Shown here: piece by piece, positions 1-64,000 of the stretch
How the letters are laid out: each line of letters starts with the position of its first letter
How positions within the stretch are numbered: the stretch's first letter is position 1
NCBI GenBank assembly: GCA_036514895.1
Contig: DATBWH010000051.1
Location: 122-64,121 of the forward strand
Origin: Candidatus Humimicrobiaceae bacterium
GTDB taxonomy: Bacteria > Actinomycetota > Humimicrobiia > Humimicrobiales > Humimicrobiaceae
Length of the DNA: 64,000 nucleotides
Reading direction: 5' to 3'
Translations under genes and position numbers: made by a program
The notes under the pieces: generated by a model
What the model was told of the DNA's origin: nothing
Seen by the model: the letters and a program-made list of their open reading frames with translations, nothing else
Databases searched by the model: none

Positions 1-345
1 ACCATTATATGCAAATGTAAGAACCTCTTTCTTTGACTTTTCAAATATACCTGGTGAAAGTGTATACTCTATCATTGAAGTTATGTAATCAATAATATAA
101 TACCATTTCCATATTAGAAACTAATGACGCCTTGCAGTTTGAAAGGTATAAGTCTCTGGATAGGTTTGACTTATAAAGATAGAATTGTAATTCTTATCTT
201 TTAGTTTAAAATAAAAATAATAGTTTTATAATATTTGAATATATTATAAAAATATTCATTATTAAAAACTTTTTAAAAACATGAGTTTAATATGAGTAAT
301 ACGAAATTCTTAAATATATAAACATATTTATAAAAATATTATTTC

Positions 346-1155
346 ATGAATAGGAAAGTACAGAAGTATTATAATAGAAAAGCTTCTAAAGAATGGGAAA
401 GATTAGAGACTGCGTGGTCGAGGCTTGAGTTTGAAGCTACTAAGATGCTGATCAATAAATATTTTCCTAAGAAAGGTTCGATTTGTGATATTGGTAGTGG
501 TCCTGGCAGATATGCTATAGAGCTTATACGATCTGGATATAAAGTGACACTCATAGATATTTCAAAAAAATCTCTTGAACTTGCAAAAAATAAGATTAAT
601 AAACTCGGATTAAAAGCTGAGGAGTACTTATGTTTAAATGCCATAAATTTAGATATTCTAAAAAGTAATTACTATGACGCAGTCTTGCTTCTTGGTCCTC
701 TATATCACATAACAGAAAGAGCAGACAGGATAAAGGTTCTAAGAGATACTAAAAGAATATTAAAGAAAAATGGAGTAGCCATAATAGCTTATATAAATAG
801 CTGGGGAGTTTTAAAAGCCAGTCTCTCAGAATTTCCAGAAAGACTGAGTAGAAATAAATATCTTGAGCAGTTCTTAGAAGTAACCTCATTTGAAAAAGGA
901 ATTGAAGGTTTTACAGTAGCACATTTTTCCCTGCCGGAAGAGGCAATTTCAGAAGTAGAAAGTGTTGGGTTTAAAGTTATAAGTTATGCAGGTTGTGAAA
1001 GCTTTGCTGGAGGAATGAGTAAAACAATAAATGAAATAAAAGAGAAATTCCCAATATCATATAGCAATATACTGAAGCTTGCTATGGATACTTGTGAATG
1101 CAAGCAATTCAGAGATACTACTGAGCATATGCATATTATAGTTAAAAATAAATAA
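346..1155 (+). CDS. Class I SAM-dependent methyltransferase
   Basis: Glycine-rich SAM-binding motif DIGSGPGRYAIEL in a 269-aa ORF. The C-terminus has a CxC pair. Confidence 0.75.
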   Translation: MNRKVQKYYNRKASKEWERLETAWSRLEFEATKMLINKYFPKKGSICDIGSGPGRYAIELIRSGYKVTLIDISKKSLELAKNKINKLGLKAEEYLCLNAINLDILKSNYYDAVLLLGPLYHITERADRIKVLRDTKRILKKNGVAIIAYINSWGVLKASLSEFPERLSRNKYLEQFLEVTSFEKGIEGFTVAHFSLPEEAISEVESVGFKVISYAGCESFAGGMSKTINEIKEKFPISYSNILKLAMDTCECKQFRDTTEHMHIIVKNK

Positions 1156-1396
1156 GTTCTCTGCTAAAAATAATCATCATTGAATAAAATAACTTGAGAG
1201 ACAATTCTTTCTATTGATTAAACAAATTACTGACTATCTCATATATCTCGACCCTCAATAAAGTAACTTAAAAATTAATAATCTTAATAAATATGCAAGA
1301 AATAATTAATATAATTAATTTAATACTTGACATTGTTAATATATTCCCTTATATTTATTAAGATTTTTAATTTTTTATATTATTAAAGGTGATGTT

Positions 1397-1765
1397 ATGA
1401 CTAGAGACTGGAAAGATTTAACGGAAATAACACGGGGAGAATCGGTTGAGATTGAACGGGTAAGAATGAAACGAAGTGGAATTTCGATTGAAGGCAATTT
1501 CGAACTTCCTCCACTTGCTCAGCTTACTCTGGAAGATCAGATCTTTGTGACCGCTTTTGTAAGATGCTTTGGGTCCATCAAAGAAATGGAGGAACTTTTC
1601 GGAATCAGTTACCCCACAGTAAAAAACAGACTCAGCAGGATCGCTGAGAGACTTGAATTTGTAGAGATAAATCCTCCTGCTTCGGGTAGTGAGGTTCTTA
1701 ACCAGCTTGAAAAGGGAGAGATATCCGTAGATGAAGCTGTAAAAAAATTGGGAGGTGAGAAATGA
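1397..1765 (+). CDS. DUF2089-family protein (HTH-containing, putative regulator)
   Basis: The segment FELPPLAQLTLEDQIFVTAFVRCFGSIKEMEELFGISYPTVKNRLSRIAERL matches the conserved DUF2089 core. The stop codon overlaps the next ORF start (ATGA). Confidence 0.7.
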   Translation: MTRDWKDLTEITRGESVEIERVRMKRSGISIEGNFELPPLAQLTLEDQIFVTAFVRCFGSIKEMEELFGISYPTVKNRLSRIAERLEFVEINPPASGSEVLNQLEKGEISVDEAVKKLGGEK

Positions 1766-2037
1766 TTCCATTACTGCTGAGAATCCGTGTCAGGAAGGAA
1801 GACCGTAGAGGTGTCAACCTGTGGCTGCCGCTTTTTCTGCTCTGGTTGATCGTCCTGCCGCTTCTGGTTGCACTTCTACCTCTGGTACTGCTGGCAGCGC
1901 TTATACTCTGGCCATCCGGAAAAGGTAAACTTATCCTGTATGGTTACGTTATGATCTTCAGACTGATCGGATACATGTCCGGGTTAAAAATAGATATAAA
2001 GTCCAGGGACAATAATATTTACGTTAATTTAATATAA
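1762..2037 (+). CDS. Small hydrophobic membrane protein (2 TM predicted by eye)
   Basis: The start overlaps the upstream stop by 4 nt. The protein is Leu-rich and hydrophobic (LWLPLFLLWLIVLPLLVALLPLVLLAALILW). The stretch is locally more GC-rich than its surroundings. Confidence 0.45.
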   Translation: MIPLLLRIRVRKEDRRGVNLWLPLFLLWLIVLPLLVALLPLVLLAALILWPSGKGKLILYGYVMIFRLIGYMSGLKIDIKSRDNNIYVNLI

Positions 2038-2052
2038 TAAAAGGAGAGAAAA

Positions 2053-2469
2053 ATGAACGAAGAGAGAAAAAGAATTCTTGAGATGCTCGCAGAAGGAAAA
2101 ATAAACACTGATGAGGCTGAAAGACTTTTATCAGCATTATCGAACGAAACCGAAAAAGGTTCGGATATTACTGAAAAAGTATCAGGTCATAAATACCTCA
2201 GAGTGGTTGTCGAGCCGGGACCGGAAAGTAACAGTCCTGAAAGGGTAAATATCAGGGTACCGTTAAAATTGATAAGGGCAGGCTTGAAATTAGCATCCTT
2301 TATCCCTAAAGATGCCCAGGTTAAAGTCAATGAAGCCTTACATGAAAAAGGAATCGATACGGATTTTTCTAAAATCAAACCCGAGGACCTCGAAGACCTA
2401 ATTGGGCAACTTGACAATCTCACAGTTGATGTTGAAGGCAAAGAGAAAATCAGAGTATTCTGCGAATAA
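2053..2469 (+). CDS. YvlB/LiaG-N-terminal-like protein (SHOCT-like helix, ILEMLAEGKINTDEAERLL)
   Basis: The N-terminal motif resembles the conserved start of Bacillus YvlB/DUF4097 proteins. The C-terminal part is short, with no beta-helix-sized domain. A good RBS (aaaggagag) sits upstream. Confidence 0.55.
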   Translation: MNEERKRILEMLAEGKINTDEAERLLSALSNETEKGSDITEKVSGHKYLRVVVEPGPESNSPERVNIRVPLKLIRAGLKLASFIPKDAQVKVNEALHEKGIDTDFSKIKPEDLEDLIGQLDNLTVDVEGKEKIRVFCE

Positions 2470-2565
2470 ACGGAGGTATTGAAAGACACACTGTAATATC
2501 GCTTAAGGGCTACTTATTTATATATTTCTTATATAAACCTGAGTAGCCCTTTAATATTACCGGTA

Positions 2566-3498
2566 TTACATGTTCATTAATGCCAGTTTAACAGCTCCCT
2601 CTACAGGTTTTTTAATGAGGGGTAAAAAGTTAATTTTGGGGAAATTCTCTTTTAATTTTTTGATTAGAATATTCTTGAAATATTTTTCACATTTAAACAG
2701 GCTGCCGACAAAGACGAGATCGAATTTTTTGTCCGTTAAATCGAGTTTCTTTACTACTACTTTTATTGAATCCATTACTTCCTTTACTTCTTCTTCCAGT
2801 ATTCTTATGCTGACAGCATCCGATTTTTCAGCAGTGTCGCAAACTACTTTGGCAAGTGCTGCGACTTTGTCTTTTCTGGTTCCTGCATCGTATGCCCATT
2901 CTATAAATTCCGGTATATCTTTAAGTTCCAGCTCATTCAGTATCGCTTTGGTCAGGAGGGTGGCATCACCTCTCCCGTCATATGCTTTCATTATCGCTCT
3001 AAGCGCTTTTCTTCCGATCTCGTATCCGCTTCCCTCATCGCTCAGTATATAGTCCCATCCATTAGCTTTAGCTTCTTTGCCGTGTTCATTTACACCGAAA
3101 CAATTTGAACCGGCACCACAGATTATTATTATCCCGTTTTTATTGTCGCTGCCTGCTGCGAGCCCTATCCTGGTATCATTATATATAAAAGTTTTCGAAG
3201 GATTGAAATAACATTTGATCTCATTATTTAAGATTATATTCTTAAAATTATTCTTATCTTTAGTTGTATTATTTCCGGCCATTCCAAAGCAGGCGCTCTT
3301 GAAAGTTACATCTGAATTATTCAATTTATCTATAGCTTCGAGAATTGCTTTGTTGATATTGTCTTTTGCCAGTTCGGGTCCAATGCTTTTGTAATTACTT
3401 GATCCTGCTTTGGTTTCTATTATTGCTTTTCCTGACAGATCGGCAATTCTTACAAGCGTCTTAAACGCTCCTCCGTCAACTCCCAGGATATAATCCAT
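2566..3498 (-). CDS. BadF/BadG/BcrA/BcrD-type ATPase (N-acetylglucosamine kinase-like)
   Basis: The N-terminal ILGVDGGAFKT phosphate-1 motif, followed by GAGSNCFG and DEGSGYEIG motifs, is typical of this ASKHA-fold kinase family. Confidence 0.75.
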   Translation of the reverse strand: MDYILGVDGGAFKTLVRIADLSGKAIIETKAGSSNYKSIGPELAKDNINKAILEAIDKLNNSDVTFKSACFGMAGNNTTKDKNNFKNIILNNEIKCYFNPSKTFIYNDTRIGLAAGSDNKNGIIIICGAGSNCFGVNEHGKEAKANGWDYILSDEGSGYEIGRKALRAIMKAYDGRGDATLLTKAILNELELKDIPEFIEWAYDAGTRKDKVAALAKVVCDTAEKSDAVSIRILEEEVKEVMDSIKVVVKKLDLTDKKFDLVFVGSLFKCEKYFKNILIKKLKENFPKINFLPLIKKPVEGAVKLALMNM

Positions 3499-3620
3499 TT
3501 GTTTTCCCTTCCTTATCTGTTTTAAATGACATTGATTTTTTTCGATTCGTTGATTTTTAAACTTTTGATTATTTTATCATAAATAGCAGGTTCATTTAAT
3601 AAATAATGATTATTCGTAGA

Positions 3621-4712
3621 TTATTTTTTATTAATATAACCTGCTACCATATCTCCTACTTCCGTGGTACTGTAGCCCATTTTTCCTGCACTAAGACTTT
3701 TTAATTGGGTACAGGCATATGCTACGGCTTCCTCTATGGATTTTGCCGCTTCCTTTTCTCCCAGATGATTGAGCATCATTCTTCCGGCTTCTATAGCAGC
3801 CAGTGGATTTATTACATTCATGCCCGTATATTTTGGAGCGGAACCTCCTATGGGTTCGAACATGGAAGTCCCGTATGGATTTATATTTCCCCCTGCTGCG
3901 ATTCCCATACCTCCCTGGACCATTGCTCCCAGATCGGTGATTATGTCCCCAAACATATTGGTTGTGACCATGACATCATACCATTCCGGATTTTTTACGG
4001 TCCACATACAGGCAGCATCGATATGATTATAATCGGTCCGGATATCCGGATAATCTCTGGCCATTTCCATAAACGCTCTATACCAGAGATCACCGACATA
4101 AACAAGCACGTTTGTTTTATTGACCAGGGTGAGTTTTCCCGGTTTTCCCTCTTCTTTTCTTGCCCTGGCAAGATCAAAGGCATACTTAAGGCATCTGTCG
4201 ACCATCTGTCTGTCATAAACCATCACCTGGGTCGCAACTTCGTAAGGTGTTCCTTTTCTAGTTACCCCGCCCTGACCGGCATACATATCACCGGTATTTT
4301 CCCTTACGACTATAAAATCTATATCTTCCGGTTTTTTATCCTTTAATGGACAATCGACTCCAGGGTATAGTTTTACCGGTCTCAGATTTATATACTGGTC
4401 CAGCACAAATCTTAATTTAAGTAAAATGCCCACCTCTAAAACTCCCGGCGGCACATCAGGATGTCCTATAGCACCGAGATATATAGATTTGAATCTTTTC
4501 AGCTCTTCTGCAGCAGAATCCGGAAGTGTCTCCCCCGTTTTTAAGTACCTATCTCCTCCGAAATCATAATCGTGAAATTCAAAACTTATACCATGCTTTT
4601 TACCTGCAGCTTCAAGAACCTTTTTACCCTCCGCTATAACTTCCGGACCTGTACCGTCACCAGGTATAACTGCAATTTCATAATGGTTTGATTTAGCCAT
4701 ATTATTCCTCAT
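3621..4712 (-). CDS. Tartrate dehydrogenase/decarboxylase / D-malate dehydrogenase family (isocitrate/isopropylmalate DH superfamily)
   Basis: Motifs [38 protein letters not shown] and [12 protein letters not shown] agree closely with the TtuC/YeaU family. Confidence 0.85.
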
Positions 4713-4890
4713 CTAACTAATACTTAATCAATTATTGCTATATTATATATAAAAAATCATATATTTCACCATAAATCTTAAATTATTGGACCAAAAACCG
4801 CATTCTTGCCTGCATTCTTGCCTGTAAAGTCATGATTGTCTTTTTTGTATCCGCAGATAGAGTATTATCTTGAAGAATTCCCGTTGATGT

Positions 4891-5301
4891 TTAAAATAGT
4901 GCCAGGAAATGGGGTATAAATATTATCAGTCCGCCAATAAACGCAATCAAGGATGAGATCAATACTGCTCCTGCTGTAATATCTTTTATATGTTTTACAT
5001 GTATCCTGTATTCTTCGATCATCAGATCTATTATTGATTCCAAAGCTGTATTTATCATTTCCATGGAAAGTACCATACCGCTTATCAGAATAATAAATAA
5101 CCACTCGGTATTGGATATATGGAATATAAAACCTGCTATCACAGTCAAAACAAGTATCAAAAGTTGTATCCTGAAACTTCTCTGGGTAAGGGCCACTCTT
5201 GCAAAACCTCTTGCCGAATATTCGAATGATTTAAACAGGGAGTGCTTTCCATGAATCATTTGTTTTTCTAAGAAATGTTTGTTTTCCTTTCTAGACTCCA
5301 T
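4891..5301 (-). CDS. dgkA: Prokaryotic diacylglycerol kinase (DgkA family)
   Basis: A 136-aa three-TM protein with a conserved SMEMINTALESIID-like segment, 7 nt downstream of the preceding membrane-protein gene. Confidence 0.7.
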   Translation of the reverse strand: MESRKENKHFLEKQMIHGKHSLFKSFEYSARGFARVALTQRSFRIQLLILVLTVIAGFIFHISNTEWLFIILISGMVLSMEMINTALESIIDLMIEEYRIHVKHIKDITAGAVLISSLIAFIGGLIIFIPHFLALF

Positions 5302-5307
5302 AAATTA

Positions 5308-6561
5308 TTAATGCCCCTCGGTAAGTGCCTTTATAAATATTGCCATATAGCAGAATGCAATAGGCGGAAAACTGACAATAGTAAATATCAGACCTCTTGA
5401 CATACGTTTATTTTCCCTTGATTCTATGATATTAAAGACCAGACTTAAAAGGAACAAAATACCTGATGCTATCATTAGTAGTCCGAAAAATCCCATAGCA
5501 ATATAGCTTTCCCAGCCCAAACCTATCTCGACACTCAGGAGAATCGTGAGCAGCCAGAATACAAGAGTCAGATAACCGCCTATCAAGACGGCCAGCCCTA
5601 AATTTTTGTTTCTTTTGGATAAGTCTATATTACCTTCCCTGGAAACCAGGTCCGGACCTTTTTTATTGAAATATAAAGTACTTGCTGAAAACAGCAGCAA
5701 AACCAGAAATATATAAAAAGGAAACCAGATTTCGTTGAAAAAATTAAGAGAACTTACAAAATATTGAGCAATAAAGATCAGTGCCATTATAATTACAGAC
5801 GCTACAAGAGTAACAAGACTTGCCCTTGTTATATCCTGGTACTGCTTTTCATCATACCATTCGGTTATCCTTTCGTTTAGTTTGATTACCAGCCAGTATA
5901 AAACTATCAGGACATACGGAATTACAGCTACGAGACTTATTACGACAACACCTGCATCTATAGCCCATGACGGTAATGGATATACCGTCAAGGATAAGAC
6001 AGAAAAAATTGTAATCAGAATCAAACCTGAAATTCCACTCAATATTCCTATATATTGTGCATTGATAAATATAGAATCGTCTTTCAAGACAACCTCTTCG
6101 CTCTTTTTCAAAATCGACTTTCTGGTTAATATAAGGAGGACAATCATGAGAATATAAAAAACAAAATGAAGCGCCTGACTGACAAAAAGAATGTTAAACT
6201 CACCCGGTAATCCAAATATATATTCTTTCGAGATGTCGCTCGCAAGCGCGAAGTCTCCAAGCAGCATCAGCAGAGAAACGGTACCGGTAAAAAATAGAAA
6301 GGCACGAAGGAAATTTTCTCTTTTAAAAAAGTTTAACTGCAGTATCAGAGTAAACATGGCAGACAAATGAAATAAAACGAAAATACAGTATACTAAGGCA
6401 ACCGGAATCGAAAACTTATTCATAAAACTTTCGACGTTTCCCATATTGACTATTTTATCCCTGAGCATTAAAAAGAAAGTGTTTGTGAATATAAGGCCTG
6501 CAATCGAAATCAAACATAAAATCAATGTGGTGGTATTGCTTATTTTTAATAGTCGTTTCAT
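5308..6561 (-). CDS. Polytopic integral membrane protein of unknown function
   Basis: A 417-aa ORF with about 10-12 hydrophobic segments. It lies immediately downstream of an XRE HTH regulator. Confidence 0.6.
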   Translation of the reverse strand: MKRLLKISNTTTLILCLISIAGLIFTNTFFLMLRDKIVNMGNVESFMNKFSIPVALVYCIFVLFHLSAMFTLILQLNFFKRENFLRAFLFFTGTVSLLMLLGDFALASDISKEYIFGLPGEFNILFVSQALHFVFYILMIVLLILTRKSILKKSEEVVLKDDSIFINAQYIGILSGISGLILITIFSVLSLTVYPLPSWAIDAGVVVISLVAVIPYVLIVLYWLVIKLNERITEWYDEKQYQDITRASLVTLVASVIIMALIFIAQYFVSSLNFFNEIWFPFYIFLVLLLFSASTLYFNKKGPDLVSREGNIDLSKRNKNLGLAVLIGGYLTLVFWLLTILLSVEIGLGWESYIAMGFFGLLMIASGILFLLSLVFNIIESRENKRMSRGLIFTIVSFPPIAFCYMAIFIKALTEGH

Positions 6562-6579
6562 TTTTTTTACACTCCTTTA

Positions 6580-6801
6580 TTACTCCTCTTCAAGGTAAAA
6601 TATTTCATCAACAGGTTTTTTAAAAAATCTGGCTATTTTCAATGCCAGTAGAACAGATGGATTGAATTTTCCCTTTTCAATTGAGTGAATGGTAAGGCGG
6701 GTAACACCAACAGCGTTTGCCAGTTCCTGCTGGGAAATCTCATGATGCTCAAACCGGCATCTCCTCAAATCGTTTTTAAGTTTTAGATTTTTTCTTTCCA
6801 C
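6580..6801 (-). CDS. XRE/Cro-C1 family helix-turn-helix transcriptional regulator
   Basis: A 73-aa protein with the canonical HTH QQELANAVGVTRLTIHSIEKG. Confidence 0.8.
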   Translation of the reverse strand: MERKNLKLKNDLRRCRFEHHEISQQELANAVGVTRLTIHSIEKGKFNPSVLLALKIARFFKKPVDEIFYLEEE

Positions 6802-7055
6802 TTTATTATATAAATAATAATTAACTAAATGAATAGTTTTATGAACTAAATATATATAATAATATACATGTTGTCAATAGTTTTTTATATTTTGTTTAAT
6901 TCATGATAGCTTTAAACCATCAGGCTGATTTATGACATTGAGAATCGACCATTTTTTACTTAAAATATTTTTAGAATATCTTAGAAAAAATTTAAACTAC
7001 TTGAATCCTTAATTTATGGATAAGTAATAAAATCAATTTTATTGAAAGGAAAATC

Positions 7056-7622
7056 ATGAAAAAATCACTTGGGCCGAAGACCATTCTTTACCCTACCCCT
7101 GTTCTTATAATAGGAACCTACGATGATCATGAAAAACCAAATCTGGCAGCTGTTGCATGGGGAGGGATCTGCTGTTCCGTTCCTCCCTGTGTTGCTATTT
7201 CAATGCGAAAGGCCACTTATACGCATGGCAACATAATGCAGAGGAAAGCTTTTACTATAAACATACTTTCCGAGAATATGGTAAAGAAAGCCGATTATTA
7301 TGGCATCGTGTCCGGAAGAAATAAAGATAAATTTACACAAACAAGTATTACCCCGCAAAAAAGCGATTTGGTAGATGCTCCTTATGGCATGGAATTCCCC
7401 CTGGTTCTCGAATGTAACTTATTAAAGGTAATTGAGATAGGACTTCATACACAGTTTATCGGAGAGATTATGGATATAAAAGCGGAAGAATCAATACTCG
7501 ATTCATCCGGTTTTCCGGATATCGATAAATTAAGACCATTCTTTTTTGATCCGGCCAAAAGAGAATACCTTGGAACTGGTAAAAAACTGGGAAAAGGATT
7601 TTCAATTGGTAAAGATATCTAA
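7056..7622 (+). CDS. Flavin reductase-like (FMN-binding split-barrel) domain protein
   Basis: ILYPTPVLIIGTYDDHEKPNLAAVAWGGICCSVPP is typical of the flavin reductase-like domain. Confidence 0.75.
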   Translation: MKKSLGPKTILYPTPVLIIGTYDDHEKPNLAAVAWGGICCSVPPCVAISMRKATYTHGNIMQRKAFTINILSENMVKKADYYGIVSGRNKDKFTQTSITPQKSDLVDAPYGMEFPLVLECNLLKVIEIGLHTQFIGEIMDIKAEESILDSSGFPDIDKLRPFFFDPAKREYLGTGKKLGKGFSIGKDI

Positions 7623-7738
7623 TCGAAGTCTATTCTAAGTATTTTGCAACTTTAATTCAAAAATACCGTTTATAATATCAAAGCAATTACTTACCAAAAG
7701 CACCTGCTAGAAAACCTGTTTGCTTTACATTAATTATG

Positions 7739-7753
7739 CATTCTGTCAGAATG
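7739..7753. promoter_or_regulatory. 7-1-7 inverted repeat CATTCTG-T-CAGAATG upstream of the B12-radical SAM gene
   Basis: A perfect 7-bp inverted repeat seen directly in the sequence, about 60 bp upstream of the ORF start. Confidence 0.3.
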
Positions 7754-7809
7754 ACTGAAACCTAAAGTGGGAACATACTGAAAATTAGAAAGAAAAGAGA
7801 AAACTTATA

Positions 7810-9282
7810 ATGAAAATTTTACTTGTTTATCCGGATTATGAAGAAACATTCTGGAGCTTTAAGAAAGTTTTAAAAATATTAGGTAAAAAAGCTGCTTACC
7901 CTCCTCTGGGTTTATTAACTGTTGGTGCCATGCTTCCCGATAGCTGGGAGAAAAAACTGGTTGATATGAATACGGATATTTTAAAAGATGAATATATCAA
8001 ATGGGCGGACTACATTTTTATAAGCGCGATGATCGTACAAAAAGAATCGACCAGGAGAGTAATAAATAAGATTAAGAAATTCAAAAAACCTATCGTTGGC
8101 GGCGGACCCCTCTTTACTACCGGTTGGGAAGAATTTACTGATGTGGATCATATCTTTTTAGGGGAAATAGAAAATACCTTTTCGGAATTTGTCGGGGATT
8201 TAGAAAAAGGTACTCTTAAGAAAATTTACTCCGGTAACGAATTCCCCGATATTAAAAAAATTGCTATTCCGGACTGGAATTCTATTAAGACTAAAAATTA
8301 TAATTCATTGTGTATTCAACTCTCCCGGGGCTGTCCTTTTAACTGCGAATTCTGTGACGTGGTGCAATTGAATGGAAGAATTCCCCGGTTTAAAAGCAAG
8401 GAACAATTGACCGATGAACTGGAAGCTCTTTATAAAAGAGGATGGCGTGCCGGTGTATTCTTTGTAGATGATAATTTTATTGGAAACAAAGCTATGCTTA
8501 AAAAAGAATATCTGCCTCTGATTATAGAATGGCAGAAAAATAAAAAATATCCTTTCAGTTTCAACACTCAGGTTTCGATTAACCTCGCTGATGATAATGA
8601 TCTCATGGAATTAATGGTACAGGCGGGCTTTACAGCCGTATTTATAGGAATCGAGACACCCGACGCAGGCGGTCTGGAAGAATGCGGCAAGCTTCAAAAT
8701 AAAAATAGAAACCTGATAGAATCGGTAAAATTAATTCAAAATGCCGGTATGGAAGTTCAGGGCGGATTTATAGTAGGTTTCGATAGTGACAAAATATCGA
8801 TTTTCCAGCGTCAGATCGAATTCATCCAGAAAAGCGGAATAGTAACCGCTATGGTCGGTCTGCTTACCGCGCTGCCAAAAACCAGATTATATCAGAGGTT
8901 AAAAGAGACAAAACGATTGGTTAAAAGAACATCAGGCAATAATACTAGAATCGCAGGTTTGAATTTCACTCCCAGAATGGATAAAAATGTTCTTATAAAC
9001 GGCCATAAGAAAGTATTATCTACTATTTATACTCCAAAGGCTTATTATGAGAGAGTCAAGACTTTTCTCAAAGAATACAGGCCGGCCAAAAGAAAGACAA
9101 AAAAAATTCGCATCTATCACATAAGGGCACTTATTGGCTCGATCTGGTGGCTTGGCATTAAACAAAAAGGAAGACCCTACTACTGGAAATTGATTTTATG
9201 GAGTCTTTTCAGGCGGCCTTCTCTTTTCCCTTATGCAATTGGTTTCTCCCTGACCGGAATCCATTTCAGGGCAATATCGTAG
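7810..9282 (+). CDS. B12-binding domain radical SAM protein (class B rSAM, DUF4070-type C-terminus)
   Basis: The N-terminal region is cobalamin-binding-like (MKILLVYPDY...PPLGLLTVGAML). The CxxxCxxC radical SAM motif is present as SRGCPFNCEFCDV. Confidence 0.85.
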   Translation: MKILLVYPDYEETFWSFKKVLKILGKKAAYPPLGLLTVGAMLPDSWEKKLVDMNTDILKDEYIKWADYIFISAMIVQKESTRRVINKIKKFKKPIVGGGPLFTTGWEEFTDVDHIFLGEIENTFSEFVGDLEKGTLKKIYSGNEFPDIKKIAIPDWNSIKTKNYNSLCIQLSRGCPFNCEFCDVVQLNGRIPRFKSKEQLTDELEALYKRGWRAGVFFVDDNFIGNKAMLKKEYLPLIIEWQKNKKYPFSFNTQVSINLADDNDLMELMVQAGFTAVFIGIETPDAGGLEECGKLQNKNRNLIESVKLIQNAGMEVQGGFIVGFDSDKISIFQRQIEFIQKSGIVTAMVGLLTALPKTRLYQRLKETKRLVKRTSGNNTRIAGLNFTPRMDKNVLINGHKKVLSTIYTPKAYYERVKTFLKEYRPAKRKTKKIRIYHIRALIGSIWWLGIKQKGRPYYWKLILWSLFRRPSLFPYAIGFSLTGIHFRAIS

Positions 9283-9860
9283 ATTGATTTAGTAATCCAT
9301 TATTTACCAGAATATTGTTCAGAAGATAGAAAACCGACTTCTAAAAAATAAATATTTATTTAAATTATAAAATTTATTAGAATATTAATACTGATATGTT
9401 ATAATTAGCATATAAAATAGTAATTTAATACTATAACAGCATAATTAGTAGACGATACCGCAGATATTATAGTACAAAATGTAATAATTTCGTAACCTTT
9501 AATTAACCAGAATTAGTATGTATAACAGGAACAAAAAAAAACTTAAAGGTTAAAATGAGAAAAAGATTTTTTAATGCCAGTATATTCAAAAAAATATTCA
9601 GAACACTTTTAATGTTTAGCAGACGTATAGGTTTCAATTCTACTATCAGGTGGTAAAAAGTCATAGCTGCATAAAGAATTCCTTCTATAAGACCCCCAGC
9701 ACCTGTATCATATAACAATAATGTCTTGTTTCCGATTATTGTATGATCTAAAATCTTTCACATATATACTTTATATTAATCCCATATCCTATTGTTCATA
9801 TATATTTTATTTTATGGTATTTTATTACGGTATTAATATAACGATTTTTTTCTTTAAAAA

Positions 9861-10223
9861 ATGGAAAGAGATAGATTCGAAGAAATAATAACAAATACTT
9901 TGCAGAGTATCCCCGATAAATTCAAGGATAAAATAGAAAATTTAAGTATTGTAATCGAGGATGGAGATATGGACCCAGCTCTAAAAAATAAAAAAGATAC
10001 ACGAAACAGGTACACGCTCGGTCTTTACCAGGGAGTCCCTGCTACATTAAAATCAGGGAGATCAAATATTTTACCCGATAAAATAACCATTTACAAAAAA
10101 ACACTGGAAGATGTAAGCCGCAATGATGAAGAGCTGGAAAAAAATATCAGAAGAGTAATCCTACATGAATTGGGCCACTACTTCGGTCTCGATGAAAATA
10201 AACTAAAGAAATTAGGTTATTAA
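9861..10223 (+). CDS. Zincin-like small metallopeptidase family protein (HExxH)
   Basis: A 120-aa protein ending in the HELGHYFGLDE zinc-binding motif, typical of the small 'Zincin_1' family. Confidence 0.65.
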   Translation: MERDRFEEIITNTLQSIPDKFKDKIENLSIVIEDGDMDPALKNKKDTRNRYTLGLYQGVPATLKSGRSNILPDKITIYKKTLEDVSRNDEELEKNIRRVILHELGHYFGLDENKLKKLGY

Positions 10224-10314
10224 TGCTTTAGGTCTTATAAAGCATAATTTCATTTGTGTTATCCAACTATTCAATCTTTTATCTTTACTCGCTATCTAAT
10301 CTGTATATAAAAAC

Positions 10315-10343
10315 TTGACTTTGCCAGAAAATAGGTGTATAAA
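10315..10343 (+). promoter_or_regulatory. Sigma-70-like promoter (TTGACT-17 nt-TATAAA)
   Basis: A -35 TTGACT at 10315-10320, a 17-nt spacer, and a -10 TATAAA at 10338-10343. It lies upstream of lon. Confidence 0.4.
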
Positions 10344-10353
10344 ATATAAAATA

Positions 10354-10374
10354 AATTTCACTTAAAGTGAAATT
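10354..10374. promoter_or_regulatory. Perfect 9-3-9 inverted repeat AATTTCACT-TAA-AGTGAAATT (candidate operator)
   Basis: The repeat lies just downstream of the putative -10 element, in the lon 5' region. Confidence 0.35.
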
Positions 10375-10555
10375 AGAATTTACTAAATAACGAAAATAAT
10401 TTTAGTATTTTCAGAAAATTTTTGTTATAATTAAAAGACTAAATAATATAGACTACATTCGGATTGGCTAAAAGGATTAAAAGATATGTTATAAAGAAAC
10501 TTTTTTATTGGTGTAGAATATATATTGAAGATATAGAGAAATTAAAAAATAGGAG

Positions 10556-13021
10556 TTGAAAAAAATGATTGCCGAAGAAAAAAAACTTAATAAGGATATC
10601 GATAGAATAAATATACCGAAGGAGTTACCTCTCCTTTCATTAAAGAATAGTGTTGTATTTCCATTTCTGGCAACACCTCTGGTAGTAGGCAGAAAAAATT
10701 CTCTGGAAGCCGTTAAAAGTGCGTCCAGGGAACACAAGATCATAGTTGTAGTGGCACAAAAAGAAGAAAACAAAGAACTGGTGGGAAAAGAAGATTTATA
10801 TGAAGTCGGAACTGCCTGCGCCATAAAACAGGTTGCAAATATATCTGAGAACGAAATCAAATGTGTTGTCGAAGGAATTTCCAGGGTAAAAATAAAATAT
10901 TTTACTCAGACGGAACCTTATTTCAGAGCAGTTACCGAAGTTCTTAAGGAAATACCTTTGATCGAAGACAATGAAACAGAGAATCTCAATACGACTGTCA
11001 GAATGCAGGTTGAAAAATTTATTCAGCTGGGTATTCCACTGCCTACTGCTTTTGTAGTAGCAGCAACCAATATTTCCAAACCAGAAATCCAGACTGATTT
11101 ATTTGCTTCATATCTGCTTTCGAGCACAAAACAAAAGCAAAAGATACTGGAAGAAAGCGATCTTAAAGTAAGGTTAAGGAAATTAACAGAATATCTGGGT
11201 GAAGAATTAAAAAAATTCGAGGTTCAGTCTCAGATAAGAGATAAAGTCCAAAAAGAAGTCGGAAAAACCCAGAGAGAATATTATCTACGTCAGCAGCTTA
11301 AAGCAATAAAAAACGAACTTGGTGAATCTGATGAATCTATTGCATTGACCAAAGAGATCGATAAAAAATTGCAAAAGAAAAAGCTGCCAAAAGAAGCCAA
11401 AGATAAAGTATTAAAGGAAATAGAAAGGCTGGAAAATATCCCCAGCATGTCTCCTGAATATTCTTATGTGAGAACTTATGTAGAAACAATGCTGGATGTT
11501 CCCTGGTCCGAAAAAACCAAAGATATTCTGGATTTGAAAAAATCAAAGAAAATACTGGACGGGGATCATTACGATCTGGAAAAAGTAAAAACTCATATTC
11601 TTGATTACCTTGCAGTAAGAAAACTAAAGGGTAAAACTACGAAGGGCCCCATACTCTGCTTCGTTGGTCCTCCGGGTGTTGGTAAAACTTCTCTTGGGCA
11701 ATCCATAGCCAAGTCTCTTGGAAGAAAATTCATCAGAATGTCCATTGGAGGTATAAGAGATGAGGCCGAGATCAGGGGACACCGAAGAACATATGTAGGA
11801 GCACTTCCCGGAAGAATAATCCAGGGACTTACTCAGGTTGGAACAAATAACCCGGTCTTCATGCTGGATGAAGTCGATAAGGTGGGAGCTGATTATAGAG
11901 GCGACCCATCATCAGCATTGCTTGAAGTACTTGATCCCGAACAAAATAATTCATTCAGAGATCATTACCTTGAAGTACCATTCGATCTATCAAATGTGAT
12001 GTTCATAACAACAGCTAATATACTGGATACTATACATCCTGCATTGAGAGACAGAATGGAAATCATCGAGATACCCGGTTATAGTTCAGAGGAAAAGATA
12101 CACATAGCTGAAAAATTCCTGATTCCAAAGCAGTTAAAGGAGCAGGGCATTGAAAAATATAATGTGAAATTTGACAGTGAAGCTATATGCTTGATAATCG
12201 AGGAATATACCAGGGAAGCCGGTGTAAGAAACCTGGAGCGAGAAATAGCAAATATCTGTAAAAAAATCGCCAGAGAAATAGTTGAAGGAAAAGAGTATTC
12301 CAAAAATATAAGTGCCGAAAGGGTAAGAAATTATCTTGGTATTTCGAGAGTCCTGCCCAGTGAAATCGAAGACAAGAATAGAGTCGGAGTAGCAACTGGT
12401 CTGGCTTATACTCCGGTAGGCGGAGACATACTGCTTATTGAATCCACTCACTATAAGGGAAGCGGTGAATTGATACTTACCGGTAAACTTGGCGATGTGA
12501 TGCAGGAATCTGCAAAAGCAGCAATAAGCTATATACATTCAAGGGCAAAAGCTTTTGGAATAGACGATGATTTATTCAGTAAATCCGATATACATATTCA
12601 CGTCCCTGCAGGAGCAATACCAAAAGATGGTCCATCTGCTGGTGTAGCAATCACTTCGTCTCTGGTATCGACATTCACCGGAATACCAGTATTGAGAGAC
12701 GTGGGTATGACCGGAGAAATAACCCTGAGAGGAAGAGTTCTTCCAATCGGTGGGCTTAAAGAAAAATTACTGGCTGCAAAAAGAGCAGGATTGAGAAAAG
12801 TAGTATTACCTGAAAAAAATAAGAAGGACCTTGATGAGATACCCAAGAGTATATTAGATGGGTTAAAACTGGAATTTGTGGAAAATATCGATGATGTAAT
12901 CAAGCATACCCTGGAACGGTATCCTTCAAAACCGGATATCAAAGATAGTAAAGGTACGAAGATTTCAGGTGATGAATTAAAAATAGGAGAGCCCCAGGGA
13001 TTAGGGCCCACAATACAATAA
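10556..13021 (+). CDS. lon: ATP-dependent Lon protease
   Basis: Lon N-terminal domain, AAA+ Walker A (GPPGVGKTS), and a protease domain with the catalytic Ser in PKDGPSAG. Length 821 aa. Confidence 0.95.
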   Translation: MKKMIAEEKKLNKDIDRINIPKELPLLSLKNSVVFPFLATPLVVGRKNSLEAVKSASREHKIIVVVAQKEENKELVGKEDLYEVGTACAIKQVANISENEIKCVVEGISRVKIKYFTQTEPYFRAVTEVLKEIPLIEDNETENLNTTVRMQVEKFIQLGIPLPTAFVVAATNISKPEIQTDLFASYLLSSTKQKQKILEESDLKVRLRKLTEYLGEELKKFEVQSQIRDKVQKEVGKTQREYYLRQQLKAIKNELGESDESIALTKEIDKKLQKKKLPKEAKDKVLKEIERLENIPSMSPEYSYVRTYVETMLDVPWSEKTKDILDLKKSKKILDGDHYDLEKVKTHILDYLAVRKLKGKTTKGPILCFVGPPGVGKTSLGQSIAKSLGRKFIRMSIGGIRDEAEIRGHRRTYVGALPGRIIQGLTQVGTNNPVFMLDEVDKVGADYRGDPSSALLEVLDPEQNNSFRDHYLEVPFDLSNVMFITTANILDTIHPALRDRMEIIEIPGYSSEEKIHIAEKFLIPKQLKEQGIEKYNVKFDSEAICLIIEEYTREAGVRNLEREIANICKKIAREIVEGKEYSKNISAERVRNYLGISRVLPSEIEDKNRVGVATGLAYTPVGGDILLIESTHYKGSGELILTGKLGDVMQESAKAAISYIHSRAKAFGIDDDLFSKSDIHIHVPAGAIPKDGPSAGVAITSSLVSTFTGIPVLRDVGMTGEITLRGRVLPIGGLKEKLLAAKRAGLRKVVLPEKNKKDLDEIPKSILDGLKLEFVENIDDVIKHTLERYPSKPDIKDSKGTKISGDELKIGEPQGLGPTIQ

Positions 13022-13032
13022 GTCGTTCAATA

Positions 13033-13075
13033 AAAATCCCCTTTGTAAATAAAATACAAAGGGGATTTTTTATTT
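13033..13075. terminator. Bidirectional rho-independent terminator (AAAATCCCCTTTG...CAAAGGGGATTTT)
   Basis: A 13-bp GC-containing stem flanked by A/T runs, between the convergent lon and purH genes. Confidence 0.8.
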
Positions 13076-13095
13076 TATCTTCATATAATATGAAC

Positions 13096-14772
13096 TCAGT
13101 GCCTAAAATGTCTTTTCCCGGTAAATATCATTGGGATTTTATTTTTATTACAGCTTTCAATGACTTCCTTGTCCCTTATGGAACCACCTGGTTGGATTAT
13201 TGCCTTAATTCCATTTTTAGCCGCAAGCTCTGCTACATCTTCAAATGGGAAAAATGCATCTGAAGCCATGACCGAACCATTGCATCTTCCGCCTGATTTC
13301 TTTACGGCTATTTCTGCAGCATCTATCCTGCTCATCTGCCCGGCGCCAATACCTACGGTACTGCCGCCAGTAGCCAGAACTATTGCATTGGATTTGACGC
13401 TCTTTGCTATCTGCCATCCAAATAGAAGATCGTCCCACTGGTCAGGTTCCGGCTCAACAGTCGTGACTACTTTCATATTCTTTCTGCTGTCGATCCCTTC
13501 ATCCAGATCCTGCAGCAGTATCCCGCCGTCTACGCTTTTTAGGTCCACTTTTTCCAGCTTGAAACCATCCGATTTCAAATTGTTTATATAGGCGTCCAGT
13601 TTAAAATCCATCTTAAGGATTCTTAAGTTCTGCTTTTCAGCCAGTATTTTAAGAGCTTCTTCATCGAAGTCCGGAGCGATAAGCACTTCTATATATTTAT
13701 CCAGCATAAATCGGGCCGCATCTACCGTCCATTTTGTATTGCAGGCAATAACCCCACCGAAAGCCGAAACCGGATCACACTCATGTGCTTTCCTATACGC
13801 TTCTATGACGGATTGAGCAACAGCCGCGCCGCATGGGTTATTATGTTTTATTACCGCAACGCAGGGGATGGCAAATTCCCTGACAACCCCAAATGCGGCA
13901 TTCCCGTCCAGAATATTATTATAGGATAATTCCTTACCCTGAAGCTGTCTTGCACCTGCAAAATTATCCGTACCCTTACCTTCGTATTTATAATAAGAAG
14001 CTTTTTGATGCGGATTTTCGCCATACCTGAGGTTCTGAATTTTTTTCAGGTTCAAACCAAGTTTATCCTTGAAATTGCCTTCGCCATCCCTGAAATCATC
14101 CCCTGTTACCTGACCGGAACCGCTGCAATCCACATTAAGGTAATCTCTTATAGAAATATCCGATTCTCCTGTGCTTTCGGTTTTATTTTTTAGATAATTA
14201 AATATCACACTGTCATATTCACAGGTATGCTGAAAAGCTTTGACACTCAATCTGAATAGAGTCCCCGCGTTTATATATCCTCCGCTTTCTTTTAATTCAA
14301 CCTGTATTTTTTTATAATCCTGAGGATCGACCACTACTGCTACACCTTTATAATTTTTGGCTGCGCTTCTGATCATAGTAGGGCCGCCTATATCGATATT
14401 TTCAATAGCTTCTTCCATAGTGACATCCGGCTTCAATATAGTTTCTTTAAAGGGATAGAGGTTCACCACTACCATGTCTATTAACTTTATCCCCGAACCG
14501 GAGACTTCCTTCATATGATTTTCATTGCTCCGATCAGCCAATATACCTCCGTGCACATATGGATGAAGGGTTTTTACTCTTCCATTCAACATCTCAGGAA
14601 AACCGGTAAACTCTTCTACTTTCTTTACCTTTATTCCTGCCTCTTTCAGGGTTCTGTATGTCCCACCTGTCGAAATGATCTCGGCTCCCGCTTCCTCTAG
14701 AGTTTTGGCAAAATCTACGATACCCTCTTTTTTGGAAACACTGATCAACACTCTTTTTATCTTTACTTTCAT
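13096..14772 (-). CDS. purH: Bifunctional AICAR transformylase / IMP cyclohydrolase
   Basis: The N-terminus MKVKIKRVLISVSKKEGIVDFAKTLEEAGAEIISTGGT matches PurH (MGS-like domain). Full length 558 aa. Confidence 0.95.
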   Translation of the reverse strand: MKVKIKRVLISVSKKEGIVDFAKTLEEAGAEIISTGGTYRTLKEAGIKVKKVEEFTGFPEMLNGRVKTLHPYVHGGILADRSNENHMKEVSGSGIKLIDMVVVNLYPFKETILKPDVTMEEAIENIDIGGPTMIRSAAKNYKGVAVVVDPQDYKKIQVELKESGGYINAGTLFRLSVKAFQHTCEYDSVIFNYLKNKTESTGESDISIRDYLNVDCSGSGQVTGDDFRDGEGNFKDKLGLNLKKIQNLRYGENPHQKASYYKYEGKGTDNFAGARQLQGKELSYNNILDGNAAFGVVREFAIPCVAVIKHNNPCGAAVAQSVIEAYRKAHECDPVSAFGGVIACNTKWTVDAARFMLDKYIEVLIAPDFDEEALKILAEKQNLRILKMDFKLDAYINNLKSDGFKLEKVDLKSVDGGILLQDLDEGIDSRKNMKVVTTVEPEPDQWDDLLFGWQIAKSVKSNAIVLATGGSTVGIGAGQMSRIDAAEIAVKKSGGRCNGSVMASDAFFPFEDVAELAAKNGIKAIIQPGGSIRDKEVIESCNKNKIPMIFTGKRHFRH

Positions 14773-14785
14773 TTTTCCTCTCTAC

Positions 14786-15406
14786 TTAAATATCATTTTT
14801 ATTTAAAATTTTTACTTTTCTTCCTTCTATTTTTAATCTATCCTCGCAAAAGTATTTTACAGCAAGAGGATAGATTTCATGTTCCACTCGGTGTATTTTT
14901 TCCTCCAGCTCCTCCATACTTTCGTCCTGGCTTATATCCACTGCCCTCTGAATTATTATTGGTCCGCTGTCCAGGCCTTCATCTACAAAATGAACCGTGA
15001 CTCCGGTTACTTTTACTCCATATCCGTAAGCATCTTTTATACCATGGGTGCCTTTGAATGAAGGCAGAAGTGCAGGATGAATATTCAGAATCCTATTTTT
15101 GAAGTTACGAACAAGTATCGGGCTTACCAGAAACATATAACCGGCAAGGACCACCAGGTCTATTTTTTCTTCTTCAAGAAGTTCGATTATTTTCTTATCA
15201 AATTCTTCCCTTGTAACATAATCTGAAGGATCCAAAAAAACTGACTTGATTTTGCTTTCCTTTGCCCTTTCAAGTGCAAAGGCATCTTTATTATTGGAAA
15301 AAACCAGAGCTATCTCTCCGTTTAATCCATGATCCTTATTGTAATCTATAATAGCCTGGAGATTCGATCCAAAACCGGATGCAAACACAGCAATTCTTTT
15401 AACCAT
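14786..15406 (-). CDS. purN: Phosphoribosylglycinamide formyltransferase
   Basis: RIAVFASGFGSNLQAI and the HPALLPSFKG motif (formyl transferase). It is in pur-operon context. Confidence 0.9.
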   Translation of the reverse strand: MVKRIAVFASGFGSNLQAIIDYNKDHGLNGEIALVFSNNKDAFALERAKESKIKSVFLDPSDYVTREEFDKKIIELLEEEKIDLVVLAGYMFLVSPILVRNFKNRILNIHPALLPSFKGTHGIKDAYGYGVKVTGVTVHFVDEGLDSGPIIIQRAVDISQDESMEELEEKIHRVEHEIYPLAVKYFCEDRLKIEGRKVKILNKNDI

Positions 15407-16481
15407 CTAAATCCTGACTCTTCTTTATTATTACCTTACCGCTTCCTTTTGTTACAATACCTATATTATATAGATCCTCTCCCATTTTGGTGGTAATGCT
15501 TTTAGCTCTGTCAAACTCTTCCGGAGAAATGATCAAAACCATTCCGATACCCATATTGAAGACCCGAAACATCTCATCTCTATCGATATTACCCAGTTCC
15601 TGTAGAAACTTAAAAACAGCCGGAATTTCCCAGCTTCCTTCCTTTATCGAAGCATCCATATTCCCGGGAATTATTCTATTTATGTTTTCATAAAATCCTC
15701 CACCGGTGATATGGGCAATCCCATGAATTTTAACCTTATTTTTAATCATTTTATTTATTACCCTTGAATATAACCTGGTAGGAGTAAGAAATAATTTTCC
15801 AAGCGATTTGTCTTTAGTCCAATCATATTTTTTATTAAGGTCCAATTGTTTATCTTCTATCAGTTTCCGTACAAGCGAGAATCCATTGCTGTGAATCCCG
15901 GAAGAAGCTATGCCGGCTATTAAATCTTCCCTTTTGACAAGACCCGGATTGATTATGGCTGATTTTTCAATGATTCCCACTGCAAAACCGGCAACATCCA
16001 AATCATCTTCCTCACTCATACCGGGATGTTCCGCAGTTTCTCCGCCGATAAGGACAGTATCACAATAACTGCAGCTTTCGGCGATGGACTTGATGATGGT
16101 TTTTATCTTTCTCTCGTCAACTTTACCGCAGGCTATGTAATCCAAAAAAAATAAAGGCTTTGCCCCGCAGCATATTATATCGTTTATACACATCGCAACT
16201 GCGTCCTGCCCAATAAACTCGTAATAATCCAATTTTTTAGCCAGAAGTATTTTTGTCCCCACTCCATCTGTTGATGAAGTAAGAACAGGATTTTTATATC
16301 CCTTCAAATCAAGTTGAAAAAGACCTGAAAAGGATGAGAGGTCACTTAATACTTTATCTGAAAAGGTAGAGGTTATTGTCTTTTTAAGCTGATTAAGTAC
16401 ATCTGAAGCTTTGTATACATCCACGCCGGATGATCTATATGAATACTTTTTATTATCTTTCTCTTTACCTTTTTCAGGCAT
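15399..16481 (-). CDS. purM: Phosphoribosylformylglycinamidine cyclo-ligase (AIR synthetase)
   Basis: PurM-family motifs (DGVGTK, GGETAEHPG) are present. It overlaps purN by 8 nt. Confidence 0.9.
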   Translation of the reverse strand: MPEKGKEKDNKKYSYRSSGVDVYKASDVLNQLKKTITSTFSDKVLSDLSSFSGLFQLDLKGYKNPVLTSSTDGVGTKILLAKKLDYYEFIGQDAVAMCINDIICCGAKPLFFLDYIACGKVDERKIKTIIKSIAESCSYCDTVLIGGETAEHPGMSEEDDLDVAGFAVGIIEKSAIINPGLVKREDLIAGIASSGIHSNGFSLVRKLIEDKQLDLNKKYDWTKDKSLGKLFLTPTRLYSRVINKMIKNKVKIHGIAHITGGGFYENINRIIPGNMDASIKEGSWEIPAVFKFLQELGNIDRDEMFRVFNMGIGMVLIISPEEFDRAKSITTKMGEDLYNIGIVTKGSGKVIIKKSQDLDG

Positions 16482-17913
16482 TGGAAGATACTTTCTCCTC
16501 TTTGTCTATTGAATACTTGTCGGGTTCGGTATTTTCGGGAATATTTACCGGATACTCACCATTGAAGCAGGCAAAACAAAATTTTTCTTTTGATTCGCCC
16601 ACAGCCTTCACTAAACCACCCATAGTCAAATACTTCAAGCTATCAACTTTTAGAAATTCCCTTATATTCTCCAATGTCTTGTGATTGGCAATAAATTCAT
16701 TCCTTTTAGCCATATCAACACCATAATAACAGGGGTAAAGCAGCGGAGGGCAGGTAATCCTTAAATGCACTTCTTTGGCGCCAGCATTATATAACATTTT
16801 AACTATTTTTTTTGATGTTGTTCCCCTGACTATGGAATCATCGACAACTACCAGCTTTTTATCCCGTATGATGTCCCTTAAAGGATTTAATTTAAGCTTG
16901 ACACTTAGCTCCCTGGTTTCCTGCTCTGGCTGAATAAAAGTCCTTCCCACATATCTGTTTTTAATAAAACCCTCGGCATATGGTATTTTGGATTCCGCAG
17001 AATACCCGATAGCGGCAGGTGTGCCGGAATCAGGCACAGAAATAACTATATCGGCATCGGCAGGAGATTCTTTTGCCAGTTCCTGCCCCAATCTATGCCT
17101 CACTTCAAACATATTTTTATTATGTAAATAACTATCGGGCCTTGCAAAATAGATAAGCTCGAATACACACATGGAAATCCTATCGACAGGCAGCATCATC
17201 TGTGACCTGATACCATCTTTGTCCAATACTATAATCTCGCCGGGATCAATTTCTCTTATGAACTTTGCGTCAATTATATCCAGTGCGCAGGTCTCCGAAG
17301 CCATTATATAATTTCCTTCAAGTTTACCCAGCACCAGCGGCCTGAATCCATGCGGATCCCTGATTCCGTAAACTTTATCTCTGGTTAATATAAGAAGTGA
17401 ATATGAACCTTTCACCTTGCTTATTGCTTCCTTGATTGCATCCTCAATATTTTCTTTCTCCGAGCTCTCTACAAGCGATGCTATGACTTCGGTATCTGTG
17501 GTGGTTTCGAATCCAACGCCTTTTTTTATCTGTTCATTCCTGATTTCTCTAAAATTAGTCAGGTTCCCATTATGTACTATGGCAAAACTTTCGTTTTTGA
17601 ACATCCGGTAAAGCGGCTGCGAATTCTTCCAAACATTCATTCCACTGGTGGAATAACGGGTGTGGCCTATTCCGATATCCCCCTGTAGAGGAGCAATGTT
17701 TTGCTCGTTAAATACCTGAGATACCAGGCCCAGATCCTTGAAAATCAAAATATTATCTCCATCGGATACTGCTATTCCCGCACTTTCCTGTCCTCTGTGC
17801 TGAAGTGCCTGAAGTCCGTAAAATATTATTTCTGCTACTTTCTTGCCGGGTGCAAATATCCCAAACACCCCGCATTTTTCATTAATTTTTCTATCTGATA
17901 TTTCTTTTATCAT
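16474..17913 (-). CDS. purF: Amidophosphoribosyltransferase
   Basis: The N-terminal CGVFGI nucleophile motif is followed by a PRTase domain. It overlaps purM by 8 nt. Confidence 0.95.
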   Translation of the reverse strand: MIKEISDRKINEKCGVFGIFAPGKKVAEIIFYGLQALQHRGQESAGIAVSDGDNILIFKDLGLVSQVFNEQNIAPLQGDIGIGHTRYSTSGMNVWKNSQPLYRMFKNESFAIVHNGNLTNFREIRNEQIKKGVGFETTTDTEVIASLVESSEKENIEDAIKEAISKVKGSYSLLILTRDKVYGIRDPHGFRPLVLGKLEGNYIMASETCALDIIDAKFIREIDPGEIIVLDKDGIRSQMMLPVDRISMCVFELIYFARPDSYLHNKNMFEVRHRLGQELAKESPADADIVISVPDSGTPAAIGYSAESKIPYAEGFIKNRYVGRTFIQPEQETRELSVKLKLNPLRDIIRDKKLVVVDDSIVRGTTSKKIVKMLYNAGAKEVHLRITCPPLLYPCYYGVDMAKRNEFIANHKTLENIREFLKVDSLKYLTMGGLVKAVGESKEKFCFACFNGEYPVNIPENTEPDKYSIDKEEKVSSNA

Positions 17914-18075
17914 TTAATTGGTTAATGCATAAAATTTATTTCTTTTCTCCGGTTCCGGTCAGAATTATTTTATTTTATACCTCCCATTCTATGAGCGCCG
18001 GATTTATACCACTAAACAAAACAAAGTTATTATAACAAATAAAACGTCAAAATAAATAAAGGACTTAGGGAAGAT

Positions 18076-21000
18076 TTAACTGTTTTCCTCACACCACTTC
18101 CTGGCATTTTGGAACATCTTTAACCATGGAGAAACTTTTAAGCTGGATTGCCAGTTTTCCGGCATCCACGGCCATTGCCACAGTAAGAACGTCCTTTCAG
18201 GGTGAGGCATCATTACCAGATGTCTTCCATCCGGCGAACACAATGATGTAAATCCATGTGGTGAACTATTTGGATTAAAAGGATACTTCTCCGTGGGCAT
18301 TCCTTTGTCATCTACGAAATGTATGGGAGCAAGACCTTTTTTTGATACCTCTGCCAGGATTTTGGAGTCCGGACAAAATAGGTAACCTTCTCTATGCGCA
18401 ACCCATATTCCCAGAATTGAATCTTCCATACCTTTAAGCATAATAGAAGGACTTTTTGATATTTTTACAGTTACCCAGCGGGATTCGAATCGTCCTGAAG
18501 GATTGCGGATAAATCTGATTTGTTTGGATTCGTTAATTCCCCTCCAGGGTACCCAGCCAAGAAGGGCCATAAGCTGTGCACCATTGCAAACACCTAATGA
18601 AAAAGTGTCTTCCCGTTTATAGAAGTTATCAAACATCTTTTGCAGTTTCGGATTGAACTTGATAATGCCCGCCCAGCCCTTTGCACTGTCAAGCACATCA
18701 GCATGAGCAAATCCTCCTACGAAGACCACTCCTCTGAATTTATCAAGGGTGACATCACCATCAAGTAGATCGGTCATAGTGACATCCCAGGGTTCGAATC
18801 CTGCTGAGAAAAAAGCAGAGGTCATTTCCCTGTCACCATTGCTGCCCTCCTCGCGGATAATCGCAACAGCCGGTTTTTTTACTCTCCTTAATAACTTCTC
18901 GGGAGTACCTTCCGGACGGAAGGATAAATGATAAGAAGGACCGGGTCGATCATGAGATTTTGCCTGTTCCTTTGCCATCTCTATATTCATCTGATGCTGT
19001 TCAAACTGATCGCTGGTAGATTCCCACCAGGAAAGAAGAGTCGGGGTGTCGATATCAAATCTTTTTTCACCGCCCTGATATATTACTACCCGTCTTTTTT
19101 TACTTGTTTTTCCAAGAATCACAAAAGGAATTGTTGATTTATCTAAAATGTCGGTGATGGATGCCTCGTTCTGCGGCAGATATTCCAGAACCAGGCCAAG
19201 TTCCTCCGAAAATAGCCTTGAAATCATTTCTTCTTTTTTAGATGACTTGACTTCAATTCCGCAATTTCCTGCCATTGACATCTCGACCAGAGTTGTCATG
19301 AGCCCACCATCGCTTCTATCATGTCCTGCCAGTATTAAATTTTCTTTAATGATTTTCTGAACTGCTCTGAAAGCATTTATCAGAAGGACAGGATTCTCAA
19401 CATCCGGAGAGTCATCGCCTATCTGTCCCAGTACCTGAGCCAGCGCCGAACCTCCAAGACGGTTTTTACCCGGAGCAAGATCGATAAGCATCAATTTGCT
19501 CTTACCAGGACTTTTGATATCAGGAGTAAGTATTCTCGTTATATCCGTCATCGAGCAGTAAGCAGAGACAACCACCTGTCCAGGTGCCTTAACAATTTCT
19601 TGTTCTACCTGTGCGGCCATCGACAGACTATCTTTTCCACCATCTACAGCAATGCCAATTTCTTTCATTAATCTACTGATAGAAACCGCCGCTCTATAAA
19701 GAGCGGCGCCACCGCCGGGAAGTTTTGCGGCCCACATCCAGTTCACTGAGCACTTTATATGCTCGAGATCGCTTATAAGAGCCCATACCATATTGGTAAG
19801 TGCCTCTCCCAGCGCCATTCTTGCTCCCGCCTCAGGATTGACTAAAATCTTTATCGGCTGCTCCCCTATAGAGAATGCGGCACCGCTTAACCCGAAGTGA
19901 CTTTGCGCCACTGCCGATACATCTGCTACCGGAAGCTGCAGTGGTCCGCAGCATTGCTGCCGTGCGATAAGCCCGGTCACGCTTCGATCGACTTTTCTTA
20001 CCAGGAATCCTTTGGACCCAACCGAAGGTAACTTGAATATAAGTTTAAGTACCTTTTCAACTGAAAGATCTTCAGGCAATTGGAGCGGTTTTAATTCCGC
20101 GGATATACTTTCCAGATTGAAAATTTTTTTTGGAATATTGCTTAAAATCTCTTCAAGGTTGAGATCGACAGGGGTAGTATTATCCCGGCTGTCATGGACC
20201 ACAATCTGTCCGTCACCGGTTATTTCTCCCAGGATCTCACAGTTGACTTTTTCTCTTTCACATATATCCTGAAATATTTTTAAGCATTCTGTTTTAATTA
20301 AAAAAGCATTTCGCTCCTGGTATTCGGCACCCCATATTTCCAGTACCGACATAGTCTTGTCTCCAACCTGGATATTTCTTATTTCGATTCTACCGCCTGC
20401 CGGTTCTACCAGTTCGGTCAGTACATTGCAGGGTCCACCGGCGCCCTGATCGTGTATGCTTAAAATAGGATTACCATCCCCCATCTCAATACATGCCCTG
20501 ATTACCCTGTTCATCTTCTGTTCCATTTGAGCGTTACCACGCTGGACAGCATTGAAATCAAGTTCTTCCCTGTTTTCTCCCTGAACCATGCTCGAGGCGG
20601 CACCGCCTCCCATACCGATACGATAAGCAGGACCACCAACCTGTACTATTTTCATCCCTTTTTCCGGTTTCTCTTTCTTTATGTGGCGGCTATCGATCTG
20701 CCCGATACCTCCGGTAAACATAATTGGTTTTACCCACTCACGCCTCTGTCCGTCCGGCAGTCTTAAACCAAATGTCCTGGTAAATCCCTGTATTACCGGT
20801 TCTCCAAATTTATTTCCATAATCGGATGCACCATCGCTTTCCCGGATCATAATCTTCAGGGGAGAAGCAAGATTCGACGGATAGAGAAATTTATTATTTT
20901 CTCCCGGAATCATATATCCCGGGATGTTTAAATTTCCTGTGCAATATCCCGCCGTGCCGGCAATTACAAGTCCTCCTCTTCCGGTTGCCTGGACATCTCT

Positions 21001-21894
21001 TATCCTTCCCCCGGTCCCGGTTTCAGCTCCCGGAAATGGTGCTACCCCGCTTGGGAAGTTATGGGTCTCGGCAGTAAATATGAGATGATATGTAAACTTC
21101 TTATTGTAAAATTTGGAACAGATTCCGGGATGTTCCGGTATGATTGTCCAAACGCTGTAACCTTTAATACCACTTGAGTTATCCTTGAATGCTATTATGC
21201 TATTGGAAGGATTACTTATCAGAGGAGATTTTATTATCTCCATCAGGGTCTCGGGAATTTCCTTCCCATCGATTATTAGTTTACCCTTAAAAAACCAGTG
21301 ACGTGAGTGTTCACTATTAGCCTGACCAAGCTGGAAACATTCCACACTTGTGGGGTTTCTTCCTATGGTGTTCACAAATAAATCATAGTAAAACCTGATA
21401 TCCCATTCATCCATTCCCAGGCCTATTTTCCGATTAAACCTCTTAAGTTCTTCTGCGCCATTTTCTATTAAAGATATCGGATACACTTTTTCCGGCACAA
21501 TACCGGTCTCGAATGTTTGCAGTGGACCCGGATATACACATTCTGTCATCCGGTCGTGGTGTGCATCTATAAATTGCGGCAGGTTGGTTTCGGGTAAAAG
21601 AGCGTATCGTTTTGAGAGTTCAAGACGGGTGACCTTTTCCAATCCACAGGTATGACATATAGCTACCGCATTTGTCGAAAATGCAGTTTCGAAATTCAAC
21701 CTTGGGCCGATTTCGATTATATTTCTTTTTTTACCGGCAAGAAATGTTTTCTCTCCGAAATTCTCCGCTTCGAATGTTTCCGCAAGCAGCCATTTGAGTA
21801 CATCTAATTCAGATTTGGTAAAGGATTTTAAGGTTTCTATGTAGTAGCAATATTCTAAATTTCTATCTGCAAGCCGGTAAAACCGCTGTATCAT
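18076..21894 (-). CDS. purL: Phosphoribosylformylglycinamidine synthase, single-chain large form (PurL with fused glutaminase domain)
   Basis: A 1272-aa ORF. FGAM synthetase domains are followed by a C-terminal class I glutamine amidotransferase region (GVCNGAQ). Confidence 0.95.
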   Translation of the reverse strand: MIQRFYRLADRNLEYCYYIETLKSFTKSELDVLKWLLAETFEAENFGEKTFLAGKKRNIIEIGPRLNFETAFSTNAVAICHTCGLEKVTRLELSKRYALLPETNLPQFIDAHHDRMTECVYPGPLQTFETGIVPEKVYPISLIENGAEELKRFNRKIGLGMDEWDIRFYYDLFVNTIGRNPTSVECFQLGQANSEHSRHWFFKGKLIIDGKEIPETLMEIIKSPLISNPSNSIIAFKDNSSGIKGYSVWTIIPEHPGICSKFYNKKFTYHLIFTAETHNFPSGVAPFPGAETGTGGRIRDVQATGRGGLVIAGTAGYCTGNLNIPGYMIPGENNKFLYPSNLASPLKIMIRESDGASDYGNKFGEPVIQGFTRTFGLRLPDGQRREWVKPIMFTGGIGQIDSRHIKKEKPEKGMKIVQVGGPAYRIGMGGGAASSMVQGENREELDFNAVQRGNAQMEQKMNRVIRACIEMGDGNPILSIHDQGAGGPCNVLTELVEPAGGRIEIRNIQVGDKTMSVLEIWGAEYQERNAFLIKTECLKIFQDICEREKVNCEILGEITGDGQIVVHDSRDNTTPVDLNLEEILSNIPKKIFNLESISAELKPLQLPEDLSVEKVLKLIFKLPSVGSKGFLVRKVDRSVTGLIARQQCCGPLQLPVADVSAVAQSHFGLSGAAFSIGEQPIKILVNPEAGARMALGEALTNMVWALISDLEHIKCSVNWMWAAKLPGGGAALYRAAVSISRLMKEIGIAVDGGKDSLSMAAQVEQEIVKAPGQVVVSAYCSMTDITRILTPDIKSPGKSKLMLIDLAPGKNRLGGSALAQVLGQIGDDSPDVENPVLLINAFRAVQKIIKENLILAGHDRSDGGLMTTLVEMSMAGNCGIEVKSSKKEEMISRLFSEELGLVLEYLPQNEASITDILDKSTIPFVILGKTSKKRRVVIYQGGEKRFDIDTPTLLSWWESTSDQFEQHQMNIEMAKEQAKSHDRPGPSYHLSFRPEGTPEKLLRRVKKPAVAIIREEGSNGDREMTSAFFSAGFEPWDVTMTDLLDGDVTLDKFRGVVFVGGFAHADVLDSAKGWAGIIKFNPKLQKMFDNFYKREDTFSLGVCNGAQLMALLGWVPWRGINESKQIRFIRNPSGRFESRWVTVKISKSPSIMLKGMEDSILGIWVAHREGYLFCPDSKILAEVSKKGLAPIHFVDDKGMPTEKYPFNPNSSPHGFTSLCSPDGRHLVMMPHPERTFLLWQWPWMPENWQSSLKVSPWLKMFQNARKWCEENS

Positions 21895-21960
21895 TCTTTT
21901 ATTTTCCTATCTTTACTGCAGGTAATAAACTTGTTTTATCGAATGGAACAAATCCTGTAA

Positions 21961-23262
21961 TCAAATATTTTCCAATCTTCCAATTATTTTATCTATATAT
22001 CTTAAATGATACTTAACATCAAATAATTCTTCTAACTCATCTCTCGTCAATAATGATAGTATCTTTTTCTCTTTGAGCAGGTTTTCTTTAAAATCACCTT
22101 CATCGTTCCAGGCCTTAAGGGCTGCTTTTTGAACCAGCGCGTAAGCATCTTCTCTCTTCATGCCTTTTTTTATAAGTTCCAGCAGCACCCGCTGTGAAAA
22201 AATAATGCCTCCGTATTTCATCAGATTTCTTTTCATATTTGATTCGATTACATTAAGACCCTTGATAACAAATATTGATTTTTCGAGCATATAATCAAGC
22301 AATATAAAACTGTCGGGAATTATTATTCTCTCCGCTGAAGAATGTGATATGTCTCTTTCATGCCATAATGGAATATTTTCCAGAGCTGCTATGCTGTTCG
22401 ATCTTAGAACCCGGGCTAATCCGCAGATCCTTTCGCAAATGATAGGATTTTTCTTATGGGGCATAGCGGAAGACCCTTTTTGTCCTTCGCTAAATGGTTC
22501 TTCTACTTCTTTGACATCTGTTCTCTGCAGATTTCTTATCTCCAGTGCTATTTTTTCAAGAGTCGCACCGCAAATTGCCAGAGCCGAGATCAACTGTGCA
22601 TGCCTGTCTCTCTGAAGGATCTGAGTAGAAGCAGGAGATGGTTTCAATCCCAGAATATCGCAGACTTTCACCTCGACTTCCGGTGAAGTGTTTGCATAAG
22701 TACCAACAGCACCGGATATTTTTCCATATCCTATATTTTCCCTGGCTTGCTTTAATCTTTCCAGATTTCTTGCCATCTCAAAAGCATATATACAGAATTT
22801 AAGTCCAAGAGTTATTGGTTCTGCATGGATACCGTGAGTTCTGCCTACCATGACCGTATGACTGTGTTTTTTGGATTGAGATTTTAAGATATCAAGCAGC
22901 TTTTTGATCTTTTTTTCAATTATCTCCATTGCTTCAAGCATCTGAAGCGAAAGAGAGCTATCCCCGATATCCGATGAGGTCAAGCCGTAATGAAGATATC
23001 TGGACGACTGCCCGATATAAGAAGATACGTTGGTAAGAAAGGCAATGACGTCATGATTTGTCTTCTCCTCGATCTCATTTATTTTTGAGACTTCAAACTT
23101 TGCATTCTTCGTTATGTCATCTGCAGCTTTTCTGGGAATAATACCCAGATCCGCCTGTGCCATTGCTACTGCTTTTTCGATTTCAAGCCATTTCCTGAAT
23201 TTATTCTCTTCACTCCATACAGCACCCATCTCTTTTGTTGTGTATCTGGGAATCATAACCAC
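21961..23262 (-). CDS. purB: Adenylosuccinate lyase
   Basis: The fumarate-lyase signature region GSSAMPHKKNP is present. Length 433 aa. Confidence 0.9.
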   Translation of the reverse strand: MVMIPRYTTKEMGAVWSEENKFRKWLEIEKAVAMAQADLGIIPRKAADDITKNAKFEVSKINEIEEKTNHDVIAFLTNVSSYIGQSSRYLHYGLTSSDIGDSSLSLQMLEAMEIIEKKIKKLLDILKSQSKKHSHTVMVGRTHGIHAEPITLGLKFCIYAFEMARNLERLKQARENIGYGKISGAVGTYANTSPEVEVKVCDILGLKPSPASTQILQRDRHAQLISALAICGATLEKIALEIRNLQRTDVKEVEEPFSEGQKGSSAMPHKKNPIICERICGLARVLRSNSIAALENIPLWHERDISHSSAERIIIPDSFILLDYMLEKSIFVIKGLNVIESNMKRNLMKYGGIIFSQRVLLELIKKGMKREDAYALVQKAALKAWNDEGDFKENLLKEKKILSLLTRDELEELFDVKYHLRYIDKIIGRLENI

Positions 23263-23337
23263 TCCTAATAGTAAAAAATATTAATGGATCTTGCCCATTT
23301 ATTTCTATCTATATAATCGGTAAATAACCAATATGGG

Positions 23338-23670
23338 CTATATTAATTCTTCTAATATTTTTTCTCTGAAAGTCTGATAATTTTTTGAATCATTAAGGTC
23401 CAGCAGTTCTTCACCGCAATCATAAAAGACCTGATCGTAATCAGCCAGACAAATATCCGAGATTTGTAAAAGCCATTTATTGTTAAGTTTCCAGCTTTTC
23501 AAATCATTTAACCAGTTTTTTTCACCGGCTGGTACATTATCTTTTATAAAATGATCAAGTTTTATTGATTTTTTTGAAACCTGCAGCAGAAAATCGACCT
23601 TATCGGTAAGAGACGAAATATTTGCTATGCTTAAATCCATGTCTCCGGCCACTAACATCTCCTCTGACAA
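23338..23670 (-). CDS. Hypothetical protein
   Basis: A 110-aa ORF between purB and the LCP gene with no recognisable motif. Confidence 0.35.
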   Translation of the reverse strand: MSEEMLVAGDMDLSIANISSLTDKVDFLLQVSKKSIKLDHFIKDNVPAGEKNWLNDLKSWKLNNKWLLQISDICLADYDQVFYDCGEELLDLNDSKNYQTFREKILEELI

Positions 23671-23764
23671 TTTTGTATTTTATTCCCTTTAATAATAAAG
23701 GATACGGTGTCTTTTCAAATATATTTTTTAAGATCAATAATACAACTTTTATTTCTTTATATTT

Positions 23765-24589
23765 TTATTTCAGATAATCATTTAAAAAACTTATAACTTC
23801 TTCTTTGTCTGCAATTAAATAGCTTATGCCATCTATATTAGCTGGTTCAGTAGGTATCGTAACCTGGTTCATATCCTTACTGGAAAATAATAACACAAAT
23901 CCTATAGAACCAAAATCCCATATCGTAAAATCAGATCTGGTTTCTGCATTCAAGACCCTAATGATCTGAGGAGCTTTCGTGACTATTGAAAAATTAAGCT
24001 TCTGTCTTATTATTTCGCTGAGTAAATACTTCTGTCTGTTCACTCTATCAAAATCGGATCCTGATGTTGATGATCTGTCCCTGACAAATGCCAGTGACTG
24101 CTCCCCGTTCATCGTATAAGTCCCGGGATTAAAATCGGTACCGGATAAGGGATCATGAAGAGGTTCCGCTACTGTTATCTCGATTCCCCCCAGTATATCT
24201 ATGATTTCCTTGAAACCATTGAAATTTACAACCATTACACTGTCGATTTCGATATCGGTTAGTTCATATATCTCCTGTTTTATCATTTCATCTCCGCCAT
24301 ATTTATAAGCTGCATTGATCTTGTTCCATCCATGACCTTCCAGATCTACCCGGGTATCCCTGGGAATAGAAATTAGGCTATCTTTCTCTCCCCAGCTGCT
24401 GATGTGGTAGATTATGATAGTGTCGGTCAAACTATTGAACTCATTGCTTTCCTCTCTTTCGTCCATACCAAGAAGCAGTATATCTTTTCCGCCAGGATTT
24501 AGATTTATAAGAGAGATAATCACAAATAGCAGAATGATCACTACTAAAATAACCAGTATACTAATAAAACAACCCTTAGTCTTACTCAT
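23765..24589 (-). CDS. LytR-CpsA-Psr (LCP) family cell-wall polymer transferase
   Basis: An N-terminal TM helix is followed by the LCP core (ILLLGMDER...SIPRDTRVDLEGHGWNKINAAYKYGG). Confidence 0.85.
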   Translation of the reverse strand: MSKTKGCFISILVILVVIILLFVIISLINLNPGGKDILLLGMDEREESNEFNSLTDTIIIYHISSWGEKDSLISIPRDTRVDLEGHGWNKINAAYKYGGDEMIKQEIYELTDIEIDSVMVVNFNGFKEIIDILGGIEITVAEPLHDPLSGTDFNPGTYTMNGEQSLAFVRDRSSTSGSDFDRVNRQKYLLSEIIRQKLNFSIVTKAPQIIRVLNAETRSDFTIWDFGSIGFVLLFSSKDMNQVTIPTEPANIDGISYLIADKEEVISFLNDYLK

Positions 24590-24618
24590 ATCTAATTTAT
24601 TTTCCGTATCCTTGAAGA

Positions 24619-25263
24619 TTACTTGTATTCTGCATATCCGGTGTGAGATAAATAATACAGAGTGTGGAGTAATTTTTCAATAGGATCAGTTGTCTCGATT
24701 CTTACACTTGATGCAGCTTTAATAGGGACCGATGTATAATTTATTATTACTTTAACGTCGGCTTCGACCAGAATATCCGTTACTTTTTGTGCAGAGTCCG
24801 GAGGGACCGCCAGTATCGATATTTCTATGTTCTTTTTTTTGAATATATCCCTGACCTGATTTATATCCAATACTTCAGATCCGGATATTACTCTTCCTAT
24901 CACCTCCGGATTATTATCGAAAACATTTTCAATCTTAAATCCAAATCTTTCCAGCATCTTGTATTTTAAAATCGCCTTGCCCAGATTACCTGCACCAATC
25001 AAAGCGATACGGACGGATCTATCATAACCCAAAATCTTGTTGAATGATTTAATAAGGTCATCTATATTGAATCCAACGCCTCTTTTGCCCTTTATCCCGA
25101 AATATATCAAGTCTCTTCTTACTTCTGCACTATTTATCCCTGTATTTTTGCTGATGTCTCTGGAAGTTGTAGTCCTCTTGCCTAGCTCTTTCAGCTGTAC
25201 TATATATTTTAAATATTGAGATAATCTTGAAATAACACCTTCGGAATATATTTTCTCGACCAT
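24619..25263 (-). CDS. rex: Redox-sensing transcriptional repressor Rex
   Basis: A winged-helix N-terminus (SRLSQYLKYI...SRDISKNTGINSAEVRRDL) is followed by a Rossmann motif (IALIGAGNLGKAI). Confidence 0.9.
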   Translation of the reverse strand: MVEKIYSEGVISRLSQYLKYIVQLKELGKRTTTSRDISKNTGINSAEVRRDLIYFGIKGKRGVGFNIDDLIKSFNKILGYDRSVRIALIGAGNLGKAILKYKMLERFGFKIENVFDNNPEVIGRVISGSEVLDINQVRDIFKKKNIEISILAVPPDSAQKVTDILVEADVKVIINYTSVPIKAASSVRIETTDPIEKLLHTLYYLSHTGYAEYK

Positions 25264-25380
25264 TTAAAATCCATCCTTTGTAAATTTCTTATAGAATAGC
25301 TACGAATTAAACTTTGTAGCATAATTGTAACAGGATAAGCTGTCTTTTACAAGAAATCCGGATCAATATAAGAGAGGAAT

Positions 25381-26316
25381 TCAATCTTTTATCTTAAAAT
25401 CATAGATCCCGTCTTCTCTTAGAAAGATCCTGCCGCAATTTTTACATTTAACCTTCTTCTCAACCAAAATAAGAGAATCTTTGCCGCAGTAAGTGCAAAT
25501 CAAAATATCTTCGAGACTGGTCATTTTATTTCTGCTTGTATCTTCGGGCCCTGTTTTATTTAAGACACTCTTTAAGAAAATACTGGGACCGACAAGTACC
25601 CAGGAGAAAAATCTCTGATAAATTTTTTCAAAAAATAAAAGAGTTTTCGTGCCAGGAAATTTTTTTAGGAGATTCAGCCTGAAATTTGAAACACTAATTG
25701 ATTTCTTTATGGTAAAACTTCTTTTTTTAAGAAGATCCGATATGTAGTCAGGGTGAAAATTCAATATGGTCTCACCTACCTGTGAAGGTTTCAGGTTGAA
25801 AGGAGAAGCATCCATCCTTCTTATAAAAAATCTCAATATGTTTTTAAGATTCCTTTTATTGGCAAATTCTAAAAAAAACAATCCTTTACGCTTAAGTATT
25901 CTCGCAATCTCATCAAAACATTTTTCAGGATTATCCAGATGATGTATTACCCTGACCGTCAATATTGTATCTGCACAATTGGACTTAACCGGAAGAGAGG
26001 TTGCATCCGCTGCAATGAAATATACAGATGATAATTTCTCCGGGGTGTTTTTTAGAAATCTTTCTATCCTGTCTCTGGCATTTTTTAAATTATTAAGTGA
26101 ATAATCAACCAGAATTATGGTCTCAAAATCCTTATATTCATAAAACAAACGGCCGTAGCCGCAGCCGATATCAAAAAATATCTGATCTTTTCTTTCTACT
26201 CCGGCAATCAACCTCCTGAGAGCCATCCTTTCAGCTTTATCCTCATATGATCTTCTGTCATCTTCCCAGAACTTGCTGTAGTCATAACTCTCGTAGTCGG
26301 ATTTCCTGAAATTCAC
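25381..26316 (-). CDS. Class I SAM-dependent methyltransferase with C-terminal Trm112-like zinc ribbon
   Basis: The SAM motif FFDIGCGYGRL is present. The C-terminal CTYCG...CKNCG pair forms a Cys4 ribbon. Confidence 0.75.
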   Translation of the reverse strand: MNFRKSDYESYDYSKFWEDDRRSYEDKAERMALRRLIAGVERKDQIFFDIGCGYGRLFYEYKDFETIILVDYSLNNLKNARDRIERFLKNTPEKLSSVYFIAADATSLPVKSNCADTILTVRVIHHLDNPEKCFDEIARILKRKGLFFLEFANKRNLKNILRFFIRRMDASPFNLKPSQVGETILNFHPDYISDLLKKRSFTIKKSISVSNFRLNLLKKFPGTKTLLFFEKIYQRFFSWVLVGPSIFLKSVLNKTGPEDTSRNKMTSLEDILICTYCGKDSLILVEKKVKCKNCGRIFLREDGIYDFKIKD

Positions 26317-26436
26317 TTTCCGGTTCCTTTCTAATCCTTGAATGCAATTTGGAAAATTATCTTATTACAATCTTTTCCTTAATTTAAAAATATATATTAA
26401 TTATTGCAAATAATAAATGCAAATCTTTATCGGGAC

Positions 26437-26850
26437 TTAAGTTATTTCAATTTTTTCTTTTTTCAGATTTTCCTTTTTGCTTTTCTCGAGATTATTTTTT
26501 TCCGGAATACTTACATGGTCGAACTCCAGACTTGCCGCTACTATATCAGCCGTGATATTAGTGATATTGTATTTCTTACCTTCTTTGTTTTCCCAGCTTC
26601 TAAGGTTCAAATGACCGCTTATAAGAACTCTGTCTCCTTTTTTCAATGCAGCTGCACAATTTTCTGCAAGACCGCTCCAGGTAGTGACATTAAAAAAATC
26701 AACCATTTCGGACTCTTTTCCATTTTTATCGGTCCATTTTTTATTTACAGCAAGACCCATCTCGGTAATAGCTATTCCTTCATTTGTATATTTGATTTCC
26801 GGATTGCGGGTAAGATTCCCCAGCAAATATATATTATTTACATAATTCAT
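26437..26850 (-). CDS. ssb: Single-stranded DNA-binding protein paralog lacking the acidic C-terminal tail (SsbB-like)
   Basis: A clear OB-fold SSB, judged by eye against E. coli SSB (VNNIYLLGNLTRNPEIKY; WSGLAENCAAALKKGDRVLISGHLNLRSWENKEG). Length 137 aa. There is no Gly/Pro linker and no DDDIPF-type tip. Confidence 0.85.
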   Translation of the reverse strand: MNYVNNIYLLGNLTRNPEIKYTNEGIAITEMGLAVNKKWTDKNGKESEMVDFFNVTTWSGLAENCAAALKKGDRVLISGHLNLRSWENKEGKKYNITNITADIVAASLEFDHVSIPEKNNLEKSKKENLKKEKIEIT

Positions 26851-26906
26851 AAATAAATCCTCCTGTCTTATAAGTTATTATCTAAATATGATCTTAATAA
26901 AGATTT

Positions 26907-27335
26907 TCAATACTCAAATTTATAGGTCTTGCAATAACCGAATCGATCATCCCATGGGTATATGACATTAGTTTTAGAAGTCGATCTGATGCTGCTGCTT
27001 TTTGTAATAAACTTGTCTATTAATACAAAATCGAGTGTCTTTTCTACAGTAACAATTACATCGTCATAGTCATAACTACATTCAACAAGAATACAATTGT
27101 TCTTTCGAGCCAATTCTTCGGCAATCATATTGCAATAAGAATCCTCAAAAAATAACAGGTTTTGTGCAACAGCAAGCGAAACGGCATCGGAAGCATTTTT
27201 TGTTTCCTCCCGTGCTATGAAAATCTGGCATAAGTCGAAAATAAGAAGAAACAAAATTGAAAATATGATTACCGCAGCCAGCGCGAAAAAAGATATATTA
27301 CCCCTATTTTGTGTATTTAAATCTTTTAGTAGCAT
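26907..27335 (-). CDS. TadE/TadG-like pseudopilin (Tad-locus minor pilin-like protein)
   Basis: The N-terminal hydrophobic segment and the TKNASDAVSLAVAQNL motif resemble the Tad/TadG N-terminal domain. It overlaps the upstream tadE. Confidence 0.5.
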   Translation of the reverse strand: MLLKDLNTQNRGNISFFALAAVIIFSILFLLIFDLCQIFIAREETKNASDAVSLAVAQNLLFFEDSYCNMIAEELARKNNCILVECSYDYDDVIVTVEKTLDFVLIDKFITKSSSIRSTSKTNVIYPWDDRFGYCKTYKFEY

Positions 27336-27784
27336 TCCATCCTCATATTACTCTTAGCTTTTATAATACTATCCTTTCCCGAAAATATTCCCTGCAAACC
27401 AGTAATATCTGCATTTTTGTATATGACAGTCACCTCAATCATATCCCCGACTTTTCTGGAAGCCCTGCTTTCCGGAGAGACTTTTATTTCAAGCATATTC
27501 TGATCCAGACCAGAACAGACTTCTTTTATGCATGCATATGCTTCCTGATCGGAATTGGTAGTAGCAATCACTCTTGCTCCTTCACGAGCTGCCTGCTCCA
27601 ATATATTTTTCTGATAGATCAGTAATCCAAAATGGGAAACAGCTAAAATTATTAAAATCAATAGAGGAATAATCAAAATAAACTCCAGTGAAGCCTGACC
27701 ATCCGGATCATGTCCTGATATCTTTGATTTATTCTTTCTTTTATTTATATCCATAATGATTTTTAACATAAAACTGTTTCCCAT
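27326..27784 (-). CDS. tadE: TadE-like pilus assembly protein
   Basis: The N-terminal G-QASLEFILIIPLLILIIL motif is characteristic of TadE/TadF. Confidence 0.7.
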   Translation of the reverse strand: MGNSFMLKIIMDINKRKNKSKISGHDPDGQASLEFILIIPLLILIILAVSHFGLLIYQKNILEQAAREGARVIATTNSDQEAYACIKEVCSGLDQNMLEIKVSPESRASRKVGDMIEVTVIYKNADITGLQGIFSGKDSIIKAKSNMRMECY

Positions 27785-27824
27785 TCTTTTTATTTGCAGA
27801 GAATAATTTACTCTTCATTGGGTT

Positions 27825-28016
27825 TTAAACCATCGAAGCTATTTTCCCAAATACCTTTGAAATGACATCGATTATCAGTGGTTTGCCTACTGCTATGAGG
27901 ATTGCGCTTATTATTCCTGCAATTACCGTAACCAGTGCATACTCGAGAGTAGATTGTCCTTTCTGGCACCAGAATTTTATTCTAATGCCACTCTTTTTTA
28001 TTTTTATTTTACTCAC
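27825..28016 (-). CDS. flp: Flp-family type IVb pilin precursor
   Basis: A 63-aa protein with a basic leader, then G/QSTLEYALVTVIAGIISAILIAV (Flp G-xxxxEY processing motif plus a hydrophobic helix). The RBS GGAGG lies upstream. Confidence 0.7.
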   Translation of the reverse strand: MSKIKIKKSGIRIKFWCQKGQSTLEYALVTVIAGIISAILIAVGKPLIIDVISKVFGKIASMV

Positions 28017-28261
28017 CCCCCTCCATAAATATAAAAGTTAAGTTTTGAATCTTACACCTCCTTTTATTAATAAGTAATACCTTTGTGCATTTGTGCATAT
28101 ATCCATAACGATAATTTACCATATTTATTCAATTGTGTAAATACATAATTGATAATTTATTAAAATTTTCATAAAGATTTATTATGAAACCCTATATTTT
28201 TTACTTTTGTATTAATTAATGTATTAATAATTATATATTATTATTATTTAAGAGAATTCTC

Positions 28262-28472
28262 TTGACATTAATAATATAATGTATTAACATTCCTATGTAA
28301 TCTGCAATTTTTAGTTTTATTGAAAATTTAAATTTTATTAGTAATAGAGGCTAAGACTTACATTTCGTTATTGGGCACTTTGAAATGTAACGAGCCAGTG
28401 GTGCAACCGGCTATTGCTTTTTTATTGGAAAAAAGTTTGCCATCTAGCCTCTATGTTAGATGGCTTTTTTTT
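28262..28472 (+). promoter_or_regulatory. Candidate cis-regulatory leader with terminator/antiterminator alternative pairing upstream of the CAP-domain gene
   Basis: A possible -35 TTGACA at 28262. A terminator hairpin GCCATCTA-GCCTCTATGT-TAGATGGC plus T8 lies at 28439-28472. The upstream segment TAGAGGCTA (28345-28353) is exactly complementary to TAGCCTCTA in the 5' arm and loop of the terminator. An additional 9-bp hairpin is TTACATTTC/GAAATGTAA. Confidence 0.45.
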
Positions 28473-28483
28473 GGGATAAAACA

Positions 28484-29221
28484 ATGAAAAACGGGATTAA
28501 AAAAATATTAATAATATCACTGATTACAGCATTATTAGCATCAGTTATCTTTTTCTTTGCTTTTACCTATCAAACTGCAAACATAAGCACCAGCTTTACA
28601 GAAACCAGTAACTACAAAGCAGAAGATTTAGGGAAAACCGGCATAGTCCAGGAAAATGTATCCGTAAAAGATAATATTGCAGATACAGCAACAATACTGG
28701 CAAAGATATCAGACAACCTTGACAAGGAGATTGACAATATACGCTCGGATTATAATGCTGAAGTTCTTGGAAGTGCCGCAGCAAGCCAGACTGCCGAGGC
28801 TGCTGCTCCGGTAGCCTCTATTGCCAACTTAAGTGATTATGAAGCAGCAGTTCTTAACCTTATCAATAATATAAGAGTATCAAATGGACTTGGTGCACTG
28901 CAGTCAAATCAAATACTGACAGATATAGCCAGATATAGATGCAGTGACATGATAAATAATTCTTACTTTTCACATTATATGGCTGACGGCAGGAACATCT
29001 TCAATATACTTGGCGAAAATGGTGTCTCTTATGTAAATGCCGGAGAAAACCTGGGACAATCCACACCTGCTTCTAATGGGACTCCCGAAGCATTCGCAAA
29101 TGCATGGATGCAAAGTTCTACCCATAAGGCAAATATCTTGAGGTCCGTATATTCCAAGATTGGAATCGGAGTAGTCGATGGTGGAGATAGAAGAGTAGTA
29201 GCAACTGTATTTATGAATTAA
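28484..29221 (+). CDS. Secreted CAP/SCP/YkwD-domain protein
   Basis: A signal-peptide-like N-terminus (MKNGIKKILIISLITALLAS) and a C-terminal CAP domain (ARYRCSDMINNSYFSHY...HKANIL...YSKIGIGV). The ORF track starts at an ATG at 28460 inside the terminator hairpin. The ATG at 28484 is the more plausible start. Confidence 0.8.
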   Translation: MKNGIKKILIISLITALLASVIFFFAFTYQTANISTSFTETSNYKAEDLGKTGIVQENVSVKDNIADTATILAKISDNLDKEIDNIRSDYNAEVLGSAAASQTAEAAAPVASIANLSDYEAAVLNLINNIRVSNGLGALQSNQILTDIARYRCSDMINNSYFSHYMADGRNIFNILGENGVSYVNAGENLGQSTPASNGTPEAFANAWMQSSTHKANILRSVYSKIGIGVVDGGDRRVVATVFMN

Positions 29222-29256
29222 CTGTTTAAATCATATAAGTTTACGGACGCCTAGAC

Positions 29257-29295
29257 AAACACCCCGGATATTATTTATCCGGGGTGTTTAATTTT
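29257..29295 (+). terminator. Rho-independent terminator (AAACACCCCGGA...TCCGGGGTGTTT + T-run)
   Basis: A 12-bp perfect stem followed by AATTTTTAT, between the convergent CAP and tadC genes. Confidence 0.75.
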
Positions 29296-29309
29296 TATAG
29301 TCAAAAAAT

Positions 29310-30197
29310 CTAAAACTGCAAAAAATTTCCTCCCAGCGAAAATAAAAGCGGTCCGCCTACCAGGATCATAAAAGATGGCAAGATCAGAAAAACCAGCGGG
29401 AACAATGTCAATACTGTTATTCTTCTGATTTTTCTTTCAAGATTCTGATAAGCCTGGAACTTTATATGCCTGGATTTCTGTTTCAATATTTCGTTTATAG
29501 AAGAACCATACTTCTCTGCCTGGATAAGGAGAAAAATAAAACTTTTAAAATCTTCCGAAATACTCCTGTCCATAAGGTTTTTATACGCTTGAAGTTTACC
29601 GATGCCAATATCGATGTCTTTTATAAAATTAGATAGTTCAATACAAATTCTTCCCTTATACTTTTCGGCTATGATTTTCATTGCATTATAAATATTCTGC
29701 CCCGACAATGTCGCTACTGCCAGCAGATCTACTACATACGGTAAATCCCTCTCTATTTCATTTTTTCTTACTTTCTTGAAATTGCCAAGCAGCAGATTCG
29801 GAACAAAATAACCTGTCACCCCTGTGATAATACCCAATAGACCGGGACCTATCAGACTACTGCCGGATAGACTTCCCGCAGTGAAAAATAAAACAAATAA
29901 GATCACTTTATAGCCCATAAAAGTATCCAGAGTAAGGGATATTTTATTTTCATGTTCCAATAATCTTAAGAGTTCCTTATTTTCTTTTTTGACCTCGAAC
30001 CAGTGCCTGTTAATCAGAGATCTTCCAATTCTAAAAGCAATCGAATTCATTTTGTTTATAATTGCTGTAAAAAACTTTTTCTTCCCGGAATAATCTTTAT
30101 TTTTCGCGGTCCTGCGGTAACTTCTGGATTTAATAATATGAAATATAACCGAACATAGAAATATATAATACGATAATATGATTAAATATATAAACAT
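29310..30197 (-). CDS. tadC: Type II secretion system F-domain protein TadC
   Basis: A 295-aa polytopic protein with a T2SS-F-like domain. It is adjacent to tadB. Confidence 0.75.
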   Translation of the reverse strand: MFIYLIILSYYIFLCSVIFHIIKSRSYRRTAKNKDYSGKKKFFTAIINKMNSIAFRIGRSLINRHWFEVKKENKELLRLLEHENKISLTLDTFMGYKVILFVLFFTAGSLSGSSLIGPGLLGIITGVTGYFVPNLLLGNFKKVRKNEIERDLPYVVDLLAVATLSGQNIYNAMKIIAEKYKGRICIELSNFIKDIDIGIGKLQAYKNLMDRSISEDFKSFIFLLIQAEKYGSSINEILKQKSRHIKFQAYQNLERKIRRITVLTLFPLVFLILPSFMILVGGPLLFSLGGNFLQF

Positions 30198-30209
30198 ATC
30201 TAATTCCTG

Positions 30210-31091
30210 TTATTTTGGTGTACCTATTATTTTTTTCATTATAACTATTCCAGCGATTTCCATAACCCCTCCTACAAAAAGCAGAATTATCCCTATGCCG
30301 GTTGAAAAAAAATCAAGTATGGCTTTATTCATGAAGACACATAATATGATCAGCACGATAACAGGAAATAAAGAAATAATATTCCCGGAATATCTGCTCT
30401 GTAGACTCATTGTATCGGTCTGTGATTTTAATTTCAGGTTATGACGTACAGTATCGGCTATGCTGGCCAACATAGATATCAGATCTCCCCCTATTTTATT
30501 ATTTATCTTCAATGAACAAACAAGAAGGTCGACTTCCCTGCTCCCGCACTTTTGTGAAAACCTATTCAAGACTTCGTCCAGCGTAGAATTGAGTTCCAGA
30601 TCATTTACCACTTCCACAAGATAAGTATTAAGCGGGTCCTTAAACCACCCGATAGAATCTTTGAATATACTTCTTACCGTTTTTCCTGCTTTTAGCATCA
30701 TTGTCATATTGCTTATGAATTCAAGAAGCTGACCATGGAGCAAGTCTTTTCTTTTTTCTTCAAGTCCCTTTAATAAGTCCAGAATATAGATTTCCAGACA
30801 TACTCCAATAAATAAACTAAAGATAAAATTTCCGCACAATAAGTAAACAGTCAGTGTAAGGATAATAAAAATGATTATCGTAAGTATCTTTCTTCTGGTC
30901 TTATATATTTTCGTAAGAAATTTGATTACTCCGGATCTCCCGTAACTCCTGTTCTCCCTTAAGGTTCTGGCCTTCGGAACAAATATTGGAGCAATTCTTT
31001 TCAATCCTTGAAACATACATAGAATTGCCAGGATAAAGGTAAAAGAAATAATTATTTCATCCCAAATTTTCATACTCAAATTTATAATCAA
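30210..31091 (-). CDS. tadB: Type II secretion system F-domain protein TadB
   Basis: A 293-aa polytopic protein with a T2SS-F-like domain. It overlaps the cpaF stop. Confidence 0.75.
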   Translation of the reverse strand: MIINLSMKIWDEIIISFTFILAILCMFQGLKRIAPIFVPKARTLRENRSYGRSGVIKFLTKIYKTRRKILTIIIFIILTLTVYLLCGNFIFSLFIGVCLEIYILDLLKGLEEKRKDLLHGQLLEFISNMTMMLKAGKTVRSIFKDSIGWFKDPLNTYLVEVVNDLELNSTLDEVLNRFSQKCGSREVDLLVCSLKINNKIGGDLISMLASIADTVRHNLKLKSQTDTMSLQSRYSGNIISLFPVIVLIILCVFMNKAILDFFSTGIGIILLFVGGVMEIAGIVIMKKIIGTPK

Positions 31092-32349
31092 GCCCCCCGC
31101 TTTTTATTCTATTGATAAATGCCGGTACATAGCCTGTATAAACGAACTCCGTACTGCCGCCGGTGTTACTTCTTGCTTCATTATTTCCATCCTGGTATCT
31201 GAAAATATCTTTGACTTCCAGGATGGTATTACTGCCAATTGATTCATTTTTATTTATAAGCTCGCTTATTTTCAATAGCATCCTTTTGCCATTCTTTAAT
31301 TTTCCCAGATGGATTATCAAATCAATGGATGATGCTATCATCCTCCTGGCAGTTGAAGGAGTCAGATTCAGCTTTGACATCAGTATCATCGTCTCCAATC
31401 TGCTGACCAGATCTTTGGGTGAATTGGAATGAACCGTGGTCATCGAACCACTGTGACCCGTGTTCATCGCCTGAAGAACATCTACAGCTTCTGCTCCCCT
31501 GATTTCTCCCACTATGATCCTATCCGGTCTCATTCTCAAAGAGTTCCTAACCAGATCCCTGATAGTTATTTCTCCTTTTCCTTCAAGATTCGGATGCCTG
31601 CTCTCTAGCTTGATTATATGGGGTAAATTCAAATTTAATTCCAGTGTTTCCTCTATAGTGACGATTCTCTCATCGGGCGGGATGAAATTTGAGATAACAT
31701 TCAAAAATGTTGTTTTTCCTGTAGATGTAGCGCCACTGACTATTATATTCAACCTGCTCTTTACACAGATCTCAATAAAATCAGCTATTTTTTTGTTTAT
31801 ACTTCCGGATTTTTCCAGACTATCAATGTCTATTATATTTTTTTTGAATTTCCTTATGGTAACTACTATGTCGTTTACTGTTACCGGACTTAAAACTACA
31901 TTGATCCTTGACCCGTTTTTAAGCCTTGCATCCACCATAGGGGAACTCTCATCCAATCTGAGGCCGAGAGGGCTTAATATTTTATCGACCAGGTTTCTGA
32001 TATGATTATTGTCCCTGAAAATAATATTTGTTTTCCTTATTGCATCATTTTCTTCGATATAGACCTGGTCAAAATTGTTTATCATAATTTCAGTTATTTT
32101 TTTATCATTTATGAGGAAGCTGACGGGCCCGAAACCAAAGCTGTCTTCATTGATTTCTCCTGCCAGCCTGTAAATTTCTTTCTGGCTGATTATGATCTTT
32201 TTTTCGTCTGCTATTTCTTTTAAATATTTTTCGATTCTCCTGAGCCTCTCTTCAGGCAAGAATTTGTTCAAATCTTCCGCTTTGATCTTTTTTGATATCT
32301 TCTTACTTAAATAATTTAAAATATCCTTATCATTAAAGATCGAACTCAT
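31057..32349 (-). CDS. cpaF: Tad pilus secretion ATPase CpaF/TadA
   Basis: Walker A VSGATSTGKTT and a T2SS/T4SS ATPase core (IVGEIRGAEA). Length 430 aa. Confidence 0.9.
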   Translation of the reverse strand: MSSIFNDKDILNYLSKKISKKIKAEDLNKFLPEERLRRIEKYLKEIADEKKIIISQKEIYRLAGEINEDSFGFGPVSFLINDKKITEIMINNFDQVYIEENDAIRKTNIIFRDNNHIRNLVDKILSPLGLRLDESSPMVDARLKNGSRINVVLSPVTVNDIVVTIRKFKKNIIDIDSLEKSGSINKKIADFIEICVKSRLNIIVSGATSTGKTTFLNVISNFIPPDERIVTIEETLELNLNLPHIIKLESRHPNLEGKGEITIRDLVRNSLRMRPDRIIVGEIRGAEAVDVLQAMNTGHSGSMTTVHSNSPKDLVSRLETMILMSKLNLTPSTARRMIASSIDLIIHLGKLKNGKRMLLKISELINKNESIGSNTILEVKDIFRYQDGNNEARSNTGGSTEFVYTGYVPAFINRIKSGGLDYKFEYENLG

Positions 32350-33110
32350 TTATTCAAATCCTCATATATTTTTTTTGAAAAAGCAGAAATGTTACTCACA
32401 ATTCTAAGATTGTAACTAAAAATGGAATCAGGCCCTTTATTCAGCATTAAAAATTCTATATCCCTGTCATATGGAATAAAAGCATTAACCGGGTAGCTTA
32501 AAATTGTGTTTATACCTGTGAGCGAAACAGCAGGCCTTATATTGAATTTATTTATCGTTATATCAAAATCATAAGAGAATTCATCAATAATTATACTTTT
32601 GACCAGCACATTTAGATTATTTACTGAAATAAAGTCCGGCAGGGAAATAAAAATGTATTTATCGACTCTGTCTTTTAGTCTGAATTTATCCTGAGTAAAT
32701 AAATAATAAGGAAAATCCACACAGATTATATCAAAATGCTCCTTGAGAATATCCAAAAGCTTCTCAAAATATTCTTTACAAAAAATCTTATTTTTCTCGA
32801 TTTTTATGGGTGGTAATATCAGATTCAGACTGTTCTTTAAATTGATCACAAGTCTTTTTAGAATAGAGTCATCCATCTCATTCATGACTTCTTCAATATC
32901 TCCCAGGTCCCTATAACTATCATCAGTAAGATTGAAAATCAGCCTGCTGTCTCTTTTTCCTATATTTAGATCAAGCAGTAATATATTCTTTGTAGTCTCT
33001 CTGGCAAAATAAGTCGAGACGCAATAAGTCATAAAACTACAGCCGCAGCCTCCTTTGCTTCCGGTAAATAGTATGATCTTTGACTCTTCTCCATTCAGTT
33101 TATTCATCAT
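32346..33110 (-). CDS. CpaE/TadZ-like ParA/MinD-fold protein with degenerate P-loop
   Basis: The motif ILFTGSKGGCGCS sits where a deviant Walker A (KGGxGKT) is expected. Its position between cpaB and cpaF matches tadZ/cpaE. Confidence 0.6.
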   Translation of the reverse strand: MMNKLNGEESKIILFTGSKGGCGCSFMTYCVSTYFARETTKNILLLDLNIGKRDSRLIFNLTDDSYRDLGDIEEVMNEMDDSILKRLVINLKNSLNLILPPIKIEKNKIFCKEYFEKLLDILKEHFDIICVDFPYYLFTQDKFRLKDRVDKYIFISLPDFISVNNLNVLVKSIIIDEFSYDFDITINKFNIRPAVSLTGINTILSYPVNAFIPYDRDIEFLMLNKGPDSIFSYNLRIVSNISAFSKKIYEDLNK

Positions 33111-33169
33111 TTATTTCCTTTCATAATTTTGAATTAATATAATACCGATCGAAAACAAAAGTCTTTACA

Positions 33170-33916
33170 TCAAAGATTATCCCCGGGACAAACCGATATA
33201 TTTATGACTCCTCTCTCCAGCGCTAAGAACACCTCTTCAGCTTCTGTCTTGCTGAGATAAAAAGTTATTATAAGAAGGCTTTCATAATCAGAGTCGAGCC
33301 GGCTATCGGTGACCAGGGGATCTACAAGAAAGTTTCCCGTACCATTTTCATTTTTTGAATAATTATCTTCAGGACTACTGCCAATCAGTATTATTTCTTT
33401 TTCCGATATGACCGTTTTCGAAAAAAGACTGCCGCTTTCCTCCTCATAATAAGTGGATATCAAATCGATACAGTCTCCCTCCTCCAGCAGTGACTTGTCC
33501 CCATAAAAGCTAACGGGGATACTGACTGCCCTTAAGTCATTAGGAATGTATGATGAGAAATCAAGATCAAAACCGCCTTCGGAATCCATGCCTTCCAATA
33601 TATCTTCTGTAATGATCTCTCCTTTTGAAATGTCGTTTATTACTTCTTTTCCTATAATTCTATCCTTATCCATAATGAATTTTTCACTGAATACATTCCC
33701 CGTTATTTTTTGTTCTTCAATTGATTCACCTGTGATCTCGTCTCCTTTTTTAAGATCGACCCTTGCCACAAATATAGGATTATAATCAATGTTTTCCGGG
33801 ATCTTTTCTTTTAAGCCGCTTATATACCAGAAAATGATTATTCCTCCGAGAATAGCAATGATCAGAAAAATAATGCTGATTATTTTTTGTTTTACGATCA
33901 AAGATATTCTATTCAT
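33170..33916 (-). CDS. cpaB: Flp pilus assembly protein CpaB/RcpC (SAF domain)
   Basis: An N-terminal TM helix is followed by a SAF-like segment (VARVDLKKGDEITGESI). It is the first gene of the tad cluster. Confidence 0.7.
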   Translation of the reverse strand: MNRISLIVKQKIISIIFLIIAILGGIIIFWYISGLKEKIPENIDYNPIFVARVDLKKGDEITGESIEEQKITGNVFSEKFIMDKDRIIGKEVINDISKGEIITEDILEGMDSEGGFDLDFSSYIPNDLRAVSIPVSFYGDKSLLEEGDCIDLISTYYEEESGSLFSKTVISEKEIILIGSSPEDNYSKNENGTGNFLVDPLVTDSRLDSDYESLLIITFYLSKTEAEEVFLALERGVINISVCPGDNL

Positions 33917-34129
33917 TCTATCTGTACTTCTTTTTACTTTTTTATAATCCTGCCAAACAAGAAGTTTTTGATAAGTCTTATCAATTTACATAATAACACT
34001 ATTATGTATTTATGTAAATATATAATTAATTAAAAATTCAAATATCGCCTCTTAGCAAGGCTTGGTCAACAGTGTTATAATTACTGAGAACTATCATTAA
34101 ATTGCTCTAATACGCAAAAATATTGATTT

Positions 34130-34489
34130 ATGAACAGCACTTATTATTTATTTAAAAGGGGTAAAAAGTTATCCGAAAGCGGTAAATTTCTAGAAGCAAT
34201 AATGCTTCTAGAAAAAGCTAAAAAACTTGAACCTGAAAAAGGTTCTATACGGGAAACACTCGCCAGTGCATATTATAATTGCGGTCTGTATATCTCTGCC
34301 AAAAAAAACTTTATAAAAGCCCTGAAAATAGATGCGGCCAATGACTTTGCACATTACGGTCTGGGTTTATGTCTGATAAAAGAAAATAAGATAACCGAAG
34401 CACTGGGACATTTTAAAATCGCATTTTTCATGAAACCTGATCATAAAAAATATAAAGAAGTATTGGATAAATTTTCCGAATCAAAATAA
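34130..34489 (+). CDS. Tetratricopeptide repeat protein
   Basis: Three TPR-like repeats (AIMLLEKAKKL..., AYYNCGLY..., HYGLGLCL...). Confidence 0.7.
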   Translation: MNSTYYLFKRGKKLSESGKFLEAIMLLEKAKKLEPEKGSIRETLASAYYNCGLYISAKKNFIKALKIDAANDFAHYGLGLCLIKENKITEALGHFKIAFFMKPDHKKYKEVLDKFSESK

Positions 34490-34502
34490 TCGGTTTCTTC
34501 CA

Positions 34503-34862
34503 TCAGGATTCAAAACTAATCAAATCACCTGGCATTAAAGAGGTTTTTTCTATTGTCCCTGAATTAAATTCCAATACGAAAAAGGCATTTTTAATAAATG
34601 GAGTTGCTCTAAATGGCTTGATGCCATAATAAATGGCTAAAACTTGATTCTTTTTATCTAAAAACACGACATCTATACTGTATCTCATCCAGAAAGTATG
34701 GATACCGTTACAATTTTCAATAAGAAATCCTTCTCTGTCCCTGAGTCTTCTCCTCGTAATTAATCCAAACAATTTATCAAAAAAGGTATTTGCTTCTATT
34801 ACTTCAGCAGCAATTAACTCTTTGCTGGTTTTTTCAATCAAATTGATTTTAACTGCCTTCAA
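34503..34862 (-). CDS. DUF192 domain protein
   Basis: The pattern FFDKLFGLITRR...GIHTFWMRYSIDVVFLDKKNQV matches the DUF192 (COG1430) signature. Confidence 0.6.
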   Translation of the reverse strand: MKAVKINLIEKTSKELIAAEVIEANTFFDKLFGLITRRRLRDREGFLIENCNGIHTFWMRYSIDVVFLDKKNQVLAIYYGIKPFRATPFIKNAFFVLEFNSGTIEKTSLMPGDLISFES

Positions 34863-34868
34863 CCTGTA

Positions 34869-35162
34869 TTATTTACCAAGCTCCTTTTTTACTTCTTCTT
34901 CTCCTGCCTTAAGTTCTTCTACTTGCTGCTTATCTTCTCCCAACAGTAGGGTTTGAAATTCTCCAACATGAGTTTTTTCTTCCTTGGCCACATCCATCAG
35001 GATCACTTTTATATCATTATTTTCAGTAATGGCAGCCAGCTGCTCATATAAATTTATGGCATCAAGTTCTGCAATTATCGCAACTCTAAGAATTTCCTTA
35101 TTGATATTTGCTTTATCTACTTTTGTCAGATCAATCGGAATATCGGACATCATTGCTATCAC
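34869..35162 (-). CDS. Small ferritin-like (rubrerythrin-type half-domain) protein
   Basis: A 97-aa, two-helix protein with a glutamate-rich helix (ELDAINLYEQ) and an ExxH motif (EEKTH), suggesting a diiron half-site. Confidence 0.45.
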   Translation of the reverse strand: MIAMMSDIPIDLTKVDKANINKEILRVAIIAELDAINLYEQLAAITENNDIKVILMDVAKEEKTHVGEFQTLLLGEDKQQVEELKAGEEEVKKELGK

Positions 35163-35260
35163 CCCTTTAAAATTTGATAATTTTAAACCAACCTAATCTT
35201 TGATTTTTGGCTTATCCAACAAGATTAGCCTTTGTCTTAATTTCGGTAAATAACTATTTA

Positions 35261-35887
35261 TCAATCCAGGATTTTAAAAGTCTCGATAGCAGCATCAAAA
35301 TCCTGTAAATTTTCATCAAATTGTTCTAAATCGGTGGAAAAGGTCAGTATCCAGAAATCAGATCCATTCTTTATAATATATTGAGCCACTTTTGTCTCAT
35401 TAGACTCGACAGTTTGCTCGAATATGGTCCTTCCAACCTCTTCGTTATCACCGAGTGCGACGATTTCTTGTTCAACAATATTGAATGTATACTTTGCTTT
35501 TTCATATTGCTCCGCCACACTTTCATATGAGATATCCATGTATTCTTGAAGTGATAAAACTACCTTGGATTCACCGGTAATAGTAAAAATATTTACATTA
35601 CCATTTTCCTCAATCACTTCCGCATCATATCCAAAAAATACCAGATAATCTCTATTGGCGTCCACTACATCGGCCAGTTTTGATAGACCTGCTTTATTAA
35701 GATTCTCTATTACAGAATCAAGTTCTTCTTTCTTGGCGCCTTCCCAATTTTCCGGTAGGGTTATCTCAAAATCTCCTCCGTTAAATTCGGGCACAGTAGG
35801 CTGTGCTGCAGTTTTACAGCCAGCTCCGATCAGAACCATTGATACCGATATGATAATCGTCATTGATATCAAAAAAAATTTCTTCAT
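35261..35887 (-). CDS. Putative lipoprotein
   Basis: A signal peptide with the lipobox LIGAGC. Confidence 0.55.
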   Translation of the reverse strand: MKKFFLISMTIIISVSMVLIGAGCKTAAQPTVPEFNGGDFEITLPENWEGAKKEELDSVIENLNKAGLSKLADVVDANRDYLVFFGYDAEVIEENGNVNIFTITGESKVVLSLQEYMDISYESVAEQYEKAKYTFNIVEQEIVALGDNEEVGRTIFEQTVESNETKVAQYIIKNGSDFWILTFSTDLEQFDENLQDFDAAIETFKILD

Positions 35888-36299
35888 AATTTCCCCTTAA
35901 TTCTCTTTTTCATATTAAATTAATATTTTGGGTAAAACATATTATATCAGTTTTAGTCATACTTGTTAGTCTAATTTATGATTAGTTAAATACCTGTTCT
36001 CTAGCGATTCGATTTAGATTGTTCCAGAAACCATTCGTATAGTTCTGGGTTATTATAGGTCTCCGTCCAGCAATCATTCCCCAATTCCGGATAAAGAGTA
36101 AACTTTACGTTCCCACCGCAATTTTTTAATGCTCCAACCATTATCGCTGATTTCTCGGGCAGTACGGTTGTATCTTTTGCCCCGTAGAGGAATAATAACC
36201 GCAGCCCATAGTCGGAATAACCAGAAAAAAAGTTAAAAAAGAAAGTAAAATAAGTTTATATTTTCTAATCATCTTAAATAAATTCTTTTTCTCTTTATT

Positions 36300-36899
36300 T
36301 TATGTGAAATATTTTTCTACAGTTTTTCTGACATCTTCAAGCCAGCTTTTTCTTTTTTCCGGGGTACTTGTCACTATTACTCCATACATTTTTCTATAAA
36401 AATTTTTTACACCGCATAGACCGAATATGCAATTATTCCATAGATTCTCAAGTGGATCCTCAAACACTTTCTTTTCTCTTCCTGCCGGTGTGTTGGAAGT
36501 ATTAAAAACCAGGGCGGTCCCTGCTTTTAAAAGACCATGCGGTTTACCCTCTCCACCGTCACCTTCAAGAAATTTATATGCAACTCCGGGACGTAGTACC
36601 CGATCAACCCAGCCTTTTAAAATGGCAGGCGGTTGACCCCACCAGTTGGGATGTACAATTATTATTCCATCAGATTCAGAAATCTCTTCACAGTATTTCT
36701 GGATTACCGGATCAAATATTCGATCTTCCAGTATTTCTTCTTCAGGAAGTACAGGATTAAATTTTTCAGTATACAAATCATGGAAAAACACTTCATGTCC
36801 TAAATGTCCAAGGGTTGTTGTAATAACTCCGGCAATAGCATGATTAAAACTACCCTTTCTTGGATGTGCAAGAATGACCGATATTTTCATTTTTATCAA
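36300..36899 (-). CDS. Flavodoxin-like fold NAD(P)H dehydrogenase (quinone) family protein
   Basis: MKISVILAHPRKGSFNHAI... is typical of the Flavodoxin_2/NQO-like family. Confidence 0.8.
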   Translation of the reverse strand: MIKMKISVILAHPRKGSFNHAIAGVITTTLGHLGHEVFFHDLYTEKFNPVLPEEEILEDRIFDPVIQKYCEEISESDGIIIVHPNWWGQPPAILKGWVDRVLRPGVAYKFLEGDGGEGKPHGLLKAGTALVFNTSNTPAGREKKVFEDPLENLWNNCIFGLCGVKNFYRKMYGVIVTSTPEKRKSWLEDVRKTVEKYFT

Positions 36900-36901
36900 A
36901 A

Positions 36902-37246
36902 TTATTTTAGTAACTTATCTAATGCGGTTCGTGCATCGGGTGCCGTCTTGAAAAAATCTTCAAGTTTATCACAGGTATACATAACACAACCTGCACAATT
37001 TTCCAGCTCTTTCTCTGTGCAGCATTTACGTATTTCACAGATATTGCAGTAGGAAAACTTCTGCTCTTCCGATCGGCAGCCATTGCAGTTGATATCCTCC
37101 GGTTTGATATCCGTTTTATACATTTCCGACCACTGTTTGGCCACTTCCATACGTTTGCTGTCATCATTTTTTTGTGTGGCGATATATGCCCCACATTCAG
37201 AACAATTCAATCCACAGCAGGCAAAAATATCTTTACTTTCTCTCAT
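36902..37246 (-). CDS. DUF3795 cysteine-rich domain protein
   Basis: The CCGLNCSECGAYIATQKNDD...W pattern and further Cys pairs match DUF3795. Confidence 0.6.
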   Translation of the reverse strand: MRESKDIFACCGLNCSECGAYIATQKNDDSKRMEVAKQWSEMYKTDIKPEDINCNGCRSEEQKFSYCNICEIRKCCTEKELENCAGCVMYTCDKLEDFFKTAPDARTALDKLLK

Positions 37247-38141
37247 TTACTACATCTACCTTCTTTCTGTAAGAAAACATTTTATCATAATTATCCAATT
37301 TATATTTTTTAATAAGACCATTCGAATATTTCCTTATTTTTTTTGCATATTCCTTATCACAATAATCTGTTTTATAAAGTTTTTCATAATCCGAAACCAG
37401 TTCTGGATACTTTTCCTTGATAAAGGTCATGACCCTTTTCTTTGCTTCCTCCCTGAAATTAAGCATATCGATTATCAAATAATCGGCACCATTTTTAGCT
37501 ACCTCAGCAATAAGATTTTCGAGATTGTTTTCATTATCCGAAATATATGGAAATAAAGGTATAGAAGTTACTCCAACTATTATTCCTGCATCGTGAAATT
37601 GTTTTACAACCTCAAGACGTCTTTTTATTCCGGGTGATTTCGGTTCTATCTTCTTTTTAAAATCTTCATCCAGCACCGGTATTGTGATAACAACATTAAG
37701 AAATCCTGTCCGGGAAATTTCCTTTAGTATGTCTATATCCCTTAAAATCAAATCTGATTTGGTAGTGACCATAAGTGCATTATGATGTTTAAGAAATACT
37801 TTTAAAATCTCACGCGTAATCCTGAATTCTTTTTCTGCAGGTTGATATGGATCGGTGACAGTTGCCATATTGACGGTCCATTTCTTGTTCCATTTTTCTT
37901 TCGAGAATTCCCTGTCAAGTGCTTCGGCTGCGTTGTCTTTAACTATGATTTTGTAGGCAAACTTTCCAGTTGGAAGGCCGAGATATTCATGAGTATATCG
38001 TGCGTTGCAATACAGGCAATTATGTTCACATCCACGGTATGGGTTGATTCCCCATCTGAAAGGCAGAAACCAGACATTTAGCCGATGAAGCATTTTTTCA
38101 ACCGAGGTATGCTCATAAATGATTTCTTTTGATTCTTCCAT
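37233..38141 (-). CDS. Radical SAM protein, SplB/DNA-repair-photolyase-like (COG1533 type)
   Basis: The CxxxCxxC motif is present as GCEHNCLYCNARY. The ORF is 302 aa and overlaps the ORFs on both sides. Confidence 0.8.
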   Translation of the reverse strand: MEESKEIIYEHTSVEKMLHRLNVWFLPFRWGINPYRGCEHNCLYCNARYTHEYLGLPTGKFAYKIIVKDNAAEALDREFSKEKWNKKWTVNMATVTDPYQPAEKEFRITREILKVFLKHHNALMVTTKSDLILRDIDILKEISRTGFLNVVITIPVLDEDFKKKIEPKSPGIKRRLEVVKQFHDAGIIVGVTSIPLFPYISDNENNLENLIAEVAKNGADYLIIDMLNFREEAKKRVMTFIKEKYPELVSDYEKLYKTDYCDKEYAKKIRKYSNGLIKKYKLDNYDKMFSYRKKVDVVNERK

Positions 38142-38664
38142 AGTTCAGTTTTAAAAAAGGTATCATCATGGGTACTTTATCCTTATATTCGATAAATTTG
38201 CTGCCAAAATCTTTAAGCAGTCTCTTCTCTTCGATAAACCTGAGATAGATGATTCCCCAAAAAAATAAAAAAACCAATACTGCAATACAAACCAAAGAAT
38301 CCAGATAAATCGCCAATCCGAAATATACTAAAAACATACCAAAGACCATCGGATTACGTGAATATCTGTAGGGTCCCTTTATTACCAATTTTTTTGTCCG
38401 TGGACTGATCTCAACACCAAATCCGTCTGCAGGACCACCTTTTCCTATTACAAATAATACTATATTGGACCATATTGCAAATATCATTCCGATTAGAAAA
38501 AACGGAGTAGATATGATTATTTGTAAATTAATATTATCAATCATTTTTACTCCTACCCATGTGTTTGTATCACTACCCAACCTGTAGAGCAGAAATGGGA
38601 TCAGAATTATGAAAATAAAAAAACCGATCATATATCCGAAAATGTATCTATAAAGTTTTTTCAT
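38113..38664 (-). CDS. Isoprenylcysteine carboxyl methyltransferase (ICMT)/phospholipid methyltransferase-family membrane protein
   Basis: A multi-TM protein with the conserved C-terminal segment KKLVIKGPYRYSRNPMVFGMFLVYFGLAI. Confidence 0.7.
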   Translation of the reverse strand: MKKLYRYIFGYMIGFFIFIILIPFLLYRLGSDTNTWVGVKMIDNINLQIIISTPFFLIGMIFAIWSNIVLFVIGKGGPADGFGVEISPRTKKLVIKGPYRYSRNPMVFGMFLVYFGLAIYLDSLVCIAVLVFLFFWGIIYLRFIEEKRLLKDFGSKFIEYKDKVPMMIPFLKLNYGRIKRNHL

Positions 38665-39728
38665 TTGATAATTTTAAAACAACGCTGTTTTTTATTTTTC
38701 ATGCACTCTTTTGATTCGCATTTGTAGCAAATCTCGTTCTTAAGATATCCTGCACTGAAAAATTCTTTTAAGTTGTCGAGTGTGGTCTCTGCAATATTAT
38801 GCAGGGCTTCTTTTGTAAAGAATCCCTGATGTGAGGTGATGAGGACATTCGGAAAAGTTATTAGACGGGCTAAAATATCATCGGATATCATCTCCGTAGA
38901 ATAATCTTCAAAGAAATACTCACTTTCTTCCTCGTAAACATCCAGACCGGCCGAGCCTACCTTACCGGCTTTAAGCATTTTTATAAGTGCACTGGTATGT
39001 ATCAGTTTTCCTCTTCCGGTATTTATAATCATGACTCCATCCTTCATTATCTTGATGGTCCTTTCATTAATCATGTGTTCGGTTTCACGTGTAAGCGGAC
39101 AATGAAGTGAAATAATATCCGATTTTTTAAAAAGCTCATCCAAGCTTACGTATTTGAATTTCATTTCTTTCACATAGATCTCATCAGGATAAGGATCGTA
39201 TGCCAGGATTTTCATACCGAATCCCTTTAATATCGAAATAAGAACTTTTCCTATCTTACCTGTTCCTATTATTCCTGCTGTCTTTCCATACATATCAAAT
39301 CCAAGCAATCCGTTAATGGAAAAATTACCGTCACGTATGCGGTTATACGCCTTATGGATCTTCCGATTAAGCGAGAGTATTAGCGCGGCAGCATGTTCTG
39401 CTACCGCATAGGGAGAATAAGCGGGCACCCGAACCACATGGATTTTACCAAAAGCTGCCTTAAAATCGACATTATTATATCCTGCACTTCGAAGGGCTAT
39501 TATTTCAATATTATGCTCAAATAAATGCTTTATGACTTCTTTATTGATTGTGTCGTTTACAAAAGCGCATACTGCATCAAATCCATATGTTAGTTCCACT
39601 GTCTGAGGATTAAGATGTGCATCAAAATAGTTAATATTAAATCCAAAACTTTCATTGACTCTATCAAATGATTCCCGGTCATATGGTTTCGCATCAAAGA
39701 AAGCTATTTTTTTATTTAAATTTTTCAT
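38661..39728 (-). CDS. ldhA: Fermentative D-lactate dehydrogenase (D-2-hydroxyacid dehydrogenase family) with Cys-rich C-terminal tail
   Basis: Close resemblance by eye along the whole length to E. coli LdhA (VNESFGF..., VVRVPAYSPYAVAEHA, MYGKTAGIIGTGKIG, SLHCPLT). The extra C-terminal tail is CYKCESKEC...C. Confidence 0.9.
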   Translation of the reverse strand: MKNLNKKIAFFDAKPYDRESFDRVNESFGFNINYFDAHLNPQTVELTYGFDAVCAFVNDTINKEVIKHLFEHNIEIIALRSAGYNNVDFKAAFGKIHVVRVPAYSPYAVAEHAAALILSLNRKIHKAYNRIRDGNFSINGLLGFDMYGKTAGIIGTGKIGKVLISILKGFGMKILAYDPYPDEIYVKEMKFKYVSLDELFKKSDIISLHCPLTRETEHMINERTIKIMKDGVMIINTGRGKLIHTSALIKMLKAGKVGSAGLDVYEEESEYFFEDYSTEMISDDILARLITFPNVLITSHQGFFTKEALHNIAETTLDNLKEFFSAGYLKNEICYKCESKECMKNKKQRCFKIIK

Positions 39729-39736
39729 TCAAGTTC

Positions 39737-40123
39737 CTATTTCTTTTTAAGCCATTGGATATATTCAAGAATATTATTATCCGGATCGGAGAAATATACC
39801 CATGCCGCATCATCCTTTGTCTCAAGTGGGCCGTGTACTATAGGAATATTACTCTTCCTGAGTAGATCAACTGAGGATCCCATATTTTCAACTTCCAGAC
39901 AAAAATGGGGACAGTATGGCTTTTTTATTTCAGATTTTTTGTACTCTCCTTTTAGATCCAGGATTAACTCAAGTCGTGCATCTTCATGTTCCAGGAACGC
40001 ATATTCTTCCTTCTCTTCTTCATTTGTGACTCTGGATTTGAGTTTAAATCCCATTTTTTTGGTGTAAAAACTAATAGAAGAATCCATATCTGAAACCTGA
40101 AAGGCAAAATGATCAAAGCTCAT
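39737..40123 (-). CDS. VOC/glyoxalase-bleomycin resistance family protein
   Basis: FDHFAFQVSDMDSSISFY and a C-terminal HFCLEVEN are typical of VOC-fold proteins. Length 128 aa. Confidence 0.7.
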   Translation of the reverse strand: MSFDHFAFQVSDMDSSISFYTKKMGFKLKSRVTNEEEKEEYAFLEHEDARLELILDLKGEYKKSEIKKPYCPHFCLEVENMGSSVDLLRKSNIPIVHGPLETKDDAAWVYFSDPDNNILEYIQWLKKK

Positions 40124-40200
40124 TACGTTCTCCTTTAAATATATTAATATAAAAGTATGATCCTGTATCCTTTTATTTCGAAACTTGTTAATATTTAACT

Positions 40201-40362
40201 TGGTCGGGATGGGGGGATTTGTTCTTTCGTCTCGCTTCGCTCGCTGCAGAGACGCAGACTCCCTCGCTGACGCTCAGTCCGTCTTTTCAAATCCCGTAAA
40301 TATGCCACTGGTATGTTTACCTGCAATAATTTTAAAATTTCTCATGCTTTTTAACCTAAATC
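40201..40362 (-). repeat. Degenerate tRNA-like remnant sharing the 3'-terminal 21 nt (and the 5' CGGGAT) of the adjacent tRNA-Pro
   Basis: TGGTCGGGATGGGGGGATTTG at 40201-40221 is identical to 40364-40384. The intervening 142 bp is GC-rich with internal hairpins and has no T-stem partner. Confidence 0.6.
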
Positions 40363-40441
40363 TGGTCGGGATGGGGGGATTTGAACCCCCGGCCTCAGCG
40401 TCCCGAACGCTGCGCGCTAAACCAAGCTGCGCTACATCCCG
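40363..40441 (-). tRNA. tRNA-Pro (anticodon CGG)
   Basis: The minus-strand sequence CGGGATG TA GCGC...CAGCG TTCGGGA CGCTG...GGGGG TTCAAAT CCCCC CATCCCG A CCA folds as a cloverleaf. The anticodon loop is UUCGGGA, with G37 and an encoded CCA. Confidence 0.85.
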
Positions 40442-40619
40442 ATCAAACAATCCCTACTTGAGCATAATATATTCTATCAACTCCGGATAGGATTTAAAAG
40501 AAAATAAAGGTGTTAAAATTATAGGCAAAATCATCTTTTAAAAAACCTCACAAAGTAGTATAAATCTAAGAATATATTTAAGTATATATTTTTGACGTTA
40601 ATTTTAATTTATTTGTAAT

Positions 40620-41957
40620 ATGGATGTTAGAAAATTTATTTTGAGTTTTAAAAATAACTTTAAAATAATCTCGCAGTCTTTAAAATCCAGAAACTATAGA
40701 TTATTCTTTATCGGCCAGAGCGTATCGCTTATTGGAACGTGGATGCAGGTAATAGCCTTAAGCTGGCTCGTGTATGACCTTACAAATTCTGCATTGCTGC
40801 TTGGACTGGTTGGTTTTTTCAGCCAGGTACCGTCATTTTTCATTACACCCTTTTCGGGAGTACTAGTAGACAGATGGAACCGGCATAGAATACTCATCGC
40901 TACACAGGTTTTATCTATGATTCAGGCATTTATTCTGGCTTTTCTAACTCTTTCAGGGAAAATAACAATCTTACAGGTTATCCTTCTTAGCCTGGGCCTG
41001 GGATTAATTAATGCTTTCGATATGCCGGCAAGACAGGCTTTTGTAATCGAGATGGTCGAAAAAAGAAGTGACCTTGCAAATGCAATCGCGCTGAATTCTT
41101 CGATGGTAAACAGTGCGAGATTAATCGGTCCCGCAATTGCCGGAATACTTGTGGCTGCCGTCGGTGAAGGCTTTTGTTTTCTGATAAATGGCATAACCTT
41201 CATGTCTGTTATCTTCTCTCTCCTTGCTATGAGACTTAAGAAAAAACCGAAACATAGATATTCCAATAATATTTTACAGGATATAAAAGAAGGTTTCAGA
41301 TATTCCTTCGGTTTTATTCCGATAAGATCGATTTTACTTTTCCTGGGACTCGTAAGTTTTATCGGCATGCCTTATACGGTATTTATGCCTATTTTTGCAA
41401 AGGATATTTTGCACGGCGGTCCTAATCTTCTGGGTTACCTGATGTCTCTGGGGGGTATAGGAGCGTTACTGGGAGGAATTTATCTTGCTTCAAGAAAAAC
41501 CATTGTGGGTCTGGGGCGAATCCTGGCTGCAGCAACCGGCATATTTGGAATAAGTTTGATATTGTTTTCGACATCCCGAATTTTATGGCTTTCACTTCTT
41601 ATGATGCTGGTAAGCGGATTTGGCATGATAATACATATAGCTGCCTCCAATACTATTCTGCAAACAATAACCGAGGATGATAAACGCGGGCGTGTCATGA
41701 GTTTTTTCACAATGTCTTTTATGGGAATGACACCGTTTGGTACTTTATTGGAAGGTGCTCTTGCCAATTGGATTGGCGCAGCCAATATAGTATTGATAAG
41801 CGGCGGGATATGCATACTGGGTACTATCATTTTTTCGATCAAACTTCCAGCGATAAGAAAAATTGTGAGACCTATATATATAAAAAGGGGAATCATAAGT
41901 GAAATTGCAAAAGGTGTTCAGGTAGCAAGCGATGCAAAGATCCCGCCTAAGCCATGA
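40620..41957 (+). CDS. Major facilitator superfamily transporter
   Basis: A 445-aa protein with 12 predicted TM segments and an MFS motif region (GVLVDRWNRHRIL). Confidence 0.85.
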   Translation: MDVRKFILSFKNNFKIISQSLKSRNYRLFFIGQSVSLIGTWMQVIALSWLVYDLTNSALLLGLVGFFSQVPSFFITPFSGVLVDRWNRHRILIATQVLSMIQAFILAFLTLSGKITILQVILLSLGLGLINAFDMPARQAFVIEMVEKRSDLANAIALNSSMVNSARLIGPAIAGILVAAVGEGFCFLINGITFMSVIFSLLAMRLKKKPKHRYSNNILQDIKEGFRYSFGFIPIRSILLFLGLVSFIGMPYTVFMPIFAKDILHGGPNLLGYLMSLGGIGALLGGIYLASRKTIVGLGRILAAATGIFGISLILFSTSRILWLSLLMMLVSGFGMIIHIAASNTILQTITEDDKRGRVMSFFTMSFMGMTPFGTLLEGALANWIGAANIVLISGGICILGTIIFSIKLPAIRKIVRPIYIKRGIISEIAKGVQVASDAKIPPKP

Positions 41958-42011
41958 GCAATATCTTTATTATTTGACAATAGATCAGGATAAAGAAACA
42001 ATTAAGATATT

Positions 42012-43139
42012 TTAAATATTATCTATAAGTTCTATGGCGTTTTTGAAGCTATCGATTTTAAAAAATCCATCTCTTATTCTCGATATACCCTTTTCGCCCT
42101 TAAAAATCCATGATAGGCGCTTTCTGAATTCCCTAACTGCTCTATCTTCTCCCTTGAAATAGATCATGAATTTTAAATATAGCTCTGATAATTCTTTTTT
42201 CCATTCAAGGTCGGGTTCAGATACGGAATCGAATATCTTATTAGTTGATTCTTTGTAATCGGCCAGAAGAAATACCAATATATTTGTAAGTAGCCACAGC
42301 CGGCCTTTTACTGCTCTGCCAATCATTATCCCATCACAGCCAGTATAATCCATTATCTCTACAGCTTTTCCGGGTGAATCGATATCCCCGCTGACTATTA
42401 CAGGAATTTTGATCTTTTCTTTTACTTTTTTTATAAGTTTATAATCTGCCACTCCCGAAAAACCCTGCTTTACTGTCCTCCCGTGAATAGAAATAGCTTT
42501 TGCTCCGGAATGTTCAGCAATTTTTGCAATATCCAAAATATTGATACTTTCAGCATCCCAGCCGATTCTTGTCTTTATGGTCAACGGTTTTTTTAATACC
42601 GAAGAAAGCCTTTTTATTATTTTTTTGACTTTTTCTTTATCCTGAATGAGATATCCGCCGCTTTTGGCTTTTAGCACCTTCGGAACCGGACATCCCATAT
42701 TGATATCTATAATGTCAGCCTTATCCTCGATCCGCAGCGCAGCTTCCGCAATTATTTCCGGGTCCGGTCCAAATATCTGCAAGGCACAAGGTCTTTCGTA
42801 ATTGGTGATTTCCGACAGGGTCAGACTCTTTTTTTGACCGTAAACTATACCATAGCTGCTTATCATTTCGGTACAATTAAGGGCAGAGCCAAAAAATCTC
42901 GCGAAAATCCTGAAAGTATTATCGCTTATACCTGCAAGCGGAGCAGAAATGAGAGGATTTTTTATTTCTACATTTCCGATTTCAAACGAGTGCTCCGGAA
43001 TATCAAAATCAAACTTATACTTATTGGTGTCGGATACCGGCAGCCTTCCTGACAGGCTGACTGGTATATGTTCAATAAAATATTTTAAAACTAATTTTCC
43101 GAGTTCATCTATAAGATCGGGTAGTTTAAATGATTTCAA
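42012..43139 (-). CDS. dus: tRNA-dihydrouridine synthase (Dus family) with N- and C-terminal extensions
   Basis: A TIM-barrel Dus core (APLAGISDNTFR, LQIFGPDP, DINMGCPVPKV, the catalytic Cys region). Confidence 0.85.
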   Translation of the reverse strand: MKSFKLPDLIDELGKLVLKYFIEHIPVSLSGRLPVSDTNKYKFDFDIPEHSFEIGNVEIKNPLISAPLAGISDNTFRIFARFFGSALNCTEMISSYGIVYGQKKSLTLSEITNYERPCALQIFGPDPEIIAEAALRIEDKADIIDINMGCPVPKVLKAKSGGYLIQDKEKVKKIIKRLSSVLKKPLTIKTRIGWDAESINILDIAKIAEHSGAKAISIHGRTVKQGFSGVADYKLIKKVKEKIKIPVIVSGDIDSPGKAVEIMDYTGCDGIMIGRAVKGRLWLLTNILVFLLADYKESTNKIFDSVSEPDLEWKKELSELYLKFMIYFKGEDRAVREFRKRLSWIFKGEKGISRIRDGFFKIDSFKNAIELIDNI

Positions 43140-43193
43140 ATTATTAAAGCATTACATTCTTTTTTCTAAAACGGCTATATTACAATAAAATCG

Positions 43194-43973
43194 TTATTTA
43201 TTTTTATCAAAGAGTATCCTTAAACCTTTCAGGGTTAAATCGGGGTCAAAAGTCTTGATCCATTTACTTTTACCTACCATAAGAAATGCCAGACCGCCAG
43301 TGGCAATTACTTCAGGTTTAAAACCATTATAATTTTTATTAAGCTCTTCTATTATCTTCTCGATAATAAAATCAGCCTGTCCCAGAAATCCGTATAATAT
43401 ACCGGCACGGACTCCATCATTTGTATTTTTTCCCACCACCGATTCCGGCCAGTTCAAATCGACCTTGGATAATCTGGCAGCATTGCTAAAAAGCGCTTCG
43501 GATGAAATTTCTATACCGGGAGCAATCACTCCGCCTATATATTCTCCTCCGGGTGTTAATATATCAAAAGTGGTAGCTGTCCCAAAATCCACTACGATTG
43601 CCGGATAACCATATATTTCTTTTGCCGCTACGGAATTTGCAATCCTGTCCGCTCCTATTTCCGCAGGGTAATCGTATTTTATGATAAGATTGGATTTTAC
43701 ATTGTCTGTCACTATAAACGGTGTCTGGTTGAAATATCTGCGACTCATTTTAGTGATTTCGTCAAGTATGCTGGGAACAACACAGGAAATTGCAATATTT
43801 TCAATATACCTGGGATCAAATTTAGAATTCCTTAAAAAATTGAAAACTGCAGACGCAATCTCGTCAGATGTCTCATATTTAGGCGTGACCATCCTCCATG
43901 AAGCAAGGATTTTATCTTCCTTAAAAAGTCCTATAACAGTTTGCGTGTTTCCTATATCTATTGCCAGCAGCAT
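43194..43973 (-). CDS. coaX: Type III pantothenate kinase
   Basis: MLLAIDIGNTQTVIGLF and GGDR/GTATT motifs of the CoaX/Bvg accessory factor family. Confidence 0.9.
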   Translation of the reverse strand: MLLAIDIGNTQTVIGLFKEDKILASWRMVTPKYETSDEIASAVFNFLRNSKFDPRYIENIAISCVVPSILDEITKMSRRYFNQTPFIVTDNVKSNLIIKYDYPAEIGADRIANSVAAKEIYGYPAIVVDFGTATTFDILTPGGEYIGGVIAPGIEISSEALFSNAARLSKVDLNWPESVVGKNTNDGVRAGILYGFLGQADFIIEKIIEELNKNYNGFKPEVIATGGLAFLMVGKSKWIKTFDPDLTLKGLRILFDKNK

Positions 43974-43987
43974 AATAAACCTTTCTT

Positions 43988-44869
43988 TTATGATTTTTTC
44001 CAGCTCTTTACCAAATCTACTTTTTCGATGAAATTGCTTTTTTTAATAAGCTTTTCTATATTTTCCCCTTTCAATTTAAATCCCGGAGATATCTCGCTTA
44101 AGGGGACCAAAACAAATTTTCTTTCATCTATCCGGGAGTGGGGAATAGTTAAAAAATCGGATTCTATGGACACCTCTCCATAATACAATAAATCCAGATC
44201 TATAATTCTGGGGCCATATTTTTTCTCTGACCTTTTCCTTCCCATATCATATTCGATACCTTTTAAAAATCCCATCAGTTCAAACGGACTGACTTTTATA
44301 TCGACTCGGGCCTGCAATACTATATTATAAAAAGAATTTTGTTCTTTGAGATACATTGGTTCCGTTTCATATATAGATGACACTTTGATTATTTCAATAT
44401 CAGGATTTGAGTTGATTAAATCGACAGCTTTTCTTAAATTGTCTTCCCTGTTTCCAATATTTGACCCGAGGGATAGGTAAATATCGACTCCATCACTTTT
44501 TTTGTCCCACCTATATTCAATCCCAACAGACTCGAGATTCTCTTTCATGGGTGGAGATGTTTTTTCTATTCTGACAGATACTTTTTCTACCAGTGGCGAT
44601 ATTTCAAAAATCCTATCGGCTATGGTTTGAGTCAGGGTTTCAAGGAGATTAAATCTACAATTGTCATTTATATCCTTTACAAGTCTTATTACTTCAGAGT
44701 AGTTCAGGGTATTTTCTAGACTATCCTCATTTTTATTTTCACCTAAAAAGTTATCTTTGTTCAATAAAACTTCAATATTGTAACGGAAATTCTGGCCATT
44801 CTTCTTTTCTATCTCTTTGACTCCATGATATCCGAATAAATTAAGATTTTTTATTATTATTTTAAACAT
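43988..44869 (-). CDS. folBK: Fused dihydroneopterin aldolase / 6-hydroxymethyl-7,8-dihydropterin pyrophosphokinase (FolB-FolK)
   Basis: The N-terminal FolB part (IIKNLNLFGYHGV) is followed by an HPPK part (IYLSLGSNIGNREDNL...IYETEPM). Confidence 0.85.
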   Translation of the reverse strand: MFKIIIKNLNLFGYHGVKEIEKKNGQNFRYNIEVLLNKDNFLGENKNEDSLENTLNYSEVIRLVKDINDNCRFNLLETLTQTIADRIFEISPLVEKVSVRIEKTSPPMKENLESVGIEYRWDKKSDGVDIYLSLGSNIGNREDNLRKAVDLINSNPDIEIIKVSSIYETEPMYLKEQNSFYNIVLQARVDIKVSPFELMGFLKGIEYDMGRKRSEKKYGPRIIDLDLLYYGEVSIESDFLTIPHSRIDERKFVLVPLSEISPGFKLKGENIEKLIKKSNFIEKVDLVKSWKKS

Positions 44870-44887
44870 TCCGATTCCTATAAATGA

Positions 44888-46117
44888 CTAAAACCCATTA
44901 ATAATACACTTTGCGACCTTAACCGCCCTTATAGTTTCCTTAACGTCGTGCACCCTTAAAATATTAACACCATTTACAACGGAATAAACCGCTGCAGCAA
45001 TGCTGCCCTCGAGCCTCTCTTCTACTGGCAAATCCAGGATACCTCCGACAAAAGATTTTCTCGAAGCTCCGATTAGTACGGGAAATCCCAGCACTGTCAA
45101 CTCTTTGACTTTGTTAAGTATTTCCAGGTTATGTTCGAGAGTTTTTCCGAATCCAATACCGGGATCTATTATTATTTTTTCGGGTTTTATCCCAGAACCG
45201 GTTGCCATATCGGTTTTTTCTTCGAGATAATCATAAATCTCATCCATTACATTTTCGTATTCCGGATTCTTCTGCATGTTTTCAGGTGTTCCCTTGATGT
45301 GCATGATAACCACAGAAACATCTCTTTCTGGAATCACTTTTACCATTTGAGGGTCCATGGAAAGACCGCTTATATCATTTATTATATGCGCTCCTGCGTC
45401 TATAGCCTTCCTTGCTACTTCGGACCTGTAAGTATCGGCAGATATTAAAATATCGTAATTCTTCTTTATATATTCGATCGCCGGAATAATCCTTTTAGTT
45501 TCCTCATCAGGGTTTACCGGAATAGAACCGGGTCTGGTTGACATTCCTCCCACATCGATTATATCCGCTCCTTCTTTTACCATGACCTCGATTCTTCTTA
45601 ATGCTTTATCTTTCTCAAAATAAAATCCGCCATCATAGAAAGAATCCGGTGTAATATTCAAGATCCCCATTATCAGTATGTCTTCGTCCAGGTTAAATTT
45701 TTTCTTATCGATCACGAGTTCTTTTCTTTTTCCAATTTTATCCAATCTGTCCAAATATTCTTTTAATTCACCGGATAATTCTTTCAGACCAAAAGGCTGT
45801 TCCTTAATCTTATCGATCAAACTTTCAATGGTTTTTATCGTACCCTGGACGATAACATCGGATTTCCCTTTTATCTCTGTCCTGCTGCCTGCCTCTAAAA
45901 GCGTATTTCTTGACGTAACAACATCCCCGCCCCTGGCAAGCATTTCCTGTTTTAAAATATTTGCACCCAATGGATTTATTCCTTTGATCTTTAAAGAAAT
46001 TGGAAATATTTTTTCTATCATTATTCGGGAACCGGCAGGTGTAGCTCCTATCTTTTTGTTCTCCTTCAGGCCTTCCGGCCTGGTTTTAATGTCAAGTACC
46101 CTTATTTTAAATTTCAT
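44888..46117 (-). CDS. folP: Dihydropteroate synthase with ~135-aa N-terminal extension
   Basis: The DHPS pterin-binding core starts near residue 138 (ILIMGILNITPDSFYDGG...). The N-terminal domain is unassigned. Confidence 0.9.
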   Translation of the reverse strand: MKFKIRVLDIKTRPEGLKENKKIGATPAGSRIMIEKIFPISLKIKGINPLGANILKQEMLARGGDVVTSRNTLLEAGSRTEIKGKSDVIVQGTIKTIESLIDKIKEQPFGLKELSGELKEYLDRLDKIGKRKELVIDKKKFNLDEDILIMGILNITPDSFYDGGFYFEKDKALRRIEVMVKEGADIIDVGGMSTRPGSIPVNPDEETKRIIPAIEYIKKNYDILISADTYRSEVARKAIDAGAHIINDISGLSMDPQMVKVIPERDVSVVIMHIKGTPENMQKNPEYENVMDEIYDYLEEKTDMATGSGIKPEKIIIDPGIGFGKTLEHNLEILNKVKELTVLGFPVLIGASRKSFVGGILDLPVEERLEGSIAAAVYSVVNGVNILRVHDVKETIRAVKVAKCIINGF

Positions 46118-46129
46118 ATACTTAAAACA

Positions 46130-46696
46130 TTATTTATCTTTTTTTATAAGCGCCACTGCTTCGGCTCTTGAAGCAGGATTTTCTTTAAATAAACCCCGTA
46201 CGGCAGAAGTCACCGTTAAAGTATCGGGTTTCTTTACTCCCCTCATACTCATACACAAATGTTCGGCTTCGACAATAACCAGGACCCCTCTGGGTTTTAG
46301 CTTTCTCATAAGGGTATCCGCTACTATAGAGGTCAATCTTTCCTGGACCTGCAATCTTTTGGATGCAATATCAAGTACTCTGGTAAGTTTACTAAGACCT
46401 ATGATCTTTCCGGTTTTATTGGGAATATAAGCTATATGAGCTTTCCCTACAAAAGGGACCAGATGATGTTCGCATACCGAATAAAAGGGGATATTCTTGA
46501 TCAATATTATCTCGTCATGGCTTTCGTCAAACATAGGTTCCAGTTCACTGGCCGGATCTTTCCCGATCCCGCTGAATATTTCCTCGTACATCTCAGCAAC
46601 TCTTCCCGGAGTTCCCTTAAGACCCTCTCTATTTAAATCCTCTCCAATACCTTTTAATATTAGCTTTACTCCCTCTTCTATCATTTTTTTATCCAC
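46130..46696 (-). CDS. folE: GTP cyclohydrolase I
   Basis: The CEHH zinc motif is present ([21 protein letters not shown]). Confidence 0.9.
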
Positions 46697-46845
46697 TGGT
46701 TAACTCCTGTCCAAAATTAATGAAATATTTTTCATCATAAATGATAAGCATTTTTAATAAATAAAGAAATAGGTATATCAGAAGCTGGTTATAAAGTGCT
46801 TGGTTTTGGAAATTGAAATAACTTACTTAAATAAAAATTTAATTA

Positions 46846-48780
46846 TTATTTGCTGCTTTTTCCGGCTGCCTTTACGGCTTTCTTTTTTACGGTTTTTATT
46901 ACATTATTATTATCTATAATTTCACTTTTTTCCTCTAGCTTTTCAACTCTCTTGCTTTTCTGGCTTTCTACTTTTGATAATACCTTTAGTATATCATCTC
47001 TGCTGAGAGTTTCTTTCTTCATCAACTCATTGGCCAAATCAGTTAAATTCTTTTTATTTTTTAAAAGTACCTTTCTTGCCATCTCATAGCAGTCCATAAT
47101 TATATTATGAACTTCATCATCGATAGCAGAAGCTATTCCATCACTATAGTGAGGTCTCCCAATTTCTTTTCCCAGGAATACCTCTTCTTCTTCCCCCTTA
47201 AAAGTGATTGGACCCAGCCTTTTACTCATGCCATATTCTGTAATCATTTTTCTTGTAATTTTAGTAGCTCTGTCCAGGTCATTTTGAGCACCCGAGGTTA
47301 TATCATTGAAGTTCATTTCTTCGCTGACCCTGCCCCCCAGAAGCTGGGTAATATTGTCTATAAGCTCTCTTTTAGATTTCAAGAATCTATCTTCCTCGGG
47401 CAGGGTAATTACATAACCCAGTGCCCGTCCCCTTGAAATAATGGATATTTTATGAATGGGGTCGGTATGGGGAAGAACATATGAAAGTATTGCATGACCC
47501 GATTCATGATAAGCTATTATTCTCTTTTCTTCTTCCGATATGATTCTTGATTTTTTCTCGGGTCCGGCTATAACTCTTTCCACTGCTTCTTCTATCTCAA
47601 ACATAGTCAATTTTTTCTTATTATGTCTTGCTGCCAGAAGAGAAGCTTCGTTGAAAAGATTGGCCAGGTCGGCACCGGTAAATCCGGGTGTCTGTTTGGC
47701 TATATTCTTTAAATTAATGCCTTTATCCAGAGGTTTTCCTCTGGCATGTATCTTCAGTATCTCCTCCCTGCCCAGTAAATCGGGTCTGTCGACAACTATC
47801 TGTCTGTCAAACCTTCCCGGTCTTAGCAGCGCAGGATCCAGAATGTCAGGTCTGTTTGTAGCCGCAATCAATATCACTGTGCTGTCGATATCAAAACCAT
47901 CCATCTCTACCAGCAGTTGATTCAAAGTCTGTTCTCTTTCATCATGACCTCCGCCCAGACCGGCTCCCCTGTGCCTGCCAACCGCATCGATTTCATCCAT
48001 AAATATTATTGCAGGTTGACTTGCCTTGGCCTGAGTAAATAAATCCCTGACCCTCGATGCTCCAACACCGACAAACATCTCCACAAATTCGGAACCGCTA
48101 ATGCTGTAGAATGGCACACCGGCTTCACCTGCAACTGCCCTTGCCAGAAGCGTTTTACCGGTTCCGGGGGGCCCGTATAATAAGACACCCTTTGGAATCT
48201 TTGCTCCCATTGCCTTGAATTTACTCGGGTTTTCCAGAAATTCTTCAATTTCTCTTAATTCTTCTACAGCTTCGTCAACACCCGCCACATCTTTAAAGGT
48301 GACTCTTTTTTTACTCTTATCAACCAGTCTCGCCTTACTTTTTCCAAATTGGAGGACTTTGGAACCTCCTCCTTGAAGTTGATTCATCATAAAGAAAATC
48401 AAGCCAAACATTATGACAAAAGGTATCGCGCTTATTAAAATCTGAAGCCATATGGATTGTTTCTGATTATCGATCTTGAATGATAAATTATTATCCAGCA
48501 GCAACTGTGTAACATCATAATCCCCTAAAAATGAAACCTCGAACCTGGTTCCGTCTTTTAATTCGCCCTCGACTATCCTATCCTCTCCTTTGATCACCAT
48601 TGGAGACGAAGTGCTTATTTTATCCTGCTCCACAGCTTCGACGAACTCATCCAAATTGAATTCTGTGACTGGCTGTGAAAGAAAAAGTGGATTTCTTAAA
48701 ATCAAGAACATAACCACTATAAGTAATATTAATAATGCAATATTTTTAAATCCTCTGCTATTAAAACCTCTATTTTTCAA
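46846..48780 (-). CDS. ftsH: ATP-dependent zinc metalloprotease FtsH
   Basis: N-terminal TM segments, AAA Walker A GPPGTGKT, and the HEAGH-type zinc site HESGHA. Confidence 0.95.
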   Translation of the reverse strand: MKNRGFNSRGFKNIALLILLIVVMFLILRNPLFLSQPVTEFNLDEFVEAVEQDKISTSSPMVIKGEDRIVEGELKDGTRFEVSFLGDYDVTQLLLDNNLSFKIDNQKQSIWLQILISAIPFVIMFGLIFFMMNQLQGGGSKVLQFGKSKARLVDKSKKRVTFKDVAGVDEAVEELREIEEFLENPSKFKAMGAKIPKGVLLYGPPGTGKTLLARAVAGEAGVPFYSISGSEFVEMFVGVGASRVRDLFTQAKASQPAIIFMDEIDAVGRHRGAGLGGGHDEREQTLNQLLVEMDGFDIDSTVILIAATNRPDILDPALLRPGRFDRQIVVDRPDLLGREEILKIHARGKPLDKGINLKNIAKQTPGFTGADLANLFNEASLLAARHNKKKLTMFEIEEAVERVIAGPEKKSRIISEEEKRIIAYHESGHAILSYVLPHTDPIHKISIISRGRALGYVITLPEEDRFLKSKRELIDNITQLLGGRVSEEMNFNDITSGAQNDLDRATKITRKMITEYGMSKRLGPITFKGEEEEVFLGKEIGRPHYSDGIASAIDDEVHNIIMDCYEMARKVLLKNKKNLTDLANELMKKETLSRDDILKVLSKVESQKSKRVEKLEEKSEIIDNNNVIKTVKKKAVKAAGKSSK

Positions 48781-48838
48781 CTTAAAACAACTCCTTATTT
48801 AAATATTCTTTCCTTACGCTTTTTAGATGATAATATAA

Positions 48839-49429
48839 TTACTCTTCATTTTCAATATACCCTATAAAAGGGAAATTTCTATATTTCTCTGCAAAATCAA
48901 GACCATATCCTACCACAAACTTATTGGGGATATCAAATCCCTTATATTTGACCTTGTTTACTGTTTTTCTGGGAACATCTTTATCCAGAAGAGCGCAGAC
49001 TTCTATGCTTTTAGGATTTCTGGCCTGCAGGTTTTTTACCAGATAATTCAAAGTCCTCCCTGAATCGACGATATCCTCTATGATTAACACTTCTTTATTC
49101 TCTATGCTGAATTCGAGGTCTTTTGTTATTCTTACAATACCCGAACTTACCTTGGAATTCCCATAACTGGAAACCGCCATAAAATCAAAAGTGACAGGAA
49201 TCCTGATCTCACGGCATATATCGGCAAGAAAGATGAAAGAACCTCTCAGAATCGACACCAGAACCGGATTCTTATCATTATAATCCTTTGTTATTTCTTT
49301 TCCTAATTCCTTGATCCTGCTGCAGAGCTCTTCTTCACCGATAAGTATCCTTACTTTAGTTTCGCCGCATATTAAGACTTTTTCACCGTTAACCACTTTG
49401 AATTTAAATAATCCCATTGGCCACTCCAA
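48839..49429 (-). CDS. hpt: Hypoxanthine-guanine phosphoribosyltransferase
   Basis: A PRTase motif (LIIEDIVDSGRTL) in the conserved tilS-hpt-ftsH arrangement. Confidence 0.9.
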   Translation of the reverse strand: MEWPMGLFKFKVVNGEKVLICGETKVRILIGEEELCSRIKELGKEITKDYNDKNPVLVSILRGSFIFLADICREIRIPVTFDFMAVSSYGNSKVSSGIVRITKDLEFSIENKEVLIIEDIVDSGRTLNYLVKNLQARNPKSIEVCALLDKDVPRKTVNKVKYKGFDIPNKFVVGYGLDFAEKYRNFPFIGYIENEE

Positions 49430-49462
49430 ATAAAAATATAATTTTATTAAATCATATATAAA

Positions 49463-50965
49463 TCATTTTTCATATAGCTTCAGATGAAGCACTTCTCTTG
49501 TTTCTCCGGTTATTTTTACCCGTTCATCGATCCTGTATTTACCGACCCATATTATTTTTTCACTATCCGCAAATACAGGAATTGATTTTCTTAAATGTAT
49601 TGGAATTTTATTATCGATAAAAAAATCCTGAAGCTTTTTCTCGCCTTTCATACCCTGAGGATAGAATTTATCCCCATCTTTCCAATTTCTTACTTTTATC
49701 GGAGTCTTTATTCTGGCATAATCAAGAAAAGCTTCTGTCTTTTTGGCTTTATTGAAATCTATTTTATCCTTATTTAGTTCCAATACTTCCGATGACAACT
49801 CGAGATTAAAATCTTTTATCTTCATTCTGGTACCGACTTTTATTTCTTTTCCCTTCTTCCTTTTATCTATCTTTTTTTCATCTGCTTTAAGAAATTGTTT
49901 GAATTCATCCGATAAGAGTCCTGTGTGGGAAGTATTAGCAAAATAAATATAATCTCCTATTTTAAAAACTCTTATCTTTTCTCCTATCTGTATAATTTTA
50001 CTTTCTCCTCCCGAAATGCATATTCCCAGAGTATCATCTACGTTATCAAAACTTATATCTTCAAGACTACCGTTTACTATCTCTATTGCCGATAAAATAA
50101 TTCTTCTCCGGATAGCTATAGCTTCTTTTTGGATCTCTGATACCGGAATTTTTACTGGTCCGATATATTTCCCGGATCTGTTTCTATTAAGCGAAGCCAT
50201 TCCGGTCATCCTGGCTGCCGAGTAATCCTTTAAAAAATCATCTTCATCCTTCAATATGCTCAGGGATCTCAATATATTGGATTTGAAGGAAATCCGGAAG
50301 TGCTTACTCATAAACGGTATAAGAAGATTTCTTATTCTGTTTCTGAAGTAAATATTCTCAAGATTGGTTTTATCCAGACAATAAGATATTTTCTTATCCT
50401 CCAGGTAAGAAATAATATCTTTTCTGAAAATATCGATAAGGGGTCTTATAAATTTTCCGTTTACCGGTCTAATACCGGTAAGCCCTCTTGTTCCCGTACC
50501 TCTCAGGAGGTTCATAAAAAAAGTTTCTATATTATCATCTGCGTTATGACCCGTGGCAATCTTTCCGATATTTTTTTTGTCAGAGATTTCGAGCAGTTTT
50601 TCAATTCTGAGATTCCTTGCTCCTTCCTGGAAAGAGAGTTTATGATATTTGCACCACCGTGCTGCATCCATTTTTTGTTTAAACAGTTCTATATTCAATT
50701 TTTTATATAATCTTTCTACAAATAAAGCATCACTCGCCGATTCACCATTCCTTGTCATATGATCCAGAGTGTAGCCAAAAAGGTTTAAATCTAAAAACGG
50801 ACGCATAAGATATAACAAATGAGTCAAAAATACAGAATCGGGTCCACCGGAGACAGAAATCAATATACTATCGCCTTTTTTTATCATGTCATAAGTTTCG
50901 ATAGTTTTTAGTGTTCTGGAAATAGCCCTGTCTCTGGCAAATTGGGAGTTATATAATTCTTTCAT
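49463..50965 (-). CDS. tilS: tRNA(Ile)-lysidine synthetase
   Basis: The PP-loop SVSGGPDS near the N-terminus. Length 500 aa. Confidence 0.85.
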   Translation of the reverse strand: MKELYNSQFARDRAISRTLKTIETYDMIKKGDSILISVSGGPDSVFLTHLLYLMRPFLDLNLFGYTLDHMTRNGESASDALFVERLYKKLNIELFKQKMDAARWCKYHKLSFQEGARNLRIEKLLEISDKKNIGKIATGHNADDNIETFFMNLLRGTGTRGLTGIRPVNGKFIRPLIDIFRKDIISYLEDKKISYCLDKTNLENIYFRNRIRNLLIPFMSKHFRISFKSNILRSLSILKDEDDFLKDYSAARMTGMASLNRNRSGKYIGPVKIPVSEIQKEAIAIRRRIILSAIEIVNGSLEDISFDNVDDTLGICISGGESKIIQIGEKIRVFKIGDYIYFANTSHTGLLSDEFKQFLKADEKKIDKRKKGKEIKVGTRMKIKDFNLELSSEVLELNKDKIDFNKAKKTEAFLDYARIKTPIKVRNWKDGDKFYPQGMKGEKKLQDFFIDNKIPIHLRKSIPVFADSEKIIWVGKYRIDERVKITGETREVLHLKLYEK

Positions 50966-50989
50966 TTGAGTACCGAAACGCTTCTAAAA

Positions 50990-51778
50990 TTAATCTTGAT
51001 GACTCACAAAATTTAACCTGGTTATACTTCTTGCGTTGCCATTTCTTTCGTCTATATCGATAATAACCGCATTGATCAGATAATCGTCTTCAGCCACTGT
51101 AAATTTCTGCGGCATGAGCTTCAAGAATCTTTCAATTATATTTTCTTTCTTCACCCCAATAACCGAATCTCTCGGCCCGACCATTCCGACATCTGTGATA
51201 TATGCGGTGCCTCCTGGGAGGATTCTTTCATCGGCTGTCTGGACATGCGTGTGAGTACCAACCAGCGCACTTACTCTGCCGTCGAGATACCATCCCATTG
51301 CGACTTTCTCGGAAGTAACCTCGGCATGAATATCCACTACAATTATCGGGGTCTCTTTTTTTATGTGTTCCAGAATTTTATCCATGCATCTGAACGGGCA
51401 ATCCAGATATTCTACGAATACCCTGCCGCAAATATTTACCACAGCTATTTTGTTGTTTCTTTTATCGGACATAATATAATATCCGTTTCCGGGGGTCCCC
51501 GGCGGGTAATTTGCCGGTTTTAAAAGCCGCGGCTGCTCTTCGAGATAATCATATATCTCTTTTTTCTTATATATATGATTTCCCGATGTCAGGACATCTA
51601 TCCCCATGTTCAGCAACGTCTTACAGATCTCCGGAGTGATCCCTATTCCTCCAGCCGCATTTTCTCCATTGGCGACAACGATATCGATACTATTTTCCTT
51701 TACTATTACCGGCAGCTCTTTTTTCAATGCATCCCTTCCCGGTTTCCCAAAAATATCTCCTAAAAATAATACTTTCAA
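50990..51778 (-). CDS. YmdB-like metallophosphoesterase (2',3'-cyclic nucleotide phosphodiesterase family)
   Basis: MKVLFLGDIFGKPGR...VVANGENAAGG...GNH is the characteristic calcineurin-like YmdB signature. Confidence 0.85.
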   Translation of the reverse strand: MKVLFLGDIFGKPGRDALKKELPVIVKENSIDIVVANGENAAGGIGITPEICKTLLNMGIDVLTSGNHIYKKKEIYDYLEEQPRLLKPANYPPGTPGNGYYIMSDKRNNKIAVVNICGRVFVEYLDCPFRCMDKILEHIKKETPIIVVDIHAEVTSEKVAMGWYLDGRVSALVGTHTHVQTADERILPGGTAYITDVGMVGPRDSVIGVKKENIIERFLKLMPQKFTVAEDDYLINAVIIDIDERNGNARSITRLNFVSHQD

Positions 51779-51807
51779 CTTATACCTTTCTTATTTTGAT
51801 TTTTAAA

Positions 51808-52329
51808 TTATATCTTAATATTTGACTCCAAATCATAGTCTTTCTGGTTCCAAAATACTATTTTCCAGCTTTCCTCTTCTTCTCTTAAAAGAGATACCTC
51901 TACATCTTTAAATACTTTTTCTTCCCCATCATAAGAATCGGTTATATCCATCCCCACTACAGCAAGATTGCTTTTGATATCGACCCATTTTATATCTATG
52001 GAAACAATATCAGTCACATCTTTAAACTCATCGGAAAAATCTTCAGGACCACCCATGGATCTATCTTTGCTGCTTAAATATTCATATGCCTTTTCATACT
52101 CTTTGTCTATCAGTAAATCAAAAAATGTATTCACGATTTCAGTTACTTCCTCAATTTCTTCGTCAGCTGAAAACTTATCAATAAAAAAGCTTTTTACGTT
52201 TGAAAAAAAGGTACATCCTGAGAAATTAAAGAATAAAAAAATAGCCAGAATAATTACTAAAATTCTTACGGTCAGTATTTTATTTTTATATATCTTGAGA
52301 AAATTAATTTGCATTATAAAGACCTTCAA
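51808..52329 (-). CDS. Putative lipoprotein
   Basis: A signal peptide with the lipobox FSGC and an acidic mature part. Confidence 0.45.
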   Translation of the reverse strand: MKVFIMQINFLKIYKNKILTVRILVIILAIFLFFNFSGCTFFSNVKSFFIDKFSADEEIEEVTEIVNTFFDLLIDKEYEKAYEYLSSKDRSMGGPEDFSDEFKDVTDIVSIDIKWVDIKSNLAVVGMDITDSYDGEEKVFKDVEVSLLREEEESWKIVFWNQKDYDLESNIKI

Positions 52330-52523
52330 AAATCCATTTTTATTTATAATCCTTAAAATATCTGGAATTTAGCAATATTTACCAAATTTTTTCAAAACAC
52401 ATTTAAATTATAATTTAAAATCAACATTAATAAAAATATGCCCATATATAAAATAGTTGCTTTGTTATTATTTGTAGATTGTTAAGGATAAAATAAAAAT
52501 TGTAGCTTGCGGTTCTTAAATTT

Positions 52524-52600
<77 letters not shown>

Positions 52601-52713
52601 TCCGAGCGATATTATAAAATCACTGAGTGACTTTCTTAACCGCAAAGACCTATTATAATGATTTTTATTTTTTTTACAAACAGCATGCAGTGGATTTGTT
52701 TAATTGATTTGAT

Positions 52714-54018
52714 TTAGAAAAACCCGGTAATATATTTGATATAGATCCCAATATTGGTAATGATAAGAGAAATCATAGTAGCCGGTACCGCAAGTTTCAG
52801 CCACTTCTTCCATCCTATCGATTGACCTCTTTTTTCCATTGTGGTATATGCCACGACATTTGCCGAAGCTCCAATCGGTGTAAAATTACCACCTATATCA
52901 AGGCCCAGCGAGGTTGCCCAGACCATAATCGATAATGCGGGCACACCTACAAATTTGATTATACCCTGCAGTATATACGCCATTGAAAGAGCAAACGGTA
53001 CATTATCGATGACCCCGCTGGCAAAACCAGAACCCCAGACAAGCGTACTTAGAAGACCAATATTGTTTCCCTTGAAAAGATTGGTAATATAACCTGCAGC
53101 TATTTCTATCACTCCTGTATATTCCAATGCGCCTACTACCATGAATAATCCCATAAAAAATAATAATACTTCATAATCTACCTTCAACAGGATTTTCTCT
53201 GCTCTCTTTCCCAGAACAGCCAGCATAAAAAAAGCAGGTATCATAGCAGCAAGGGGGACCTTAAGCGGAATGTGAAGATATTCCTCAATATAAGGATGGG
53301 TAATCAAAAAGAAAATCGCCGTTCCAAAAGCAGTCAGGGCTATCTTAAGCTGCTTTTTGTCTTCAATCGCTCCGGCCGGATCCATCTCTTTTAATTCTTC
53401 CCTGCGTATTTCCCCGGAAGAAACAATCGATTTGCGGCTCACAAGATAACAGTACAGAAGAGCACCTGCCCCCGCAACTATGGAAATAGGTGCGTTATGA
53501 ATCAAAAAATCATTAAAATAAAAACCAAGTTTAAGACCCAGGATTACGTTAGGAGGATCACCGACCATAGTCGCTGCCCCTCCGATATTAGCCATGATCA
53601 CTTCAGTGATTATTATAGGAGTTGCATCTATCTTCAAAATTTTACAAATCTCATAGGTCAGAGTAGCAAAAAAAAGCATTACGGTAACGCTATCCATAAA
53701 GGCAGAAAGCAGGGCTGTTATAATCGGGAAAAAGATAAATATCTTCCTGGGAGAATAATTTAACCATCTGGCAAGTATAAGGGCTAAGAATGTAAAAAAA
53801 CCCGCATCCGATAAGGCCGCTACTATGATGAACATACCAAACAGCAGCCCTATGGTTTCCCAGTTGATGAAGCCTACAGCATCATTTATACCGAAAACAC
53901 CAAATACAATTAAAAGTAAAGCCCCTACAAATGCGACTACGGTTCTATTTACTTTTTCTGTCGCAATAACTACATAAGTCAGTATAAAAATTATCACGGA
54001 AACAATAGTCGGGTTCAT
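52714..54018 (-). CDS. ArsB/NhaD-superfamily permease (anion/citrate-transporter-like)
   Basis: A 434-aa protein with about 11-12 TM segments and a duplicated architecture typical of the ArsB_NhaD permease fold. Confidence 0.7.
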   Translation of the reverse strand: MNPTIVSVIIFILTYVVIATEKVNRTVVAFVGALLLIVFGVFGINDAVGFINWETIGLLFGMFIIVAALSDAGFFTFLALILARWLNYSPRKIFIFFPIITALLSAFMDSVTVMLFFATLTYEICKILKIDATPIIITEVIMANIGGAATMVGDPPNVILGLKLGFYFNDFLIHNAPISIVAGAGALLYCYLVSRKSIVSSGEIRREELKEMDPAGAIEDKKQLKIALTAFGTAIFFLITHPYIEEYLHIPLKVPLAAMIPAFFMLAVLGKRAEKILLKVDYEVLLFFMGLFMVVGALEYTGVIEIAAGYITNLFKGNNIGLLSTLVWGSGFASGVIDNVPFALSMAYILQGIIKFVGVPALSIMVWATSLGLDIGGNFTPIGASANVVAYTTMEKRGQSIGWKKWLKLAVPATMISLIITNIGIYIKYITGFF

Positions 54019-54175
54019 TCTTTTCCCTTACATTACCATTTTTAATTAACTAAAAATCAGTAAAATCCTACCACCTTAATTTTAAAAAAACAAACTCCGT
54101 TAAAAAGTATTTAAGACTATAGGTTCTTTGATAAAGCATGCCATTAAAGTGGAGGGATTTTTATCGTTTTTATAT

Positions 54176-55096
54176 CTATATCTCTATTATTAGAATACGG
54201 TCCTTTTGGTTATGATCCTTGTCTATCACAATTGTCTTTGGATCTACGATATCTTCTGACATTTTTTTCAGTGAGACACTTTTTTCCGGATCGGTTTCAA
54301 ATAAAATAAAACAACCTTCAGGAGACAAGTAGGGCTTTATTTCGGAAAGGATCTTTTCATATACCTCGAGACCGGTCTCCCCTGCCAGGAGAGCGGATTT
54401 TGGTTCATATTCTTTTATTTCCCGTGGAAGGTTTTTATAATCCTCTTCGGAAATATAGGGAGGGTTGGAAAGTACAAGATTTATTTTTTTTTCATATCGT
54501 TTAAAAAAATCAGTATCTGCCCCCGGCACAAGGTCGCATTCTAAAAATTCCATATTTTTGAATTTGGAGCTATCAAGAATATTTTTTGCATTTTCTCCTG
54601 CTATCTCCAGTATCTCAGGACTGTTATCGGTCGCCATAACCTGCCATGATGTATCCGGTATATTCAGTTCAGCAGAAATTTCATAAGCAATGCTTATGGA
54701 AATGGCACCGCTTCCTGTTCCTATCTCTAAAATATTGATTTTTTCCATAAGTGGATTATTTTTTAAAAGCTGAAATGCTTTCTCTACGATAAGTTCTGTT
54801 TCTGGTCTGGGTATCAACACTCTTGAATCCACATACAATCTTATTTTCCTGAAATATGCTTCTTTTAAGATGTATTGAATAGGAACATGCTGCAGTCTCT
54901 TAAGAATATATTTTTTGTATAAGGCAAGTTCCTGTTTATTGAGAACACGGCTGTAATTTAAATATAAGTTTATTCTGCTAAGTTTAAGAACTGAACTGAG
55001 AAGCAGTTCTGCAGATAACCTTGGGTGAGGAATTTCTTTGCTTTTGAAATAATTTATAGCCCAGTCTAAAATACTTTTTACATTCCATATTTGCAA
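54176..55096 (-). CDS. prmC: Release factor glutamine N5-methyltransferase
   Basis: The SAM motif ILEIGTGSGAI and the catalytic NPPY (LVLSNPPYI). It lies directly downstream of prfA. Confidence 0.9.
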   Translation of the reverse strand: MQIWNVKSILDWAINYFKSKEIPHPRLSAELLLSSVLKLSRINLYLNYSRVLNKQELALYKKYILKRLQHVPIQYILKEAYFRKIRLYVDSRVLIPRPETELIVEKAFQLLKNNPLMEKINILEIGTGSGAISISIAYEISAELNIPDTSWQVMATDNSPEILEIAGENAKNILDSSKFKNMEFLECDLVPGADTDFFKRYEKKINLVLSNPPYISEEDYKNLPREIKEYEPKSALLAGETGLEVYEKILSEIKPYLSPEGCFILFETDPEKSVSLKKMSEDIVDPKTIVIDKDHNQKDRILIIEI

Positions 55097-55100
55097 GAAC

Positions 55101-56180
55101 CTAGGCCCCTATCTTTTCCATTTTCTTTTCGTTATCGGTACTTTTTAAAGGATCTGTTAGTTGATCCAGATCGCCTTCCAGTATTTCATCAAGCTTATAC
55201 AGCGTAAGATTTATCCGGTGGTCTGTTACTCTGCCCTGAGGATAATTATATGTTCTTATCCTCTCGCTTCTATCCCCGGTCCCTATCTGAAGCCTTCTTT
55301 TTTCCGTTTGCTCGCTCATCTGCTTTTCTTCTTCGGCTTCTTTAAGTCTTGCCCTCAGGATCTTTAGAGCTTTTTCTTTGTTTTGCAGCTGCGATTTTTC
55401 ATCCTGACAAGTCACTACCATACCGGTAGAAATGTGAGTAATCCTTACCGCCGAGTCCGTAGTGTTTACCGATTGTCCTCCGGGGCCGCTTGAACGAAAT
55501 ACATCTATTCTTAAGTCAGATGACTCTATTTTAATATCCACTTCCTCGGCCTGCGGGAGCACGGCCACGGTAGCCGTTGATGTGTGTATTCTTCCCTGGG
55601 ATTCGGTAGCCGGAACCCTCTGGACCCTGTGAACTCCGGATTCATACTTCATGGTCCCGTAAGCTCCTTCTCCCTCTATCTCGAATATGATTTCTTTAAA
55701 ACCTCCGATACCAAGCCCACTGGAACTCAGGACAGAATACTTCCATTTTCGACTCTCTGCATATCTCGTATATAACCTATAGAGGACTTCCGCAAATAAC
55801 GCTGCTTCATCTCCTCCCGCACCTGCTCTTATTTCGACTATGACATTTTTTTTATCATTGGGATCTTTAGGGGTCAGAAGCGATTTGATTTTTTTCTCAA
55901 GTTTTTGCTTTTTATCACTGTTTTCCTTAAGTTCATCCCGAAGAAAACTCTTCATCTCCTCTTCTTTCTCTGCCTCAAACATTTCTTCTGCCTCTTTGAT
56001 AGAAGAAAGGACTTCCCTGTATTTACCTGCAATATTTACGAGTTCTTCAATTTCTGATATCTTCTTTCCATATTCTCTCAGTTTTTCAGGATTATTGGAG
56101 ATTTCGGGATTTGAAAGCTTTTCGGTAAGTTTTTTATAGTTGTCCTCGTATAATTTTAATTTATCCAGTATTGTTGACAT
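55101..56180 (-). CDS. prfA: Peptide chain release factor 1
   Basis: The GGQ motif ([19 protein letters not shown]) and the RF1 PxT region. Confidence 0.95.
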
Positions 56181-56182
56181 GT

Positions 56183-57103
56183 TTAACCTTTTTCTAATGC
56201 TTTTTCGGCTTCCATGACTTTTTTAAATGAGCTTATTGCCACTTCTATTTGAGCGATATCAGGTTCTCTTGTAGTGATTTTTTGGAGTAAGAGTCCGGGA
56301 TAAAAAAGTATATTGATTATTCTATTCTTGCTGAATTTACCAGCAAGCTTTATAAGTTCATATGAAATACCTGCGATTGCCGGTATTAAAAGTATCCTTG
56401 AAATTATCCGCCATATTATTGGTTGTTTACCCAAAAAAGCAAATACAATTATGGCTACTATCATAACAATAAATAAAAAGCTCGTTCCGCATCTTATATG
56501 TATTGTGCTGTACTTTTTGACTTTTTCAGGTTTCAATTCTTCATTATTTTCATAAGCCTGGATGGTCTTATGTTCCGCACCATGATATTGGAAGATCCTT
56601 TTTATGTCCCTTAGCTGTGATACTGCAAGGATATATATCAAAAAAATTCCAATCCTGATGAGGCCTTCTATAACATTATAGGCTATTATATTTGAAAAAA
56701 ACCCGGAAAATGTTCTGCCTATTATCGTCGGAAGCACAAAAAAAACACCTACTGAAAATACCACTGCAATTATTATTGATATGGTCATTTCTTTTCTGGA
56801 GAACTTTATCTCTGACCCCGTGGCTTCATTAACCGAATAACTTATAGCTTTGAAACCCAGGGCCATACTTTCAATAAGGACCATTATTCCCCGAATAAAA
56901 ACAAATCCGAATACTTTATGTTTACGGGTCAGGGAATTATCTTTAAAAAGCATCGTTGATATGGTCTTATCAGGTCTTCTTACTGCAACAGCCCAGAAGT
57001 GTCGGCTGCGCATCATGACACCTTCGAATACTGCCTGTCCGCCTACCTGATACTTCTCATTGGTCTCAGGCATCAAAATCACTCGCTTTGGGAGGATCCT
57101 CAC
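56183..57103 (-). CDS. DUF1385 family membrane-associated protein
   Basis: The conserved N-terminus [13 protein letters not shown] and the HGAEHK motif of DUF1385, commonly found next to prfA in Firmicutes. Confidence 0.7.
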
Positions 57104-57749
57104 ACTTGAACTTGCCTTCCTGGCAGGATCCTCTCAGACAATTCGGACCGGCTTTTTCAAAAACCAATGGAGCAACTTTCTTAACCAGCTTCAGCATTTT
57201 CGTTGCCAGTTCCCTGATCTCCCATTGTGCCCTGTTACAGCATCTAACAGTAAAGAGGTGCAGAAGTTCCCTGCCATCCATTGTCACGATTATTTTTGTC
57301 TCCGATGCATTGGGTAGTATATACCTTGCATCTTCGGCTTCTATCCCGCTGGCCAGTAACTCTTTATAGAGGCTGTGTATATCTGAAATCAAGTCTTCGA
57401 ACTTCTTTCTGGAATCTTTATCCTTTTCTATGGAAGGCGGGAGAATATATTCAAAGTTGTCCTTAAATTTTACATATCTCTGAGATTGCTGATTATATGA
57501 AGCGATCCTATGTCTGACAAGCTGGTGAGTCAAAGCTCTTGAGACACCTTCAATGGCAAAAGTAAAATTTATATGTTCTGTCGTACTGAGATGACCACTT
57601 TTTATTACGAATTTTACTAATTTCTCGACGCTTTCGTCGCTAAGTTCATTCATGAGATCATCGACACCAACAGGTGAATAACACAATCTGGCAGCAACCG
57701 CTACCGTTTTTTCGGGCTCCTGGGTGTATTTGATTAAATTCACCTTCAT
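57066..57749 (-). CDS. thyX: FAD-dependent thymidylate synthase ThyX with Cys-rich C-terminal tail
   Basis: The ThyX signature RHRIASYNQQSQRY (RHRxxSxxxxSxR). The tail is [13 protein letters not shown]. The 3' end overlaps the DUF1385 gene by 38 nt. Confidence 0.85.
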   Translation of the reverse strand: MKVNLIKYTQEPEKTVAVAARLCYSPVGVDDLMNELSDESVEKLVKFVIKSGHLSTTEHINFTFAIEGVSRALTHQLVRHRIASYNQQSQRYVKFKDNFEYILPPSIEKDKDSRKKFEDLISDIHSLYKELLASGIEAEDARYILPNASETKIIVTMDGRELLHLFTVRCCNRAQWEIRELATKMLKLVKKVAPLVFEKAGPNCLRGSCQEGKFKCEDPPKASDFDA

Positions 57750-57763
57750 AGCAGCACCCTTCT

Positions 57764-57970
57764 TTATTTTTTGGATTTTACGAGTCTCTTCTTGAATCTC
57801 TCAACTCTTCCGCCGGAATCAACCAGCTTTTGCTTTCCGGTATAAAAGGGGTGGCAATTAGAGCATATTTCAACTCTTATCTCTTTTTTTGTTGACCTGG
57901 TTTTAAAGGTGTTCCCACAGGAACAGGTAACCGTACAATCAAAATATTCCGGATGTATACCTTTTTTCAT
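57764..57970 (-). CDS. rpmE: 50S ribosomal protein L31
   Basis: MKKGIHPEY... with CxxC...CxxC zinc-ribbon cysteines. Length 68 aa. Confidence 0.9.
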
Positions 57971-58151
57971 ATTTAGTCAAATCCTTACTATTATTGTTTG
58001 ATATCCTTTATCTTAATTATTTCAAATCCTAAATACTAACATAAATATCACAACCCGTAAACACAGTTTCTTAAGATTATGATGCTAAAACTCTTAAAAA
58101 TCCATACAAAGATGTAGTGGCGGAATTTCTATTGGTCAGGCATGTCATGGG

Positions 58152-59606
58152 CTATAATTTTTTTTCCTTATCGAAACTGGCGTTTATAGCCTTAAGAAAA
58201 TCATTATTTGATTTCGTATTTTTTATATAGTCTATCAACTGCTCGAGTGCCACTTCGGGTTCTTTTTCATATATCAATCTTCGAAGTTTCCAGACCGTCC
58301 TGGCTTCTTCTTTATCCATTAATAATTCTTCTTTTCTGGTTCCTGACCTGGTTATATCGATTGCAGGAAAAATTCTTTTATCGGCCAGTTTCCGGTCCAG
58401 ATTGATTTCCATATTACCGGTACCTTTGAATTCCTCGAATATAACATCGTCCATTCTGCTTCCTGTTTCGATCAATGCAGTCGCAAGTATGGTGAGGCTT
58501 CCTCCGTTTTCGATATTTCTGGCTGCTCCGAAGAACCTTTTTGGCGGGAACAATGCAGAGGAATCCACTCCGCCGGACAGAACCCTGCCGCTTGCCGGGA
58601 TCGACAAATTATATGCCCTTGCGAGCCGGGTTATACTGTCAAGGAGTATCAATACATCTTTGCCATGTTCGACCAACCTCTTTGCCCGCTGAAGAACAAG
58701 TTCGGCAACCTGAATATGGTTGTCTGACGGTTGATCGAATGTTGAACTAATTACTTCTCCTTTTACCGATCTTTCCATATCGGTTACTTCTTCAGGCCTC
58801 TCATCGATCAGCAGGACTATAATATTTACTTCGGGATTATTGGTAGAAATGCTGTTGGCAAGATCCTTTAGTATGGTTGTCTTACCCGCCTTGGGAGGAG
58901 ACACGATAAGACCCCTCTGGCCTTTCCCTATAGGTGCAATCAAATCTATTATTCTCGGAGTTATGTTATCCGATTCACTGGTCTCCATCCTTAATCTGTC
59001 CATGGGATATATTGGAGTCAACTTTTCAAATGGTATTCTGCTTCTTATGAATTCCGGATCTTCTCCGTTTACTTTTTCTATTCTGAGTAATGCATTGTAT
59101 TTTTCACTTTCTTTTGGCGGCCGGACCTGACCATATACTTCATCTCCCTGTCTCAAACGGAATCTTCTAATCTGAGACTGGGAAACATATATATCATGCG
59201 ATCCGGCAAGATATCCGGTCGTCCTCAGGAAACCATAACCATCCGCCAGTATATCGAGTATACCTTTCATTCTTTCCTTATATAAGTCAAATTCCGGTTT
59301 TTTCTCGATGTCTCTCTTTCTTTTTTCACCCTTCTCTTCTTCAATCATCTCTTCTTCTATTATTTCTTCTTCGACGGGTTCTTCCTTTTTCTCTTCCAAA
59401 ACCGCAACCTCTTCCCCTGTCATGGGTTCATTCTTAAACGAAGGTTCCATACCATTATTGGGTATTTCCTCCAGTATTTTATCCACAAGTTCGTCTCTCT
59501 TTAATTTAGAAATTCCCTGAATATTTAATTGCCTGGCTATGACTCTTAAGTCAGATAAAACCTTCTTATCAAGAAATTCCCTGTTTAATTCTTCTAATTC
59601 AGCCAT
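58152..59606 (-). CDS. rho: Transcription termination factor Rho (with N-terminal insertion)
   Basis: An acidic N-terminal insertion, then an OB/RNA-binding region, Walker A ([17 protein letters not shown]) and the C-terminal ATPase domain. Confidence 0.95.
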
Positions 59607-60094
59607 TAATAAATGCTCCTTTCATGCTTAGGGCCTCTTCTTTATTCAAATATTTGTAACTCCTCTTAATTGTTTATTTTTATCATTCAAAAGATTTTGA
59701 TGATTTAGTATCATAATAGATTATTCCTGAACCGTTATTTTAAGGTCCTGAAATTTATTAATGATATCTTCAAACTTTCAAATATATTTTAAAAAGGATT
59801 TTTGATTTACGTTAGGACAATAGACTGCTTTTATAAATATATGCTTATAAACTAATATCTTTTGAAATTTGAGACATGATTATTTTGGAGAAACCCCTAT
59901 ACCAATGTCGTTATTAATACAAATGAAATTTTCCTTTATAATATATAGACTAAATAGGAAAAAATCAAGTAGAAATTTTTAGTATGTAGAAATACTCTTT
60001 GTCTCCTGGCAGATTAAAAGGTTAAACTTACATTCTTTTATAATGGTGGAAGGACTAAAATATTTTAGCCTTCCACCATTAAATTAGTTACTCC

Positions 60095-61462
60095 CTATAC
60101 TTTTGGAAGTTTTTCCAGGGATTCTTTTATCTTTTCTGTAGGATATTCGTAATCTTCAAGATTCCCATCCAGATAACTATCATATGCTCCAAGATCGAAA
60201 TGCCCGTGCCCGCTGAAATTAAAGGCTATGACTTTCTCTTCTCCGGTTTCCTTGCATTTCATGGCTTCATCTATAGCTGCCTTTATTGCATGTGCTGTTT
60301 CAGGAGCCGGGATGATTCCTTCTGTCCTGGCAAAGGTAACAGCTGCTTCAAACACAGGATTCTGGTGAAGTGCAATTGCCTCAATGACCTTCTCGTGGTA
60401 AAGCAAACTTACCTGGGGTGCCATGCCGTGGTATCTAAGTCCTCCCGCATGTATTCCGGCGGGAATAAAATCATGACCCAGAGTATACATTTTTGCTATA
60501 GGACCTGTTTTTGCAGTATCACCATAATCATAAGCAAATGGACCCTTGGTCAATGATGGGCAGGCAATGGGCTCAACGGCTATGATCCTGATTTTTTTGC
60601 CGCTCAATTTATCGGGTATAAATGGAAAAGCAAATCCGCCGAAGTTACTGCCGCCGCCAACACAACCGATTAATATATCGGGATATTCGCCCAGTTTTTC
60701 AAACTGCTTTTTAGTTTCAAGTCCTACAATCGATTGATGAAGGATTACATGATTCAGCACACTGCCGAGTGAATATTTTGCATCTCCGCCGCTTTTAACC
60801 GCATCTTCTACAGCTTCGCTTATAGCTATACCCAGACTTCCGGGAGAATTGGGATCCTGAGCCAGTATATTCTTACCGGCATCCGTCAAATTTGAAGGAG
60901 AAGGATGAACAGTTGCGCCCCACAGATTCATCATGCTTTTCCTGTATGGTTTTTGATCATAGCTTACCCTGACCATATAAACCGTACAACCTAATCCAAA
61001 AAGATTGCATGCGAATGCAAGTGCGCTTCCCCATTGTCCCGCACCAGTTTCGGTAGCAAGTCTTTTTACTCCTTCTTTTTTATTATAATAGGCCTGAGCC
61101 AAGGCGGTATTAGGTTTATGGCTCCCTGCAGGGCTGACGCTCTCATTTTTAAAATATATTCTGGCCGGTGTATCAAGATATTTTTCTAATCTTTCAGCTC
61201 TTACAAGAGGCGTCGGCCTCCACATTCTATAAATATTTACAAGCTCTTCAGGAATATCGATAAATCGATCCATGCTTACTTCCTGCATGATAAGTGACAT
61301 TGGAAACAAGATCGAAAGATCATCCGGTGTCAGAGGTTTACAGGTCTGCGGATGCAAAGGCGGGTCCAGAGGTTTTGGCAGATCAGGATTTATATTGTAC
61401 CATTGTCTCGGCATTTCCTTTTCTGTGAGTAATGTTTTTTTATCTTTTTCATTTTGATCCAT
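60095..61462 (-). CDS. trpB: Tryptophan synthase beta-chain paralog, TrpB2 type
   Basis: A 455-aa long-form TrpB with the PLP lysine region ([15 protein letters not shown]) and GGGSNFGG motifs. No trpA is adjacent. Confidence 0.9.
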
Positions 61463-61905
61463 TTATGTTCTCCTCTCTTTATTTTTATAATTTCCTGACA
61501 ACAATTTCAAAATTTCTTTATTGGTATTTTTCTTAACTTCGCCATAATAAAATTTTTATTTTCATCACCTTTCCTTTCCATAAACAAAAAACCTCTCCAT
61601 CACTACATAATATTGTAGAGACGAGAGGTTTAATTCCCGCGGTGCCACCCTACTTTGCCCTAAAATCAATATAATTATTGATTCCGGAACACACTTAAAA
61701 TATTTCAGATACTTTAAATACCCTATCCTCTGGTAACGGAGGAAGCCGGCCTGACTTACTCTCTAATAAAAGATTTGAGCCAGACACCTCACAGACCCAT
61801 TCAGACACCAGCTTAGCAACCGCATTCTCAGCTTCAGCGGCTCTCTGTATGCTGCATTCAGTGCTTACTATCTCTGGTCACAGGTTTTGTTGGAAATATT
61901 TAATT
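61463..61905 (-). promoter_or_regulatory. T-box riboswitch leader upstream of trpB2
   Basis: The minus-strand RNA contains AAAGUAGGGUGGCACCGCGGG (T-box consensus AAnnnGGGUGGnACCGCG; plus-strand 61636-61655). A terminator follows directly, with an AACCUCUC/GAGAGGUU stem plus U6 (plus-strand 61585-61630). Confidence 0.65.
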
Positions 61906-61976
61906 TTCAAATAAGCTATTTAATATCAGGTTATGAATACTAGCATAATTCTATAACTTTGTCTAATTCTCAGGAC

Positions 61977-62678
61977 CTATTTATTCTTTATGATTATTGG
62001 ACTTCTTACTTCTCTTTTTAGAGCCATTTCATCAAGTCCGGCCTGGCTTTCAGCAAAATCGATAACAAGGCTTTTTAAGTCCAGCCTTAAAAGGGGAAAA
62101 AGAGGATCGTTCTTTTTTAAATAAAACCCGTTATTTATAAGAAATTTAAACGGAATCAGCGGGCTATCCCAGTACATATCTTCATCTATATCATCATTTA
62201 GTCTTTTGCCTATTGATTCTATGGATTTTGCTTTTTCTTTTATCAATTCTTTTTCTATCTCGATGAGCAGTCTTTTACCTATCCCCATACCTCTGTACCG
62301 GGAAATGACATGGATGCAGCCTAAAAAAGTACTGTCGGGATCGGGCGGATATACATTAAAACTCCGTAGTCTTGGAAAGAGATAATAATTTCCAGCCATT
62401 ATAATCCCTATACACTGCCCTCCGATAAAAGCAGCTTTGATTTTTCCTCCATATTCATTAAAAGCAGCGATTTTTTTTCTATTATTTTTCCTGACGCTTT
62501 TCTCAAATAACTTACCTTTAAGAAATCCTGTCAGTTCACTAATGCTTCTCACTGCAAATAAATCCTTAAAAAAAATTATCCTGCCACGATCAAACCAATA
62601 ACTGCAATCCAGGCATTTTAAATCTATTTTCTCCCGTTTTTTAGGAGATAGATCTTTGATTGTCAAATTCAAATCCAT
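61977..62678 (-). CDS. GNAT-family N-acetyltransferase
   Basis: The acetyl-CoA binding motif RGMGIGKRLL in a 233-aa ORF. Confidence 0.65.
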   Translation of the reverse strand: MDLNLTIKDLSPKKREKIDLKCLDCSYWFDRGRIIFFKDLFAVRSISELTGFLKGKLFEKSVRKNNRKKIAAFNEYGGKIKAAFIGGQCIGIIMAGNYYLFPRLRSFNVYPPDPDSTFLGCIHVISRYRGMGIGKRLLIEIEKELIKEKAKSIESIGKRLNDDIDEDMYWDSPLIPFKFLINNGFYLKKNDPLFPLLRLDLKSLVIDFAESQAGLDEMALKREVRSPIIIKNK

Positions 62679-62836
62679 GTTTAAAAAAGAAAAAACATTA
62701 AATCTTATGCTTTCATAATTATAACACTATGAAGAATTGTTTGAACTTTCAAAATCTCTTTTGAACTTTTGGAGTTTTTAATATATATTACTTATTTACA
62801 AACATTAAGAGCATCAAGACACCTCCTGGACCGGTT

Positions 62837-64000
62837 ATGAGTAAAAAAATTACATTCGATTATTGGAAACATCTATATTCGAATAGAACCGAATATATGT
62901 TTTCCTCTGAAATAAGGGATCTGCTTTCACTCTCGGCAAGACCGGATATAATCTCTTTTTCGGGGGGTCTTCCCGAAGTAAGGGCTCTAAACTTTCAAAG
63001 ATTAGAGAGATATGTCAAAAGAATCCTTAAAACAAATGGGGACATAAGCCTGCAATATGGCGAGTCTGAAGGATATTATCCGCTTAAAACCAAATTAATC
63101 GAAGTAATGAAACTGGAGGGTCTGGATACAGTAGAAGAAGATATAATAACCACAACAGGTGGGCAGCAGGCACTGGACCTATTGGCTAAAATTTTCATCG
63201 ATCCCGGTGATATTATAATCACGGAATCACCGGCATATACGGGAGCATTAAACTCATTCAGGTCATATGAGGCAAAAATAATCGGCATACCCCTGGATAA
63301 AGATGGAATTGACATCTCTATCCTGGAGAAGAAGTTAAAAGAGCTGGGAGATAAAAAAGCCAGAATAAAATTCATATATCTTGTACCTAATTTTTCCAAT
63401 CCTTCCGGAGTGACTTTGAGTCTACAGCGCAGAAAAAAGGTTCTGGAACTTGCCAAAAAATACAATATTATGATTCTTGAGGACAATCCTTACGGAATGC
63501 TTCGATATAAAGACAAACCTATCCCTACAATAAAGGAACTTGATAGTAAAGGCGATGACCATAATGTGATTTACATAAGCACGCTGTCAAAACTTTTTGC
63601 TCCGGGATTCAGAATAGGATGGATCGTGGCTCCACATCCCATACTGGAAAAAATAATACTGGGAGTTCAATCCAGCATACTATGTGTGAGCACCTTTTCG
63701 CAAAGAATTGCTTACGAGTACTTTTCGGACCCATCATGGAGAGATAATATAGATGAATTCATAAAAATATACGCAAAGCGAAAAGATGCTATGATCAAAA
63801 CTCTGGAAGAAAGTTTTCCGGAAGGAACCAGTTGGTCAACACCGAAAGGAGGCTTCTTCGTCTGGTTAAAACTTCCTCATTATCTGAATACCAAAGAAAT
63901 TCTGGCTGATGCTGTCAGAAATAATGTTGCCTATGTTCCGGGAAGCGCCTTTTATGCTGACGACAGGGGAATCAATGAGGCCAGGTTAGCATTTTGCACA
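62837..64000 (+). CDS. PLP-dependent aminotransferase, class I/II fold (partial, runs off window end)
   Basis: An open frame from the ATG at 62837 to the window end. It contains the NPSG and STLSKLFAPGFRIGW (PLP-lysine) motifs. It is absent from the ORF track because no stop codon falls inside the window. Confidence 0.8.
   Translation, partial: MSKKITFDYWKHLYSNRTEYMFSSEIRDLLSLSARPDIISFSGGLPEVRALNFQRLERYVKRILKTNGDISLQYGESEGYYPLKTKLIEVMKLEGLDTVEEDIITTTGGQQALDLLAKIFIDPGDIIITESPAYTGALNSFRSYEAKIIGIPLDKDGIDISILEKKLKELGDKKARIKFIYLVPNFSNPSGVTLSLQRRKKVLELAKKYNIMILEDNPYGMLRYKDKPIPTIKELDSKGDDHNVIYISTLSKLFAPGFRIGWIVAPHPILEKIILGVQSSILCVSTFSQRIAYEYFSDPSWRDNIDEFIKIYAKRKDAMIKTLEESFPEGTSWSTPKGGFFVWLKLPHYLNTKEILADAVRNNVAYVPGSAFYADDRGINEARLAFCT

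What the first reader, a model, noticed from the sequence alone, without database searches (positions are those of the whole stretch)
26437..33916. Secretin-less Tad/Flp pilus locus ending in a tail-less SsbB-like SSB: a candidate DNA-uptake pilus in a monoderm
The locus encodes cpaB, a cpaE-like gene, cpaF, tadB and tadC, then an Flp-type prepilin (G/QSTLEY) and two TadE-like pseudopilins. There is no secretin (CpaC/RcpA) and no TadV peptidase in the cluster, which fits a single-membrane envelope, as does the LCP gene nearby. On the same strand, 56 bp after the last pseudopilin gene, sits a 137-aa OB-fold SSB with no acidic C-terminal tip. That architecture is shared by competence-specific SsbB proteins of Bacillus and Streptococcus. 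Tad/Flp pili are required for natural transformation in Micrococcus luteus, so an SSB paralog riding on a tad operon points to a possible DNA-uptake role. The function is inference, not shown by the sequence.
Basis: partly seen in the sequence, partly recalled or inferred. Interest (0 to 1): 0.7.

Follow-up and report, generated by a model that had tools for sequence, protein, structure and literature searches.

The report
Extra DNA-binding gene on pilus operon
In a whole clade of uncultured low-GC Actinomycetota, a second single-stranded-DNA-binding protein without the usual acidic tail is always the last gene of the Tad/Flp pilus gene set, which suggests, but does not prove, that this pilus serves DNA uptake.

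Summary
On the minus strand lie cpaB, a cpaE-like gene, cpaF, tadB, tadC, flp (G/QSTLEY), two tadE-like genes and a 137-aa SSB, at the stated coordinates. There is no secretin or prepilin peptidase in the 64 kb.

These split the locus into two transcription units here.

The SSB is not the only one in the lineage. One MAG (CAZSVM01) carries both a tad-linked copy and a canonical rpsF-ssb-rpsR copy ending DEDIPF. That canonical family includes the closest single-domain relatives outside the tad-linked family.

In all 39 species-level genomes found, and in three more distant relatives (43-51% identity), ssb directly follows the Rv3654c-type tadE gene. The gap is 8-156 bp or an overlap, despite rearrangements on both sides. 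No promoter- or terminator-like site lies in the gap.

The OB fold diverges about as slowly as the replicative copy in one organism pair. The tails vary and none has an acidic-hydrophobic tip.

DNA uptake (an analogue of Bacillus SsbB) is the best explanation but remains inference. comEC, comEA and dprA could not be searched. This is a new variant of known kinds.

The parts
33170..33916 (-). cpaB/rcpC-like gene (SAF domain), first gene of the assembly unit
   Evidence: SAF 33.7 bits, RcpC 23.9 bits (below threshold), TIGR03177 66.1 bits against a cut-off of 71. Conserved in relatives.
32346..33110 (-). cpaE/tadZ-like MinD/ParA-type ATPase gene
   Evidence: only weak AAA_31, CbiA and MinD matches. 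Its position and its conservation (42-93% identity) in relatives support the call.
31057..32349 (-). cpaF/tadA pilus ATPase gene
   Evidence: T2SSE 196.7 bits; TIGR03819 309 bits (cut-off 373).
30210..31091 (-). tadB platform protein gene
   Evidence: T2SSF 38.5 bits.
29310..30197 (-). tadC platform protein gene, last gene of the assembly unit in this window
   Evidence: T2SSF 43.8 bits.
29257..29289 (.). Bidirectional terminator-like hairpin (14 pairs, 7 G-C) between the convergent tadC and CAP genes
28460..29221 (+). CAP/YkwD-family secreted-protein gene inserted between tadC and flp on the opposite strand. It is not a tad gene and is absent from deeper relatives.
   Evidence: CAP 58.3 bits; TIGR02909 99 bits. 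Absent in L008 and L064.
28337..28421 (+). c-di-GMP-II riboswitch aptamer controlling the CAP gene. The hairpin plus T-run at 28439-28464 is the likely expression platform.
   Evidence: RF01786 73.5 bits against a gathering score of 53.5. for the hairpin. Found in all five relatives scanned that carry the CAP gene.
27825..28016 (-). flp-type prepilin gene (63 aa; processing motif KG/QSTLEY), first gene of the pilin-ssb unit
   Evidence: for the motif. Flp_Fap 16.4 bits and DUF4244 19.3 bits, both below threshold. The most conserved tad product in relatives (64-97% identity).
27326..27784 (-). tadE pseudopilin gene (G/QASLEF)
   Evidence: PF07811 54.8 bits.
26907..27335 (-). Rv3654c-type tadE-like minor pilin gene; overlaps tadE by 10 nt
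   Evidence: PF13400 28.4 bits; TIGR03816 49.2 bits against a cut-off of 50.95.
26851..26906 (-). 56-bp spacer holding only an AGGAGG ribosome-binding site; no promoter- or terminator-like site
26437..26850 (-). ssb paralog: OB fold (residues 1-~110) plus a 27-residue lysine-rich tail, with no acidic-hydrophobic tip. Terminal gene of the pilin unit.
34503..34862 (-). DUF192 gene, a possible accessory gene. It lies directly upstream of cpaB in the distant relative L064 and about 2 kb upstream in L050.

Best explanation
Shown. The 137-aa gene is a lineage-specific paralog of the replicative SSB. It keeps the ssDNA-stacking aromatic residues but has lost the acidic-hydrophobic tip that recruits replication and repair partners. 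It has become the fixed terminal gene of the Tad pilin transcription unit, flp-tadE-tadE-ssb. In deeper relatives it is the last gene of a single cpaB...ssb operon.

Inferred. The gene is co-transcribed with the pilins, and in some lineages translationally coupled to the last tadE gene. The cell would then fill with a partner-blind SSB whenever it builds the pilus. The most economical reason is that the Tad pilus captures extracellular DNA, as in Micrococcus luteus. A ComEA/ComEC-type route would bring one strand into the cytoplasm. The paralog would coat and store that strand without feeding it to the replisome. This is the job done by SsbB in competent Bacillus and Streptococcus. The lysine-rich tail may replace the acidic tip as a contact site; this is speculative.
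For: 1. It is a paralog, not the housekeeping copy. The canonical family P0130/P0339 lies in mscS-rpsF-ssb-rpsR-DUF2232-rplI-dnaB and ends DF(S/T)D(E/D)DIPF. Assembly GCA_964610315.1 holds the canonical copy on CAZSVM010000002.1 and a tad-linked copy, 85% identical to the window's, on CAZSVM010000011.1. SRA run SRR5210834 also yields both kinds.
2. Origin near the lineage's own SSB. After its own family, the best-scoring single-OB hits among 1.84 billion representatives are this canonical family (P0130, 47% identity, highest score; P0143, 50%) and a tail-less 112-aa protein, P0144 (50%). P0144's close relative P0393 proved tad-linked. All tad-linked copies form one clade in a neighbour-joining tree.
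3. Linkage. In 39 of 39 species-representative genomes, ssb follows the Rv3654c-type tadE gene, as it does in the metagenome contigs looked up. The gap is 8-156 bp, median 45.5. Distant tail-less relatives (43-51% identity) keep the position: a 16-bp gap in L064, a TAATG stop-start overlap in L065 and an 8-nt overlap in L066.
4. Linkage survives rearrangement. Events seen around the pair: CAP plus riboswitch inserted between tadC and flp; 5 kb of unrelated genes inserted there in L010; downstream ychF, DUF951, toxin-antitoxin pairs, a 6-kb insert or an Ldh context; an upstream trp operon instead of DUF192/TPR.
5. No promoter- or terminator-like site lies in the gap. Only the ribosome-binding site is conserved across relatives.
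6. Strong selection. For one organism pair (inferred from shared assembly and shared run), OB-fold identity is 73.6% for the tad-linked copies and 75.0% for the canonical copies. TadE proteins fall to 35-50% identity.
7. Precedents. [quoted passage not shown] SsbB protects and stores internalised ssDNA, and its tail is dispensable for that (PMC3128108).
Against: No expression or functional data exist; the organisms are uncultured.

comEA, comEC, dprA and tadV were not found in the 64-kb window. They could not be searched in the rest of the genome.

All linked genomes descend from one ancestor, so the association is a single evolutionary event preserved by descent. Much of the wider neighbourhood (MTase-Rex-LCP-purB) is syntenic too.

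The c-di-GMP-II riboswitch and the secreted CAP gene embedded in the locus point to a surface or biofilm context. That is the classical adhesion role of Tad pili.

In a few species cpaF looks disrupted while flp-tadE-tadE-ssb stays intact. There is a frameshift in L001/L002/L029 and in L021, an internal deletion in L017, and an element with a large serine recombinase inserted in L034. The SSB may therefore not strictly depend on the motor.

Tip-less SSB paralogs with other roles exist in Actinomycetota, for example Streptomyces SsbB in chromosome segregation (own knowledge).

The same-MAG evidence rests on metagenomic binning.
Confidence: 0.45

Rival explanations
1. Inherited gene order without a DNA-uptake meaning. 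The paralog has another cytoplasmic role, such as chromosome segregation, stress or recombination, like the SsbB paralogs of Streptomyces and Mycobacterium. It happens to be transcribed from the end of the tad operon, and the Tad pilus is an adhesion or biofilm organelle.
For: The OB fold is conserved as strongly as the replicative copy, as expected for a core cellular role. The wider neighbourhood is syntenic across the clade. The c-di-GMP-II riboswitch and secreted CAP gene inside the locus suggest a surface lifestyle. cpaF appears disrupted in some species while ssb stays intact. Tip-less SSB paralogs are common in Actinomycetota (own knowledge).
Against: The tadE-ssb junction is the one adjacency that never breaks while both flanks are repeatedly rearranged. 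Gaps are too short for a terminator plus promoter, and stop-start overlaps imply coupled expression. No known Tad function other than DNA uptake needs an ssDNA-binding protein.
Confidence: 0.33
2. DNA export rather than import. The Tad-like machine and the SSB act in a conjugation-like or extracellular-DNA-release process, with the SSB coating outgoing ssDNA.
For: NCBIfam names the ATPase family TIGR03819 'TadA family conjugal transfer-associated ATPase', and VirB11/TrbB models also match. Conjugative plasmids often carry ssb genes (own knowledge).
Against: No relaxase, coupling protein, oriT-like element or other transfer gene lies in the window or in any related locus. The region is chromosomal and housekeeping, with no plasmid or phage signal; the best viral match is only 35% identical. 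All parts are standard Tad pilus parts.
Confidence: 0.05
3. It is the genome's only, replicative SSB, displaced from rpsF-rpsR. The adjacency of ssb to ychF and DUF951 in deeper relatives recalls the Firmicutes ychF-rpsF-ssb-rpsR cluster.
For: High OB-fold conservation. ychF, and in L008 also DUF951, lie directly downstream of ssb in deeper relatives.
Against: A canonical rpsF-ssb-rpsR-rplI-dnaB locus whose SSB ends in DEDIPF exists in the same MAG and in the same sequencing run as tad-linked copies. Some tad-linked copies are 112-118 aa with no tail at all. That is incompatible with partner recruitment by a replicative SSB.
Confidence: 0.04

Closest known systems
Bacillus subtilis SsbB (YwpH), competence-specific SSB (PDB 3vdy)
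   Same: A short single-OB SSB paralog that coexists with a canonical rpsF-linked SsbA and lacks the acidic-hydrophobic tip (the tail-less state is from my own knowledge). The sequences are related (PDB 3vdy match, E 1e-18). The proposed role is the same: coating incoming ssDNA.
   Different: Not an ortholog: the NF005242 model scores 60.6 against a cut-off of 189. In the tree the tad-linked copies cluster with actinobacterial SSBs, consistent with an independent duplication. B. subtilis ssbB is a separate ComK-regulated gene, not part of the pilus operon (own knowledge). Here the gene is physically the last cistron of the pilin operon and carries a lysine-rich tail.
Streptococcus pneumoniae SsbB
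   Same: A competence-induced paralog that protects and stores internalised ssDNA. The C-terminal tail is not needed for that storage function (PMC3128108).
   Different: It has an acidic tail, EEEELPF, so it does not share the tail-less architecture. The NF005579 model scores 56.8 against a cut-off of 169. It is transcribed as its own late com gene (own knowledge).
Micrococcus luteus tad-1/tad-2 clusters (Flp-pilus-dependent natural transformation)
   Same: An actinobacterial, secretin-less Tad system with tadV unlinked and Flp plus TadE-like minor pilins. It is the only experimentally shown case of Tad pili being needed for DNA uptake in a monoderm (PMC4322843).
   Different: The two M. luteus papers read do not mention any ssb or helicase gene. 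M. luteus lacks TadZ, whereas this locus has a CpaE-like gene. Transformation is untested for the present clade.
Actinobacterial Rv3654c-Rv3660c-type tad-like cluster (TIGR03816/TIGR03819)
   Same: The last minor pilin and the ATPase match these actinobacterial models best: 49.2 bits against a cut-off of 50.95, and 309 bits against 373. From my own knowledge, the older TIGRFAMs name for these models was 'helicase/secretion neighbourhood'. That reflects a conserved link of the cluster to a nucleic-acid enzyme, a DEAH-box helicase.
   Different: Both scores are just below the curated cut-offs. The linked nucleic-acid protein here is an SSB paralog inside the operon, not a neighbouring helicase.
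SsbB paralogs of Streptomyces coelicolor and Mycobacterium (own knowledge)
   Same: Actinobacterial second SSBs with an aberrant or missing C-terminal tip.
   Different: They are not tad-linked and have a different proposed role (chromosome segregation during sporulation). The NF004512 model scores only 33 bits against a cut-off of 215.

Membership tests
Tad/Flp (type IVc) pilus system | CpaF/TadA secretion ATPase | tested here: met
   T2SSE 196.7 bits; TIGR03819 309 bits.
Tad/Flp (type IVc) pilus system | Two TadB/TadC platform proteins (T2SSF) | tested here: met
   PF00482 38.5 and 43.8 bits, both above the 25.2 cut-off.
Tad/Flp (type IVc) pilus system | Small Flp prepilin with a G/XXXXEY processing site and a hydrophobic helix | tested here: met
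   A 63-aa product with KG/QSTLEY followed by about 20 hydrophobic residues. The Pfam Flp_Fap match is below threshold (16.4 against 32.2). The ortholog in L007 gives a weak PF04964 hit.
Tad/Flp (type IVc) pilus system | TadE/TadF-type pseudopilins | tested here: met
   PF07811 54.8 bits and PF13400 28.4 bits, both above their cut-offs.
Tad/Flp (type IVc) pilus system | Dedicated prepilin peptidase TadV | tested here: not met
   No A24 peptidase among the ORFs of the 64-kb window. Being unlinked is typical of actinobacterial tad loci (PMC4322843). The rest of the genome could not be searched.
Tad/Flp (type IVc) pilus system | Outer-membrane secretin RcpA/CpaC (diderm systems only) | tested here: not met
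   No secretin domain in the window. This is expected for a monoderm; an LCP gene is present.
Bacterial homotetrameric SSB (PF00436/TIGR00621) | OB-fold SSB domain | tested here: met
   PF00436 101.4 bits against a cut-off of 26; TIGR00621 114.1 bits against 53.95. Solved SSBs match at E 1e-18 to 1e-36.
Bacterial homotetrameric SSB (PF00436/TIGR00621) | Aromatic ssDNA-stacking residues (E. coli W40, W54, F60, W88) | tested here: met
   W38, F52/F53, W58 and W86 align with them.
Bacterial homotetrameric SSB (PF00436/TIGR00621) | Acidic-hydrophobic C-terminal tip DDD(I/L)PF | tested here: not met
   The window copy ends KKENLKKEKIEIT. None of the more than 40 tad-linked copies has the tip, while the lineage's rpsF-linked copy ends DEDIPF.
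Competence-specific SsbB of Firmicutes | Orthology to B. subtilis or S. pneumoniae SsbB | tested here: not met
   NF005242 60.6 bits against 189; NF005579 56.8 bits against 169. The tad-linked copies form their own clade among actinobacterial SSBs in the tree, and the lineage's own canonical SSB family is among their nearest relatives.
Competence-specific SsbB of Firmicutes | Second SSB coexisting with a canonical rpsF-linked SsbA | tested here: met
   The same assembly, CAZSVM01, holds both. The same SRA run holds both.
Competence-specific SsbB of Firmicutes | Expression only during competence | not testable with these tools
   No expression data are available. Operon position is the only indirect clue.
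Transformation Tad pilus (M. luteus type) | comEA/comEC DNA channel and dprA present in the genome | not tested
   Absent from the 64-kb window.
Transformation Tad pilus (M. luteus type) | tad genes required for DNA uptake | not testable with these tools
   This needs genetics, and the lineage is uncultured.

The most novel reading that the evidence does not exclude
An entire deep-branching, uncultured clade of Actinomycetota (Ca. Humimicrobiales, Ca. Hydromicrobium and relatives) has hard-wired a dedicated, tip-less SSB paralog as the last cistron of its Tad pilus operon. The operon would then be a self-contained 'DNA-capture filament plus cytoplasmic ssDNA reservoir' module. That would be genomic evidence that Tad pili are primarily transformation machines in this clade. 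The conserved lysine-rich patch in the tail would be a new partner- or membrane-targeting motif replacing the universal acidic tip.
Probability: 0.35. Interest if true: 0.75.

Novelty: new variant of a known kind. Interest (0 to 1): 0.6.

Why it matters
Tad/Flp pili are usually read as adhesion organelles. Micrococcus luteus is the only monoderm shown experimentally to need them for DNA uptake. An SSB paralog fused into the pilin operon, and kept there across dozens of species, is gene-neighbourhood evidence that links a Tad pilus to ssDNA handling. The full-text searches and the papers read turned up no report of such a link.

If the link is functional, it would extend natural transformation to a large uncultured part of the Actinomycetota. 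It would also offer a simple genomic marker, tadE-ssb, for predicting DNA-uptake pili. Finally, it would add an independently evolved counterpart to Firmicutes SsbB in which the acidic tip is replaced by a basic tail.

If the link is not functional, it is still a clean example of how long an operon adjacency can persist.

Tried and rejected
1. Sole or replicative SSB. I considered this because ychF and DUF951 lie next to ssb in deeper relatives and the OB fold is highly conserved. I rejected it after finding the canonical rpsF-ssb-rpsR locus in the same MAG.
2. Prophage or plasmid origin. The viral-contig scan gave only two 35%-identity hits, and the surroundings are housekeeping genes.
3. A riboswitch or leader controlling flp-ssb. 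The Rfam scans found a c-di-GMP-II riboswitch, but it is on the other strand and serves the CAP gene. Nothing was found on the minus strand upstream of flp.
4. An internal promoter or terminator in the 56-bp gap. None was found at consensus level. Alignment by eye of 25 relatives shows only the ribosome-binding site conserved. A weak actinobacterial-type -10 element cannot be excluded in such AT-rich DNA.
5. A functional tie of ssb to the downstream genes (MTase, Rex, LCP). That junction is variable.
6. Literature. Full-text searches and the two M. luteus papers, which do not mention any ssb, turned up no report linking ssb with tad loci. The Humimicrobiia search listed nothing that looked relevant by title, and no paper from it was read.
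7. comEC, comEA, dprA and tadV in the lineage.
8. Structure prediction was not run. Sequence-level evidence for the OB fold was already strong.

Full report
OBSERVATION

The window is a chromosomal segment of about 37% G+C from an uncultured member of the Actinomycetota. Close homologs of its genes come from MAGs titled Ca. Hydromicrobium, Ca. Humimicrobiales/Humimicrobiaceae, Ca. Calidifonticultor or 'Actinomycetota bacterium'.

- cpaB (33170-33916)
- a MinD/CpaE-like ATPase gene (32346-33110)
- cpaF/tadA (31057-32349)
- tadB (30210-31091) and tadC (29310-30197)
- a 63-aa Flp-type prepilin gene with KG/QSTLEY (27825-28016)
- tadE (27326-27784)
- an Rv3654c-type tadE-like gene (26907-27335)
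- after a 56-bp spacer holding only an AGGAGG ribosome-binding site, a 137-aa SSB gene (26437-26850; PF00436 101 bits, TIGR00621 114 bits)

The SSB ends ...EKSKKENLKKEKIEIT and has no DDD(I/L)PF tip. The rest of the window is housekeeping: purine and folate synthesis, ftsH, tilS, rho, prfA, lon, Rex and an LCP ligase. It holds no secretin, A24 peptidase, comEA, comEC, dprA, rpsF or rpsR.

The locus is not one uninterrupted block. A plus-strand gene for a secreted CAP/YkwD-family protein (28460-29221) lies between tadC and flp. A c-di-GMP-II riboswitch precedes it (28337-28421; 73.5 bits against a gathering score of 53.5). A terminator-like expression platform follows the aptamer (28439-28464).

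A 14-pair bidirectional hairpin (29257-29289) separates the convergent tadC and CAP genes. In this window there are therefore two tad transcription units: cpaB-cpaE-cpaF-tadB-tadC and flp-tadE-tadE-ssb.

Deeper relatives lack the CAP insertion. There, all nine genes form one tight operon, as in L064, where every gap is 24 bp or less and ssb follows tadE after 16 bp.

IS IT THE ONLY SSB?

No. An exhaustive HMMER search of 1.84 billion representative proteins shows the tad-linked family collapsing into a few clusters. After those, the best-scoring single-OB hits are P0130 (47% identity, the highest score), P0143 (50%) and a tail-less 112-aa protein, P0144 (50%). P0130 and P0143 end ...DFTDDDIPF. 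P0144's close relative P0393 proved tad-linked (see below).

The P0130 family is found in Actinomycetota MAGs in the classical context mscS-rpsF-ssb-rpsR-DUF2232-rplI-dnaB.

Contig CAZSVM010000002.1 of assembly GCA_964610315.1 carries such a canonical copy (P0339, ending DFSDEDIPF). Contig CAZSVM010000011.1 of the same assembly carries a tad-linked copy 85% identical to the window's (L027). SRA run SRR5210834 likewise yields both kinds (L009; L070).

The same-genome claim does rest on metagenomic binning.

A neighbour-joining tree of OB domains puts all tad-linked copies in one clade. That clade sits beside the lineage's canonical SSBs and other actinobacterial SSBs. This fits one old duplication followed by loss of the tip. 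The tree is a simple one on a short domain.

HOW TIGHT IS THE LINK TO THE PILUS GENES?

A scan of one genome per GTDB species found 39 species-level genomes with a copy at least 51% identical. In all 39, and in 11 further loci fetched from metagenome and MAG contigs, ssb lies directly after the Rv3654c-type tadE gene. The gap is 8-156 bp, median 45.5.

A profile search with more divergent tail-less proteins (112-118 aa; 43-51% identical to the window SSB) found three more contexts, all after a tadE-like gene:
- L064, a lineage with split purS/purQ/purL: 16-bp gap.
- L065: TAATG stop-start overlap.
- L066: 8-nt overlap, with a different downstream context (Ldh).

Both flanks of the pair have been rearranged repeatedly:
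- CAP plus riboswitch inserted upstream of flp.
- 5 kb of unrelated genes (sigma factor, 6PGD, toxin-antitoxin) inserted between tadC and flp in L010.
- Downstream ychF, DUF951, toxin-antitoxin pairs or a 6-kb insert.
- Upstream trp operon instead of DUF192/TPR.

The tadE-ssb junction never breaks. No promoter- or terminator-like site lies in the gap, and only the ribosome-binding site is conserved there. A weak -10-only promoter cannot be excluded in DNA this AT-rich.

THE PROTEIN

Aromatic residues aligning with E. coli W40, W54, F60 and W88 are kept, as W38, F52/F53, W58 and W86. Solved SSBs match at E 1e-18 to 1e-36, including B. subtilis SsbA and SsbB.

For one organism pair, inferred from shared assembly and shared run, OB-domain identity is 73.6% between the tad-linked copies and 75.0% between the canonical copies. 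The paralog is thus as constrained as the replicative protein. The neighbouring TadE proteins drop to 35-50% identity.

The tails vary widely:
- about 27-31 residues with a lysine-rich end (KK[ED]K.K...) in the window's group;
- 90-140-residue linkers ending DLAADY[AS]LEV in L042, L044 and L045;
- none at all in L050 and the 112-118-aa forms.

None has an acidic-hydrophobic tip.

MECHANISM

Shown: it is a tip-less paralog, it is the terminal cistron of the pilin operon, the arrangement is clade-wide, and the protein is under strong purifying selection.

Inferred: it is co-expressed with the pilus. Its job would be to coat ssDNA that enters after Tad-mediated DNA capture, and to keep that DNA away from replisome partners because the tip is missing. 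This parallels SsbB of competent Firmicutes. In S. pneumoniae, SsbB protects and stores internalised ssDNA without needing its tail (PMC3128108). The proposal also builds on the requirement of both tad clusters for transformation in Micrococcus luteus (PMC4322843).

I put this at about 0.45.

The main rival, at about 0.33, is that the paralog has another cellular role and merely rides on the operon, while the pilus is an adhesin. Three observations favour it:
- the c-di-GMP-controlled secreted protein inside the locus, conserved with its riboswitch in all five relatives scanned that carry the CAP gene;
- the existence of other tip-less actinobacterial SSB paralogs (own knowledge);
- apparent cpaF disruptions in a few species whose flp-tadE-tadE-ssb unit is intact. 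These are a frameshift in L001/L002/L029 and in L021, an internal deletion in L017, and an element with a large serine recombinase inserted in cpaF in L034.

Export or conjugation (0.05) and 'sole replicative SSB' (0.04) are poorly supported.

COMPARISON WITH KNOWN SYSTEMS

The machine is a standard monoderm, actinobacterial Tad system. Its best models are the Rv3654c-type pilin and the TIGR03819 ATPase, both just under their cut-offs. tadV is unlinked, as is usual in actinobacteria.

The SSB works like B. subtilis SsbB in architecture but is not its ortholog. NF005242 scores 60.6 against a cut-off of 189, and NF005579 scores 56.8 against 169.

That protein ends EEEELPF.

The full-text searches run and the papers read turned up no report linking an ssb gene to a tad locus. 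A search for the class name Humimicrobiia listed nothing that looked relevant by title, and no paper from it was read.

VERDICT

It is a new variant of known kinds: a Tad operon with a built-in, independently evolved SsbB-like paralog. Interest is 0.6. The comparative pattern is clean and unreported. It gives a testable prediction, that tadE-ssb marks DNA-uptake pili. The functional claim remains inference in uncultured organisms.

Noticed in passing
window 28337-28464 (+) and 28460-29221 (+); L001, L004, L010, L013, L026: A c-di-GMP-II riboswitch (RF01786, 73.5 bits) with a terminator-like platform controls a secreted CAP/YkwD-family gene. That gene is wedged, on the opposite strand, between tadC and flp. 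The riboswitch-CAP pair was found in all five relatives scanned that carry the CAP gene, and it stays beside tadC even in L010, where flp-ssb is 5 kb away.
   Followed up: partly
L034 3828-5869: A 529-aa large serine recombinase (Resolvase + Recombinase + Zn ribbon) sits immediately upstream of a 3' fragment of cpaF. cpaB, cpaE and the 5' part of cpaF are missing from the 10 kb upstream. This looks like a mobile element integrated into the pilus ATPase gene, reminiscent of prophage-interrupted comK or sigK.
   Followed up: partly
L001/L002/L029 4496-5787; L021 4587-5850; L017 1624-2751: cpaF appears frameshifted in two species. In L001 the break falls near residue 170 and might yield two polypeptides. 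In a third species, L017, cpaF carries an internal in-frame deletion of the ATPase core. The pilin-ssb unit is intact in all of them.
   Followed up: partly
window 34503-34862 (-); L064 3976-4338; L050 1985-2266: A DUF192 (COG1430) gene lies directly upstream of cpaB in the distant relative L064, about 2 kb upstream in L050 and, separated by a TPR gene, in the window. It may be an unrecognised accessory gene of this tad system.
   Followed up: no
L042, L044, L045 (SSB tails); L046, L047, L049: Some tad-linked SSBs have 90-140-residue low-complexity linkers ending in a conserved DLAADY[AS]LEV motif. Others end in different acidic stretches. Most tails contain a lysine-rich patch. The tail is evolving fast while the OB fold is frozen.
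   Followed up: partly
window 61614-61890 (-): A T-box leader (106 bits) lies upstream of a PLP-dependent enzyme gene (60095-61462). tRNA genes lie at 40366-40441 and 52527-52600.
   Followed up: no
window 23338-23670 (-): A 110-aa ORF with no Pfam match lies between the LCP gene and purB. A gene of about 104 aa is called at the same position in most relatives looked up. It is a conserved unknown.
   Followed up: no
L008 10534-11866; L037, L040, L046-L048, L050, L065: In deeper relatives, ychF (and in L008 also a DUF951 gene) lies directly downstream of the tad-linked ssb. Both genes are neighbours of rpsF-ssb-rpsR in Firmicutes (own knowledge). This may be a trace of where the duplicated ssb came from, or a coincidence.
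   Followed up: partly

Follow-up and report, generated by a model that had tools for sequence, protein, structure and literature searches.

A monocistronic mRNA for a CAP/YkwD-like protein, encoded within the 64,000-nucleotide stretch of Candidatus Humimicrobiaceae DNA analysed here (the window), carries in its 5' leader a predicted class II c-di-GMP riboswitch aptamer that probably acts as a transcriptional OFF switch. The direction is most likely from c-di-GMP to termination, because ligand binding takes for helices P1 and P2 the same nucleotides (28344-28353) that could otherwise pair with a downstream terminator. In C. difficile every class II switch that has been characterised is an ON switch (PMC6200980, PMC11477304), and a literature search that did not cover the first description of the class (Lee et al. 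2010), which may mention OFF-type platforms, yielded no description of a class II OFF switch; nor did the search find a link between YkwD/CAP proteins and c-di-GMP riboswitches. The RNA class is an established one, met here in a host lineage new to it, the Humimicrobiia, and knowledge of the class itself is left unchanged by the window element.

The aptamer and its leader

A covariance-model scan matched RF01786 (c-di-GMP-II) to the plus strand at 28337-28421 with 73.5 bits (E 6e-16), where the gathering score is 53.5, and the alignment is complete, covering model positions 1-84 of 84. Within clan CL00127 this is the top-scoring model; RF03169 outscores it solely on unrelated soil sequences of high GC, in which the P3 loop is longer and contains GAAG. 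By this match the element is a class II c-di-GMP riboswitch aptamer, with ligand binding predicted. The initial annotation had described a riboswitch-like element of about 90 nt that it could not place in a class, and had listed c-di-GMP, c-di-AMP/ydaO and ykkC as candidates: the element, of about 85 nt, now has its class, the ligand named first stands, and the other two fall away, since the ydaO/c-di-AMP and ykkC/guanidine-I models gave no match in 27000-30500 with an E of 1 or less and nothing at gathering threshold across the whole window. The conserved-looking 9-bp hairpin that it had pointed out is real, and is aptamer helix P3.

The highly conserved consensus positions of RF01786 (GA, GGC, UGGGCAC, GAGCC, AGU and GUGCAACCGGC) are all found in the window aptamer, and those in junctions and loops (the same list less GGC) do not vary among 13 aligned leaders. 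Across these leaders 91.9% of cells are paired in the true register, compared with 26-45% in slid registers, the individual helices reaching 75.5% (P1), 97.4% (P2) and 100% (P3); one P3 pair switches from C-G to U-A, covariation being thin because the 13 leaders are little diverged. The putative pseudoknot between GGGCAC of the P3 loop and a 3' GUGC, a feature of the family's published structure that is absent from the Rfam structure line, is 100% paired in the 13 leaders, yet has a single variable pair (U-G or U-A).

On the sense strand the promoter, aptamer, terminator, Shine-Dalgarno sequence (SD) and ATG follow one another in the order of a 5' UTR with an expression platform (see the table). 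We infer that the sigma-70-like site at 28262-28290 is the promoter of the riboswitch-CAP transcript, and its blocks TCTTGAC and GTATTAAYAT are kept in every related locus. Between promoter and aptamer lies the motif GTTTTATTGAAAATTTA, a degenerate version of which is discernible in distant CAP leaders; its reading as a second promoter (TTGAAA-16/17-TAATAG) is unconvincing, because the -10 lacks its final T and the transcription start would lie within the aptamer. Past the aptamer, the U/A hairpin is predicted to form once transcribed, with a probability of 0.85 at length 28446, where that of P1 is down to 0.004. It is 93% paired in the 13 leaders, with a single compensatory change (U-A to A-U), and distant leaders carry analogous hairpins.

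The intrinsic terminator is present where it had been placed before, U8 included, its stem being counted here as 10 pairs: GCCATCTAGC/GTTAGATGGC at 28439-28464, with one G-U pair, a 6-nt loop and an energy of -14.2 kcal/mol, is followed directly 3' by U8 at 28465-28472. The hairpin is 97.7% paired in the 13 leaders, with six pairs varying on one side and one on both. Terminator-like sites in 27700-29500 number 5, against 0.7 expected from shuffles. Rfam matches at 29230-29391 (His_leader, PsrR1, SprX, Flavo-1 and BSnc120; E 0.045-0.99, below gathering) merely reflect the terminator hairpin between the CAP gene and tadC.

Table. Features of the riboswitch-CAP unit, in window coordinates.
Feature	Position	Strand	Basis or remark
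Putative sigma-70-like promoter, TTGACA-17-TAACAT	28262-28290	+	Best promoter-like site in the region, 10/12 positions
5'-leader motif	28314-28330	+	Conserved in close loci
c-di-GMP-II aptamer (predicted)	28337-28421	+	RF01786 covariance-model match
Aptamer helix P1	28337-47/28411-21	+	RF01786 alignment
Antiterminator 5' strand (predicted)	28344-28353	+	Belongs to upper P1, A28348 and P2 once the aptamer has bound its ligand
Aptamer helix P2	28349-51/28394-96	+	RF01786 alignment
Aptamer helix P3	28358-65/28383-90	+	8 bp by Rfam alignment, 10 bp by MFE folding
Putative pseudoknot, P3 loop to 3' segment	28375-79/28400-04	+	Pairing in 13 leaders
U/A hairpin, CUUUUUU-AUUGG-AAAAAAG	28417-28435	+	Rivals lower half of P1; fold prediction and conservation
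Intrinsic terminator, 10-bp hairpin and U8	28439-28472	+	Terminator scan, folding, conservation
Antiterminator 3' strand (predicted)	28445-28454	+	Last 4 nt of terminator 5' arm, and loop
SD, GGGA	28473-28476	+	Precedes ATG 28484
CAP/SCP (YkwD-like) CDS, 245 aa, N-terminal signal or membrane anchor	28484-29221	+	Pfam PF00188, start-codon comparison
Strong hairpin terminator, 14 bp	29257-29289	.	Separates convergent CAP and tadC; terminator scan

The CAP gene and its distribution

The product of the plus-strand gene matches PF00188 over residues 124-239 (E 1.6e-15, 58.4 bits against a cut-off of 21.1) and begins with MKNGIKKILIISLITALLASVIFFFAF, a basic and then hydrophobic stretch, in agreement with its first description as a signal-peptide-bearing CAP/SCP protein. 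Among solved structures the nearest is that of an SCP-domain protein, PDB 4ifa (E 3e-7). The protein is YkwD-like and cannot be filed as a member of TIGR02909 (YkwD), for which it scores 99.2 bits, under the cut-off of 171. There are 1254 CAP homologues, the closest of 245-246 aa. A start at 28460, which would have put the terminator hairpin inside the coding region, is rejected, since 10 of 15 homologous loci lack any upstream start in frame, whereas the ATG at 28484 has a conserved SD and an MK(N/R/Y/I)K N-terminus that aligns across homologous loci.

The minus-strand neighbours are of tad type, with Pfam matches for two T2SSF proteins, T2SSE, a ParA-like ATPase, a CpaB-like SAF/RcpC protein, TadE, Tad and a Flp-like pilin. 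T2SSE (197 bits), both T2SSF, TadE, Tad and SAF lie above the Pfam cut-offs; Flp_Fap, RcpC and AAA_31/CbiA (the ParA-like, TadZ/CpaE-like protein) lie below them. Judged by this domain content, against an expected set of a TadA-type ATPase, two TadB/C-type platform proteins, a TadZ/CpaE-like ATPase, CpaB, Flp pilin and TadE/TadG-like pseudopilins, the flanking genes form a Tad/Flp pilus locus, and the matches bear out the earlier placement of the CAP gene between minus-strand tadC and flp. The term "inserted" used there does not hold in so far as it suggests a recent event: the arrangement of leftward Flp, rightward riboswitch-CAP and leftward TadC is found in full in 9 related genomes, with contigs that end early being consistent with it, and the arrangement is old, the gene order persisting in relatives whose CAP identity is as low as 59%; the module also occurs outside tad loci. 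We note, as a counterpoint to an OFF switch, that a gene of a pilus locus might be expected to be induced by c-di-GMP rather than repressed. A regular-expression search of window ORFs of at least 120 aa returned no GGDEF motifs, and for enzymes of c-di-GMP the sole indication is one weak GGDEF match, in the relative L019.

Leader conservation in homologous loci, which the initial annotation had proposed as a check, was found ahead of the CAP homologue at 17 further loci, all from uncultured Actinomycetota of the class Humimicrobiia and each with the aptamer-plus-terminator module; by sequence comparison it extends to the whole leader. The tad synteny is shared by 12 of the 17. Where close loci include upstream DNA the aptamer is present in all 12 (57.8-79.6 bits), and it lies 59-81 nt upstream of the CAP gene, with greater spacing in L019 and L128. 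The other five CAP loci are outside any tad locus and have the aptamer upstream in other contexts (L014, L015/16, L017 and L019, with CAP identities of 43-65%, and L128, whose identity is unmeasured). In L019 the OFF-type CAP gene is convergent with an ON-type c-di-GMP-II element upstream of a SpaA-like adhesin.

The proposed switch and its alternatives

In the proposed mechanism, when c-di-GMP is absent the U/A hairpin (28417-28435) would take the 3' strand of lower P1, freeing 28344-28353 to pair with 28445-28454 as the latter leaves the polymerase; this helix would prevent formation of the terminator hairpin, so that transcription would enter the CAP gene. With c-di-GMP, the ligand would lock P1 and P2, and because 28344-28353 would then be occupied the terminator at 28439-28472 would fold and the transcript would stop at about 28472. 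Low c-di-GMP would thus allow CAP protein to be made, and high c-di-GMP would repress it.

The pairing at the centre of this proposal is exact. The 9-nt complementarity reported in the initial annotation, TAGAGGCTA (28345-28353) with TAGCCTCTA (28445-28453), is perfect, is extended to 10 bp by A28344-U28454, and is kept in 20 of 20 leaders. Perfect complements of at least 10 nt between the aptamer and the downstream region arose in 7 of 2000 dinucleotide shuffles, and the duplex energy of -17.8 kcal/mol was equalled or exceeded in 38 of 2000 (shuffles -11.2 +/- 2.5); over the 20 leaders the energy ranges from -12.6 to -20.9 kcal/mol. The helix is 93.8% paired across 13 leaders. Double compensatory changes in it are absent among the aligned leaders, since its 5' strand is held invariant as part of the aptamer, and its support comes, in place of strict covariation, from loop conservation across differing terminator stems and from compensation in helix length. 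The sequence GYCUCUA at the terminator arm-loop junction is invariant in all 20 leaders while the stems around it vary (CCAUCUAGC, CCAUUUAGC, CCGCUUAGU, CCAUAAAAG), and in L015 and L019 the pairs at 28352-53 are lost and the helix is extended on the opposite side (UAUUG with UAAUA/CAAUA).

Folding of nascent transcripts is consistent with this order of events. In minimum free energy folds of transcripts cut just past the antiterminator 3' strand the helix is present in every leader (17/17 and 3/3, or 20/20), and for window transcripts that end at 28454-28461 its probability is 0.93-0.95. At 28464 the two full states are about 1 kcal/mol apart (-34.4 and -33.5), and in 11 of 17 full leaders the equilibrium is either even or leans slightly to the terminator state, under an energy model that leaves out the pseudoknot and tertiary contacts, which stabilise the aptamer even unliganded. 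Read-through in the apo state would therefore depend on kinetic trapping. As a negative control we examined 109 metagenomic c-di-GMP-II cores, most of which have the AGAGGC 5' strand; only 3 have, farther downstream, a hairpin that contains GCCTCT and has a T-run, all with the CAP-leader platform, and another 32 have the usual ON layout, in which the terminator overlaps the aptamer 3' end.

The position of the terminator bears on whether the same aptamer might be an ON switch, with c-di-GMP giving read-through and CAP co-induced with the Tad pili, as would be suggested by the experimentally tested class II switches, all of them ON (PMC6200980, PMC11477304, PMC4744006), by the dominance of ON-type layouts in the metagenomic sample (32 against 3) and by the place of the CAP gene in an adhesion-pilus locus. 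ON layouts use the aptamer's ACCGGC as the terminator 5' arm (L019 9946-10029, soil loci), whereas the window terminator is a self-contained hairpin at least 17 nt past the aptamer and has no nucleotides in common with the aptamer 3' strand. Its sole conserved competitor is the 5' P1/P2 strand, which the ligand sequesters; because we found no element that binding would free and that could stop the terminator, we regard an ON switch as unlikely.

The remaining alternatives concern the ligand and the target. Specificity variants have parallels in the GEMM-I variants that bind cGAMP and in the c-di-GMP-II-GAG/GCG variants, and a different ligand here, such as another cyclic dinucleotide, could be argued from the variant families in clan CL00127, the RF03169 matches in soil metagenome loci, and an A in place of U at one k-turn position of the window (UAAGAC against consensus gaUGAa). 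That position is U in most relatives, however, every highly conserved consensus position is retained, and the window together with 17 of 17 CAP leaders scores best, and well over threshold, with canonical RF01786, which leaves a change of ligand very improbable. We give equally little credence to the tad operon as main target, with plus-strand transcription across 28472-29290 acting as antisense or convergent interference on minus-strand tad/flp: the CAP unit runs towards tadC (convergent) and away from flp (divergent), an arrangement conserved in close loci, and antisense-acting riboswitches are known (PMC9943018), but the 14-bp terminator lies between CAP and tadC, CAP is a conserved protein-coding gene with its many homologues, and the identical riboswitch-plus-terminator module stands ahead of CAP genes and another secreted protein in tad-free loci.

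Comparison with known systems

More tentatively, and with a good deal less confidence than in the switch itself, we suggest that the Humimicrobiia may hold a lineage-specific, logic-inverted class II switch, OFF because the loop of a detached terminator pairs with the aptamer 5' strand. Its regulon might be small and consist of secreted proteins, CAP/YkwD paralogues together with one rich in Ala/Glu, that would be made only at low c-di-GMP, possibly as anti-adhesion or dispersal factors, reciprocally to the Tad pili and ON-type adhesin genes of the same genomes. Through the predicted riboswitch a conserved gene in the Tad locus of uncultured subsurface Actinomycetota, a lineage with no known genetics, acquires a concrete candidate signal in c-di-GMP, and the association hints at a part for CAP/YkwD-type bacterial proteins in the switch between motile and sessile lifestyles. 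If the OFF logic is true, class II c-di-GMP aptamers reach beyond ON control, and the leader offers a compact, well-conserved terminator/antiterminator platform for tests.

The class II switches of C. difficile (Cdi2_1 to Cdi2_4, for example upstream of pilA1/CD3513, CD2831, CD3246 and cmrRST; RF01786) have the aptamer class in common with the window, including P1-P3, the putative GGGCAC/GUGC pseudoknot, the conserved GUGCAACCGGC and the 5' UTR position. They are alike also in apparent control by intrinsic termination and in a surface or secreted-protein target adjoining pilus genes. All of the C. difficile switches are ON (PMC6200980), whereas the window element has a detached terminator and an additional predicted helix, in which the aptamer 5' strand pairs with the terminator loop and which inverts the logic to a predicted OFF; the hosts differ too, being Clostridia in the one case and uncultured low-GC Actinomycetota (Humimicrobiia) in the other, where the target is of CAP/YkwD type. 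The c-di-GMP-II-GAG family (RF03169, clan CL00127) has the overall fold and the GUGCAACCGGC core in common with the window, which scores best to RF01786.

In predicted physiology the closest likeness is to the class I (GEMM-I) OFF riboswitch of PPEP-1/Zmp1 (CD2830) in C. difficile. PPEP-1 is a secreted metalloprotease that is repressed by c-di-GMP through premature termination, and its gene adjoins adhesion genes favoured by c-di-GMP (PMC11477304). The aptamer there is GEMM-I and that of the window class II, and CAP is not known to be a protease; if the proposal is true, the secreted-protein OFF regulon of the Humimicrobiia would be a parallel to the PPEP-1/adhesin circuit of C. difficile.

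The c-di-GMP-II aptamer and the gene it precedes

Between the divergent flp gene and the plus-strand ORF lies an AT-rich intergenic region of 470 nt, the plus strand of which includes a hairpin-rich segment. The initial annotation had described here an intrinsic terminator and an upstream segment complementary to its 5' arm and loop. This observation is accurate, since both features are present and a complement of such length is uncommon by chance: the nonamer TAGAGGCTA (28345-28353) is the exact complement of TAGCCTCTA (28445-28453), the helix reaching 10 bp when A28344-U28454 is counted, and this length arose in 7 of 2000 dinucleotide shuffles, with the duplex energy matched in 38 of 2000.

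When 27000-30500 was searched with the covariance models of all 4227 Rfam families, a single match was significant, that to the cyclic-di-GMP-II riboswitch aptamer RF01786 (73.5 bits, where the gathering score is 53.5; E 6e-16; positions 1-84 of the 84-position model), which was found again at the gathering threshold when the whole window was scanned. Of the ligand classes put forward initially, c-di-GMP agrees with this match, as class II, whereas c-di-AMP/ydaO and ykkC elements gave no match in the same region at E up to 1; the 9-bp hairpin noticed earlier is helix P3 of the aptamer. The strongly conserved consensus nucleotides are all present (GA, GGC, UGGGCAC, GAGCC, AGU and GUGCAACCGGC). 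The variant family RF03169, of the same clan, scores best only on unrelated high-GC soil sequences, and the aptamer is therefore placed in the canonical class. The element is almost certainly a canonical c-di-GMP-II riboswitch, of a known class, with ligand binding predicted from sequence. Between promoter and aptamer, a motif at 28314-28330 (+), GTTTTATTGAAAATTTA, is conserved in close loci and persists in distant CAP leaders in the degenerate form GTTyTwTTGAnAATTwA; its sequence is similar to a -35 box and, in addition, recalls the U/A hairpin at 28417-28435.

The ORF listed from 28460 starts within the 3' arm of the terminator, and the earlier reading had allowed that the hairpin might thus be coding. 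Such a start is ruled out on three grounds: 10 of 15 homologous loci lack any in-frame start ahead of the conserved MK... one, a Shine-Dalgarno sequence (GGGA/GGAG) lies 7-10 nt before the latter, and close homologues are mostly 245-246 aa in length; the terminator thus lies within the leader. The protein opens with a basic then hydrophobic stretch, either a signal peptide or a membrane anchor, continues through a linker of low complexity and ends in a CAP/SCP domain (PF00188, E 1.6e-15). It is YkwD-like, yet falls under the cut-off of the YkwD model, and among solved structures the closest is PDB 4ifa, an extracellular protein with an SCP domain. Elsewhere, the window carries a T-box leader upstream of a TrpB-like PLP enzyme ORF, which is followed by a Rho-like ORF, and two tRNA genes.

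Coordinates of features in the window and in compared loci
Feature	Location	Strand	Remarks
flp gene	27825-28016	-	
Promoter-like site TTGACA-17-TAACAT	28262-28290	+	top-ranking such site in the region
c-di-GMP-II aptamer	28337-28421	+	RF01786
Terminator GCCAUCUAGC-CUCUAU-GUUAGAUGGC	28439-28464, U8 28465-28472	+	-14.2 kcal/mol
CAP CDS, 245 aa	28484-29221	+	start-site comparison of homologous loci
14-bp hairpin terminator	29257-29289		between CAP gene and convergent tadC
tRNA gene	40366-40441	-	RF00005, 65.8 bits
tRNA gene	52527-52600	-	RF00005, 63.3 bits
Rho-like ORF	58152-59606	-	
TrpB-like PLP enzyme ORF	60095-61462	-	
T-box leader	61614-61890	-	RF00230, 106 bits
L019, second c-di-GMP-II aptamer	9946-10029	-	56 bits
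L037, OFF-type platform and secreted protein	6446-7489	+	
L044, aptamer	1569-1655	-	

Predicted wiring of the switch

Three mutually exclusive pairings link aptamer and terminator: the 3' strand of lower P1 (28417-21) is shared with the U/A hairpin, the 5' strand of upper P1/P2 (28344-53) with an alternative helix formed with 28445-54, and the 3' strand of this alternative helix is the end of the terminator 5' arm plus the loop. When window transcripts of increasing length were folded, the aptamer was predicted up to 28436; by 28446 the U/A hairpin had formed (probability 0.85) and P1 had fallen to 0.004; and at 28454-28461 the alternative helix prevailed (0.93-0.95). Only once the terminator 3' arm is complete, at 28464, are the terminator and antiterminator states nearly isoenergetic (-34.4 versus -33.5 kcal/mol). 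The antiterminator geometry proposed initially is borne out by these predictions, as the nascent-transcript MFE structure contains the alternative helix in all 17 leaders and in three further metagenomic ones. With the leader folded in full, the MFE state is the terminator for 11 of the 17 and the antiterminator for the other 6.

The GYCUCUA segment of the terminator is invariant (20/20 leaders), and the stems vary (CCAUCUAGC, CCAUUUAGC, CCGCUUAGU, CCAUAAAAG). In leaders L015 and L019 pairs are lost at one helix end and UAUUG:CAAUA/UAAUA pairs gained at the other; strict covariation is not demonstrable for the alternative helix because the aptamer constrains its 5' strand. In the absence of c-di-GMP the antiterminator would form and permit read-through into the CAP gene, whereas bound c-di-GMP would stabilize P1 and P2, allow the terminator to form and turn the gene off. 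Since the ligand-stabilized P1/P2 use the 5' strand of the antiterminator, the switch is probably an OFF switch, with termination site and ligand binding predicted.

Conservation of the module and its tad surroundings

Querying with the CAP protein yielded 13 loci from species-representative genomes, all uncultured Actinomycetota MAGs, one named Candidatus Hydromicrobium (class Humimicrobiia), and RF01786 lies directly upstream of the CAP gene in 12 of 12 loci with upstream DNA (71-79 bits). Across the 13 aligned leaders, the combined aptamer and terminator model reaches 91.9% pairing, and slid registers only 26-45%; pairing is complete (100%) in P3 and in the putative loop-to-3' pseudoknot. 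The comparison of leaders suggested earlier thus shows conservation upstream of CAP homologues, with thin covariation: divergence is low, and both partners change in just two pairs. The window has a G+C content of 36.8%, though its closest genomes are labeled Actinomycetota, and one close CAP homologue carries the NCBI label 'Candidatus Atribacteria bacterium', which points to earlier misbinning or misclassification of the Humimicrobiia lineage.

The minus-strand neighbors are tad-type genes (Pfam): a CpaB-like SAF/RcpC protein, a ParA-like ATPase, a T2SSE ATPase and two T2SSF platform proteins on one flank, and on the other TadE, a Tad/TadG-like protein and a Flp-like pilin with a G/QSTLEY motif and a score under the Pfam cut-off. 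The order Rex, methyltransferase, SSB, TadG-like, TadE, Flp (leftward), riboswitch-CAP (rightward), TadC, TadB, TadA, TadZ, CpaB (leftward) persists in loci with CAP identity as low as 59%, and the arrangement is therefore ancient in the clade and not the recent insertion that the first description implied. Distant homologues (43-65% identity) have quite different neighborhoods, following an SBF-like transporter (L014, L017) or adjoining DNA ligase (L015, L019), and all four keep the riboswitch (74-80 bits); riboswitch and CAP gene thus form a conserved unit, and the tad placement is clade-specific.

Minus-strand features on the flp side span 28024-28144. A putative flp promoter (TTTACA-17-TAAATT, preceded by a TG; 28141-28113) lies within the conserved block TTGTGTAAATAC ... 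ATAATTTAYCAT, and the flp 5' UTR (~90 nt) contains a pair of conserved motifs resembling GGAGGTG (CACCTCC when read on the plus strand; 28056-62 and ~28024-30), only the second of which precedes the annotated GTG start.

ON and OFF layouts compared with known switches

When metagenomes were scanned for the conserved core of the aptamer, 120 stretches came back, 109 of them with sufficient flank. Of these, 32 show the usual ON layout: the aptamer's own ACCGGC is paired to a GGCCGGUUUU strand, and the terminator therefore overlaps the aptamer. Only three place GCCTCT within a detached hairpin with a T-run after it, all with the same low-GC platform as the window: L128 lies upstream of a CAP homologue, and L037 and L044 (AGCCATTTAGCCTCTAGTTAAATGGCTTTTT) precede an unrelated Ala/Glu-rich secreted protein of 289-339 aa, with a signal anchor, a coiled Ala/Glu-rich region, a conserved C-terminal domain and a KKNKNK tail, for which no NCBIfam match was found. 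Both layouts occur on the L019 contig, where the terminator of a second aptamer (CCGAC...GUCGG plus U8) overlaps the aptamer 3' end in the ON layout, upstream of a SpaA/SdrD_B-type adhesin gene (7307-9868, -) with an adjoining sortase, convergent with the OFF-type CAP gene (10465-11166, +). On soil contigs among L020-L139 (e.g. L027, L028, L040, L057, L097), a long conserved block, ...atcccctaNNNaggggaggaaggggtNgtggtcggtatgcg...cctacctgac..., comes after numerous high-GC c-di-GMP-II or c-di-GMP-II-GAG (RF03169) aptamers; it matches no Rfam family at the gathering threshold and could be a new type of expression platform or a coupled structured RNA.

Class II c-di-GMP riboswitches are well known, chiefly in Clostridia, and the class I switches of C. 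difficile are mostly OFF. A literature search, with the original 2010 class II description outside it, found no OFF class II switch described, and no paper in which a c-di-GMP riboswitch is tied to CAP/YkwD proteins or to Tad loci. The novelty is modest and lies in the host lineage, Humimicrobiia within Actinomycetota, in the CAP/YkwD-like gene embedded in a tad locus, and in an expression platform with predicted OFF logic. In C. difficile a class I OFF switch lies upstream of the secreted protease PPEP-1 (PMC11477304), and all four class II elements, which govern pili and adhesins, are ON switches, one acting via a ribozyme (PMC6200980, PMC11477304, PMC4744006); the platform in the window, by contrast, predicts OFF.

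Follow-up and report, generated by a model that had tools for sequence, protein, structure and literature searches.

COG1533 'SplB-like' radical SAM proteins include the bacterial families Rv2578c (NF038135) and PA0069 (NF033668), which carry a CX3CX2C motif and no auxiliary clusters, and whose biochemistry is uncharacterised. We know of no demonstrated substrate for COG1533 members outside true spore photoproduct lyase (SPL). In E. coli, flavodoxin and flavodoxin reductase form a reductant system for radical SAM enzymes. LdhA-type enzymes are fermentative pyruvate reductases that make D-lactate and do not oxidise it; the glyoxalase I/D-lactate route comprises GloA, GloB, and D-LDH. In tRNA-adjacent plasticity zones and genomic islets, variable accessory genes lie between conserved flanks, beside a tRNA gene whose 3' end is duplicated. 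COG1533 'SplB' genes are under LexA/SOS control in several phyla (PMC3381160, PMC4951493, PMC8565304).

The window is a stretch of 64,000 nucleotides from a Candidatus Humimicrobiaceae bacterium. According to its ORF listing, six minus-strand ORFs span 36300-40123, directly downstream of a tRNA-Pro gene on the same strand. The Pfam matches of all six proteins are above the family cut-offs, confirming the six family assignments of an earlier sequence-only reading. The features are as follows.

40363-40441, minus strand, tRNA-Pro (CGG); ARAGORN, Rfam tRNA 65.8 bits
40201-40383, no strand, perfect 21-nt direct repeat with spacer; repeat search, copies at 40201-40221 and 40363-40383
39737-40123, minus strand, VOC/glyoxalase-I-like metalloenzyme (VOC), 128 aa; PF00903 (Glyoxalase) 69.6 bits
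38661-39728, minus strand, LdhA-type NAD-dependent D-lactate/D-2-hydroxyacid dehydrogenase (DH), 355 aa; 2-Hacid_dh_C 192.9 bits
38113-38664, minus strand, PEMT/ICMT-type integral-membrane methyltransferase (PEMT), 183 aa; PF04191 (PEMT) 56.4 bits
37233-38141, minus strand, radical SAM enzyme (rSAM) of the COG1533/Rv2578c-PA0069 superfamily, 302 aa; PF04055 (Radical_SAM) 57.3 bits
36902-37246, minus strand, Cys-rich DUF3795 protein, 114 aa; PF12675 66.7 bits
36300-36899 (TTG start, 199 aa) or 36300-36890 (ATG start, 196 aa), minus strand, NAD(P)H:quinone-oxidoreductase-like flavoprotein (Flavodoxin_2, FLAV); PF02525 112.3 bits
35888-36299, minus strand, 412-nt spacer closing the variable region on its downstream side; sequence read by eye

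VOC and DH are 8 nt apart; DH and PEMT overlap by 4 nt (ATGA), PEMT and rSAM by 29 nt, and rSAM and DUF3795 by 14 nt; the gap between DUF3795 and the flavoprotein is 2 nt with the TTG start, or 11 nt with the ATG start at 36890 that gene callers use. The previously reported tight packing, with overlaps of 4, 29, and 14 nt, is thereby reproduced. The cluster is the longest tightly packed run of the window, which has other runs of 5, 4, and 4 genes; across the window, 42% of same-strand junctions are ≤15 nt and 20% are overlapping. Because tight junctions are usual in this genome, packing by itself is weak evidence for functional coupling. A strong Shine-Dalgarno sequence (AAAGGAG) is present only at VOC, the first gene, and there is no terminator-like site between the six genes. 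Promoter-like matches (26 vs 19.8 ± 5.3) and terminator-like matches (4 vs 3.2 ± 1.9) are at chance level. The six genes probably share one transcript, judging from their packing and the uninterrupted junctions; the claim of one operon is thus plausible as regards a single transcription unit, but not as regards one conserved module. The arrangement is identical in eight independent assemblies of the same organism and is therefore not an assembly artefact. The GC content of the cluster matches that of the flanks, and a PADLOC defence-system search gives no match.

To place the cluster, the same chromosomal site is compared in related uncultured Actinomycetota. The full order, VOC-DH-PEMT-rSAM-DUF3795-FLAV, is found in this organism only. 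L093 has VOC-DH-PEMT-rSAM-DUF3795-ICMT, L012 has VOC-rSAM-DUF3795-methyltransferases, L126 and L009 have VOC-rSAM-DUF3795 only, and L094 has rSAM-DUF3795. In L011, UDG and a second VOC are inserted beside truncated PEMT and DUF3795 fragments. L181 has VOC-VOC-DH-Rce1-like-DUF3795-GNAT with no rSAM, the same downstream flank as the window, and orthologous VOC, DH, and DUF3795. Downstream of CoaX-Dus, L180 carries DH-VOC-PEMT-MT-DUF6064-PEMT-UDG-DUF3795-SnoaL and further genes. Relatives share the VOC-rSAM-DUF3795 core in synteny, their proteins being 80-91% identical, and a VOC orthologue lies upstream of rSAM in most sister loci. Since relatives carry different subsets at the same site, the six-gene unit is not a conserved module, contrary to the earlier proposal.

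DH belongs to the cluster in the window and L093 alone; in L180 and L181 it occupies the same island without rSAM. A PEMT orthologue is present in L093, decays to a 104-aa remnant in L011, and is absent from L126, L009, and L012; the PEMT protein of the window scores under the cut-off of the ICMT model PF04140. The flavoprotein, which matches the NADPH quinone oxidoreductase 3lcm (E = 9e-17), has a single orthologue in the other genomes, in L011, where 3.5 kb separate it from rSAM. The five-gene order VOC-DH-PEMT-rSAM-DUF3795 is shared by the window and L093, whose rSAM genes span the root of the Actinomycetota clade. Because of this span and the decayed PEMT of L011, a fuller operon may be ancestral and functionally coherent, with losses later.

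The reading that we favour, with moderate confidence, is that the cluster is a compact, probably co-transcribed accessory operon, a mosaic and not one pathway, in a hypervariable island of this uncultured groundwater member of the Actinomycetota. The island is bounded by CoaX-Dus-MFS-tRNA-Pro on one side and by a conserved hyp208-rubrerythrin-DUF192-TPR-Tad block on the other. Relatives fill the site, in differing subsets and orders, from a shared pool of small genes of stress or detoxification type, grouped about a limited conserved core: VOC, D-LDH, PEMT/ICMT methyltransferases, COG1533 rSAM, DUF3795, flavoprotein, UDG, SnoaL, class-I methyltransferases, and GNATs. Unlike a typical tRNA-adjacent plasticity zone, the window has operon-like overlapping ORFs and a persistent conserved three-gene core. 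Comparison points to two sub-modules: VOC and D-LDH, adjacent in four related genomes, and rSAM with a putatively translationally coupled DUF3795 immediately after it.

The second sub-module is examined at 105 loci with an rSAM orthologue (69 after dereplication), with 43 paralogue loci as controls in Fisher tests and neighbour identities confirmed with Pfam; significance is only modest. DUF3795 is near rSAM in 10 of 69 orthologue lineages vs 0/43 controls (p = 0.006), VOC in 11/69 vs 1/43 (p = 0.02), and any flavoprotein in 9/69 vs 0/43 (p = 0.01). DH (2/69 vs 0/43) and PEMT (5/69 vs 2/43) are not significant, and neither DH, PEMT, nor an NQO-type flavoprotein is found beside the rSAM orthologue in ~60 archaeal lineages. 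Consequently, of the suggested co-occurrence of rSAM, DUF3795, and an ICMT-like methyltransferase, the first two are really linked in a subclade, but PEMT is not above control. DUF3795 is the +1 gene after rSAM in 8/59 informative lineages vs 0/43 controls, with junctions always between -35 and +4 nt (overlapping or within 4 nt). In these neighbourhoods, rSAM followed by DUF3795 is the only link of the cluster that is both specific and recurrent. The partnership is facultative at best, obligatory from neither side, because 51/59 rSAM lineages are without an adjacent DUF3795 and close DUF3795 homologues occur in seven other contexts not beside a COG1533 rSAM.

The CX3CX2C motif of rSAM is formed by C38, C42, and C45; the only further invariant Cys is C261, and SPASM or twitch auxiliary-cluster motifs are absent from the protein. 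Full-length homology links rSAM to Rv2578c and PA0069 (E = 7e-69 and 6e-65), but its scores (232 bits for NF038135, 220 bits for NF033668) are about half of the cut-offs. Orthologues with 59-91% identity occur in Actinomycetota and in many phyla of archaea. Because of the low family scores, rSAM is assigned to a separate, uncharacterised, highly conserved COG1533 subfamily, mainly archaeal with one Actinomycetota clade. The label 'SPL-like' holds only at the level of superfamily resemblance, including a radical SAM fold and similar size: the Pfam SPL model (PF20903) is unmatched at E ≤ 0.01, and an rSAM orthologue reaches 16.9 bits vs a cut-off of 27. The structure model, of low confidence, gives generic rSAM fold matches only: SPL (4fhg) ranks 7 with TM 0.42, and NifB, PFL-AE, and SuiB fit equally well or better. 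The host lineage is not known to sporulate.

With its single [4Fe-4S] site, rSAM would cleave SAM reductively to a 5'-deoxyadenosyl radical, presumably using electrons supplied by a dedicated donor whose gene is adjacent. Reminiscent of flavodoxin-type reductant systems, genes for flavoproteins repeatedly sit right next to the rSAM orthologue, but their family varies by lineage: FMN_red in Methanofastidiosa, flavodoxins in Thermoplasmatota, and Flavodoxin_2 in the window, where DUF3795 lies between. The donor may accordingly be an FMN reductase and flavodoxins in the two archaeal groups, and DUF3795 with the NQO-type flavoprotein in the window. The DUF3795 alignment has 11 conserved Cys, a CX3CX2C motif among them, and the protein is presumably metal or Fe-S binding; no relative is found in the PDB by sequence or fold. 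AlkZ-like DNA glycosylase genes lie directly beside archaeal rSAM genes, on the same strand, in 6/69 lineages vs 0/43 controls (p = 0.05). Together, the FMN reductase, flavodoxin, and glycosylase neighbours therefore hint at a role in nucleic-acid damage that needs a dedicated electron donor. Our best guess at the substrate, a tentative one, would be a damaged base or a crosslink in nucleic acid.

The same neighbours could be taken further, such that the rSAM-DUF3795 core, often with VOC, performs nucleic-acid repair and the operon as a whole serves in defence against DNA damage or genotoxins. The COG1533 superfamily is annotated 'DNA repair photolyase', with SOS-regulated members; UDG lies beside rSAM in L011 and beside DUF3795 in L169-L172, L180, and L181; and the 59-77% cross-domain conservation of rSAM suggests a universal substrate. 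However, UDG and VOC are in any case frequent in this variable island, it is hard to see what DH, PEMT, and NQO would do in repair, and, unlike for the SOS-regulated bacterial families, a search across the window finds no LexA (Cheo) box. With the Pfam SPL model unmatched and no COG1533 substrate known outside true SPL, we regard this extension as unlikely.

Less likely still is that all six genes form one reactive-carbonyl/quinone stress module, in which VOC and D-LDH act on methylglyoxal/D-lactate, the flavoprotein on quinones, and rSAM, DUF3795, and the methyltransferase in repair or modification of the same damage. The genes are tightly coupled, the flavoprotein is NQO-like, the VOC-DH adjacency recurs, and five of the six genes keep their order in L093. 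In accordance, H5, E52, H73, and E120 of VOC align with the metal ligands of E. coli GlxI, and residues 6-333 of DH match the solved D-LDH 5z21 (E = 7e-120). But VOC misses all NCBIfam equivalog cut-offs, that of glyoxalase I by far (45.6 vs 120 bits). The reading of VOC and DH as a methylglyoxal-to-D-lactate pair is weak, because the cluster has no glyoxalase II and an LdhA-type enzyme would normally make D-lactate from pyruvate, not consume it. The restriction of the six-gene set to this organism, the separation of orthologous subsets at the same site, and the archaeal rSAM orthologues without DH or NQO-type neighbours argue against a single unit. The C-terminal Cys4 extension of DH (residues 334-355), once considered unusual, is a subfamily-wide trait of a widespread D-LDH clade, its motif being present in 109/120 closest homologues from many phyla.

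At the upstream edge, the repeat copy at 40363-40383 is the 3' end of tRNA-Pro, and a GC-rich spacer of 141 nt separates the copies. In the alignment, the variant L001 lacks exactly this stretch of 162 nt (one copy and the spacer), and in L126 and L009 the position is occupied by different inserts. The region forms an att-like scar with a 162-nt presence/absence polymorphism. The duplicated tRNA end, the variable insertion point, and the variable gene content could suggest that a mobile element, inserted at tRNA-Pro, carries the whole cluster as its cargo. That is very improbable: the repeat brackets 162 nt only and not the cluster, no second downstream copy exists within 35000-41000, the core is syntenic, and GC content is that of the flanks. 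Most improbable is a small-molecule tailoring or biosynthetic pathway, despite O-methyltransferases, SnoaL_2, SPASM-type rSAM, and GNAT genes, typical tailoring families, in sister islands (L090, L180), as the cluster has no scaffold-forming enzyme and, as noted before, no precursor peptide, rSAM lacks auxiliary-cluster Cys, and gene content varies among close relatives.

At the downstream edge, the spacer at 35888-36299 has no significant RNA structure (z = -0.58). It contains a short, lipoprotein-signal-like ORF and an out-of-frame esterase-like C-terminus, which, judged by eye only, are probably decayed coding remnants (pseudogene).

Six genes lie on the minus strand of the window, downstream of a tRNA-Pro gene that is positioned 239 nt away on the same strand. 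In the direction of transcription, they are:

39737-40123, minus: VOC, a glyoxalase-I-like protein
38661-39728, minus: DH, a 2-hydroxyacid dehydrogenase
38113-38664, minus: PEMT/ICMT-like methyltransferase
37233-38141, minus: rSAM, a COG1533 radical SAM protein
36902-37246, minus: DUF3795 protein
36300-36899 (TTG start) or 36300-36890 (ATG start, the choice of gene callers), minus: flavoprotein

All six open reading frames are present exactly at the positions assigned in the sequence-only reading. The family assignments made there hold as well, since each of the six proteins scores above the cut-off of its Pfam family. None of them reaches an NCBIfam equivalog cut-off. The junctions are, from VOC to the flavoprotein, +8, -4, -29, -14 and +2 nt (+11 nt with the ATG start). 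Only the first gene, VOC, has a strong Shine-Dalgarno sequence, no terminator-like sites are found between the six genes, and the promoter-like and terminator-like matches in the cluster are at chance level. The arrangement is identical in eight independent assemblies, including NCBI GCA_001775775.1. Given the common strand, the tight or overlapping junctions and the lack of internal terminators, the six genes likely form one operon, as had been proposed. In addition, Rfam reveals no regulatory RNA within or beside the cluster, and the PADLOC models of anti-phage defence match none of the six proteins. Across the window, 42% of the same-strand junctions are 15 nt or shorter, and there are further tightly joined runs of 5, 4 and 4 genes. 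Tight packing is therefore common in this genome and says little on a shared function of the six genes.

The site of the cluster can be recognized in relatives because it lies between two conserved flanks, CoaX-Dus-MFS-tRNA-Pro and hyp208-rubrerythrin-DUF192-TPR-RcpC/Tad. The L-numbers denote the loci compared.

Table. Gene content of the syntenic site.
Window: VOC-DH-PEMT-rSAM-DUF3795-FLAV (flavoprotein)
L126, L009: VOC-rSAM-DUF3795
L012: VOC-rSAM-DUF3795-three methyltransferases
L094: rSAM-DUF3795-methyltransferases
L093: VOC-DH-PEMT-rSAM-DUF3795-ICMT
L090: VOC-ATC_hydrolase-rSAM-DUF3795-SnoaL-...
L010: VOC-adenosine deaminase-rSAM-PEMT-like
L011: VOC-truncated PEMT-rSAM-DUF3795 fragment-UDG-VOC(-)-DUF3795-SnoaL-x-FLAV
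L181 (without rSAM): VOC-VOC(72%)-DH(85%)-Rce1-like-DUF3795(74%)-GNAT, followed by the downstream flank that the window has
L180 (without COG1533 rSAM): CoaX-Dus-...-DH(87%)-VOC-PEMT-MT-DUF6064-PEMT-UDG-DUF3795(73%)-SnoaL-OMT-SPASM rSAM-GNAT

Among the syntenic sites of relatives and the archaeal loci compared, the complete six-gene set occurs in the window organism only; the sister genomes carry three-gene, five-gene or otherwise composed sets. The idea of a conserved six-gene module thus fails the linkage test, because relatives carry other subsets at the same site. The reading that DH is unique to the window organism was rejected: in L093, DH is likewise followed by PEMT, and DH orthologues are present in L180-L182. 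In a neighbor-joining tree of rSAM, the Actinomycetota clade splits into two subclades, with the window in one and L093 in the other, indicating that the DH-PEMT block is either old and repeatedly lost or exchanged between lineages. The decayed PEMT in L011 favors the former. The block is dispensable under either history. In L011, rSAM is flanked by a truncated PEMT gene (1192-1506, 104 aa) and by a fragment of DUF3795, also truncated (2331-2537, 68 aa), and an insertion of UDG and another VOC precedes an intact DUF3795 gene; this directly documents insertion and decay inside the cluster. An Rce1-like gene (CAAX protease family) lies between DH and DUF3795 in L181 (6150-6920), and the gene after DUF3795 in L093 (4106-4792) is of the ICMT family; two families named after CAAX processing are thereby found at equivalent positions of the island.

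The edges of the island carry the following features:

40201-40221 and 40363-40383: perfect 21-nt direct repeat, repeating the 3' end of tRNA-Pro 162 nt downstream of the tRNA
40222-40362: GC-rich repeat spacer of 141 nt
35888-36299, minus: 412-nt spacer after the flavoprotein gene
35261-35887, minus: hyp208, a predicted lipoprotein

A population variant (L001) lacks exactly 162 nt, corresponding to the spacer and one repeat copy, and L126 and L009 carry different inserts at the repeat point. The arrangement at 40201-40383 is an att-like scar or an insertion hotspot. The repeat brackets the 162 nt only, with no distal copy within 35000-41000. The 412-nt spacer contains what look like decayed gene remnants. 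One is an ORF of 43 codons with a signal of the lipoprotein type, the other an esterase-like C-terminus (...LYPELGNDCWTETYNNPELYEWFLEQ) that is out of frame. The spacer shows no significant RNA folding (z = -0.58). The 162-nt polymorphism and the decayed spacer fit a recombination-prone accessory region. The flanking gene hyp208 is syntenic in L012, L094, L126 and L181, and its PsbP-like match is weak (19 bits, below the cut-off).

We interpret the six genes as a mosaic, probably co-transcribed, that occupies a hypervariable island, rather than as one pathway. The first framing, six enzymes in a pathway without a textbook counterpart, would have pointed towards new chemistry. That framing over-reads the gene packing of a genome that is compact and has a variable island of accessory genes; tight coupling alone does not imply a shared pathway. 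Two sub-modules, a putative VOC and D-lactate dehydrogenase pair and a putative rSAM and DUF3795 pair, are supported by the comparison. The locus is a probable accessory operon in a plasticity zone together with an uncharacterised COG1533 subfamily, all of known kinds.

To score linkage, we used the rSAM gene as the anchor in a species-level genome scan and a metagenome scan. The 105 orthologue loci (55-100% identity) were collapsed at 95% identity to 69 lineages, and 43 loci with distant rSAM paralogues (28-39% identity) served as controls. Neighbors within 2.5 kb of rSAM were counted, and their identities were confirmed with Pfam.

Table. Neighbors of rSAM in orthologue lineages versus controls.
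DUF3795: 10/69 vs 0/43, p 0.006
VOC: 11/69 vs 1/43, p 0.02
Any flavoprotein: 9/69 vs 0/43, p 0.01
AlkZ-like DNA glycosylase: 6/69 vs 0/43, p 0.05
PEMT: 5/69 vs 2/43, not significant
DH: 2/69 vs 0/43, not significant

The NQO-type flavoprotein is never found within 2.5 kb of rSAM outside the window organism, and neither it nor DH adjoins rSAM in any of about 60 archaeal lineages. The impression from plain tblastn with the six proteins that archaeal loci have no partners at all is a sensitivity artefact; divergent DUF3795, VOC, and flavoprotein neighbors are found by phmmer, family HMMs, and Pfam. Directly next to the rSAM orthologue, and on its strand, lies an AlkZ-like gene (PF06224) in L024, L026, L029, L141, L144, L149, and L151 (Methanofastidiosa), in L027 (Jordarchaeum), and in L156. 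The order in Methanofastidiosa is AlkZ-like, rSAM, FMN reductase, and a small Cys-rich secreted protein. In two Heimdall/Promethearchaeota loci (L053, 11244-11900; L079, 11238-11894), a PEMT-family gene is convergent with a distant rSAM paralogue and overlaps the rSAM 3' end, which is a second, independent juxtaposition of PEMT and rSAM.

The DUF3795 protein matches PF12675 with 66.7 bits (cut-off 22.6 bits) and has 11 conserved Cys residues, among them a CX3CX2C motif of its own. Its gene directly follows rSAM in 8 of the 59 lineages with enough downstream sequence, the junction always being -35 to +4 nt. Together with the excess over controls, this upholds the proposed co-occurrence of rSAM and DUF3795. 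The reverse comparison, starting from DUF3795, accords with the variable gene content of the syntenic site: in none of seven other contexts does a close DUF3795 homologue adjoin a COG1533 rSAM. The Radical_SAM-DUF3795 pair of L175 was rejected as independent confirmation, because that rSAM belongs to an unrelated family. The DUF3795 protein could be an Fe-S auxiliary partner of rSAM, as suggested by its conserved Cys residues and its position after rSAM. It has no relative in the PDB, either by sequence or by fold (no match at E < 5 with a model of moderate confidence, pLDDT 72), and in the literature that we found it is named by a single paper, in passing. Of the archaeal-type versions of the core, that of L130 (3455-8319) is the richest: it has three paralogues of DUF3795, a further rSAM paralogue immediately upstream of the orthologue, and VOC downstream.

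The rSAM matches PF04055 with 57.3 bits (cut-off 29.5), which places it in the radical SAM superfamily. Residues C38, C42, and C45 of its CX3CX2C motif are invariant in the rSAM alignment, as is one other Cys. It is homologous to the COG1533 families Rv2578c and PA0069, but scores below both equivalog cut-offs (232.4 bits against 430 for Rv2578c, 219.6 bits against 360 for PA0069). Homology at about half the cut-off scores indicates that the rSAM represents a distinct COG1533 subfamily. The window rSAM does not match PF20903, the Pfam model of spore photoproduct lyase (SPL), at E <= 0.01, and its orthologue P0013 reaches 16.9 bits against a cut-off of 27. No sequence relative of the rSAM is found in the PDB. 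The AF2 model is of low confidence (pLDDT 63.5; the first 69 residues stay below 50), and its Foldseek matches are generic radical SAM proteins only, with SPL (4fhg) at rank 7 (TM 0.42) behind NifB, SuiB, and PFL-AE. Within the orthologue group, which extends from Actinomycetota to Thermoplasmatota, Methanofastidiosa, Bathyarchaeia, Nitrososphaeria, and Asgard archaea, identity is 59-91%; most orthologues are from these archaeal groups, and the window rSAM sits in one clade of uncultured Actinomycetota.

The rSAM core would use the standard radical SAM mechanism with a dedicated reductant encoded next door. This reductant would be DUF3795 and the NQO-type flavoprotein in the window, an FMN reductase in Methanofastidiosa, and flavodoxins in Thermoplasmatota. 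As for the substrate, our leading guess, a tentative one, is damaged nucleic acid. The guess is based on the LexA/SOS regulation of the broader COG1533 family in several phyla (PMC3381160, PMC4951493, PMC8565304), on the AlkZ-like and UDG glycosylase neighbors and on the very strong cross-domain conservation. However, the LexA box GAACN4GTTC has no match in the whole window (the consensus may not be that of this lineage), the SPL family is unmatched, and the rSAM structure model is uninformative. We consider it unlikely that the rSAM group with its neighboring donor (DUF3795, FMN reductase, or flavodoxin) is an uncharacterised anaerobe system, distinct from SPL, that directly reverses nucleic-acid damage beside AlkZ-like or UDG glycosylases, with DUF3795 as a new small Fe-S electron-transfer protein. 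Our literature search yielded no biochemical work on COG1533 enzymes other than SPL. In many bacteria, COG1533 members belong to the core SOS genes and lack an assigned function, so that finding a substrate for any of them would be of value. The remaining value of the locus is an unusually conserved, cross-domain subfamily of these long-unexplained "SplB-like" radical SAM proteins. Its testable leads are the recurrent coupled DUF3795, the alternative flavoprotein neighbors, and the AlkZ-like/UDG glycosylase neighbors, and the association of rSAM with these three is the residual lead.

VOC retains all four metal ligands of glyoxalase I (H/E/H/E), with H5/E52/H73/E120 aligning to H5/E56/H74/E122 of E. 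coli GlxI, but scores far below the glyoxalase I equivalog cut-offs (TIGR00068, 45.6 vs 120 bits; NF050074, 35.2 vs 165 bits). The methyltransferase exceeds the cut-off of the PEMT model (PF04191, 56.4 vs 25 bits) and falls below that of the ICMT model (PF04140, 19.2 vs 24 bits), indicating that it is of the PEMT type and not strictly an ICMT. The flavoprotein matches PF02525 (112.3 bits, cut-off 27) and stays below the equivalog NF007280 (87.7 vs 162 bits); by family, it is NQO/MdaB-like.

The DH contains both 2-Hacid_dh domains (PF02826, 192.9 bits; PF00389, 100.2 bits) and aligns over residues 6-333 with the solved D-lactate dehydrogenase 5z21 (E = 7e-120). Its scores with the NCBIfam D-lactate dehydrogenase models are below cut-off. 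Judged from its sequence, it is a genuine LdhA-type D-lactate dehydrogenase. Residues 334-355 (window 38661-38726) form a Cys-rich tail beyond the known fold, which is also present in L093. The motif C-Y-K-C-x2-4-C-x7-C-F is found in 109 of the 120 closest D-lactate dehydrogenase homologues (P0241-P0360), from Planctomycetes, Marinimicrobia, Omnitrophica, Spirochaetota, Kiritimatiellia, and others. By this distribution, the Cys4 tail is a trait of a widespread D-lactate dehydrogenase subfamily and not peculiar to the cluster. The sequence-only reading is supported in part: its family assignments, its operon (as a probable one) and its link between rSAM and DUF3795 stand, but neither a six-gene module nor an LdhA tail that would be "unusual" is upheld. 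As far as could be seen, this metal-site-like Cys4 extension is undescribed.

Two RNA elements elsewhere in the window score above their Rfam gathering scores:

28337-28421, plus: c-di-GMP-II riboswitch (73.5 bits), upstream of the Tad-pilus region
61614-61890, minus: T-box leader (106.3 bits)

Follow-up and report, generated by a model that had tools for sequence, protein, structure and literature searches.

A family of small structured insertion elements located 3′ of tRNA and tmRNA genes in uncultured Actinomycetota

The segment at positions 40201-40362 of the stretch of DNA analysed here (64,000 nucleotides, referred to as the window) is one member of a family of small structured insertion elements found 3′ of tRNA and tmRNA genes. 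Somewhat on the favourable side of even, we take this segment to be a copy of a non-autonomous mobile element specific for tRNA 3′ ends, which was probably inserted by a target-primed mechanism. The element family is apparently undescribed so far; no description was found in full-text literature searches, and a comparison with Rfam 15 left the element unmatched at E ≤10 in the window and at E ≤1 in four other loci, returning only tRNA, tmRNA and chance matches. All features of the window described below are on the minus strand unless otherwise stated.

The host gene of the element is an intact tRNA-Pro(CGG) gene with an encoded CCA (40363-40441; ARAGORN; Rfam RF00005, 65.8 bits), and the tRNA-Pro(CGG) gene of a related species (L001) is identical to it. 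The window contains the 21-mer TGGTCGGGATGGGGGGATTTG two times only, at 40201-40221 and 40363-40383 (162 nucleotides from start to start), as had been noted in the initial annotation. None of 100 shuffles included a 21-nt match, even with 3 mismatches allowed. The proximal copy (40363-40383) is the exact repeat of tRNA residues C56-A76 and spans the 3′ part of the T-loop, the 3′ strands of the T-stem and the acceptor stem, the discriminator and the CCA. Only the gene at 40363-40441 was called by ARAGORN or Rfam; neither called the duplicate as a second tRNA or pseudo-tRNA, in agreement with the earlier observation that it cannot form a cloverleaf. The tRNA-derived part of the element is limited to 21 nt. 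Consensus scans, the only basis for these two assignments, located a promoter-like site (TTTAAA-16-TAGAAT with TG) 5′ of the tRNA gene at 40471-40498 and no terminator-like site between the tRNA gene and the element. Since there is no terminator-like site after the tRNA, and since some other copies lie between the tRNA genes of one cluster, the element is most likely co-transcribed with its tRNA.

The open reading frame covering the site, of 101 amino acids (40185-40490, plus strand), is antisense to the element and the tRNA, overlaps the tRNA gene, and was reasonably considered an artefact, its database relatives being only unnamed or “hypothetical”. Comparison of translations of the conserved core with 5.8 billion proteins identified only a handful of such ORFs. 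As previously stated for this locus, no integrase or cargo was found in the window: the ORFs of at least 220 amino acids scanned with Pfam and the called genes around the site were all housekeeping. Neither BLAST nor the covariance model detected further copies of the element in the window, including the region behind the tRNA-Met gene at 52524.

Alignment to a contig without the insertion (L081) defined a 162-bp insertion consisting of a 141-nt body and one 21-nt repeat, with boundaries that can be slid anywhere inside the repeat. The 141 nucleotides between the repeats include a 43-nt AT-rich 5′ spacer (40320-40362), unrelated to the downstream flank of the window, and about 98 nt of GC-rich structured sequence; these two parts make up the “GC-rich 140-nt core” originally proposed. 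The spacer is followed by the hairpin HP1 (40297-40319), conserved in the family with compensatory changes and slightly decayed in the window, as judged by two mismatches (C.A and A.C). Next is a complement of the T-loop, the “guide” GGGATTTGAA (40286-40295), which is complementary to tRNA nucleotides 54-63 and constitutes the 5′ strand of stem P1. The sequence CGGGAT at 40291-40296, initially interpreted as a copy of the tRNA 5′ end, is part of the family-conserved motif (C)GGGATTYGAA, complementary to the T-loop; that interpretation was abandoned, and the motif is also present where the host tRNAs have other 5′ ends. The P2 helix (40256-40284) is interrupted by two GA-rich internal loops and carries a tip hairpin of variable form, which the L114 copies lack and which is extended by 32 nt in L099; a double compensatory change, from GGAC/GUCC to GAGC/GCUC, was found in the P2 helix of L093b. 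The P3 hairpin CGUCUCUGCAGCGAGCGAAGCGAGACG (40228-40254) is nearly invariant in the family alignment. The junction strand (G)AAAGAA (40222-40227) forms the 3′ junction and always abuts C56 of the distal repeat (40201-40221), an exact copy whose first 8 nucleotides (40214-40221) are the 3′ strand of P1 and whose last 13 (40201-40213) are an unpaired tail ending in ACCA. P1, P2 and P3 formed when the window copy was folded on its own. The single-sequence folding energy of the duplicate (z-score of -1.06) was uninformative, and the comparative fold alone is decisive.

The strain comparison suggested in the initial annotation was informative. Contig L081, which shares 99.84-99.98% identity with the window over 10 kb, lacks exactly the 162 bp corresponding to one repeat plus the body, and the alignment indicates a footprint-free empty site. 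The two alleles differ by 5 further SNPs clustered in the 75 nt adjoining the site; thus, the empty and occupied states in this species may be alleles exchanged by homologous recombination, not the result of a fresh insertion. Synteny with the related species L001 is broken exactly at the tRNA 3′ end. The possibility that the spacer is a duplicated native trailer, with an insert formed by the guide, P2 and P3 only, was rejected for the window and most copies because the spacer bears no relation to the flank and both the spacer and HP1 are missing from the empty allele. This reading is true in part for L116, L096 and L114.

Searches for other copies of the core, also proposed at the outset, were productive. 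A 20-mer from P3 identified 11 real loci in metagenomes, and searches with the spurious ORF added 7 more. Among 18 loci, none had a larger element sharing both ends. The loci L088, L090 and L091 were discarded as chance 20-22-nt matches in GC-rich coding DNA. The covariance model, R1, detected 30 copies in contigs of related uncultured Actinomycetota (Humimicrobiia-like) and none in loci of other phyla or in unrelated loci. A tRNA gene, a tmRNA gene or another copy immediately precedes each of them on the same strand, except for L097-B, which comes after a toxin-antitoxin gene pair, and L092, which runs into the contig end. Their orientation is fixed, being that of the host tRNA in 30 of 30. 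The hosts are 14 different genes, namely those for tRNA-Pro (CGG, GGG and TGG), Asp, Lys, Leu, Arg (ACG, TCG and TCT), Ser (GCT, TGA and CGA), Trp, and tmRNA. The body measures about 108-178 nt, the recurring unit is put at about 110-150 nt, and an element with its repeat occupies 129-199 bp. Orthologous tRNA clusters of related genomes differ in copy number (L098, L101, L112 and L114), and tandem arrays were seen at single tRNA genes. L093c is orthologous to the single copy of L086, with L093b inserted between L093c and the tRNA; in such arrays the copy adjoining the tRNA is the newer. Decayed copies are tolerated in the family. L114 includes units of spacer and HP1 alone, and L097-B is 5′-truncated, with HP1 and the guide missing.

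The gene neighborhoods of the copies were also inspected. An MNT-HEPN toxin-antitoxin pair lies between the full copy and the 5′-truncated copy at L097. Both the module and a tRNA are lacking at ten loci whose HEPN proteins are 77-89% identical; therefore, the pair looks like a one-off at L097 and was rejected as cargo of the element. L101 and L115 have islands with recombinase genes, encoding serine recombinases, at neighboring tRNAs. No reverse transcriptase, transposase, Cas1 or tyrosine integrase gene was found next to the copies examined, and no integrase was seen among the ORFs and called genes read around other copies, although one might act in trans.

The origin of the repeat could be deduced by comparing the copies. 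The terminal 21 nt of each copy are those of its own host gene, with 0-1 mismatches in most and 3 in one old copy. The bodies of L086, at a tRNA-Asp gene, and L093a, at a tRNA-Lys gene, are 86% identical, and their repeats have only 11 of 21 positions in common; conversely, two copies at tRNA-Asp genes have bodies only 72% identical and repeats identical at 21 of 21 positions. The lineage of the body is thus independent of the identity of the tRNA, and the repeat therefore comes from the target. We infer that the 21-nt duplicate was made from the target at insertion and was not carried by the element. As the duplicate is made downstream, the host tRNA stays intact. Gene conversion among the copies of one genome could explain part of the similarity of the bodies across tRNA types.

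The two sides of the element differ in precision. The distal repeat starts at C56 in every copy, making the 3′ junction invariant, and the base 5′ of it, a T in the tRNA, is always A or C. The 5′ side is variable, with spacers from 7 nt (L112) to about 50 nt. The duplication extends beyond the CCA by 0-7, 17 (L116, a perfect 38-nt repeat), about 36 (L096) or 51 nt (L114), for a total of 21 to 72 nt. Extensions of at least 3 nt were present in 7 of 18 terminal copies versus 7% of mismatched controls (permutation p of about 0.0004). Alternatively, tandem copies that were later deleted could have left the long extensions in L096 and L114.

The conserved fold of the family, formed by the tRNA-sense strand, combines hairpin HP1 with a three-way junction of P1, P2 and P3, in which P1 is formed between the internal complement of the T-loop and T-stem, of 8-10 nt, and the first 8 nt of the duplicated tRNA end. 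Beyond P1 there is a 13-nt tail ending in NCCA. Standard pairs occupy 96% of the cells in the alignment, compared with 31-51% when the partners are slid, and RNAalifold recovered the same fold. Double changes were found in 19 of 34 pairs, and none of 500 shuffles reached the observed values, although the shuffle statistics are inflated by the shared ancestry of many copies and by the use of an alignment that had been fitted to the model. There are 38 G.U cells against 12 A.C cells, and the tRNA-sense strand is therefore the one that folds. Compensatory changes were also found between neighboring tandem copies. The guide covaries with the T-arm of the host across five T-arm variants: GGGATTTG pairs with CAAATCCC at the Pro and Asp hosts, GGGATTCG pairs with CGAATCCC, GGGACTTG pairs with CAAGTCCC at the Leu host, and GGGAGTCG and GGGAATCG correspond each to one of two tmRNA variants. 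L093c has a Lys-type guide at an Asp site, with 8 of 10 positions matching. Known structured RNAs were considered and rejected. Hammerhead, twister-sister, pistol, hatchet and HDV-like ribozymes had no Rfam matches, and the junction strands do not fit a hammerhead core; k-turn and box C/D RNAs had no Rfam matches either, and the guide is too distant from the CUGA motif for a box C/D guide.

It is a fair prospect, if somewhat short of even, that insertion is target-primed and carried out in trans by a putative enzyme, either a reverse transcriptase/nuclease or another integrase. Such an enzyme is not encoded in the window. In this mechanism, the antisense strand would be nicked in the conserved T-box of the tRNA gene, between nucleotides 55 and 56, freeing the 3′ end of the sequence ...GGGAYTYG. 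The freed end would anneal to the CRAAUCCC segment of the element transcript, just as the internal guide does in P1, and would then be extended across the element. The second strand would be cut at the CCA or at a variable distance past it and joined by microhomology. Such a model would explain why the 3′ junction is invariant while the 5′ spacer and the length of the duplication vary, and why guide and target are occasionally mismatched. The units of L114 that consist of spacer and HP1 only are not predicted by it. To our knowledge, target-primed retrotransposition of a SINE-like element is without precedent in bacteria. A more speculative proposal, which we regard as tentative and on balance unlikely, is that this family is to bacteria what SINEs are to eukaryotes, the first such case, or, in broader terms, an insertion system guided by a nucleic acid. 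The transcript would select tRNA and tmRNA genes by its 8-10-nt T-loop complement and primer-binding segment and would be copied in by target-primed synthesis from the T-box nick, with regeneration of the tRNA end; an altered guide would direct the element to a different tRNA.

Other explanations were weighed against target-primed insertion. It is rather improbable that the 162 bp represent an integrase-mobilized mini-circle, comparable to a cis-mobilizable element, in which an attP-only circle (the 21-nt core plus arms) is integrated and excised at tRNA genes by a T-loop-class tyrosine integrase encoded elsewhere in the genome. The block of identity from the T-loop to the tRNA 3′ end is the classical footprint of that class of integrases; the sublocations of integration sites within tRNA genes were reportedly treated by Williams in Nucleic Acids Research in 2002. 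Tandem arrays at one tRNA are typical of integrase sites, the L081 empty site is footprint-free, and there are recombinase islands at neighboring tRNAs in L101 and L115, though these encode serine recombinases. However, a conservative recombinase needs the core beforehand, yet bodies that are 86% identical carry entirely different cores at different tRNA genes. The GAAAGAA to the left of the distal core is unrelated to the 5′ strand of the T-stem, inverted core-type sites are absent, and the identity past the CCA differs from copy to copy. The changes that preserve the hairpins and the G.U bias point to a folded single strand rather than to double-stranded arm sites, and no integrase was found near any copy.

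A similarly low probability was assigned to a DNA transposon fragment inserted through widely staggered cuts by a casposase (Cas1-like) or another transposase, which would recognize the T-box and generate the 21-bp duplication by gap filling. Cuts placed at a set distance from the conserved T-box would always fall after the CCA. Casposons insert in the 3′-distal part of tRNA genes, form tandem arrays and make duplications that measure 14-35 bp according to the casposon (PMC4779613). Against this, the element has no terminal inverted repeats and its left end is unconserved; its orientation was the same in all 30 copies, while casposons at a tRNA-Leu site are found in both orientations (PMC4779613). 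The length of the duplication is variable, neither cas1 nor polB was found near the copies, and the strand-specific, RNA-like covariation would be left unexplained.

Less probable still is a structured RNA module of tRNA operons that serves the host, for instance as an RNA with a tRNA-like 3′ tail that acts in processing, as a decoy or in regulation, and that owes its spread only to local duplication, gene conversion and homologous recombination rather than to transposition. The strong conservation of the structure, with compensatory changes that include some between tandem neighbors, the probable co-transcription with tRNAs, the 3′ tail made of the acceptor 3′ strand and NCCA, and the old appearance of the empty and occupied alleles, seemingly exchanged by recombination in the species of the window, are compatible with such a role. 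But the module is found at 14 non-homologous host genes, each with its matching 21 nt, and local duplication therefore cannot be the source; in addition, copy number varies between orthologous tRNA clusters (L098, L101, L112 and L114), decayed copies are tolerated, and closely related strains do without the element. The “structured tRNA-derived small RNA” considered as an alternative in the initial annotation was closer than a scar, except that only the 21-nt tail is tRNA-derived and that the segment behaves as an insertion element, not as an ordinary small RNA gene.

The view that the site is what decay has left of an integrated island that was once larger, in which the repeats would be attL and attR and the hairpins would have no meaning, is hardly credible: it agrees with the direct repeat of the tRNA 3′ end, the missing integrase and the break in synteny with L001 exactly at the tRNA 3′ end, but random decay would not yield the same unit of about 110-150 nt, similar in size, behind 14 genes of many genomes, with pairing in 96% of the cells and covariation at 19 pairs; the two ends of the insert and the P3 patterns were absent from the viral contigs scanned, searches of phage and plasmid collections matched only the tRNA part, and none of the 18 loci had a larger element with both ends. 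The suggestion of a decayed attachment site with arbitrary hairpins is thus not borne out, as the same unit occurs behind 14 tRNA and tmRNA genes with its fold kept by compensatory changes; the terminal repeat matches the local tRNA every time, and the family displays the conserved sequence and covariation that the initial annotation itself had named as evidence for a functional RNA rather than a scar. Its broader suggestion, that the repeat is a sign of mobile DNA at a tRNA 3′ end, was supported.

The 3′ ends of tRNA genes are the classical landing sites of large integrative elements, and the family described here would be a different, minimal occupant: a folded nucleic acid of about 110-150 nt that finds the one sequence common to all tRNA genes, the T-box, inserts without damage to the gene and draws part of its own structure from the target. 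If target-primed or guide-directed insertion is correct, a retroposon-like or programmable insertion mechanism would be added to those of bacteria, an enzyme for it would be expected in a poorly known class of uncultured Actinomycetota, and one source would be known for the partial-tRNA repeats that automatic annotation labels as att scars or spurious ORFs. On a conservative reading too, the analysis adds a structured RNA/DNA motif that is new, well supported and described by a covariance model.

Integron attC sites, IS91 (GTTC target) and the IS110 bridge RNA were rejected on their general properties: these systems make no 21-nt duplication or would break the tRNA. The element resembles MITEs, PATEs and the omega-RNA-bearing ends of IS200/IS605 elements in its size, copy number, hairpins and need for an enzyme in trans. 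Like MITEs, it is small, non-coding and multi-copy and shows insertion polymorphism. It has no terminal inverted repeats (the right end, ...GACGAAAGAA, has no inverted partner, and the left ends are unconserved), and its duplication is at least 21 nt and variable rather than short and fixed; the element is therefore not a MITE. An omega-RNA also has a structured scaffold followed by about 20 nt at the 3′ end matching the neighboring target. No omega-RNA family in Rfam matched the element and no tnpA or tnpB was found nearby; furthermore, IS200/IS605 elements make no target duplication, whereas the element does, so that it is neither a PATE of that type nor an omega-RNA. Casposons share with the element the insertion at the 3′-distal part of tRNA genes, the long target duplications and the tandem arrays (PMC4779613). 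Unlike the element, they have terminal inverted repeats, cas1 and polB, a size of several kb, both orientations and a duplication length fixed for each casposon.

With integrated elements and CIMEs, the element shares, at each end, a direct repeat that covers the tRNA from its T-loop to its 3′ end, as well as tandem accretion, integrase-less units flanked by att-like repeats and a footprint-free empty site. It differs from them in being only 129-199 bp long and in having a core that follows the host tRNA, instead of traveling with the element, while the body is constant; the repeat differs in length between copies, the constraint on the body is that of a folded single strand, and neither an integrase nor island genes were found nearby.

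The family is small, non-coding and multi-copy, like eukaryotic SINEs and other non-autonomous non-LTR retroposons, which use target-primed reverse transcription. Among these are ribozyme-bearing R2/SIDE retroposons and the TRE retroposons targeted to tRNA genes of Dictyostelium (PMC3414825, PMC5391098). Retroposons of this kind have a precise 3′ junction, a variable or truncated 5′ end and a variable target duplication. All three features are present here, although the long extensions may be relics of lost copies. Further likenesses are a structured RNA with a tRNA-related 3′ part, as predicted for the element from its context, the use of tRNA (or rRNA) genes as safe havens, and co-transcription with the host gene, which is probable for the element. 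Unlike SINEs, the element is bacterial, lacks an internal Pol III promoter and a poly(A) tail, and had no partner reverse transcriptase in the loci examined. It also enters at one exact T-loop nucleotide with regeneration of the tRNA, and its tRNA-like part would be made from the target rather than inherited.

tRNA-Pro(CGG) was located on the minus strand at 40363-40441 (ARAGORN; 65.8 bits with the Rfam tRNA model). Its last 21 nt, CAAATCCCCCCATCCCGACCA (C56 to A76, with CCA encoded), recur exactly at 40201-40221, 162 nt downstream and in the same orientation. These were the only two matches in the 64-kb window with up to three mismatches permitted, and 100 shuffles produced none. The initial annotation had described this direct repeat and a core unable to form a cloverleaf. 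Both descriptions held: the pair is exact and unique in the window, and neither ARAGORN nor Rfam called a second tRNA at the repeat. The ORF at 40185-40490, taken there for an artefact, runs antisense to tRNA-Pro and the repeat, and no protein-level support for it was found, including in protein database searches with translations of the core. No element is present behind tRNA-Met(CAT) (52524-52600).

Exact look-ups of both flanking proteins retrieved six contigs of the same species as the window, and the 162-bp segment was present in five of them. The comparison of related genomes that had been proposed as a check revealed an empty site in the near-identical contig L081 (99.98% identity to the window on the tRNA side and 99.84% on the other). 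There, the CCA of the tRNA runs directly into the flank, and exactly one repeat plus 141 nt is missing. The 162 bp at tRNA-Pro are an insertion polymorphism. Apart from this, L081 shares its haplotype with the occupied contigs L082 and L083, and it carries five private SNPs in the 75 nt that separate the insertion point from the next gene (L081:4903-5000 compared with window 40127-40200), with no others across about 10 kb. Both alleles, empty and occupied, thus seem to predate the surrounding genomes and were probably exchanged by homologous recombination. The clustered SNPs suggest co-conversion of this tract, or transfer of an old allele through homologous recombination. In L001, from a related species (87% identity), homology with the window ends exactly at the 3' end of tRNA-Pro (L001:1-1172, window 40362), a lipoprotein-like gene replaces the VOC gene behind it, and the contig stops 1.2 kb further on.

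The core of the element occurs once in the window; the initial annotation had suggested looking for further copies in the genome, and copies were found in related metagenome contigs. A 20-mer from the core retrieved 14 metagenome contigs, 11 of them with true homologues, and protein-database searches with conserved-core translations, which catch spurious ORFs, added seven loci. No match was found in phages, plasmids or viral contigs. Every homologue directly follows, on the same strand, a tRNA gene, a tmRNA gene or a further copy (the L092 copy is cut at the contig start and its upstream gene is not visible), and the terminal 21 nt of each unit are the last 21 nt of its own host gene. A covariance model trained on 15 copies, R1, detected 30 copies across the collected loci (one copy in the window) and none in loci from other phyla or, within this lineage, in unrelated loci. 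The host genes are those of tRNA-Pro (CGG, GGG, TGG), Asp, Lys, Leu, Arg (ACG, TCG, TCT), Ser (GCT, TGA, CGA), Trp and tmRNA. By the source names of related records and proteins, the lineage belongs to uncultured Actinomycetota, with Candidatus Humimicrobiaceae among the names given. Two-copy tandem arrays are common (L093, L095, L100, L112, L113), copy number varies between orthologous tRNA clusters of related genomes (L098, L101, L112, L114), and decayed copies occur. No Rfam family matched the element, and full-text literature searches found no published description of the family.

Read on the tRNA-sense strand, the window copy consists of an AT-rich spacer (40320-40362; between 7 and about 50 nt long across the family), the hairpin HP1 (40297-40319, with two mismatches in this copy), the guide GGGATTTGAA (40286-40295), which complements tRNA nt 54-63, the P2 helix (40256-40284), whose internal loops are GA-rich and whose tip varies in length, the nearly invariant P3 (40228-40254), the junction strand AAAGAA (40222-40227) and the distal repeat, a copy of tRNA nt 56-76 (40201-40221). 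RNAalifold predicted HP1 and a three-way junction, with P1 formed between the guide and nt 1-8 of the distal repeat. In an alignment of 26 distinct copies, which are related and were fitted to the model, standard pairs filled 96% of cells as opposed to 31-51% with the partners slid, two-sided changes were seen in 19 of 34 pairs, and none of 500 shuffles attained the observed pairing values. Compensatory changes are plain in the raw alignments, such as GGAC/GUCC to GAGC/GCUC in P2 and several stem types of HP1, and an HP1 difference between neighbouring tandem copies in L112 is compensated. The excess of G.U over A.C cells (38 vs 12) indicates that the fold belongs to the tRNA-sense strand. Since no terminator-like site was found between tRNA and element and many copies are located between the tRNA genes of a single cluster, the sequences imply that the element is very probably co-transcribed with the tRNA. 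The motif GCGAAGC, found in P3 and in some P2 tips of other copies (e.g., L095:1110-1125), is an unusually stable mini-hairpin as DNA, and may leave room for the fold acting as single-stranded DNA.

Incomplete units were also observed. Between tRNA-Arg(TCT) and tRNA-His, a decayed remnant (L098:471-584) retains the spacer start, part of HP1 and the repeat end, with P2-P3 deleted. An MNT-HEPN toxin-antitoxin pair (L097:1818-2841) is flanked by two copies, a full one behind tmRNA and one truncated from its 5' end to P2-P3-repeat; the distal repeats of both have a 1-nt insertion that the tmRNA gene does not have.

Similarity between element bodies does not track which tRNA is the host. Between the Asp copy of L086 and the Lys copy of L093, body identity (spacer included) is 86%, and the terminal repeats agree at only 11 of 21 positions; between two Asp copies of L093, body identity is 72%, and the repeats agree at 21 of 21. 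These comparisons indicate that the distal repeat comes from the target, and they follow directly from a target-derived duplicate. The guide agrees with the host T-arm in five sequence variants. It is inherited rather than copied from the target: L093c has a Lys-type guide at an Asp site (8 of 10 matches), and the Arg-ACG and Ser-TGA guides each carry a single mismatch. Copy L097-B has neither HP1 nor guide.

The distal repeat starts at C56 in all copies, the preceding base being A or C but never the T found in the tRNA. The duplication often runs past CCA. This extension is 0-7 nt in most terminal copies and longer in L116 (17 nt, giving a perfect 38-nt repeat at the tRNA-Trp/secE locus), L096 (about 36 nt) and L114 (51 nt). 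Extensions of at least 3 nt were present in 7 of 18 terminal copies versus 7% of mismatched control pairs (p about 0.0004). The exact 3' junction, the microhomology at a 5' junction that varies, and the differing duplication lengths argue for target-primed insertion.

Other segments also lie at or near tRNA genes. The gene for a large serine recombinase of 501 aa (Resolvase, Recombinase and Zn_ribbon_recom domains; L101:7618-9123) ends within the 3' part of tRNA-Leu(TAG) (9077-9163), at the border of several small genes of unknown function; a separate island has probably integrated at this tRNA. In L115:187-3745, the element behind tRNA-Ser(CGA) is followed downstream by a gene block for a serine recombinase of 354 aa, HTH proteins and DUF5372. 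Both recombinases probably belong to islands separate from the element, at or near tRNA genes. Two unknown ORFs of 397 and 385 aa, neither with a Pfam match, separate the trigger-factor gene from tRNA-Leu(TAG) in L114 (6430-9323) and are missing from the orthologous place in L112 (8279-9829), a variable segment at the same tRNA. In the window, ORFs at 5308-6561 (417 aa) and 32346-33110 (254 aa) had no Pfam match at E<=1e-5; the latter sits within a Tad/type II secretion-like gene cluster.

The element is a non-autonomous site-specific insertion element, and very likely one mobilised in trans, specific for tRNA 3' ends and with a target-derived duplication. We tentatively favour target-primed insertion, at somewhat short of an even chance. 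An enzyme would nick the antisense strand of the tRNA gene between nt 55 and 56, a site within the one sequence that all tRNA genes share. The resulting 3' end (...GGGAYTYG) would anneal to CRAAUCCC of the element transcript, replacing the guide in P1, and would be extended up to the 5' end of the template. The sense strand, cut at or beyond CCA, would then prime the second strand. The product would be tRNA(1-76+n), body and nt 56-76+n, leaving the tRNA intact.

As the initial annotation had noted, no integrase or cargo lies near the site: Pfam-scanned ORFs of at least 220 aa and called genes around it were all housekeeping. No reverse transcriptase, Cas1, transposase or tyrosine integrase was found beside any copy, and the absence of an enzyme candidate counts against the proposed mechanism. 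Partial units of spacer or spacer plus HP1 alone lie 3' of a full copy's distal repeat (L114:9966-10050, L114:11485-11559, L096:6046-6082); the L114 units of spacer plus HP1 alone count against target priming, and so would the long duplications, which may be relics of deleted tandem copies. That the element is something categorically new in bacteria, through retroposon-like or guide-directed insertion, seems rather unlikely.

An integrase-driven 162-bp circle is improbable: a conservative recombinase needs a core brought by the element, and body and core are uncoupled, while a tyrosine recombinase would not leave an exact 3' and a variable 5' junction with a variable duplication. We give the same low standing to casposase-like insertion at staggered cuts, since a fixed-stagger transposase would not produce the variable 5' junction and duplication. 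A host RNA module spreading by recombination only is less probable again. The decayed attachment-site remnant of the initial annotation is scarcely credible.

In contrast to att scars and CIMEs, the element does not carry the core. Its landing site is common to tRNA-targeting integrative elements and casposons, but it does not have the defining properties of casposons (PMC4779613), nor those of IS200/IS605-derived elements. Unlike MITEs, it has neither inverted ends nor a fixed short duplication. Among known systems, the element works most like a SINE.
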